16,572 nt of DNA from a virus, in the UHGV virus genome UHGV-1353571. One strand, 5' to 3'. Positions within the stretch are counted from its first letter, which is position 1; the number at the start of each line of letters is the position of its first letter. Shown here piece after piece: positions 1-16,572 of this stretch. A program made the translations under genes and the position numbers. Below the pieces are notes generated by a model. The model searched no databases. It saw nothing but the letters and a program-made list of their open reading frames with translations, and was not told the DNA's origin.

Positions 1-60
1 TAACCTGACGCGGCGGAGAAGACTAAGCCTTTTGGGTAATATTAGCAAGACGTGATGGAA

Positions 61-86
61 AATAAAAAGCCATCCGAAGATGGCTT
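61..86 (-). terminator. Intrinsic terminator downstream of the gp32-like gene
   Basis: Seen in sequence: minus-sense stem AAGCCATC / GATGGCTT with a UUCG tetraloop, followed by a U-rich tract (TTTTATT). It starts about 5 nt after the alternative-frame stop at 92..94. UUCG-loop terminators are typical of T4-type phages. Confidence 0.6.
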
Positions 87-91
87 GTTGA

Positions 92-1101
92 TCAGTTAGA
101 CTTGAGATACTGCTCGAATTCGTCAATGGAAGCCGTGTTCTGGCATTCGGTTGAGTCTGAGCCTGCGACGGCGCGGCCTGTTGCTGTTTCAGGCTGTCTT
201 GAGCAGTTGGCTGATGTGTAGTCTGGGTACTAGGAGCATGAGCCATCGTGGCTGCACCACCTTCAACCAGAGGCTGGTCATCAGGGATTGCCAGAACTTT
301 GCGCAGGCGCTTTTCCAGGGAGTCGTAGTCTTTGAAGTTAGCCGGATTGAAGAATTCAAACAGGCTGTGCTCGCGAGACCAGACGTCTTCCATATACGCT
401 TCGTCATCACTCAGCGGGGCAGGGTTCTCCCACACCACCTTACTGAAGTTTGCCACCAGACCTTCCCAGTTCCCAAACTTCTTCTGCTCGCCAAAGAGCT
501 TCAGGTTCAGGTTGGCACCTTCCCACAGATCGAACGGATCGAATTTAGGGTCGGTTGGGAACTTAGGATTCTGCGCCTGATCCAGGATTTTCTTGATGGC
601 GTTACCAAATTCCAGCAGGAAGACCTTGCCGTTGTTTTCCGGTACGTTGACATCTTTGATCACCAGAATGTTAGCGTAGTATTTGGTGTCGGGTAGACGT
701 TTCTTCAGGATGTCCTTCAGCTTTTCGTCGTTCGTTTCTTTCTGCTGCGCCCACAGCGGACGGTCATGGTCGCGCACCGGATCGTCGTTGCCGAACGTCT
801 GAGGTGAGTTCTCAATGTACCATCCACCAGGTCCCTGGAACTGATGCTTCATGATCATGGCACAAGGGGTGAGGATCTGATCTTTATCGATCGTCCCTTC
901 TTCCTGTGCCTTGAGGTCTACCAGCGGGACTGGCAGGAAGCGGATGATGTTCTCGGAGATACCATCTTTATTCCAAGTCCATTTCCAGATGCGAGGATCC
1001 TTCTGGAAACCGGACTTCTGGCCTTGCTGTGCAAGACGCGCCTGCATAGCTTCAGTTTGCTGGCCACGGGATGCTTTCAGACGATCGAATAAATTACCCA
1101 T
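92..1101 (-). CDS. gp32: gp32-like single-stranded DNA-binding protein; the 3' end is uncertain because of an apparent frame discontinuity
   Basis: Hand translation from ATG at 1101..1099 (AGGAAA Shine-Dalgarno about 8 nt upstream) gives MGNLFDRLKASRGQQ...IRFLPVP...GWYIE...ILVIKDVNVPENNGKVFLLEFG...DLWEGANLNLKLFG...KVLAIPDD. This parallels T4 gp32 blocks recalled from memory (IRFLP, KWYIE, FVVKD, CPWEGANF, DKVLGFDD). The body frame has no stop down to position 1; another frame ends ...SIDEFEQYLKSN with TGA at 92..94 just before the terminator. The gene is missing from the ORF track because it lacks an in-frame stop inside the window. Confidence 0.75.
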
Positions 1102-1200
1102 TTCTTAATTTCCTATGTTTCCGCCCCTCAGGGCTATTCTGTTACATGTATTTTCAGTTTTCTACAAAGCGGGGTAATTATACCCCGATCTTACATTGAA
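1102..1200 (-). promoter_or_regulatory. Structured 5' leader of the gp32-like gene; candidate translational operator or terminator
   Basis: Seen in sequence: a perfect 7-bp hairpin CGGGGTA-loop-TACCCCG at 1170..1187 lies about 13 nt after the upstream gene's stop, a second short GC hairpin at 1123..1134, then an A-rich tract up to the Shine-Dalgarno. Established knowledge: T4 gene 32 autoregulates translation through a structured leader followed by an unstructured A/U-rich region. Homology of function is inference. Confidence 0.3.
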
Positions 1201-1440
1201 TTAACCTTTAAGCACTTGATTTGCTGGGTCAATTTCAATAATGTCGAACACGTCCGAAAACGTCTTCTTACCTTCGTCGTGCGTGTGATACTCAACGACG
1301 TATGAGCGACCATCAGGGGTAACGTAACGAATACGATCCGTCTGGTCGGCATGCTCGTTCAGGCTACCCACACGCCAGCGCATAGAGCCAGGAAGAAACT
1401 CGGCAGCTTTCATTGCGCTGTAAATTGATTCTTTGCTCAT
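1201..1440 (-). CDS. Hypothetical protein (79 aa)
   Basis: ORF-track ORF; ATG at 1440 with an AGG-type ribosome-binding site upstream; 8-nt gap to the upstream gene; no family recognised. Confidence 0.6.
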   Translation of the reverse strand: MSKESIYSAMKAAEFLPGSMRWRVGSLNEHADQTDRIRYVTPDGRSYVVEYHTHDEGKKTFSDVFDIIEIDPANQVLKG

Positions 1441-1447
1441 AATAGAC

Positions 1448-1693
1448 CTACACTAATTTCTTGGACTTTAGCGCGTCTTTGATCAGGCGCGCATCGGAGC
1501 ACTCAGCTGTCAGTCGTGACAACAATGGTGCTGTAATCATCTTTTTGACTTTGGTCTCGTCTATGTCGTTCTCTTCACAGACAGCTGCCAGAGTCTCAAG
1601 GATACTATCCTTGGTTTGGGCGGCGCGTAGTAGGACGATTTCAGAAAATAATTCTGGTGTCATCACAAGCGCTGGCTGTTTTTCGTCAGACAT
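1448..1693 (-). CDS. Hypothetical protein (81 aa)
   Basis: ORF-track ORF; ATG at 1693 preceded by AGGGGAA; overlaps the stop of the upstream gene by 8 nt; no family recognised. Confidence 0.6.
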   Translation of the reverse strand: MSDEKQPALVMTPELFSEIVLLRAAQTKDSILETLAAVCEENDIDETKVKKMITAPLLSRLTAECSDARLIKDALKSKKLV

Positions 1694-1931
1694 CGATTGT
1701 GTTCCCCTTACCCGAACCCTTCTTTATCGTACGCAAGACGTCCTTGAAGCCGTCTGGAGCTGATTGCGGTCCCTTCACCCCAGAGACAATCTTGGGAGCA
1801 CCCACGATCATTTTAATCTCCCCTCCGCACTCAGTGCAGGGGTTGGATTCAGGCTCATGGCGATCTGCAATAGATTTACGCAGTGTCATCGCGTTACCAC
1901 AGCCCTTGCATTGATAATCATACAGCGGCAT
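1686..1931 (-). CDS. FmdB-family zinc-ribbon protein (putative regulatory protein)
   Basis: N-terminus MPLYDYQCKGCG...NPCTECGG matches the FmdB / CxxC_CxxC_SSSS zinc-ribbon pattern (MPIYEY.C..CG ... CP.CG). GTGGGGG Shine-Dalgarno upstream of the ATG at 1931. Confidence 0.65.
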   Translation of the reverse strand: MPLYDYQCKGCGNAMTLRKSIADRHEPESNPCTECGGEIKMIVGAPKIVSGVKGPQSAPDGFKDVLRTIKKGSGKGNTIDV

Positions 1932-2232
1932 GGAAAACCCCCACGGTTGTCAGCACGAAACGTACCATAATGATAACCAGCAACATCACTGTAGAAAACA
2001 CTACACGCTTGATCATTTTATCGCGCATGTGGATGAACTGATATGAGAGGATAGCCTCGGCCTGTTGATCGGCACGAACGTTCGTGTCACGATGTGGGGA
2101 CAGTGTGTAGAAGTTGATCTGGTACACATACGCATGAACCAGAGTGAAGAACGACTTCACCCAAACCAAGACAACCACTAACAACAAAGCGAACGTCAGG
2201 AAGTTCGCCAACAACCAATAATCGACCATCAT
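1918..2232 (-). CDS. Small membrane protein with two predicted transmembrane helices (104 aa)
   Basis: Two hydrophobic stretches (WLLANFLTFALLLVVVLVWV and VVFSTVMLLVIIMVRFVLTTVGV). GAGGT ribosome-binding site upstream. The start ATG overlaps the upstream gene's TGA as ATGA, suggesting translational coupling. Confidence 0.6.
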   Translation of the reverse strand: MMVDYWLLANFLTFALLLVVVLVWVKSFFTLVHAYVYQINFYTLSPHRDTNVRADQQAEAILSYQFIHMRDKMIKRVVFSTVMLLVIIMVRFVLTTVGVFHAAV

Positions 2233-2819
2233 ATACCTCTGTTGAAGTCTGGATTATTCTCAATGAAGTAAGAGCCACAAGCCATTATCGCAAACGAATC
2301 CACGAGGTCATCGATTGGCTTGGGATCCTTAACTTCCAACATATCCATTATACCGCGCATACTAACATTGAACAGTGACTCGAAGTGAGCGATCATGGCG
2401 TGTTTATCCGCGTTGCCCTTGTCGGTGAACATCTTCTTCACATGGGATGGCGTCACGATCTGGAAGTCGAAATTGTTACGGCGCAGGGCTTGCTTCAATA
2501 GTGAGGTATTCTCTGCGGTCTGGCATATGTTGTTGGAGTTCTTAGAGTTGCCCATAGCATACCCTTCAAGAGTGATCGCATCCGGCTTCTCGGTCAACAG
2601 GACAGCCTCAGCCCATTTACAGATGTTATAGAAGCGTTCTTCTGGGGTCTCCCACTTCGGTTGCTTCATGATAAGGATGTTCTGACGAATCTGAGTGCAG
2701 TACTTCTCCACAGTATAATATGCGTAGAAGCGCAGATGATCAAAATCAAGAGGGTCTTTATCATCCCAGAAGCACAGGGATGGACAGCCATAGGAGTAGT
2801 CGATTCCGCAATATTTCAT
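2229..2819 (-). CDS. RuvC-like Holliday-junction resolvase
   Basis: Translation MKYCGIDYSYG...ITLEGYAMG...VTPSHVKKMFTDKGNADKHAM...PIDDLVDSFAIMAC aligns by eye with the E. coli RuvC blocks GIDPG (catalytic Asp), AIEQ (Glu), [21 protein letters not shown] and DAADALAIA (C-terminal Asp pair). Assignment from memory of the family. Confidence 0.65.
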   Translation of the reverse strand: MKYCGIDYSYGCPSLCFWDDKDPLDFDHLRFYAYYTVEKYCTQIRQNILIMKQPKWETPEERFYNICKWAEAVLLTEKPDAITLEGYAMGNSKNSNNICQTAENTSLLKQALRRNNFDFQIVTPSHVKKMFTDKGNADKHAMIAHFESLFNVSMRGIMDMLEVKDPKPIDDLVDSFAIMACGSYFIENNPDFNRGI

Positions 2820-2821
2820 GT

Positions 2822-2862
2822 AAATAGCCCATAACGAAGTTTCATTGGTGTATGGGCTATTT
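2822..2862 (-). promoter_or_regulatory. Perfect 12-bp inverted repeat (hairpin, 17-nt loop) immediately upstream of the RuvC-like gene start
   Basis: Seen in sequence: AAATAGCCCATA at 2822..2833 and TATGGGCTATTT at 2851..2862 are exact reverse complements. The element sits between the stop at 2871 and the ATG at 2819. Candidate terminator/attenuator or RNA processing site. Confidence 0.4.
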
Positions 2863-2870
2863 ACGCCGGG

Positions 2871-3362
2871 TTAACGGGTGATGATTTTGCTGTCAGGCAG
2901 GATCAGACCAGGGTGGTCCAGGTTCTTCTGCATCTGTTGGATACTCTGCAGGATCACGGTAGTGTCGATGTGACGTTTCACTTTGCGCGCTTCATCACCG
3001 TAGGAGATCTGCCCCTGAGGATCGATGTAGTGGGCTGTCACAACCTGCAGATCATAACCACACTTGATCAGATACTTAGCAATGTTGCTAACTTCGAGAG
3101 ACAGGGACTCACCGTCCACACCGATGTTGGCTGAGTAGACGATTACGCCATTTTCTACTGCTTTCGGTTCAAACAAAACCATACCAGCGATCGTCTGGAT
3201 CAAAGGAACTCCCTCGGTATCGAAAGCCACCTGATCGAACGCACCGATGAACTCATCCGGCACTTTACCTTCGGCATCAGAAACTGTGTGTTTCATAAGG
3301 TCCAGGACGTGTTGTTGTACTTCCTCAATCGGAGCACGTTCAACGGGTTTTTCGTTTTGCAT
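2871..3362 (-). CDS. Hypothetical protein (about 163 aa); start uncertain
   Basis: ORF-track frame 2871..3473. The preferred start is the ATG at 3362 (MQNEKPVERAP...), preceded by GGAG about 7 nt upstream, giving a 23-nt overlap with the upstream gene. In-frame alternatives at 3380 and 3473 are not excluded. No family recognised. Confidence 0.55.
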   Translation of the reverse strand: MQNEKPVERAPIEEVQQHVLDLMKHTVSDAEGKVPDEFIGAFDQVAFDTEGVPLIQTIAGMVLFEPKAVENGVIVYSANIGVDGESLSLEVSNIAKYLIKCGYDLQVVTAHYIDPQGQISYGDEARKVKRHIDTTVILQSIQQMQKNLDHPGLILPDSKIITR

Positions 3363-3864
3363 TACTTTTCTCCAGTTCATAATCGCGCTCCACAACGTAT
3401 TGGTAGACACGCATCTTAATATAGTCAGCACTGCCTGCTGAAGACAGCACCATCCATCCACTACTAAGGGCATTCATCTTATATTGACCAACACCCTCTT
3501 GAAAATAACTTTTAATCTGTTCCAGCTTTCGCACACGATGATAATACGAGATGAGTTCGCCGATGACAATACAATCCGGATAATGCTTTTCCAATGTATT
3601 GATGTTGCGGTGAACATATACGGGTAGAACTTCTTCATCGTCGATAGGGCTGTAGTATGGGTCTACGATGACCACTTGTAGACCATAACGCAGCAGGTCT
3701 TTGACACCCATCCGACAGAACTTATAATCTTCGTGTTTCATTGCCACATGGAGGATATTCTCTTTCTTGGCATAATCGGTCAGGAAGATAAAGAAGTCTG
3801 TGTTGGGATCGGGATATTGTATAGACAGTTCTTTGCCTATTTCACTAAAACAAAATCCGCGCAT
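3340..3864 (-). CDS. Hypothetical protein (about 174 aa)
   Basis: ORF-track ORF 3340..3870. The ATG at 3864 (MRGFCF...) has GAGGA at a workable 6-nt spacing; the ATG at 3870 sits too close to that Shine-Dalgarno. No P-loop or other recognised motif. Confidence 0.55.
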   Translation of the reverse strand: MRGFCFSEIGKELSIQYPDPNTDFFIFLTDYAKKENILHVAMKHEDYKFCRMGVKDLLRYGLQVVIVDPYYSPIDDEEVLPVYVHRNINTLEKHYPDCIVIGELISYYHRVRKLEQIKSYFQEGVGQYKMNALSSGWMVLSSAGSADYIKMRVYQYVVERDYELEKSNAKRKTR

Positions 3865-3913
3865 TTTCATTCCTCGTTATAATTACTCTTACAATATACC
3901 GTGGAGATACATT

Positions 3914-4720
3914 ATGAATTTACCATCATTGCCCAGAACAGAAAAGACATATAAAAGCGACTTTTGGCCTACTGTGATCAAATATCGCGCCTTTACTGCG
4001 GGGCAACAAACTTTGTTACTTCAGGTGTCAGATCCGCAAACGCCGATTGAAGAACGCGCAGCCATGATGGAGAGTCTCTTTAGCGAATGTGTAAATGCAG
4101 GTGCACCTTTCAGTAAACTGCCAATCGGCGTTGTTGAGGAAGTGTTCATCCGCATGCGCATGATCTCCATCGGTGAATTGATGAAGATTCGCTATAAGTG
4201 CAATAATCAGATTGAAGAAACGATCGATCTGGGAGATGGTCAAGAAAAGCGCCAGATGGTTCCCTGTGAGCAGGAACTGACTCTACCTATCCCGTTGAAC
4301 AACGTCAAATGCATTGCTCAGGACGGCTTCCGGGAGACGTTTGACCTGCCAGGTGGATATCACCTCAAGATGCGCCAACCTTCCTTCTCGGACGCTACGG
4401 CACTGTCTGATGCTGCAAGCGTTGAGATGATGCTGGCCACCTTTATCGACTGTCTATACGATGATGACGGTCAGGTTTGGAAGGTTGAGAATCCTGAAGA
4501 AATCGGAATCACTCCGGAAGAGGCTACTGAGCGCCGCCGTGTGAAAGAAGCGTTTGTTGAGTGGGTGAAGGATAACATCGAATCAGATGTTATTGACAGC
4601 ATTACGAAGAACTTCTTCCATAAAATACCGCGCATCCACTACAAGAGTTCGATCAAGTGTCCGAAATGTGGTAAGGAGCACAAAATCGAATTCAATAGTA
4701 TTAATGAAATTTTCATTTAA
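3914..4720 (+). CDS. Hypothetical protein (268 aa), first gene of the plus-strand late block; possibly virion/baseplate-associated by position
   Basis: Internal ATG at 3914 within ORF 3800..4720, preceded by GGAG about 8 nt upstream (MNLPSLPRTEK...). The C-terminus carries a CPKCG zinc-ribbon-like half-motif. The structural role is inferred from synteny only. Confidence 0.6.
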   Translation: MNLPSLPRTEKTYKSDFWPTVIKYRAFTAGQQTLLLQVSDPQTPIEERAAMMESLFSECVNAGAPFSKLPIGVVEEVFIRMRMISIGELMKIRYKCNNQIEETIDLGDGQEKRQMVPCEQELTLPIPLNNVKCIAQDGFRETFDLPGGYHLKMRQPSFSDATALSDAASVEMMLATFIDCLYDDDGQVWKVENPEEIGITPEEATERRRVKEAFVEWVKDNIESDVIDSITKNFFHKIPRIHYKSSIKCPKCGKEHKIEFNSINEIFI

Positions 4721-4752
4721 TGTTTGAAACTGATTTATTATCCTACTTCGTG

Positions 4753-4869
4753 ATGTGTGATGAATTGAAGTTACACGGCTATAGCATATTTGAAATCAAC
4801 GAGTCGATGCCATGGCATCTTGACTTGTTAACCGAAGCCCTCAAGGTCAGGTTGTCTAAGAAACAGTAA
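4753..4869 (+). CDS. Possible small ORF (38 aa) ending at the terminator
   Basis: ATG at 4753 through TAA at 4867..4869 (MCDELKLHGYSIFEINESMPWHLDLLTEALKVRLSKKQ). No convincing Shine-Dalgarno. The stop abuts the terminator hairpin. Low confidence. Confidence 0.25.
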   Translation: MCDELKLHGYSIFEINESMPWHLDLLTEALKVRLSKKQ

Positions 4870-4893
4870 TCCCGCTTCGGCGGGATTTTTATT
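4868..4893 (+). terminator. Intrinsic terminator (plus strand)
   Basis: Seen in sequence: stem (AA)TCCCGC / GCGGGA(TT) with a UUCG tetraloop, followed by TTTTTATT. Confidence 0.65.
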
Positions 4894-5190
4894 GGCTTAA
4901 CTGTAAAATCGGTTAACACGCACTCTCTTTACCTGAAATTGCTATAATGGGCTTGTTCCCGAGTCATTTGTTGGTGTTTGTCTGTTTTGAATCAGATTGT
5001 CAGTAAAATACCATTTTTCAAGGAGTGTTCTGGGGTGTACAGTTATTGCCTCGCCCTTATGCCTCCATGGCATTGGAATGGTGCTGCCCGCATAGGGCGG
5101 TTTGATGAGCGAAGCGAATAGGATCGAATAAAACAAATAAAATGAACGGAAGCAGAGCTTCCTATAGTATATAAGGCAAAATCAGCTGCG

Positions 5191-5198
5191 CATAAATA
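5191..5198 (+). promoter_or_regulatory. T4-late-promoter-like box CATAAATA upstream of the gp5-like gene
   Basis: Seen in sequence: CATAAATA about 35 nt upstream of the ATG at 5233, a 7/8 match to the T4 late consensus TATAAATA. Baseplate genes are late genes in T4. Inference. Confidence 0.3.
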
Positions 5199-5232
5199 CC
5201 TTCAAATCCTTGTTTGACAACCGGAACTCAAT

Positions 5233-6843
5233 ATGTTAGACAATATGAGATGGTTTTACGGCACCGTTGAAGATGTCAACGATCCAGACCAAAACGGGCG
5301 CGTCGCCGTCCGCATCTATGGCGTACACACCGACGATCCCGTCCTCCTGCCTACAGACAAACTCCCATGGGCGAAGGTACTGATGCCTGCTTCAAATGCC
5401 TCCTCTGCTGGTTTAGGTTGGTCTCCAACGGGTATCATTCCTGGTACTGAGGTTATGGGGTTCGCCCTTGACGAAGCATACCAGAATTTACGCATCACCT
5501 GGACTTGGACTGGTTCAAGTCCTACTGATGGTGCCGACACAAACCCACTGGCTCTCGGGCAGGTCGTTCAATCTGTGGAACGTCAGGCGTACAACGCCGT
5601 CACTGACGTTCCTGTGAAACAAGAAGACGAACCACAACCAGATCCACAACCACCTGTTGGCGGGTATGATCCAGAGAAGTGGATGACAATCGCTCGTGGC
5701 GAATTGGGTATCAAGGAGTATGCCGGAAAGTTCAACAACAACCCGCGCATTATAGAATATCACAAGACAACCTCCCTTGGTGCTTCTGAAGATGAAGTGT
5801 CGTGGTGTGCGGCGTTCGTGGGTTGGGTTATGATACAGGCTGGATACACGTCTACACGCTCCGCTCTTGCCCGATCTTACCTTACATGGGGCACTCCACT
5901 GTCAGCACCACAATATGGCGCTATCGTAGTCTTCCGGCGTGGTAACAACCCTACATTTGGACACGTAGCGTTTGTACAGAAGTTCGATGCAAACTATGTC
6001 TGGTGTATTGGTGGCAACCAATCCGATTCAGTGAAGGTCAGTCGTTTCAGACGTTCTTCGGTCTTGGGTTATCGTTGGCCTGGTCCTGCTAACACAGCCA
6101 CAGCCGCGCCTGCGCAGCAGAATGGTAAATGGTCAGAACCTATCCCAGATCGTACTCCAAAGGAACAACCGACTCCGGCTCCTACTGGGCGAGTACAGGA
6201 TATTGACAACACTGGAGAAACTATGGTTCCGGCTGCGGGTGGCTCCAAATACCCGTACAATAACGTCATGGTGTCCCGAGCTGGGCATATTATGGAAGTG
6301 GATGACACCCCTGGTGGTGAACGTCTTCATTGGATGCATAAGTCTGGGTCTTACAAGCAAATGTTGCCGGATGGTGATGTGGTCAACAAGTCCGTCAAAG
6401 ACCACTATGACCTGACGATGTTCAACAAGCGTTATTATGTCGGCGGGGACCACAACCTGACGGTCAAAGGAACTGAAGTTCAGCGCAAGACAGGTGAGGT
6501 CTATCATTTGCATTCCAACAATTACTCCAACGTGGTTGCGGGCACAGCGCTGATGAAATTCAGTGACTTGGCGGAAATGCAAGCGCAGAATATTCTGCGC
6601 ATTATCTGCGAGACTCTGGAGGTCGGTGGGACATTGAAGGTTCCTAAGATTCTAACGACTGAGATAATCGCTGACAAACTGACTGTCGCTCAGACGATCA
6701 ATGGTAACATCATATATGCCGAAGGTGCTGGTCGCGCTTCTTCTCTGTCAGGTGCAACTCCTGCATCCCCTACGGGTCCGGGTGAGATTGACATCAAGGC
6801 AGAATTAAAAGACAATGGTGGTAATTTCGGCACCAAAGAGTAA
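5233..6843 (+). CDS. gp5: gp5-like baseplate central spike protein with an internal CHAP/NlpC-P60-type cell-wall peptidase domain
   Basis: The N-terminus (WFYGTVEDVNDPDQNGRVAVRIYGVHTDD...LPWAKV) resembles the T4 gp5 N-terminal OB domain. The central domain has the CHAP-type catalytic Cys/His context (SWCAAFVGW ... GHVAFV ... IGGNQSD). The C-terminal roughly 220 aa is unassigned. No T4-type lysozyme motif seen. Confidence 0.7.
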   Translation: MLDNMRWFYGTVEDVNDPDQNGRVAVRIYGVHTDDPVLLPTDKLPWAKVLMPASNASSAGLGWSPTGIIPGTEVMGFALDEAYQNLRITWTWTGSSPTDGADTNPLALGQVVQSVERQAYNAVTDVPVKQEDEPQPDPQPPVGGYDPEKWMTIARGELGIKEYAGKFNNNPRIIEYHKTTSLGASEDEVSWCAAFVGWVMIQAGYTSTRSALARSYLTWGTPLSAPQYGAIVVFRRGNNPTFGHVAFVQKFDANYVWCIGGNQSDSVKVSRFRRSSVLGYRWPGPANTATAAPAQQNGKWSEPIPDRTPKEQPTPAPTGRVQDIDNTGETMVPAAGGSKYPYNNVMVSRAGHIMEVDDTPGGERLHWMHKSGSYKQMLPDGDVVNKSVKDHYDLTMFNKRYYVGGDHNLTVKGTEVQRKTGEVYHLHSNNYSNVVAGTALMKFSDLAEMQAQNILRIICETLEVGGTLKVPKILTTEIIADKLTVAQTINGNIIYAEGAGRASSLSGATPASPTGPGEIDIKAELKDNGGNFGTKE

Positions 6844-6916
6844 GTTGGTATAAGTTTAGTGGCAGAGGGACAGCACGTCTCTCTGCTCCTTATAGGCATC
6901 CTGAGAGGATCGCGAA

Positions 6917-7297
6917 ATGAAAGAGTATAAAGATGTCGATCTGAAGTTCGGCATGCATCCAGTGACCAAAGATGTCACCATGAAATCAGGTGTGTATGCT
7001 GTCTTACAATCCGTGCGGAATATTGTTATGTCTTCAGTCGGGGACTGGCCCACTTATCCTGGGATCGGCGCGGGGCTTTATGGGCTGCTGGGTGAAAACA
7101 CGACACCGACTATCCAGGTAGATGTGAAGAACAAAGTAGAGGACGCCATCGCCCTGTATGAACCCAGAGCAGAGGTAGAAGAAGTCACGGTGAGTCTGTC
7201 AGAGGATTACCATTCTCTGGGCGTGACCATCACATTCTATGTGGTCAACAATCCAGATCCAATAACAGACACCGTGTGGTTGAAAAGGACGAATTAG
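6917..7297 (+). CDS. gp25: gp25-like baseplate wedge protein
   Basis: Translation ...GENTTPTIQVDVKNKVEDAIALYEPRAEVEEVTV...TFYVVNNPDPITDTVWL parallels T4 gp25 (...ENMTPLTADTVERNIESAVRNYEPRIDKLAVNV...RFSVIDNPDDIEQIKL). GAGAGGA Shine-Dalgarno about 7 nt upstream of the ATG. Confidence 0.75.
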   Translation: MKEYKDVDLKFGMHPVTKDVTMKSGVYAVLQSVRNIVMSSVGDWPTYPGIGAGLYGLLGENTTPTIQVDVKNKVEDAIALYEPRAEVEEVTVSLSEDYHSLGVTITFYVVNNPDPITDTVWLKRTN

Positions 7298-7644
7298 AGT
7301 TTCGTCCTGAATGCCGGAGCCACGACTAACATGAAGTGGCTCAATAACCTGAACATTTCTTTGCCGTTGAAGTGGTAGAGGATAATCATCGGCCTGACGT
7401 CAACCACTGATCCCTCCAGCTTCTTGTTCAACACAAATCTGGAACCCACACTGACCTGTCCGCGCTCTTCGTCTCCTGGTTTGTCGTAGACCACGCAACT
7501 GGTGGCATAACCGATTTGAGATCCATCCTCAGACCGCAAAGGCAGCATATGCCCTTCAGACATCAGATGATGCAGGTTTTGGTATAAACCTTTGTCTGGT
7601 ATGGGGACTGCCAGCTGCATTCTCAACTCTTTGTAATCTTGCAT
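7294..7644 (-). CDS. Hypothetical protein (116 aa)
   Basis: ORF-track ORF; GGAG about 8 nt upstream of the ATG at 7644. Its stop overlaps the gp25 stop on the opposite strand (TTAG). No family recognised. Confidence 0.5.
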   Translation of the reverse strand: MQDYKELRMQLAVPIPDKGLYQNLHHLMSEGHMLPLRSEDGSQIGYATSCVVYDKPGDEERGQVSVGSRFVLNKKLEGSVVDVRPMIILYHFNGKEMFRLLSHFMLVVAPAFRTKL

Positions 7645-7649
7645 GAGGA

Positions 7650-8111
7650 CTACTCCGCCAGGGTGATCACAACCATATTTAAGACTGTGTCGATAGCTCG
7701 GCCTGTTTCCTCTTCATGGAGGGTTTCGGCGCGGAGGTGCACGTCGGTGATGAAATTGTCGATGTGCATTGAAGTCAGATACGGGCGGTGTTGACTGACC
7801 GGGCGGTTGACCAGAACATAATTGCGCAATGTGTTGAAGTCCTGATGAGAGCACCCCGTTGTATCGATACGAAGGAAGCGTTCGTTGTGGCTTGTCTTCA
7901 ACTCAGTCACCTTGCCGAGGTAGACCAGAGGTCCATTGCGACCGATACGGAACATGACATCAACAACAGACTTGAAGATTTCGCGTTCAATCAGTGCGGT
8001 GGGTGACCAGCAGATCTCTTCTTTGTCGTCGGCGTACAGGGTGTCAATCACCAGAGGGAGTTGAATGTAACCGAAGTTGTGCAGTGGGTTGGTGAGTACT
8101 TTGTTTGTCAT
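7650..8111 (-). CDS. Hypothetical protein (153 aa); possible GIY-YIG-type nuclease (DenA/endonuclease II-like)
   Basis: ORF-track ORF. The segment VDVMFRIGRNGPLVYLGKVTEL...ERFLR loosely resembles the GIY-(x10)-YIG motif of T4 endonuclease II (VIYAIAINDELVYIGKT). In T4, denA lies next to nrdB. Weak, memory-based similarity. Confidence 0.5.
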   Translation of the reverse strand: MTNKVLTNPLHNFGYIQLPLVIDTLYADDKEEICWSPTALIEREIFKSVVDVMFRIGRNGPLVYLGKVTELKTSHNERFLRIDTTGCSHQDFNTLRNYVLVNRPVSQHRPYLTSMHIDNFITDVHLRAETLHEEETGRAIDTVLNMVVITLAE

Positions 8112-8187
8112 GATATAGTTCCCGCTTTCAATTTGTGGCGAATGCCAATGAATTACTGGGAAGTATAAGCGCAGGGATTATAGAAGT

Positions 8188-8210
8188 AAAGCCCCTCAAT
8201 GAGGGGCTTT
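8188..8210 (-). terminator. Strong GC-rich hairpin terminator after the nrdH-like gene (bidirectional-looking)
   Basis: Seen in sequence: AAAGCCCCTC-AAT-GAGGGGCTTT, a perfect 10-bp stem flanked by A and T runs, beginning 6 nt after the nrdH-like stop. Confidence 0.55.
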
Positions 8211-8216
8211 AGCTTG

Positions 8217-8443
8217 TCAGCGTTTAAGGCTGGCGGCGAGTCCATTAACGTCGGTCACGGTCTGGTCAGCGAGGACGATTACAGGCATCGACACGCGCGG
8301 CTTACCCGTCAACTGCTGAAGTTCTTCCAGCCGGTAATCTTTGTCCAGCTTGAGGATCTTGTGTTCCAGCCCTTTTCATTTTGCACAGTATTTTCGGCTG
8401 TTACACACTGAGCGCAACCTTGTTTGGAATAGATCGTAATCAT
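8217..8443 (-). pseudogene. nrdH: NrdH/glutaredoxin-like redoxin gene interrupted by a 1-nt frameshift
   Basis: Minus strand: AGGTGA Shine-Dalgarno, then ATG at 8443 giving MITIYSKQGCAQCVTAENTVQNEKGW... (CxxC active site like NrdH MRITIYTRNDCVQC). That frame stops 20 codons later; the -1 frame continues (K)GLEHKILKLDKDYRLEELQQLTGKPRVSMPVIVLADQTVTDVNGLAASLKR to a stop at 8217..8219. The span is 227 nt, not a multiple of 3. The frames switch at a homopolymer run (minus-sense AAAAGGG, plus 8370..8376). Confidence 0.6.
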
Positions 8444-8452
8444 TTCTCACCT

Positions 8453-9556
8453 TTAAGCGAATTTGAGGCCATCGGATACCGAACCAGTCAGTACACCCAT
8501 CAGATAATCAGGAGCTTCCGCTTCCTGCAACGCGTACTGCATTGCCTTATTATCTAGCCAGTCATTAATCCATGGGACTGGGTTCTCCTTGCGAGGTTCA
8601 CCGGGATATGGATGCCCGATAGCGCCCATCCGGTGGGTTGCCAGCCAGTCTACCATCTGATGAAGGATCTTGGCGTTCAGTCCCAGGATGGAACCGTCTT
8701 TGAATAGGTAGTTCGCCCACTCCTTCTCTTGATGAACTACGTCCAGGAACATCTGGGTCATCTCACCACGCAGTTCCTCACGGATGATTGCAAAGTCGGG
8801 GTCCATACCAGGCAGGCGGTTTAGCAGCGTCTGGGTCAGGATCAGGTGATCCTGCTCATCACGGGCGATCTGTCGAATGATTTTGGCATTGCCTTCCATC
8901 TTCTTCTGGAACTGTGTGAATGCCCAAGAGCATGCAAAGGACACGTAGAAGCGGATGCCTTCCAGTGTGTTGGCAGCAAACAGAGCACTCCAGAATGCGC
9001 GTTTGGCATTCATCAGATCTTCTCGGGTGAAGATGCGTCCGGCCATACGCATGCCACTGTACTGTACCATGTCATCGTAGTACACACTGATCTGGTGAGC
9101 GCAGTCCACGATCTCTACAACATCCAGTACGTGGTCAAACACGATACCTGGATCGTTCACAGTGTTGCGCAAAATGTGGGTATACGATAAAGAGTGAATG
9201 GCTTCCTGGCGCGTCCATTCAAGGACAGCAAACTGCATTTCAGGGGTAGACGCCCATGGACCAAACGCCTCGAACGGAGCCGCACCCTGGATAGAGTCCA
9301 GCATGGTCTGGCGCTTCAGGTTGCTGAAGTAGACATGTTTCTCTGCTTCGTTCAGAGTAGCGAAGTCTGCCTTGTCCTTGGTGATGTCCACCTCTTCAGG
9401 ACGCCAGAACTGGCTGAGACCTTTCTCATACCACTTCTGTACGAATGGCCAGGCCACGACATCGTAACGCTGGATGCTCACTGGGTCACCGAAGAACGGT
9501 AGACCAGTGTTGTCCGAGCTTGGGTCGAATACGGAGAATTGTTTCTGTTCGCTCAT
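8453..9556 (-). CDS. nrdB: Ribonucleotide reductase class Ia small (beta) subunit
   Basis: 367-aa ORF with an R2-family composition, uninterrupted (no intron). AGGAAAG Shine-Dalgarno upstream of the ATG at 9556. Immediately downstream of nrdA. Confidence 0.9.
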   Translation of the reverse strand: MSEQKQFSVFDPSSDNTGLPFFGDPVSIQRYDVVAWPFVQKWYEKGLSQFWRPEEVDITKDKADFATLNEAEKHVYFSNLKRQTMLDSIQGAAPFEAFGPWASTPEMQFAVLEWTRQEAIHSLSYTHILRNTVNDPGIVFDHVLDVVEIVDCAHQISVYYDDMVQYSGMRMAGRIFTREDLMNAKRAFWSALFAANTLEGIRFYVSFACSWAFTQFQKKMEGNAKIIRQIARDEQDHLILTQTLLNRLPGMDPDFAIIREELRGEMTQMFLDVVHQEKEWANYLFKDGSILGLNAKILHQMVDWLATHRMGAIGHPYPGEPRKENPVPWINDWLDNKAMQYALQEAEAPDYLMGVLTGSVSDGLKFA

Positions 9557-9575
9557 GTTTCTTTCCTGATTAATA

Positions 9576-9595
9576 AGGGGTGATCTCTCACCCCT
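9576..9595 (-). promoter_or_regulatory. Intercistronic hairpin between nrdA and nrdB
   Basis: Seen in sequence: AGGGGTGA-TCTC-TCACCCCT, a perfect 8-bp stem with a 4-nt loop, about 20 nt upstream of the nrdB Shine-Dalgarno. Candidate attenuator or processing site. Confidence 0.4.
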
Positions 9596-9626
9596 GATGA
9601 TATAACGGTAGTAGGTTTAGACCAAT

Positions 9627-11909
9627 TTATACAACACAGCTGTCACACTGAGTTTCCTCAGCCTGCTTCAGCTCTTCGTCTTCCTTGGCGTCCTTGTTTG
9701 TGTTGTAATACAGAGTCTTGCCACCCCACATATAGAACGACAGGATATCCTGCATCATCTTGGCGCGAGGGATCTTGCTGTCAGGGTACTTCTCTGGGTC
9801 ATACCACGTGTTGGTACTGATGGACTGGTCAACCCAGCGCTGGATGACAGCAGCGGTCTTCAGGTACTCAATACAGTCCAGGTCCCACTTGAGGTCATAC
9901 ATCGGTCCAAGGGTCTCAACGTCCGGGACGACCTGCTTATAAGTGCCGTCCTTGCTACCCTTGATGCTCACCAAGCCCTTCGGTGGCTCAATGCCGTTCG
10001 TTGCGTTGAGGACCTGTGAGGAGCTTTCGGTAGGGGCTACTGCCAGCAGGGTGGCGTTGCGGATACCATAGGTCTTCAGATTATCCTTCAACCCATCCCA
10101 ATCCAGCCCGTATGCCATCCCTTCTGGCTTCTTGCCATTTGGTAGGATATCAAGTGGAAGCGGCTGAAGGTCGGCGGTGACCTGCCCATTATTGTGGATG
10201 GTTCTGCGTTTACACGCCCCGAACTTCATAGCCAGACGGTTGGACGCCTTGACCAGATAGAAGTGCAGGTGTGCCATCCACGCATCCAGCATTTCAAGAC
10301 CAGCTGGTGAGCCATAGCCCGTGAAGTTCTTGGCCAGGAAGTGAGCCACGTTCACGATACCAACGCCCAGAGGACGATAGTCTTCAACAGCTTTACGAGC
10401 CTGAATCGCTGGATAGTCCTGATATTCCAACAGCATGTCCAGCGCAGACACCAACACGAACGCCACGTCTTCCATTTCGGTCGGGTCTTCGAATGCTGTC
10501 AGGTTGAAGGAAGCCAGGGTGCACAGAGCCACGCGCCCGTTTTCATCGTTGTACTGCTCAAACTCACGGGTCGGCAGGGCGATTTCTAAACAAAGATTTG
10601 AAGAATAAATCGTGTCTAGGTTGAATGGACTGTACTCATTCATGTGATCGACAAACGCGATGTAGATGCGGCCTGTGTCTGAACGCTGGTCTAACAGCAT
10701 CTGGAACACCTCTTCTGCCTGCAACTTCTTAGCACGAACCAAACCGGCATCAGCGGCCTTGATCATGTTCTCATACAGAGTACGGAACTTGTCAACGTCA
10801 GCGAAGTATGCTTCATACATTTCGCGGTTGTCTTTCGGGTCGAACAGATACAGAGGCTGCTTGGCAACCAGGCGTTCAAACATCACGCGGTTGATCTGAA
10901 TGCCATAGTCGATACGGCGTTCGCGGTTTTCTTCAGTACCACGGTTGTTCTTCAGAACAACAACGTCATCGAACTGGTAATGCCACAGAGGGATGTACGC
11001 TGTTGCTGCACCACCACGAATGCCGCCCTGAGAGCACGATTTGAGTGCCCCAGTGAGATACTTGATGAACGGGATCAGGCCTGTGTGAACCATCTCTCCG
11101 CCGCGAATAGGACTACCAATCCCACGGATTGCCCCGACATCGAAGCCGATACCCGCACGTTTGGACACATAGTCAACGATGGTCTTGGCTGTTGCGTTGA
11201 TAGAGTTCAGGGTGTCATCAGTCTTGATTAACACGCAGGAACTAAACTGACGAGTAGGAGTACGAACACCTGCCATAATCGGGGTGGGAAGACTGAACTT
11301 GCCTGTGCTGGCATATTCATAGAACTTTTTCACCATCTCCAGGCGGCTGTCTTTGTCCCAGTTAGAGAACAACGCCATGGCGATGCCCATGTACATGACC
11401 TGTGGGGTTTCGTAGAAGATCTTGCTGTCTTTCTTGGAACGGTCGCGCAGCAGATACTTCTCTGTCAGCTGGCCCATGGCCGCCCACGTGAAGTTCTTAT
11501 CGCGTTTGTGGTTAATGACATCGTTCAGCTCGTTGAACTCTTCGGTCGTGTAGAGATCAAGGAACTCACGATCGTACACGCGCTGTTTGATGTTCTTGAC
11601 GAAGATATCCAGCAGGTGAGGCGGCTTGTACTGGCCATAGACAGCCTTGCGCAGATCATATGACTTCAGACGAGCAGCCACATACTGGTAATTGGGTTTG
11701 TCTACAGAGATCAGCGAAGCCGCAGCCTGGATGAGGATATCCTGAATGCGATCTGTTCTCATGTTGTCGGTGAACTGAATCTTCGATGCAGCGATCACCT
11801 CTGACATTGATACACCAGTCAGTCCGTCACATGCGCGGTCTACGACTTCGTGTGGTTTCTCAATATCAAAGGGGACAGAAGATCCGTCACGTTTTATAAC
11901 GTTAATCAT
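9627..11909 (-). CDS. nrdA: Ribonucleotide reductase class Ia large (alpha) subunit
   Basis: 760-aa ORF with an N-terminal ATP-cone-like segment (MINVIKRDGSSVPFDIEK...) and a C-terminal Cys pair (CDSCVV) typical of NrdA. GAGGAA Shine-Dalgarno 5 nt upstream of the ATG. Confidence 0.92.
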   Translation of the reverse strand: MINVIKRDGSSVPFDIEKPHEVVDRACDGLTGVSMSEVIAASKIQFTDNMRTDRIQDILIQAAASLISVDKPNYQYVAARLKSYDLRKAVYGQYKPPHLLDIFVKNIKQRVYDREFLDLYTTEEFNELNDVINHKRDKNFTWAAMGQLTEKYLLRDRSKKDSKIFYETPQVMYMGIAMALFSNWDKDSRLEMVKKFYEYASTGKFSLPTPIMAGVRTPTRQFSSCVLIKTDDTLNSINATAKTIVDYVSKRAGIGFDVGAIRGIGSPIRGGEMVHTGLIPFIKYLTGALKSCSQGGIRGGAATAYIPLWHYQFDDVVVLKNNRGTEENRERRIDYGIQINRVMFERLVAKQPLYLFDPKDNREMYEAYFADVDKFRTLYENMIKAADAGLVRAKKLQAEEVFQMLLDQRSDTGRIYIAFVDHMNEYSPFNLDTIYSSNLCLEIALPTREFEQYNDENGRVALCTLASFNLTAFEDPTEMEDVAFVLVSALDMLLEYQDYPAIQARKAVEDYRPLGVGIVNVAHFLAKNFTGYGSPAGLEMLDAWMAHLHFYLVKASNRLAMKFGACKRRTIHNNGQVTADLQPLPLDILPNGKKPEGMAYGLDWDGLKDNLKTYGIRNATLLAVAPTESSSQVLNATNGIEPPKGLVSIKGSKDGTYKQVVPDVETLGPMYDLKWDLDCIEYLKTAAVIQRWVDQSISTNTWYDPEKYPDSKIPRAKMMQDILSFYMWGGKTLYYNTNKDAKEDEELKQAEETQCDSCVV

Positions 11910-11946
11910 GGTGTTCCTCGGGTTTGTTTACGCAGGTTTTATTATA

Positions 11947-11973
11947 CGCCGCCCTCGTAGATTGAAGGCGGCG
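11947..11973 (-). promoter_or_regulatory. GC-rich hairpin between phoH and nrdA
   Basis: Seen in sequence: CGCCGCC at 11947..11953 pairs with GGCGGCG at 11967..11973 (7 bp, 13-nt loop), 18 nt after the phoH stop. In minus sense it is followed by UAUAAUAAAA (TATAAT-like). Candidate terminator/attenuator plus promoter region for nrdA. Confidence 0.35.
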
Positions 11974-11992
11974 GGGAGGGTTGGCGAGTTAC

Positions 11993-12835
11993 TTAAATGT
12001 CGTACAGATCGTTGACTTCCAGCATCAGGCGGGTGAAGTCGCCGCGCCCGTTGCGGTCAGACTTGTCGAACTCGATGATACTGAACGGTTGAACCCATTC
12101 AGGGTACTCATCACCGACGCCAACACCATCGATCTTCAGGGTTCCGGCCTCCAGCTTGGCGTTGAAGTCGCGGAAGGAACTGACGTACTTTTCAAGGGCG
12201 CTGTCGCGCAGGCGCTTGTTGGACTGTTTGATGTCACCGTTGACGAAGATGTAAGTCGAGTCGGATGCGCGGGTCAGTAGGTTCTTCAGCTGCTCCATAT
12301 CACATTCCTGCGCTTCTTCAATGATCAGGAAGGTGTCGTCGAAGGTCATTCCCTTGATGGTCTCCAGATCCTGGATCTCAATGATCCGCTTCTCCCACAG
12401 ATAGTTGAAGAAACCGTCGCTACCTGTGTCAGTCTTCAGCACCTTCTTCAGCGTCTGAATCAGGGGCATCAGATATGGCATCAGTTTTTCGTATGTGTCG
12501 CCAGGGCGGAAGCCTGCAGTCTGGCCTGTTGGCAGCGGAGAGCGCGTGATGACGATCTTGCTGACCACTTTATCGATCAGGAGCTTGGCGGCGGCTGAGG
12601 CACCACAGTACGATTTACCTGTGCCTGCCGGACCGATTGCGATGGTGAGGTTTTCTTCAAGAGCAGATTGATACGCGAGGTTCTGATTTTCTGAGAGGCC
12701 ATGGAACGGAGCGATTCTGAAGTCACCTTTAGAGAACTTCATCCAGTCATCTTCTTTCTGAATTGTCTCTTTCTTACGTGCTGACTTGGTCTTGCCCGCT
12801 GGCTTCTTACTTACAACTTTGGTGGCAGATTGCAT
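11993..12835 (-). CDS. phoH: PhoH-like ATPase
   Basis: Walker A GPAGTGKSY and Walker-B-like IIEEAQ in a 280-aa ORF, with a Lys-rich N-terminal extension. AGGAAGG Shine-Dalgarno upstream of the ATG at 12835. Confidence 0.8.
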   Translation of the reverse strand: MQSATKVVSKKPAGKTKSARKKETIQKEDDWMKFSKGDFRIAPFHGLSENQNLAYQSALEENLTIAIGPAGTGKSYCGASAAAKLLIDKVVSKIVITRSPLPTGQTAGFRPGDTYEKLMPYLMPLIQTLKKVLKTDTGSDGFFNYLWEKRIIEIQDLETIKGMTFDDTFLIIEEAQECDMEQLKNLLTRASDSTYIFVNGDIKQSNKRLRDSALEKYVSSFRDFNAKLEAGTLKIDGVGVGDEYPEWVQPFSIIEFDKSDRNGRGDFTRLMLEVNDLYDI

Positions 12836-12914
12836 GGGAACCTTCCTATATCTCAGGGTGTCATCACCTCTAATTAAGGTGACAACCCCAGCATACCTGA
12901 GGATTGGATAAAGA

Positions 12915-12934
12915 AAAGGCCGTTTCCGGCCTTT
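12915..12934 (-). terminator. Intrinsic terminator after the endolysin gene
   Basis: Seen in sequence: AAAGGCCG / CGGCCTTT stem with a GAAA (GNRA) loop in minus sense, followed by a U-rich tract, starting 4 nt after the endolysin stop at 12938..12940. Confidence 0.6.
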
Positions 12935-12937
12935 GAG

Positions 12938-13732
12938 TTAACTGAAACTCTTGTATGCTGCTGCGAGCTTCTTGTCGTACTGGTTCTTGGCATACGCCGG
13001 ACCATTATAGCGCCGTGCAAATTCAGACCAGTTCTTGTCCTTCAGAGCCTGCCAGAGCTTGGCGTCAGCCTTGATGAACTTCACGAATGCCATCAAATGA
13101 GCACGTTCTCCTGTCAGGAAGTCGTTGAACATCTCCTTGGCGTTGGCATATCCACAGACCTGGCAGTTGAATCCCATGATCTGGAAGAGACCGTAAGAGG
13201 CGCTCTCGTACGCACAATCCTCATCAATGTTGATGGCCGCATGAAGTCGATCCAACTCCGCGTCGCCTCCCGTGTACCCGCCTGCGGAAGGACTGACCAA
13301 CGTCGGGTACATATGTCCCATGGCATTCGCCCGAGCCTGTCCGAACTTCGCCATCAGCTTTTTATACATGATGTGGCGCTCAAATAATGTCTTGATCTTA
13401 CCTGATTTGGTGAAGCCCGTGCCGCGCGACTCAACCTGATTCACCGCCTTGACAGAGGCAAGGTCAACACCAAGATCGTTAGCAGCATCAATCAGGTCTG
13501 ACTCAGTTAGATGATCCTGATGGGCGTCTCCGGCGTTGCGAATAGCATAGGAGGTCTTCGGACCCACGATACCATCAATGACAAGCCCCGCACCCGCCTG
13601 AACAGTCTTGACGGCGTTCTCTGTTGCCTTGCCAAAGATACCATCAGCGACGAGGGTGAAGCCGATTTTGTTGAGGCTATCCTGAAGTGCCTTCACTTCA
13701 GTGCCACGGTTGCCAAGTTTTAGAATGGCCAT
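12938..13732 (-). CDS. Endolysin: N-terminal peptidoglycan-binding domain plus C-terminal N-acetylmuramidase-like domain
   Basis: The N-terminus LKLGNRGTEVKALQDSLNKIGF...DGIFGKATENAVKTVQ fits the PG_binding_1 repeat pattern. The C-terminal region (...YESASYGLFQIMGFN...) resembles the phage muramidase family seen in modular Gram-negative phage endolysins. The preferred start is ATG at 13732 (MAILKLG...) with GGAGGT about 8 nt upstream, not the ORF-track start at 13750. Confidence 0.75.
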   Translation of the reverse strand: MAILKLGNRGTEVKALQDSLNKIGFTLVADGIFGKATENAVKTVQAGAGLVIDGIVGPKTSYAIRNAGDAHQDHLTESDLIDAANDLGVDLASVKAVNQVESRGTGFTKSGKIKTLFERHIMYKKLMAKFGQARANAMGHMYPTLVSPSAGGYTGGDAELDRLHAAINIDEDCAYESASYGLFQIMGFNCQVCGYANAKEMFNDFLTGERAHLMAFVKFIKADAKLWQALKDKNWSEFARRYNGPAYAKNQYDKKLAAAYKSFS

Positions 13733-13736
13733 AAGA

Positions 13737-13767
13737 AAATACCTCCACAATGAATGCAGAGGTATTT
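13737..13767 (-). promoter_or_regulatory. Hairpin sequestering the endolysin Shine-Dalgarno; overlaps a late-promoter-like TTTAAATA box
   Basis: Seen in sequence: 13737..13745 (AAATACCTC) and 13759..13767 (GAGGTATTT) form a perfect 9-bp stem with a 13-nt loop. In the minus-sense mRNA the 3' arm is GAGGUAUUU, which contains the Shine-Dalgarno, 4 nt before the AUG. Minus-sense TTTAAATA (plus 13763..13770) overlaps the 5' arm. Confidence 0.45.
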
Positions 13768-13916
13768 AAAGTGAAAGTGAACTACTCGAGGAGCTGGGGG
13801 AGACTTTGTTCTGAATGTGTCAGCAACCCAGAGAGCGCCTAAAGAGGATTGAATGACTGTGATCTCCTCCCAAGACCTGATAGGGGGAGTTGCCTCCCCT
13901 ATGTTACACGTCTGGA

Positions 13917-14405
13917 TTAGGCCAGTTTGCTCACCAGAGCTTCAACTGCGTCGGCGCTCAGTTTACCCATTTTGACGTACTGAGCTTTTGCTTCGCCGCC
14001 AACAGCTTTCACGATGTCGGTGTTGTCATATCCCTTCTTAGGGAAGACCATCACAGAGAAGGAACCGTTGTTCAGCGGGTTCAGCTGGATGCGACCTTTA
14101 CCGACTACGATGGTGCCGTAAGTTTCGGTGTTTGCTTCGACAATGTGGATGTCGTGACCCAGGTTTTTCAGCATACCAACTTTGTCGGCAGTCTTAGCAA
14201 CCACAGCTTTGTCAACCACAACCTGCTCTACCAGGGTGAAGCCGTTTGTCGATTTCACTTTACCGTTCAGCAGGTTCATGAAGGAAGTTTTACCACCAGT
14301 GAAGCCAGCTGCCTGAGCGATGCGGAACATTTCAACTTTAGCAACTTCGGTGTTCAGTTCGAAAGAGATGGTGCCGTTGGTGATCAGAGTTTTGGTAGTA
14401 GCCAT
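13917..14405 (-). CDS. Hypothetical Ala/Val/Lys/Gly-rich protein (162 aa), probably highly expressed; possible virion or internal protein
   Basis: Preferred start ATG at 14405 (MATTKTLITNG...) with GAGGAA Shine-Dalgarno. Own upstream AT-rich promoter region and downstream hairpin (13883..13900). The antisense ORF 13890..14528 has an implausible composition. Function unknown. Confidence 0.65.
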   Translation of the reverse strand: MATTKTLITNGTISFELNTEVAKVEMFRIAQAAGFTGGKTSFMNLLNGKVKSTNGFTLVEQVVVDKAVVAKTADKVGMLKNLGHDIHIVEANTETYGTIVVGKGRIQLNPLNNGSFSVMVFPKKGYDNTDIVKAVGGEAKAQYVKMGKLSADAVEALVSKLA

Positions 14406-14478
14406 GATGTAATTCCTCATAATGTAGTTGGTGCGTTTCACTTTTCATTCGGCGGTGTGTTGTCGCCCTATGTGAACT

Positions 14479-14507
14479 ATAATAGTGCATCATTATTGAA
14501 GAGTAAA
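14479..14507 (-). promoter_or_regulatory. Sigma70-like promoter candidate for the 162-aa gene
   Basis: Minus-sense TTTACT, 17-nt spacer, TATTAT, about 75 nt upstream of the ATG at 14405, within an AT-rich block containing TTTTAAAA palindromes (14521..14550). Pattern match only. Confidence 0.3.
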
Positions 14508-14549
14508 GTCTTTTTCAATAATTTTTAAAATATTTTGAAGTATTTTAAA

Positions 14550-14570
14550 AGGCCTCATTCGACGAGGCCT
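14550..14570 (-). terminator. Intrinsic terminator after the primase operon
   Basis: Seen in sequence: AGGCCTC / GAGGCCT, a 7-bp stem with a 7-nt loop, followed in minus sense by UUUUAAAAUA. It lies about 30 nt after the stop of the 68-aa gene at 14599. Confidence 0.5.
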
Positions 14571-14598
14571 GGAGGGAGGTGATGTGAAGTAAAAAGTT

Positions 14599-14805
14599 TT
14601 AGCTCGGGCGAAATCTTACAAACTCGCGAGCCAATTCGGCCTGTTCATCACTGATTGGTTCCCCATGGAAGTCCACCTGACCATTCTTCCAGCCGTGGAT
14701 GAAACTCGGGGACTCTTCCCCAGATAGGACATACCCCTCACGAGATTTCAAGTACCCCCGCACGATCTCTCCGTCGTCCAGTTTGTTCAGTTCTTCTAAC
14801 GTCAT
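14599..14805 (-). CDS. Hypothetical protein (68 aa), translationally coupled to the primase gene
   Basis: Its ATG at 14805..14803 overlaps the primase TGA at 14804..14802 (ATGA). No family recognised. Confidence 0.55.
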   Translation of the reverse strand: MTLEELNKLDDGEIVRGYLKSREGYVLSGEESPSFIHGWKNGQVDFHGEPISDEQAELAREFVRFRPS

Positions 14806-15860
14806 CGCACTTTCCTCAGTTCAGCGAATTGTAATGATGCGGCCATACCTTGGTAAACGTTCTTGGCGATCAGCTTCAGGAGGTCTTGTATGGACATGTT
14901 GCCCTTTGATGGCATGACCATGTCGTTGATATCCTTCCAAGGAACGTCTGGTGGGAACAGTACAACTTTGACACCTTTATCTATCATCTTCTGAATACCG
15001 TCACACACCTGCGGGTTCCGGTACTGATTATCAGGGATATAAATGTCACCCTTCACGCTCAGTAGATCAGCGTCGGCCGATGCAAGACAGTTGGGTAGGA
15101 ACAGGCTGTCAATCGGACCTTCCACAACCAGCTTGGTCTTGTGAATGTTCACCCGGTCTTCACCATAGACCTTAGTGTCTTCATCCTTGGGCTTGACTGT
15201 TGCGTAGCGCAGTGTCGCATTCTTGTCGAATGCACGCCCCTGAACGATCTTCATGCGACCATCCTGAGTCCAGAATGGGATTACCAGGCGCTCGTCATCG
15301 GGGATCTTCAGCTGCTTCTCAGGGTTCGTTTCGAACTGGAGTAGATCCTGGCGGAAGTGCTGTGTGTAATACAGGAGGGACAAAGTGCTCTCCGGCAGTC
15401 CACGCCACTGTACGTACTGTCGAGCCTTATGGTCAGGCGGTAGCAGATCAAGCCGTAGCATATTGCCGAGGAGGCTCTCGTCGCGTTTTGCCGCCACTGA
15501 GCCAATACGGGCGGTCTGTGTCAGCTTTGGTAACGGCTTCAGGGAAGGAAGTGGTCTGCCCGACGTATCACCCAGCAGACGGAACTTCTCCATGTTGTAC
15601 TCTGTTGAGAGGCGTTCGTCGAACTTCTTCAGCCAGAACTCAAATGACCAGCCATTCATCTGGTTGCAGTTGTGGCACTTGAACCGGAAGCAGTCATGAT
15701 CCCGATCATAGAAGAAGTATCCACGGCGCTTGTTAGCAGACTTCGTGGAGTCACCGCACAGAGGGCAACGGAAGTTCGCAACAGAACCCACGCGCTCCCA
15801 CTTGAACTTGTCAAGGCGAGGTGACAAGTTGTTAATAAATTGCTCGTCAAGAAATTTCAT
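14802..15860 (-). CDS. gp61: DNA primase, T4 gp61-like (zinc-ribbon plus TOPRIM)
   Basis: Zinc-binding segment FRCPLCGDSTKSANKRRGYFFYD...CHNCN parallels T4 gp61 FRCPVCGDSKTDQNKARGWYYGD...CYNCN. TOPRIM motif VVEGPIDSLFL matches T4 VLEGPIDSLFI. Length 352 aa versus about 342 aa for T4 gp61. Confidence 0.85.
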   Translation of the reverse strand: MKFLDEQFINNLSPRLDKFKWERVGSVANFRCPLCGDSTKSANKRRGYFFYDRDHDCFRFKCHNCNQMNGWSFEFWLKKFDERLSTEYNMEKFRLLGDTSGRPLPSLKPLPKLTQTARIGSVAAKRDESLLGNMLRLDLLPPDHKARQYVQWRGLPESTLSLLYYTQHFRQDLLQFETNPEKQLKIPDDERLVIPFWTQDGRMKIVQGRAFDKNATLRYATVKPKDEDTKVYGEDRVNIHKTKLVVEGPIDSLFLPNCLASADADLLSVKGDIYIPDNQYRNPQVCDGIQKMIDKGVKVVLFPPDVPWKDINDMVMPSKGNMSIQDLLKLIAKNVYQGMAASLQFAELRKVR

Positions 15861-16131
15861 TTACCCACCCGGTACGGAAAAGGATAGATTTATACTCTTC
15901 CACCATGTCCTGGTCGTAATCAGTTTGACGGGAATACGATTGGGCTTCAGCACAATCAGCGCCAAGTTCCACAGAAGCCATAGCGGCTTGCATGTTCAAT
16001 TTATTTTTGTACTCAGAAACCATCCCATGTCTTTCCAAATATTCACTTGCCTGGATAAATCGTTTTTCTCTGGCGAACATTAGACCATAGTTGATTTCTG
16101 AAAACTCTCTGTTGTATGCTTTTAATGACAT
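15847..16131 (-). CDS. Hypothetical protein (94 aa)
   Basis: ORF-track ORF; ATG at 16131 with AGAGGT Shine-Dalgarno about 6 nt upstream; overlaps the primase start by 14 nt. No family recognised. Confidence 0.55.
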   Translation of the reverse strand: MSLKAYNREFSEINYGLMFAREKRFIQASEYLERHGMVSEYKNKLNMQAAMASVELGADCAEAQSYSRQTDYDQDMVEEYKSILFRTGWVNEIS

Positions 16132-16140
16132 AATGACCTC

Positions 16141-16455
16141 TTAAATCGCTGGCCTCTGGAACACTTCGGTCACAGTATAGTCTACACCACGACTTTGAGC
16201 TATACACAGTTGGCGCCAAGCCCCATACAGGATATTCTGTTCCCCGGCAGTGTTGCGCTCAAAGTGGGCGAAGCCGTCGAGGAGTTTCATGTAGCTGCGC
16301 ATAAGCTGGGTAACGGTTCTTCCTCTCTTGATCTGTTCATCAAGGTACTTCAGAGCACTCTTGACGATATCAAGACACTGTGCTATCAGACGATCTACAA
16401 ACTGAAGCAGCTGTCGTAAGTCAATACGAAATAAAGGCATATAATTTTTGCTCAT
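16141..16455 (-). CDS. Hypothetical protein (104 aa); start uncertain
   Basis: ORF-track ORF tightly packed with downstream genes. The ATG at 16455 has only a weak GGTGA Shine-Dalgarno, and the start lies 22 nt from a divergent plus-strand ATG. Alternative start at 16440. Confidence 0.45.
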   Translation of the reverse strand: MSKNYMPLFRIDLRQLLQFVDRLIAQCLDIVKSALKYLDEQIKRGRTVTQLMRSYMKLLDGFAHFERNTAGEQNILYGAWRQLCIAQSRGVDYTVTEVFQRPAI

Positions 16456-16477
16456 TATTCACCAAAAGGAAAGGACA

Positions 16478-16572
16478 ATGAGCAAAATCTTTATCCCGTC
16501 ACACCGCGAAGGATGTGAGATCGCGGCCAACTACCTGCGCGGTCGCATGAACTGCGGCGCTGTCTTCATCGA
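16478..16572 (+). CDS. Partial hypothetical CDS running off the 3' end of the window
   Basis: ATG at 16478 preceded by AAAGGA (7-nt spacing), open to the window end (MSKIFIPSHREGCEIAANYLRGRMNCGAVFI...). All three minus frames contain stops here. Only 31 codons visible. Confidence 0.35.
   Translation, partial: MSKIFIPSHREGCEIAANYLRGRMNCGAVFI

What the first reader, a model, noticed from the sequence alone, without database searches (positions are those of the whole stretch)
5233..6843. Central spike (gp5-like) carries a CHAP/NlpC-P60-type peptidase in place of the T4 lysozyme domain
The N-terminal OB-like domain matches gp5, but the enzymatic module has Cys/His CHAP-type signatures (SWCAAFVGW, GHVAFV, IGGNQSD). 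That implies the virion-borne wall-degrading activity is a peptidase or amidase, not a glycosidase. The C-terminal roughly 220 aa (from ...SKYPYNNVMVSRAGHIMEVDD) does not look like the T4 beta-helix repeats and may be a different needle or receptor-interacting module.
Basis: partly seen in the sequence, partly recalled or inferred. Interest (0 to 1): 0.5.

Follow-up and report, generated by a model that had tools for sequence, protein, structure and literature searches.

The report
Phage tail spike with peptidase domain

Summary
The ORF at 5233..6843 (+), 536 aa, is the gp5-type central spike of an Agtrevirus-like Ackermannviridae phage. It is 98-99% identical to Escherichia phages PC3, PH4 and AV101.

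- **Domains.** Profile searches confirm a Gp5 OB domain and a CHAP / TIGR02594 domain (residues 150-282). No lysozyme family matches.
- **Catalytic residues.** Cys192, His244 and Gly-Gly-Asn-Gln 260-263 are invariant in 98 homologues.
- **Insertion.** Enzyme-less relatives show the domain is a discrete insertion of about 170 aa, at the same place as T4's lysozyme. It is the most conserved part of the protein.
- **Virion.** The LIMEstone1 orthologue was found in virions by mass spectrometry.

Residues 338-432 are clearly homologous to the base of the T4 beta-helix. Only the last ~95 aa lack T4 similarity, and they form a tip module shared with other gp5-like spikes.

The OB + CHAP layout already appears in the 2011 PhiSH19 genome paper and in database annotations, so this is known. 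What remains open is the activity, the bond cleaved and the nature of the tip; no PAAR protein was detected.

The parts
5233..6843 (+). Gene for the gp5-type baseplate central spike (536 aa plus stop codon)
   Evidence: ORF list and translation. [quoted passage not shown] 98-99% nt identity to annotated gp5 genes of Escherichia phages PC3, PH4 and AV101. The LIMEstone1 orthologue ORF061 (86.6% nt, 93.5% aa identity) is an MS-confirmed virion protein.
5233..5520 (+). N-terminal OB-fold domain (residues 1-96), the part that seats the spike in the gp27-type hub
   Evidence: Pfam Gp5_OB, E 1.9e-12. Residues 3-93 align with T4 gp5 residues 6-101 at 41% identity.
5521..5679 (+). Linker 1 (residues 97-149): conserved NPLALGQ motif and helix, then a Pro-rich spacer that begins the insertion
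   Evidence: N104, P105, L106, G109 and Q110 are invariant in 14 Ackermannviridae orthologues. The NPL..G motif is also present in most enzyme-less relatives (diverged in P0130), and the insertion starts at about residue 129.
5680..6078 (+). Inserted cysteine peptidase domain (residues 150-282; TIGR02594 family, CHAP/NlpC-P60 superfamily)
5806..5808 (+). Codon of Cys192, the predicted catalytic nucleophile
   Evidence: Invariant in 14 orthologues and in 98 TIGR02594-domain proteins. Aligns with the Cys of the CwlO motif 'DCSSFV' and the Tae3 motif 'GRCAEYV' in profile-to-PDB alignments. That these are the catalytic Cys of those enzymes is from general knowledge of the family.
5962..5964 (+). 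Codon of His244, the predicted general base
   Evidence: The G-H pair is invariant. Aligns with 'GHVGIY' of CwlO and 'GHMAIY' of Tae3.
6010..6021 (+). Codons of Gly260-Gly261-Asn262-Gln263; Asn262 (or Gln263) is the likely third polar residue of the triad
   Evidence: G-G-N-Q is invariant in 98 sequences. Assigning it the third triad role is an inference from its position (18 residues after His, at the end of the next strand) and from the papain-like Cys-His-Asn/Glu pattern. It was not measured on coordinates.
6082..6240 (+). Linker 2 (residues 284-336): Pro/Ala-rich, contains the conserved KWSEPIPDRT motif
   Evidence: E302 and P303 are invariant even in enzyme-less relatives. Collinearity with those relatives resumes at about residue 297, and residues ~310-336 are an extra spacer absent from them.
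6241..6561 (+). Base and proximal part of the triple-stranded beta-helix needle (residues 337-443), homologous to T4 gp5C
   Evidence: phmmer: residues 337/338-432 match 9f4a residues 385-464 and T4 residues 385-477, E 6e-14 / 3e-13. BLASTP E 3e-16. T4 domain limits are from PMC4576200.
6562..6840 (+). Distal tip module (residues 444-536), with the conserved motifs LKVP, I.G...YA..AG.A and DNGGNF; no similarity to T4
   Evidence: No Pfam hit. hhalign vs T4 gp5 probability 0.1%. A profile search of 1.84 billion proteins finds the module at the same position in other gp5-like spikes: P0122, P0126, P0127 and P0130 without an enzyme, P0123 with a C-terminal Amidase_2. It contains no His, so it is not a P2 gpV-type iron apex.
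5191..5199 (+). CATAAATAC, a T4-late-promoter-like -10 element 34 nt upstream of the ATG
   Evidence: Single occurrence in the window. The equivalent position in LIMEstone1 is annotated 'putative late promoter'. Weak evidence on its own: 48 of 200 shuffles give at least one match.
4868..4887 (+). Intrinsic-terminator-like hairpin plus T-run that closes the upstream gp26-like operon, so gene 5 appears to have its own promoter
   Evidence: Terminator scan. LIMEstone1 annotates a terminator at the same place.
3914..4720 (+). Context: gp26-like baseplate hub subunit
   Evidence: Pfam T4_baseplate, E 1.5e-46. Annotated in AV101 and LIMEstone1.
6917..7297 (+). Context: gp25-like baseplate wedge subunit immediately downstream
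   Evidence: Pfam GPW_gp25, E 3.1e-08. The same gp5-gp25 order occurs in a distant 170-kb metagenomic phage contig.
12938..13750 (-). Context: the phage's endolysin, a glycosidase (PG_binding_1 + N-acetylmuramidase PF11860)
   Evidence: Pfam E 6.4e-59 and 1.4e-14. Annotated 'putative endolysin' in LIMEstone1.

Best explanation
The gene encodes the central spike of the contractile tail of an Ackermannviridae (Agtrevirus-like) phage. By analogy with T4 gp5, it is a trimer. The N-terminal OB domain docks it into the gp27-type hub. The C-terminal half forms an intertwined beta-helical needle that is driven through the outer membrane when the sheath contracts. Looped out between the two is a papain-like cysteine peptidase (TIGR02594 family, NlpC/P60-CHAP superfamily) with Cys192 as nucleophile, His244 as base and Asn262/Gln263 as the third polar residue. 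Once the needle has carried it into the periplasm, this domain is predicted to cut peptidoglycan peptide stems or cross-links locally, opening a hole for the tail tube. The gamma-D-Glu-mDAP bond is the most likely target, and the mDAP-D-Ala cross-link the second most likely. It does the job that the GH24 lysozyme domain does in T4, but attacks the peptide part of the wall rather than the glycan. The phage's endolysin is a muramidase, so the two wall enzymes of this phage cut different bonds. Shown here: domain identities, the insertion boundaries, conservation of the catalytic residues, the fold, and purifying selection. Shown by others: the orthologue is present in virions. Inferred: trimeric assembly, enzymatic activity, bond specificity, and timing of action.
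Against: No enzymatic assay exists for this protein or, as far as the searched literature shows, for any TIGR02594 member. Bond specificity cannot be read from the fold. The structural neighbours include DL-endopeptidases, DD-endopeptidases (MepS, Tae3) and CHAP amidases. The best PDB sequence hit of the domain profile is the T6SS effector Tae3, and only at E 0.014. The full-length model was poor (pLDDT 41.6), so the trimer and the placement of the enzyme relative to the needle are unverified. Whether the protein is cleaved on assembly like T4 gp5 is unknown.
Confidence: 0.8

Rival explanations
1. Same spike and same domain, but the enzyme is an N-acetylmuramoyl-L-alanine amidase (the other classical CHAP activity). 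It would strip whole peptide stems from the glycan rather than acting as an endopeptidase.
Confidence: 0.12
2. The domain is retained as a non-catalytic module (peptidoglycan binding, or a structural collar around the needle) and the spike breaches the wall mechanically.
For: Some contractile phages lack enzymatic spike domains altogether, and close relatives of this spike have no enzyme (P0122, P0126, P0127, P0130). So an enzyme is not obligatory for this spike type.
Against: The nucleophile Cys, the His and the GGNQ motif are invariant in all 98 sequences examined, including free-standing TIGR02594 proteins. The domain is under stronger constraint than the rest of the protein. Loss of catalysis usually goes with loss of these residues.
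Confidence: 0.04
3. The cysteine hydrolase acts on a non-peptidoglycan periplasmic substrate, for example the Braun lipoprotein-peptidoglycan link, or a small amide as in glutathionylspermidine amidase.
Against: These are much weaker matches than the wall endopeptidases. Free-standing TIGR02594 domains are fused to PG_binding_1, PG_binding_3/GH108 and LysM modules, or serve as predicted phage endolysins and T6SS wall effectors.
Confidence: 0.03
4. [quoted passage not shown]
For: Only the inherited annotation.
Against: No lysozyme or glycosidase family was hit in Pfam or NCBIfam. No T4 similarity exists between residues ~94 and ~337. No glycosidase appears among the listed fold matches.
Confidence: 0.01

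Closest known systems
Bacteriophage T4 gp5 (tail-associated lysozyme; PDB 1K28)
   Same: N-terminal OB domain (41% identity over ~95 aa). An enzymatic domain looped out between the OB domain and the needle. A homologous base of the C-terminal beta-helix (residues 338-432 vs T4 385-477). Baseplate gene neighbourhood.
   Different: The enzyme is a papain-like cysteine peptidase (TIGR02594/CHAP) instead of a GH24 lysozyme. The distal ~95 aa of the needle has no T4 similarity. No gp5.4-type PAAR cap was detected in the family. Whether the protein undergoes T4-like maturation cleavage is unknown.
Orthologues in Ackermannviridae (Vi01, PhiSH19, CBA120-like, Ag3, LIMEstone1, AV101)
   Same: Same gene, same length class, same synteny, 58-99% amino-acid identity. 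PhiSH19's table already lists 'Gp5 OB family & CHAP domain'. The LIMEstone1 orthologue is an MS-confirmed virion protein.
   Different: Nothing essential. Serratia and Erwinia members carry an extra ~75-aa C-terminal extension.
Hub- or tail-borne NlpC/P60-CHAP hydrolases of Gram-positive contractile systems (Staphylococcus phage 812/K hub protein ORF56, PDB 9EUF/9EUM; diffocin Hub-Hydrolase CD1368, PDB 8V3W; phage Andhra tail-tip lysin)
   Different: Those systems attack thick Gram-positive walls and use different scaffolds (hub or Tal proteins), not a T4-type OB + beta-helix spike. According to a 2017 review, peptidase-type virion lysins had been demonstrated for only one phage of Gram-negative bacteria, phi6 (PMC5380687).
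T6SS wall-degrading effectors (Tae families; TIGR02594 effectors next to VgrG in Stenotrophomonas; evolved VgrG3)
   Same: The same TIGR02594/NlpC-P60 domain delivered into the periplasm of a Gram-negative target by a contractile spike (PMC13055248). Tae3 is the best PDB sequence hit.
   Different: There the domain is a separate cargo protein or a C-terminal extension of VgrG with a cognate immunity protein. Here it is an internal insertion in a phage spike, and no immunity gene is evident.
Other gp5-like spikes from metagenomes with swapped or absent enzymes (P0122/P0126/P0127/P0130 none; P0123 C-terminal Amidase_2; P0027 C-terminal TIGR02594; P0029 and P0061 VgrG3-like muramidase; P0024 OB + CHAP without a needle)
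   Same: Same OB domain and needle base. P0122-P0130 also share the distal tip module.
   Different: The identity and position of the enzymatic module vary. This shows that the wall-degrading domain is an exchangeable cassette.

Membership tests
gp5-type baseplate central spike (T4 gp5 family) | N-terminal gp5 OB-fold domain | tested here: met
   Pfam Gp5_OB 48.1 bits vs cut-off 25. 41% identity to T4 gp5 residues 6-102.
gp5-type baseplate central spike (T4 gp5 family) | C-terminal beta-helical needle homologous to gp5C | tested here: met
   Residues 338-432 match T4 residues 385-477, E 3e-13. BLASTP collinear to residue 493, E 3e-16. The distal 95 aa is not T4-like.
gp5-type baseplate central spike (T4 gp5 family) | Trimeric, intertwined assembly seated in a gp27 hub | not testable with these tools
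   Only monomer prediction was available, and the full-length model was poor (pLDDT 41.6). A gp27 homologue exists in LIMEstone1.
gp5-type baseplate central spike (T4 gp5 family) | Encoded among baseplate genes and present in the virion | tested here: met
   Flanked by gp26-like and gp25-like genes. The orthologue was detected by virion MS. For this exact phage, presence in the virion is inferred.
gp5-type baseplate central spike (T4 gp5 family) | GH24 lysozyme domain between OB domain and needle | tested here: not met
   No lysozyme hit in Pfam or NCBIfam. No T4 alignment across residues ~94-337. The fold is NlpC/P60.
gp5-type baseplate central spike (T4 gp5 family) | PAAR (gp5.4) protein capping the needle tip | tested here: not met
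   tblastn of T4 gp5.4 found 1471 phage records, but Salmonella and Dickeya phages are not among the 10 genera listed, so fewer than 36 Salmonella records. This is despite at least 162 Salmonella Ackermannviridae records. A Pfam scan of 129 small ORFs covering 150 of 152.4 kb of LIMEstone1 gave no PAAR_motif hit, while the T4 control did hit. Sensitivity is limited.
TIGR02594 / CHAP (PF05257) / NlpC-P60 papain-like cysteine peptidase superfamily | Profile score above the curated threshold | tested here: met
   TIGR02594 129.6 bits vs 70.55. CHAP 43.2 bits vs 26.
TIGR02594 / CHAP (PF05257) / NlpC-P60 papain-like cysteine peptidase superfamily | Conserved catalytic Cys and His (plus a third polar residue) | tested here: met
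   W-C 191-192, G-H 243-244 and G-G-N-Q 260-263 are invariant in 98 sequences. The Cys and His align with those of CwlO and Tae3. The identity of the third residue is inferred.
TIGR02594 / CHAP (PF05257) / NlpC-P60 papain-like cysteine peptidase superfamily | Papain-like alpha+beta fold | tested here: met
TIGR02594 / CHAP (PF05257) / NlpC-P60 papain-like cysteine peptidase superfamily | Cys-dependent hydrolysis of a peptidoglycan amide bond | not testable with these tools
   Requires biochemistry. No assay of any orthologue was found in the searched literature.
P2 gpV / phi92 gp138-type spike apex | His-rich (HxH) iron-binding apex at the C-terminus | tested here: not met
   Residues 444-536 contain no histidine. 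No Pfam apex or spike hit.

The most novel reading that the evidence does not exclude
The distal ~95 aa (residues 444-536, ending in the invariant DNGGNF motif) may be a PAAR-independent spike-tip module shared by a clade of gp5-like spikes. In Ackermannviridae it might be capped by the stand-alone Sf6-type 'tail needle knob' protein instead of a PAAR protein. That knob protein (LIMEstone1 ORF169, PF16532) is present in virions. This would be a podovirus-style needle knob on the tip of a myovirus spike. The evidence does not exclude this reading, but it does not test it either: the knob could sit elsewhere in the particle.
Probability: 0.12. Interest if true: 0.6.

Novelty: already known. Interest (0 to 1): 0.3.

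Why it matters
**Annotation.** Most records call this protein a 'tail lysozyme', which misstates its chemistry. It should be annotated as a central spike with an NlpC/P60-CHAP (TIGR02594) peptidase domain.

**Biology.** It is a clear example that the wall-degrading module of a T4-type spike is an exchangeable cassette. Related spikes carry a lysozyme, a cysteine peptidase, an amidase or a VgrG3-like muramidase, or no enzyme at all. The same domain is also used by T6SS effectors.

**Application.** Demonstrated peptidase-type virion lysins from phages of Gram-negative bacteria are rare. The domain is small, highly conserved and could be tested as an enzybiotic module.

**Limits.** None of this is conceptually new. 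The open questions are experimental: whether the domain is active, which bond it cuts, whether it is needed for infection, and what forms the tip.

Tried and rejected
- **Full-length AF2 model.** Built from 14 orthologues, it was unusable (pLDDT 41.6). No structural statement is made about the trimer, the linkers or the tip.
- **C-terminal part alone.** Pfam on the last 203 aa and the last 97 aa gave nothing credible (SipL, E 0.067). hhalign of the tip-module profile against T4 gp5 gave probability 0.1%.
- **PDB by sequence.** phmmer with the peptidase domain gave only marginal hits (E 0.15). The profile reached Tae3 at E 0.014. The fold search was needed.
- **Canonical T4 late promoter.** TATAAATA is absent from the window. 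Only CATAAATAC lies upstream of the gene, and it is not significant on its own.
- **Rfam.** No hit anywhere in the window. The 343-nt intergenic stretch upstream does not fold better than shuffles (z -1.37 and -0.31).
- **Literature.** No biochemical work on this domain in Ackermannviridae was found. Several 'CHAP' text hits were false ('Chaplin', 'chaperone'). The family review does not mention the spike enzyme.
- **Iron-binding apex.** A P2 gpV-type apex was considered for the tip and rejected, because the tip contains no histidine.
- **Receptor-binding role.** Considered for the tip and rejected for lack of evidence. The module is conserved across spikes of unrelated uncultured phages rather than varying with host. 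Receptor binding in this family is attributed to the tailspike complex (PMC11721090).
Full report
**What is there**

The window carries an ATG-initiated ORF at 5233..6843 on the + strand, 536 aa.
- SWCAAFVGW at residues 190-198
- GHVAFV at residues 243-248
- IGGNQSD at residues 259-265

At the DNA level the gene is 99.1% identical to Escherichia phages PC3 and PH4. It is 98.6% identical to AV101 and 90-91% identical to Shigella phage Ag3. In total 138 phage records match, all infecting enterobacteria. AV101 is classified in Ackermannviridae, Aglimvirinae and is described as an Agtrevirus (title of PMC10791037).

The gene neighbourhood in the window is:
- a gp26-like hub subunit at 3914-4720 (Pfam T4_baseplate, E 1.5e-46)
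- a 49-aa ORF, a terminator and a 363-bp spacer
- this gene
- a gp25-like wedge subunit at 6917-7297
- ribonucleotide reductase, PhoH and a muramidase-type endolysin at 12938-13750 (-)

**Domain identities**

Pfam gives Gp5_OB (residues 39-96, E 1.9e-12) and CHAP (residues 187-262, E 5.7e-11). Both are above the gathering scores. NCBIfam gives TIGR02594 over residues 150-282 at E 8.7e-38, 129.6 bits against a cut-off of 70.55. [quoted passage not shown]

Against the PDB, T4 gp5 and a related spike (9F4A) match in two separate stretches only. Residues 1-93 match T4 6-101. Residues 337/338-432 match 9F4A 385-464 and T4 385-477. BLASTP against T4 gp5, fetched from NC_000866, confirms this. It gives 41% identity over the OB domain and a collinear 28% alignment of 339-493 with T4 386-534 (E 3e-16). 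Nothing aligns across residues ~94-337.

The T4 domain limits are 1-129 for the OB domain, 174-339 for the lysozyme and 389-575 for the beta-helix (PMC4576200). The unmatched middle of this protein therefore sits exactly where T4 has its lysozyme.

**The middle domain is a cysteine peptidase of the NlpC/P60-CHAP superfamily**

- **Conservation of key residues.** In 14 orthologues spanning 58-99% identity, Cys192, His244, Asn262 and Gln263 are invariant. In a 98-sequence alignment that adds free-standing TIGR02594 proteins, the only invariant columns include W-C (191-192), G-H (243-244) and G-G-N-Q (260-263).
- **Alignment to known enzymes.** A profile of the domain aligns its Cys and His with the 'DCSSFV / GHVGIY' motifs of CwlO and the 'GRCAEYV / GHMAIY' motifs of Tae3. 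The E-values are marginal (0.014-0.3).
- **Viral structure library.** The BFVD model of the Serratia phage 3M orthologue superposes at TM 0.94. Other phage 'tail associated lysozyme', TIGR02594 and CHAP proteins follow.

**It is an insertion, and it is under constraint**

I searched a profile of the last 107 residues against 1.84 billion representative proteins. This retrieved gp5-like proteins of 324-360 aa (P0122, P0126, P0127, P0130) whose only Pfam domain is Gp5_OB. Aligned with the query, they are collinear with residues 1-~128 and ~297-532. They lack residues ~129-296 entirely, and also lack a further spacer at ~310-336. The peptidase and its Pro-rich linkers are thus a discrete cassette.

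Other relatives carry different cassettes:
- a C-terminal TIGR02594/NlpC-P60 domain (P0027)
- a C-terminal Amidase_2 plus S74 chaperone (P0123)
- a VgrG3-like muramidase, internal (P0029) or C-terminal (P0061)
- OB + CHAP with no needle (P0024, P0025, P0028)

P0024 lies next to a gp25 gene in a 170-kb metagenomic phage contig, the same synteny as here.

Within Ackermannviridae the peptidase is the best-conserved part of the protein. Mean pairwise identity is 0.82 and 53% of columns are invariant, against 0.57-0.69 and 22-32% elsewhere. Between this phage and LIMEstone1 it shows 47 synonymous and 7 non-synonymous codon differences. This argues for a working enzyme.

**The C-terminal half**

The opposite holds for residues 338-432. 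They are the second-best T4 match in the protein and correspond to the four-stranded antiparallel base (T4 389-427) plus the first intertwined turns of the beta-helix.

Beyond residue ~444 there is no detectable T4 similarity (hhalign probability 0.1%) and no Pfam hit. This distal module is nevertheless conserved in the enzyme-less relatives. The shared motifs are ..L.VP.I....I..D.L(S/T)V...I.G...(Y/F)A..A..A......P, followed in most of them by (D/T)(N/T)GG(N/D)(F/Y).

In those relatives the stretch that AF2 weakly predicted as a helix in the query (451-465) contains Pro and Gly and VxG-like repeats. I therefore read the whole region as a continued, tapering beta-helix. This is an inference, not a result. 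The region has no histidine, so it is not an iron-binding P2 gpV-type apex. Nothing suggests receptor binding.

**Tip partner**

T4's needle is capped by the PAAR protein gp5.4. A tblastn search with gp5.4 against 50,697 phage records hit 1471 records, down to 25-30% identity in jumbo and Campylobacter phages. Salmonella and Dickeya phages are not among the ten commonest genera, so there are fewer than 36 Salmonella records. Yet at least 162 Salmonella Ackermannviridae records exist.

I then scanned 129 ORFs of 75-200 aa from 150 of the 152.4 kb of LIMEstone1 against Pfam, with T4 gp5.4 as a positive control. Only the control hit PAAR_motif. At this sensitivity the family appears to lack a PAAR cap.

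The same scan showed that LIMEstone1 ORF169, an MS-confirmed 'unknown structural protein', is a stand-alone Sf6-type tail-needle knob (PF16532, E 2.5e-27). A 'putative tail needle knob' is also in the Sajous1 virion proteome. Whether it sits on this spike is untested. I record this as the most novel reading not excluded.

**Virion location and expression**

LIMEstone1 ORF061 has 86.6% nt and 93.5% aa identity to this gene and is the same length. It was detected in purified virions by mass spectrometry, with 2 unique peptides and 7.46% coverage (PMC3296691). It is annotated 'confirmed structural protein', with a 'putative late promoter' 37-42 nt upstream of the ATG. The window has CATAAATAC at the equivalent place, 5191-5199.

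CsCl-purified Sajous1 virions also contained a 'tail associated lysozyme' (20 spectra; PMC10892097). I did not verify that this is the orthologue. Its gene number next to a baseplate wedge gene makes that likely.

**How it most likely works**

By analogy with T4 gp5, which is established knowledge rather than something tested here, three copies form the spike at the centre of the baseplate. Sheath contraction drives the needle through the outer membrane. The peptidase domains, carried at the base of the needle, then reach the peptidoglycan and cut peptide stems or cross-links locally, so the tube can pass.

I cannot assign the bond. The closest folds are DL-endopeptidases (gamma-D-Glu-mDAP), but DD-endopeptidases (MepS, Tae3) and CHAP amidases are also close. 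My estimate is about 50% DL-endopeptidase, 25% DD-endopeptidase and 15% amidase.

The phage's endolysin is a muramidase with a peptidoglycan-binding domain. Entry and exit therefore use different chemistries.

**Novelty**

The architecture is not new. The PhiSH19 genome paper (2011) lists the 541-aa orthologue as 'Tail-associated lysozyme ... [quoted passage not shown] The precomputed Pfam tags of all orthologues are PF05257 + PF06714. NCBI names some copies 'TIGR02594 family protein', and one record says 'cell wall-associated hydrolase'.

What I did not find is any discussion or experiment on it:
- The family review is silent.
- A 2017 review of virion-associated enzymes states that endopeptidase activity had been shown for only one phage of Gram-negative bacteria, phi6 (PMC5380687).
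- A 2021 lysin survey mentions Gp5_OB-bearing entries only in passing.

The finding is therefore real and correctly interpreted in its main point. It is already on record, and of moderate-to-low interest until someone measures the activity.

Noticed in passing
window 4720-5232: A 49-aa ORF (4720-4869) and the 363-bp non-coding spacer after it (4870-5232) are more conserved at the DNA level than the genes around them. Identity to Dickeya phage LIMEstone1 is 98.7% and 93.1%, against 80.7% for the gp26-like gene and 86.6% for gene 5. The spacer is also 94.8% identical to Salmonella phage SKML-39 and ~72% to Kuttervirus phages. It has no Rfam hit and no significant RNA fold (z -1.37 / -0.31). It may be a long regulatory leader or late-promoter region, or an undescribed small RNA.
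   Followed up: partly
L007:31105-31620 (+) (LIMEstone1 ORF169; outside the window): An MS-confirmed 'unknown structural protein' of 172 aa is a stand-alone Sf6-type tail-needle knob (PF16532, E 2.5e-27). This domain is otherwise known at the tip of podovirus tail needles, and its place in a myovirus particle is unknown. No PAAR-motif protein was found among 129 small ORFs of the same genome.
   Followed up: partly
L007:35190-35645 (+) (LIMEstone1 ORF173; outside the window): Another MS-confirmed small structural protein carries an ADP-ribosyltransferase domain (ART-PolyVal, E 5.2e-12). This suggests an enzyme packaged in the virion and injected with the DNA, as with T4 Alt.
   Followed up: no
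window 12938-13750 (-): The phage endolysin is PG_binding_1 plus N-acetylmuramidase PF11860 (E 6.4e-59). AV101 annotates it only as 'putative peptidoglycan binding protein'. It is a glycosidase, complementary to the peptidase on the spike.
   Followed up: partly
P0014, P0017, P0020, P0022, P0023 (Serratia phage 3M, Erwinia phage phiEa2809 and metagenomic relatives), alignment A1 columns 545-624: These orthologues continue for ~75 aa beyond the DNGGNF motif that ends the protein here. The extension is a low-complexity Ser/Thr/Ala stretch followed by a conserved ~35-aa block ending in ..S(D/N)G..WE... Something can evidently be appended after the 'tip'.
   Followed up: no
P0123 (998 aa, metagenomic): This protein has a gp5-like spike core with the same tip module at residues 256-334. 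It is followed by an Amidase_2 domain (E 7.5e-14) and a Peptidase_S74 intramolecular-chaperone domain (E 4.9e-12). It is thus a spike-tailfibre hybrid, with the wall enzyme placed after the needle.
   Followed up: partly
L004:5001-5960 (P0024) on a 170,684-bp JGI contig: A 319-aa protein has the gp5 OB domain plus the TIGR02594/CHAP domain but no beta-helix needle at all. It lies directly upstream of a gp25 gene. An 806-aa protein with a weak GH19 hit follows gp25. This may be a spike split over several genes.
   Followed up: partly
window 3800-4720 (+): The mechanical ORF list starts the gp26-like gene at GTG 3800 (306 aa). AV101 and LIMEstone1 annotate an 807-nt gene equivalent to 3914-4720, and the Pfam match begins at residue 52 of the long form. 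A perfect sigma-70-like promoter (TTGACA-16-TATAAT) lies at 3701-3728.
   Followed up: no

Follow-up and report, generated by a model that had tools for sequence, protein, structure and literature searches.

Two private single-base insertions, most likely artefactual, split the glutaredoxin gene downstream of nrdB in a contig of an Ag3-like phage

Results

A glutaredoxin-family gene closes the nrdA-nrdB unit

The window analysed here is a stretch of viral DNA of 16,572 nt (UHGV virus genome UHGV-1353571). Its identity of ~98% over 16.3 kb to vB_CECAV_050, AV101, RPN242 and other phages identifies it as a segment of an Ag3-like phage (Ackermannviridae, Aglimvirinae). The genes for the two subunits of a class Ia ribonucleotide reductase (RNR), nrdA and nrdB, lie directly upstream of a glutaredoxin-family gene (grx) on the same strand, and grx is the last gene of this nrdA-nrdB-grx unit (Table 1). 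The initial annotation had described a glutaredoxin-like coding region here, downstream of nrdB and overlapped by an antisense ORF, and its position and length are borne out, as are its place after nrdB and the antisense ORF. The 760-aa NrdA of the relatives matches the ATP-cone (PF03477), PF00317 and PF02867. At the position of grx, vB_CECAV_050, AV101, RPN242 and the other ~98% relatives carry an intact gene annotated as a 74-aa 'putative glutaredoxin'. The true grx is therefore 225 nt long (74 codons plus stop), and the window copy has a surplus of two bases.

Table 1. Features at and around the glutaredoxin locus of the window
Feature	Position	Strand	Remarks
Glutaredoxin-family gene (grx)	8217..8443	-	227 nt, against 225 in relatives; reading frame lost beyond codon 18
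nrdB, class Ia ribonucleotide reductase small subunit	8453..9556	-	367 aa, intact; relatives' annotations and PF00268
nrdA, class Ia ribonucleotide reductase large subunit	9627..11909	-	760 aa, intact in the window
Ribosome-binding site AAAGGTGAG	8446..8454	-	ahead of ATG 8443; read from the sequence
GC-rich hairpin AAAGCCCCTC-ATT-GAGGGGCTTT, probable terminator	8188..8210	-	6 nt 3' of the grx TGA
Antisense ORF	8199..8411	+	from the ORF list; overlaps grx
Private insertion no. 1	8389	-	minus GAAAAT[A]CTGTG; plus CAG[T]ATTTT; outside any homopolymer
Private insertion no. 2	one T of plus 8373..8376	-	minus AAAA, against AAA in all relatives, before GGG

The gene starts with an ATG at 8443 and ends with a TGA, the frame end lying at 8217. 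Its ribosome-binding site is strong, overlaps the stop codon TAA of nrdB (8455..8453), and is unaltered with respect to the closest relatives (invariant columns 8-20 of a six-relative alignment). The hairpin beyond the stop codon is a probable terminator of the nrdA-nrdB-grx unit, and the equivalent position is annotated in LIMEstone1 as a 'putative factor-independent terminator'; a simple scan for terminators missed it in the window, because its T-tract is interrupted. Directly past this hairpin lies a sigma-70-like promoter match (TTTACT-17-TATACT, 9/12; minus strand, 8162..8190) that is placed to drive the downstream 153-aa gene (7650..8111). Elsewhere in the unit, the nrdA-nrdB spacer of RPN242 is enlarged by a ~300-bp insertion that holds an extra 294-nt ORF, the hypothetical gp074 (L009, 9868..10161); this ORF, which may be a small mobile or accessory one, is absent from the window (spacer 9557..9626), from vB_CECAV_050 and from AV101.

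Two insertions, not one, put grx out of frame

Three-frame translation shows that the frame from ATG 8443 reads MITIYSKQGCAQCVTAENTVQNEKGWNTR... and stops after 44 codons, giving as its full product MITIYSKQGCAQCVTAENTVQNEKGWNTRSSSWTKITGWKNFSS, while the C-terminal part, ...KGLEHKILKLDKDYRLEELQQLTGKPRVSMPVIVLADQTVTDVNGLAASLKR, is held in a different frame that ends at 8217. That the two parts lie in different frames had been recognised from the outset, but the accompanying explanation, a single 1-nt frameshift at a homopolymer, does not survive comparison with the relatives. Alignment with six relatives spanning three genera, and later with 22 more loci (28 loci compared in all), resolves the lesion into two separate 1-nt insertions, 13-16 nt apart (Table 1). 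The first, outside any homopolymer, comes after codon 18 (Asn18) and displaces the true frame by +1. The second adds a further +1 shift and creates the A4G3 run (CCCTTTT on the plus strand, 8370..8376), which is present where it had been reported.

The two insertions also change what can be taken as genuine coding sequence. Only the first 18 codons of the N-terminal part, MITIYSKQGCAQCVTAEN, are authentic, not the 24 assigned to it previously; the string TVQNEK that follows arises when the codons for LCKMK (true residues 19-23) are read out of frame, and LCKMK itself is found in the third frame. Repair by one extra base, with a 76-codon ORF as its outcome, had been anticipated, and this is the wrong direction, since the locus has two bases too many. 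When both extra bases are deleted, the coding sequence is identical at 225 of 225 positions to that of RPN242 (gp072) and to that of a sister contig, CYGL01000298.1; as written, it is out of frame. The grx locus thus differs from these two by 0 substitutions and 2 indels.

Alignment to the closest phage genomes, a check proposed with the initial annotation, finds grx intact in all of them and the insertions private to the window: those at 8389 and in 8373..8376 are absent from 28 of 28 compared loci. When viral, genome and metagenome collections were scanned with a pattern that tolerated 0 or 1 extra base at each insertion site, neither insertion turned up in any other sequence; the matches were one IMG/VR contig and one contig of the metagenome collection, both insertion-free, and the genome collection returned 0. 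Exact protein look-ups gave no record of the truncated 44-aa product, nor of the window's NrdA or the 104-aa ORF near its end; the exact NrdB occurs on two recorded contigs, CYGL01000298.1 and one of 10-20 kb, the latter probably the window itself, which would make the window a whole draft contig. By tblastn, the repaired protein finds ~270 Ackermannviridae records at at least 80% identity, with the gene uninterrupted among the matches listed. A further set of 20 independent assemblies (Logan, ENA, NCBI) also carries the gene intact, and in 5 of the first 10 of these it is nucleotide-identical to the repaired window copy. A dN/dS among relatives of 0.09-0.22 indicates that grx is under purifying selection.

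The sole length variant found is an in-frame ACC duplication (LADQ to LADHQ) that yields a 75-aa glutaredoxin in Logan SRR22355802 (L026, 869..1096). We considered this allele as the predicted 76-codon repair and rejected it, as the duplication is unrelated and the allele carries neither insertion. The duplication adjoins strand 4, and the Pfam match of this allele is merely weak.

The repaired protein belongs to the glutaredoxin family

A profile match to the glutaredoxin family had been proposed as a check on the repaired protein, and it was found: the 74-aa sequence matches Pfam Glutaredoxin (PF00462) at 32.8 bits against a cut-off of 22.9, over residues 2-60 and profile positions 1-58 of 60. 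It also matches phrog_22 'thioredoxin domain' (1.6e-14), and the relatives annotate the gene downstream of nrdB as a putative glutaredoxin. The 44-aa product as encoded, at 14.9 bits, falls below the PF00462 cut-off. Against the NCBIfam glutaredoxin equivalogs, the repaired protein scored below every cut-off.

The best solved relative is E. coli Grx1 (1EGO; E = 0.0046, a weak similarity), and the likeness to Grx1 (1EGO/1EGR) consists of a small thioredoxin fold, an N-terminal CxxC after strand 1 and a conserved proline. The CxxC motif of the window protein, C10-A-Q-C13, follows strand 1 and opens helix 1, lies within the authentic 18 codons and aligns to the CPYC of 1EGO; its active site is thus CAQC, whereas that of Grx1 is CPYC. 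The active site of T4 NrdC is CVYC. In the phmmer alignment, S-M-P(53), invariant in the six relatives, matches the T-V-P of Grx1 that holds the cis-proline, while the Gly-Gly segment of Grx1 aligns to T-D-V and is not conserved. The gene, once repaired, encodes a glutaredoxin-family protein of thioredoxin fold. It resembles most directly the glutaredoxins of Ag3-like phages (phiSboM-AG3 orf00088, ACO94314.1; vB_EcoM-RPN242 gp072, UHS65700.1), which share its position after nrdB, its ribosome-binding site and its terminator hairpin.

Grx1 and the T4 NrdC glutaredoxin are hydrogen donors for class Ia RNR, and the window protein is like them in being encoded with, or serving, an enzyme of this class. 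Because grx holds a conserved last place in the nrdA-nrdB-grx unit, and given the role of Grx1 and T4 NrdC, we infer from position and family that it would serve NrdAB, the class Ia enzyme of the phage, as thiol hydrogen donor.

The glutaredoxin part of the initial identification therefore stands, but its NrdH label does not. With NrdH-redoxins the protein has in common a length of ~75 aa, a glutaredoxin-like sequence, a C-x-Q-C close to the CVQC of NrdH, and linkage to an RNR operon. The WSGFRP[D/E] motif is a defining feature of the NrdH family, and it is absent from the 74-aa sequence and from the six relatives. Scores against the specific models fall below their cut-offs (TIGR02194, 24.6 bits against 85.75; PRK10329, 19.3 bits against 131). 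Finally, the partner of an NrdH-redoxin is the class Ib NrdEF (nrdHIEF), whereas the RNR encoded beside grx is a class Ia NrdAB with an ATP-cone.

A sister contig and the spectrum of differences

The sister contig CYGL01000298.1 (GCA_001292545.1; L011 and L012) is 99.947% identical to window positions 5100..16350, over 11,253 nt. Judged by this match, it is effectively a second sequencing of the same phage and the nearest thing to a resequencing of the locus. The two sequences differ by 1 substitution and 5 single-base indels. Two of the five indels are those in grx, private to the window, and the grx of CYGL01000298.1 is intact. The other three are private to CYGL01000298.1 and fall within a 46-nt stretch of its nrdA, at the equivalents of window positions 11412, 11448 and 11458 (L011, ~7846..7895), where one base is missing and two are extra; the gene is called there as 587 aa, against 760. 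At all three positions the window agrees with every other relative. On this evidence, the nrdA cluster of the sister contig bears the same error signature as the window.

We compared this spectrum with the natural variation of the group. Published and IMG/VR relatives together show 774 coding substitutions and 1 coding frameshift indel; set against this baseline of 774:1, the ratio of 1 substitution to 5 frameshift indels between the window and CYGL01000298.1 is strongly skewed (Fisher p = 1.5e-11).

The left end of the sister contig is unusual in another respect. Positions 1..1535 of L011 are a UvsW-type helicase region that in AV101 lies ~45 kb from the gp5 region, and this region joins abruptly, in a non-collinear junction, at the equivalent of window position 5100. 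The junction would reflect either a misassembly or a genome rearrangement.

Both ends of the window depart from the relatives

The 8 coding frameshift indels private to the window all fall into two tight clusters, one of six indels (1..160) and one of two (8373..8389). Those of the first cluster are 1-nt indels at about 11, 24, 37-39, 44, 59 and 140, and this segment has no substitutions with respect to the relative L010. The C-terminus of the tail-tube protein (gp54-like), NLTAAEKTSLLGILQDVMGK in relatives, is spread over two frames with ~5 hops in 60 nt, and the conserved C-terminal tip of the single-stranded DNA-binding protein (SSB), NTASIDEFEQYLKSN, is out of frame; the SSB ORF is missing from the ORF list because the shifted ORF runs off the start of the window. 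Since the tail-tube protein and SSB are essential, positions 1..160 cannot truly represent the genome of a viable phage, and the segment looks like a low-quality contig end.

Within the SSB gene (minus strand, window ~156..161), the relatives also vary in the copy number of an in-frame 6- or 12-nt GACTGA/GTCTGA repeat, so that the C-terminal linker holds more or fewer SQ/TQ dipeptides (...SQAQTQSQP... or ...SQAQTQP...). Unlike the 1-nt indels, this is genuine natural variation in length.

At the other end, the last 225 nt of the window (16348..16572) are inverted with respect to all relatives. Collinearity with RPN242 stops at RPN242 56862 (window ~16351), and the segment matches RPN242 57391..57169 on the opposite strand, ~300-530 bp beyond. 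As a result, a 203-aa gene annotated as 'DNA repair protein/hypothetical' is shortened to a 104-aa ORF (16141..16455). The inverted end would be either a fold-back or chimeric contig end or an inversion of ~529 bp.

Origin of the split

Three origins had been suggested for the split gene, namely sequencing error, a real pseudogene and slippage-dependent expression; the first is now favoured and the last finds no backing. Working from assembled sequences, we infer that the split is an assembly or sequencing artefact and not biology (probability roughly 0.8). The locus would then be an ordinary, conserved grx of Ag3-like Ackermannviridae phages at the end of an nrdA-nrdB-grx unit, and both surplus bases (that at 8389 and one of those in 8373..8376) would be consensus errors in a low-quality draft contig, whose first 160 nt are riddled with errors and whose last 225 nt are inverted and non-collinear. 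In the phage itself, the sequence at this place is most likely GAAAATCTGTGCAAAATGAAAGGGC, and the protein encoded is most likely the intact 74-aa MITIYSKQGCAQCVTAENLCKMKGLEHKILKLDKDYRLEELQQLTGKPRVSMPVIVLADQTVTDVNGLAASLKR. An artefact is favoured because the insertions are private, the sister grx is intact, the spectrum of differences is skewed, the indels are clustered, and the other cluster in the window is non-viable. The expression signals are moreover untouched, and a decaying pseudogene would be expected to carry substitutions too.

Several points weigh against an artefact. A homopolymer miscount does not account for the insertion at 8389, and a simple 454 or Ion Torrent error therefore does not explain both insertions. 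The grx cluster sits in the middle of the contig, a region in which read depth is normally sufficient. On the precedent of T4 nrdC, a phage can probably do without its own glutaredoxin if a host thioredoxin or glutaredoxin serves the RNR, so a real knockout of grx would be tolerated.

This last point leads to the main rival reading, in which grx is a real and very recent pseudogene: the isolate would carry both insertions, would have lost its own glutaredoxin, and would use host thioredoxin or glutaredoxin for its RNR. We consider this improbable, but by a good distance the stronger of the two alternatives. The sequence as given does hold both insertions and yields a 44-aa product without most of the fold, the gene is plausibly non-essential on the T4 precedent, and one complex mutational event could produce two nearby insertions. 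Yet with 0 substitutions in grx and 1 in 11.25 kb against CYGL01000298.1, there was almost no time for two independent indels to arise, and the natural variation of the family runs at 774 substitutions to 1 frameshift indel, its sole natural length variant being in-frame. The same contig also carries an obviously non-viable cluster of indels in its tail-tube and SSB genes, and the allele is found in no other assembly examined. If the insertions were nevertheless real, they would amount merely to the loss of a dispensable accessory gene.

Slippage-dependent expression, in which a ribosomal -1 shift on A_AAG_GGC (minus strand, 8377..8371) would yield a 75-aa glutaredoxin, is very improbable. The heptamer formally fits X_XXY_YYZ in the zero frame and stands at the frame junction, as in -1 programmed frameshift sites of the dnaX type, and the conceptual -1 product, with TVQNEK in place of LCKMK in helix 1 (junction ...TAENTVQNEKGLEHK; the zero-frame 44-mer continues ...NEKGWNTR), still scores above the Pfam Glutaredoxin cut-off, at 29.1 bits. 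Unlike the dnaX-type sites, however, this heptamer is private to one sequence and has neither conservation, nor a downstream structure, nor an upstream stimulator. It owes its existence to the second private insertion, all relatives reading AAAGGG in an uninterrupted ORF, and the two-frame arrangement occurs in 0 of 28 aligned loci and in none of the ~270 tblastn matches listed. Folding of the 97 nt that begin at the slip site gives an MFE of -24.4 kcal/mol (z = +0.30), 119 of 200 shuffles being as stable, and no Rfam recoding element matches. A search of publications, judged by titles and abstracts, found none on recoding of a glutaredoxin gene. Transcriptional slippage needs runs far longer than four A. 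A recoding signal would also have to arise in a genome separated by only 1 substitution per 11 kb from another in which the ORF is plain. The conjunction that this reading needs, in which both insertions are real and a working 75-aa glutaredoxin is made by a -1 slip on the newly made A_AAG_GGC, seems to us even harder to credit; if true, it would be a case of a frameshift lesion rescued by a second insertion that created a slippery site by chance.

Consequences for annotation

On the preferred reading of an artefact, the case matters mainly as one of quality control. The underlying grx is already known and routinely annotated, and its split is most probably no real feature. Annotation should present it as an intact, known glutaredoxin of the Ag3-type phages, or else flag the coding sequence as frameshifted or of low quality; neither a pseudogene nor a recoding event should be reported. 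The window and CYGL01000298.1 both show clustered single-base indels and non-collinear ends, and other oddities, such as the truncated SSB, the scrambled end of the tail-tube gene and the 104-aa ORF at 16141..16455, should likewise not be over-interpreted.

Annotation of this gene is itself inconsistent among the relatives. In phage A221 (ON862890.1; L002, 481..642), the glutaredoxin is annotated from an internal start, as a 53-aa protein without the CxxC motif, and the DNA of this phage holds the full 225-nt grx ORF intact.

Follow-up and report, generated by a model that had tools for sequence, protein, structure and literature searches.

How could a phage avoid premature lysis when its endolysin gene lies downstream of, and in the same orientation as, the genes of an early/middle region? 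In phage T4, the leader of the lysozyme gene e forms an inhibitory hairpin that contains late promoters (McPheeters et al. 1986, reviewed in PMC3014915). Long transcripts are silent in translation and late ones, which start inside the structure, are translated; the long early e transcripts yield about 100-fold less lysozyme (PMC3014915). A preliminary description of the DNA studied here proposed the same logic for an endolysin gene. By computational evidence, every sequence-level element of that logic is present and conserved at this locus, and we consider it likely that the endolysin element is a cis-acting timing switch built like the T4 gene e leader. The mechanism itself is known from T4; the new part is its occurrence in the Ackermannviridae, where it is conserved and present more than once.

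Phages of this family are widely used in biocontrol against Salmonella, E. coli O157, Dickeya, and Klebsiella, and the control of their gene expression is essentially unstudied. Our literature searches returned no description of a hairpin switch in Ackermannviridae and, for any phage of the family, neither mapped transcript 5′ ends nor data on expression timing or translation. The genome papers of AG3, CBA120, and LIMEstone give no account of the switch, and the word "hairpin" does not occur in the AG3 one. In a 2024 review of Ackermannviridae biology, the words promoter, transcription, and endolysin are all absent. The analysis presented here offers a concrete, testable account of how these phages avoid premature lysis.

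The DNA that we analyzed (the window) is a stretch of 16,572 nucleotides of the virus genome UHGV-1353571, which by sequence comparison is part of the genome of a Vi1-like myovirus of the Ackermannviridae. Over positions 12800-14600, its identity to Escherichia phage LHE287 is 98.5%, and the genomes of Kuttervirus, Limestonevirus, Agtrevirus-like, and Taipeivirus phages match at 80-91%. The genes around the endolysin leader, in the direction of transcription, are:

14802-15860, minus strand: primase gene
13917-14405, minus strand: hypothetical gene, the upstream neighbor of the endolysin gene
12938-13732, minus strand: endolysin gene, 264 aa, ATG at 13732-13730, with PG_binding_1 and N-acetylmuramidase (PF11860) domains
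12915-12934, minus strand: strong intrinsic terminator at the end of the endolysin cassette, AAAGGCCGGAAACGGCCTTT then TCTTT, score d ~ +24
11993-12835, minus strand: PhoH gene
9627-11909, minus strand: NrdA gene

The records of relatives name the endolysin homolog either "endolysin" or "peptidoglycan-binding protein". The gene order (primase, small ORFs, endolysin, PhoH, NrdA, all on the minus strand) is compatible with read-through from upstream, and from this order we infer that transcripts from upstream early/middle promoters would continue into the endolysin gene. A scan for sigma-70 promoters turned up nothing promoter-like between the upstream gene and that of the endolysin.

The interval 13733-13916 is a 185-nt non-coding spacer in this phage and in its closest relatives LHE287, A221, and AV101. 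In LIMEstone1, Kuttervirus, and others, the same interval holds two small ORFs (ORF071/072) that are missing from the window; in relatives, the ORF upstream of the endolysin gene stops 32 nt ahead of the late box. Just past the upstream hypothetical gene, at 13880-13902, there is another hairpin (ATAGGGGAG-GCAA-CTCCCCTAT) without a T-run after the stem, which may terminate weakly or serve RNA stability. This hairpin, lacking a U-tract, and the 185-nt spacer separate the upstream gene from the late box. Elsewhere in the window, oppositely oriented ORFs flank a perfect inverted repeat of 11 bp at 8187-8211 (TAAAGCCCCTC / GAGGGGCTTTA, 3-nt loop), which is probably a bidirectional terminator.

A hairpin over the endolysin ribosome-binding site

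In the mRNA sense, which here is the minus strand, the endolysin leader reads cacTTTAAATAcctctgca-TTCAT-tgtgGAGGtattt-TCTT-ATG. A perfect 9-bp stem had been claimed for it, and a repeat search returns exactly this, with arms at 13737-13745 and 13759-13767 that are 100% complementary and 13 nt apart. In the ViennaRNA fold the stem grows to 13 pairs (13767-13755 with 13749-13737), by U·G, G·U, C-G, and A-U pairs past the perfect part. The parts of the leader are:

13755-13767, minus strand: hairpin 5′ arm AAAUACCUCUGCA, perfect part 13767-13759, with the anti-Shine-Dalgarno CCUC and five of the promoter-box bases
13750-13754, minus strand: hairpin loop UUCAU, 5 nt, from the ViennaRNA fold
13737-13749, minus strand: hairpin 3′ arm UGUGGAGGUAUUU, perfect part 13745-13737
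13733-13741, minus strand: U-rich spacer between Shine-Dalgarno and AUG, UAUUUUCUU, which complements AAAUA and is a possible terminator U-tract

The endolysin Shine-Dalgarno is indeed paired with an upstream segment, as the preliminary description had it. The sequence GGAGG (13746-13742) lies within the 3′ arm of the 13-pair stem, with four of its five bases (GAGG) inside the perfect part, at a distance of 9 nt from the ATG at 13732. A folding-energy calculation, which had been suggested as a check, gives a minimum free energy of -16.1 kcal/mol and z = -4.29; the stem is more stable than those of dinucleotide shuffles, which average -6.4 ± 2.3 kcal/mol, and none of the 200 shuffles folds as well. 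In terms of computed accessibility, opening the region from the Shine-Dalgarno to AUG+3 costs ~21 kcal/mol for leaders that start at 13771-13900, and ~10.5 kcal/mol for leaders that start at 13758-13753, with a weak alternative pairing to the coding region persisting in silico in these short leaders. Modeled this way, the hairpin would hold back translation from long leaders. The Rfam 15 models give no match at gathering score anywhere in the window, and none with E-value ≤1 in 13650-13950.

How surprising is such a repeat by itself? Not very! In shuffled sequences, perfect inverted repeats of at least 9 bp occur at ~1.2 qualifying 9-mer starts per 16.5-kb window (in the actual window, 13 starts qualify, spread over 8 places). 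Since about one 9-bp repeat is expected by chance per 16.5 kb, the case rests on its position and on comparison, not on the repeat alone. One could then argue that the repeat is a chance or neutral by-product with no regulatory role, in which the pyrimidine stretch that follows the promoter simply complements a purine-rich Shine-Dalgarno; C/T-rich positions after TAAATA are common in the family. What chance leaves unexplained is that one arm falls on a promoter box while the second falls on the Shine-Dalgarno, that the arrangement is conserved, and that it is enriched family-wide. The pairing also runs past the anti-Shine-Dalgarno and Shine-Dalgarno, taking in AAAUA/UAUUU as well as upper-stem pairs that vary with compensatory changes. 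Given these, the conservation in six genera, the strong enrichment of such stems in genes with TAAATA, and the z-score of -4.3, we find a chance origin very improbable.

A putative late-promoter box in the 5′ arm

The features that bear on late transcription are:

13763-13770, minus strand: late-promoter-like box TTTAAATA, with the family core TAAATA at 13768-13763, overlapping the 5′ arm by 5 nt
13757 (±2 nt), minus strand: predicted late transcription start, 6 nt downstream of the box according to T4 geometry
1448-1693, minus strand: gp33-like late-transcription coactivator gene (PF16805, E = 8.5e-18)

The preliminary description saw in the upstream arm a box matching the T4 late consensus at 7 of 8 positions. 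The overlap with the arm stands, over 5 nt; the 7/8 match to the T4 octamer does not serve as a criterion, and the box matches instead all six positions of the family core. The first two positions of the T4 octamer are not conserved in the Ackermannviridae core. The consensus that fits is that of the family, (C)TAAATA(C/T)C, which is defined in silico only, and not the T4 octamer, and the late-promoter core of the family is sharpened to that form. A late-box variant in the Aeromonas phage Aeh1 resembles it (PMC2988020). Across the family, the bases after TAAATA are generally C/T-rich, and at the endolysin site the TAAATA core is invariant in the nine lineages aligned (9/9). A consensus "CTAAATAcCcc" has reportedly been published; we could not trace its source and left it out of the analysis.

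In the LIMEstone1 record, the homologous TAAATA at the endolysin site is labeled "putative late promoter". The late-promoter annotation of LIMEstone1 was made by similarity to T4 (PMC3296691), and for that reason we tested the enrichment of the motif independently. In 150 kb of LIMEstone1, TAAATA occurs 54 times on both strands, and 32 of the 54 occurrences fall in the same-strand -70..-9 window of an annotated start, where 2.2 would be expected (~15-fold). Control hexamers of the same composition, in the same windows, are enriched only 2-6 fold. Judged from this distribution, the endolysin box is a putative late promoter, and its promoter activity is what we infer from it.

The T4 late octamer TATAAATA occupies positions -13..-6 (PMC2988020). 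By the same geometry, late transcription would start at ~13757, inside the 5′ arm, and of the 13 nucleotides of that arm, 10 would be missing from such an RNA. What would read the box? The gp33-like protein would be part of the machinery, as its domain match suggests. The LIMEstone1 annotation includes a "late sigma transcription factor", gp33, and gp45, and homologs of gp55, gp33, and gp45 have been reported for the family (PMC3184105; PMC3121705).

Put together, the proposed switch would work as follows. Transcripts from upstream would cross the co-oriented cluster of the primase and small ORFs and contain both arms. These long RNAs would fold into the 13-bp hairpin, burying the Shine-Dalgarno so that ribosomes would be unable to initiate. 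After the onset of replication, polymerase carrying a late sigma factor of the gp55 type, along with gp33 and the sliding clamp, would recognize TAAATA in the 5′ arm and begin transcription ~6 nt past the box, near 13757. The resulting late RNAs would be without most of the 5′ arm, their Shine-Dalgarno would be open, and they would be translated.

Three further observations concern the box. A tandem CACTTT CACTTT (13768-13779, minus strand) abuts and overlaps it and forms the 5′ edge of the conserved module; the tandem is conserved in Kuttervirus, Limestonevirus, Agtrevirus-like, and Taipeivirus genomes, in which the sequence farther upstream differs. T4 late promoters have no upstream element. 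A bidirectional promoter was considered and discarded, as the mirror of the box in the 3′ arm is AAAATA, not TAAATA. Finally, upstream of the gp5-like baseplate hub gene (5190-5233, plus strand) lies CATAAATACCTTC, in which the box and the bases downstream of it are almost those of T4 gene e; no hairpin was found over the start of this gene.

Conservation of the hairpin and the question of termination

The block that goes from the promoter through the hairpin to the ATG is kept in six genera (Kuttervirus, Limestonevirus, Agtrevirus-like, Taipeivirus, Miltonvirus, and Nezavisimistyvirus), with upstream flanks that differ. In the first four, the block is nearly invariant from ~12 nt before the box (~13780-13790) through the ATG, and the sequence farther upstream is unrelated among them. 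The other two genera keep the architecture with a different stem: AAUAAAUAcccucug-AUAUACCAA-cagaggguuuuuCAUUAUG in Miltonvirus, whose endolysin is 62% identical, and cAUAAAUAcccucugaa-ACCACC-uucagaggguauuuUAUUAUG in Nezavisimistyvirus. A scan of metagenomes with the endolysin alignment added no further hairpin variants, the homologs found being all ≤52% identical and from unrelated phages or prophages.

We counted covariation by script on a stem-anchored alignment; a MAFFT alignment had gaps in the 3′ arm that were out of register between genera. Both sides change at stem pairs 8, 9, 11, and 12 (numbered from the base of the stem), G·U alternates with G-C or C-G at pairs 9-11, and across the nine lineages the upper stem has a single mismatch. 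All wobble pairs are G·U on the mRNA strand. Wobbles on the sense strand only point to an RNA structure rather than to a DNA palindrome. Together, these compensatory changes across six genera argue that the endolysin hairpin is under selection.

Could the inverted repeat nonetheless act as DNA, either as the palindromic site of a dimeric late-promoter regulator or as a cruciform? It does overlap the promoter, several promoters of the family are embedded in palindromes, and LIMEstone1 has true face-to-face promoter pairs (16682/16704 and 103070/103074). We give this possibility very little credence. Read on the opposite strand, or as a symmetric DNA site, the G·U pairs 9-11 of the mRNA strand become A·C mismatches, and from gene to gene the stem sequence changes and the loop measures 5 to 17 nt, with the pairing retained. 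Moreover, the 3′ arm always lies over a Shine-Dalgarno, 0-17 nt (mostly 3-6 nt) ahead of an ATG, and in the IMG/VR scan described below the hairpin has an ORF on one side only (78 vs. 4 of the 130 matches listed).

A more serious question is whether the hairpin is primarily an intrinsic terminator of the upstream early/middle unit, with the overlap of the Shine-Dalgarno being incidental and the late promoter merely restarting transcription. Viewed as a terminator stem, the hairpin has a G+C-containing 10-bp core (at least 5 bp being looked for) of -12.7 kcal/mol with a 5-nt loop. The sequence UUUUCUU follows this core, although its first U residues can pair with the AAA of the box, and the T-rich tail after the stem is conserved in relatives. 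Using the d'Aubenton-Carafa rule (with ViennaRNA energies), the endolysin hairpin of the window scores d ~ +4, that of phiEa2809 +13, and that of phiMAM1 -6. GenBank records of relatives also point that way. In the Maynard record, the hairpin carries a "terminator" label that overlaps the endolysin ribosome-binding site, the Mutine record lists a terminator under the match at the endolysin hairpin, and the LIMEstone1 "terminator" at 54223-54250 is the endolysin hairpin once the shift of its minus-strand coordinates is corrected.

On that shift, the minus-strand "terminator" features of LIMEstone1 (53404-53425, 54223-54250, 92858-92885, and 47355-47381) lie just 3′ of real hairpins, and in 5/5 checked cases the displacement is 3′ by about one feature length, which looks like a systematic annotation error. 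The "terminator" at 54223-54250 was thus dropped as a separate feature in the coding start, its position in the record being shifted by one feature length.

Several results speak against termination as the primary role. The terminator that follows the endolysin gene (12934-12915), at d ~ +24, scores far above the ~ +4 of the hairpin, and a terminator scan of the window does not call the hairpin. The U-run is otherwise accounted for, as the complement of AAAUA plus the spacer between Shine-Dalgarno and AUG. Sibling hairpins (those of the RuvC-like gene described below and of LIMEstone1 ORF160, ORF173, and ORF191), as well as that of T4 gene e, have no U-tract and score d from -42 to -67, so termination is not the common feature of the class. 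The trait that the class shares is a promoter in the 5′ arm and a Shine-Dalgarno in the 3′ arm. The endolysin hairpin resembles intrinsic terminators in being a stable stem followed by UUUUCUU on the 3′ side of an upstream unit, labeled as a terminator in related GenBank records, and it differs from them by its borderline score, by the promoter and Shine-Dalgarno held in its stem, and by siblings without U-tracts. We judge it unlikely that the hairpin is primarily a terminator. If it did terminate efficiently, translational masking would matter little.

Termination and masking act in the same direction, and they are not mutually exclusive. Given the U-rich tail and the borderline terminator score, transcriptional insulation may accompany translational masking at the endolysin hairpin. 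In the proposed timing switch, the U-rich tail would probably let the hairpin also stop part of the incoming transcription. For the endolysin hairpin and that of LIMEstone1 ORF129, which has the same UAUUUUCUUAUG tail, partial termination may thus combine with masking of the remainder.

Recurrence of the arrangement and comparison with T4

In T4, either the Shine-Dalgarno or the AUG, or both, of genes e, soc, 49, and I-TevI are sequestered, and SD-sequestering hairpins with internal late promoters occur at genes 49 (endonuclease VII), soc, and I-TevI, as well as at Aeh1 mobE (PMC3014915). How close is the endolysin hairpin to its T4 counterpart? The gene e leader, read from the T4 record (which labels the lysozyme merely as "glycoside hydrolase family protein"), is tTATAAATAccttcTATAAATActtaGGAGGTATTATG, and on folding its arms are AAUACCUUCU/AGGAGGUAUU, nearly identical to the AAAUACCUCUGCA/UGUGGAGGUAUUU of the window. 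The segments in common with the Ackermannviridae endolysin hairpin are AAUACCUUC/GGAGGUAUU, which amount to nine consecutive identical pairs with the LIMEstone1 hairpin, and seven (pairs 2-8) with that of the window. This likeness is expected if both combine a late box and anti-Shine-Dalgarno facing a Shine-Dalgarno and anti-box.

In both phages, a late gene for a lysis enzyme sits in a co-oriented early/middle region, its Shine-Dalgarno is sequestered, and a gp55-type box lies in the 5′ arm. The differences are several. T4 belongs to the Straboviridae and this phage to the Ackermannviridae; the T4 enzyme is a lysozyme, whereas here it is a non-homologous PG_binding_1 + PF11860 muramidase. T4 gene e has two boxes, whereas the window has one, TTTAAATA with the family core TAAATA, and a 5-nt loop without a second promoter. 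A terminator-like U-rich tail is found in the window hairpin and not in that of T4. And the switch, established in T4, is here proposed from sequence analysis.

The window has a second case, at the gene for a RuvC-like resolvase:

2820-2864, minus strand: hairpin with 5′ arm GTAAATAGCCCATA (2864-2851), 17-nt loop, and 3′ arm TATGGGCTATTTAC (2833-2820)
2229-2819, minus strand: RuvC-like resolvase gene (Pfam RuvC), its ATG (2819) directly after the hairpin

The stem is a perfect one of 14 bp with a TAAATA box in the 5′ arm and a minimum free energy of -22.9 to -25.3 kcal/mol. In relatives the stem is conserved, with a paired G/C indel and a change from A-T to T-A. Like the hairpin of T4 gene 49, this case precedes a junction resolvase, a functional counterpart that is RuvC-like here and endonuclease VII there. 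With T4 as reference, the window thus reproduces the switch on the counterparts of two T4 genes, the lysis enzyme and the junction resolvase. The gene e device would then be no T-even curiosity, as it recurs on unrelated lysis and resolvase genes.

As in the T4 set of genes 49, soc, and I-TevI, one architecture is found on several genes of a genome. LIMEstone1 (NC_019925) has at least six further genes with the box in the 5′ arm and the Shine-Dalgarno in the 3′ arm. Four of these are structural or tail genes; the others are the RuvC-like gene and one for a 55-aa membrane protein. The coordinates of the six are:

41386-41988
92156-92884
121075-121689
121740-123254
135190-135648
147939-148106

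Many of the 33 annotated late boxes of LIMEstone1 directly precede a CCCC or CCTC that pairs with the Shine-Dalgarno of the gene plus UAUUU. In an annotation-based screen of the LIMEstone1 genome, perfect stems of at least 8 bp that cover the Shine-Dalgarno are found in 7/31 genes with TAAATA vs. 1/162 others (Fisher 1e-5), and those of at least 7 bp in 12/31 vs. 6/162 (Fisher 4e-7). In the strongest cases, including all seven of the TAAATA genes with stems of at least 8 bp, the 5′ arm begins in or right after the box. A difference from the T4 set is that in LIMEstone1 the device also stands at structural genes in late clusters (ORF129, 159, 160, and 173), where the rationale of early read-through is less obvious.

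With at least seven genes in one Ackermannviridae genome, two in the window, and at least 120 IMG/VR contigs with the pattern, could the palindrome of late box and anti-Shine-Dalgarno facing Shine-Dalgarno and anti-box be a portable, self-contained late-only module, used genome-wide and rebuilt on genes that are non-homologous to those of T4 but have the same functions (lysis enzyme, junction resolvase, homing endonucleases)? We put this forward tentatively, as a possibility for which the odds seem to us slightly unfavorable. It would mean that certain genes are translated only from the RNA of their own promoter, even in late operons. Some copies of the module, that of the endolysin included, may double as transcriptional insulators. 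GenBank features labeled just "terminator" or "late promoter" gain a new interpretation. The recurrence of the gene e device is of use in annotating late genes and in building timed expression into phages.

The IMG/VR contigs come from a scan for the exact pattern TAAATACCYC-N3-30-GRGGTATTT, which occurs in at least 120 viral contigs. Among the 130 matches listed, 78 (60%) have within 12 nt an ATG that opens an ORF of at least 40 codons, compared with 4/130 on the mirrored side, and the full TATAAATA box is present in 38. The ORFs that follow these hairpins include a PD-(D/E)XK nuclease, a T4-type large terminase, a recurrent marine ORF of ~275 aa, and GIY-YIG homing endonucleases, the last being a likeness to I-TevI of T4.
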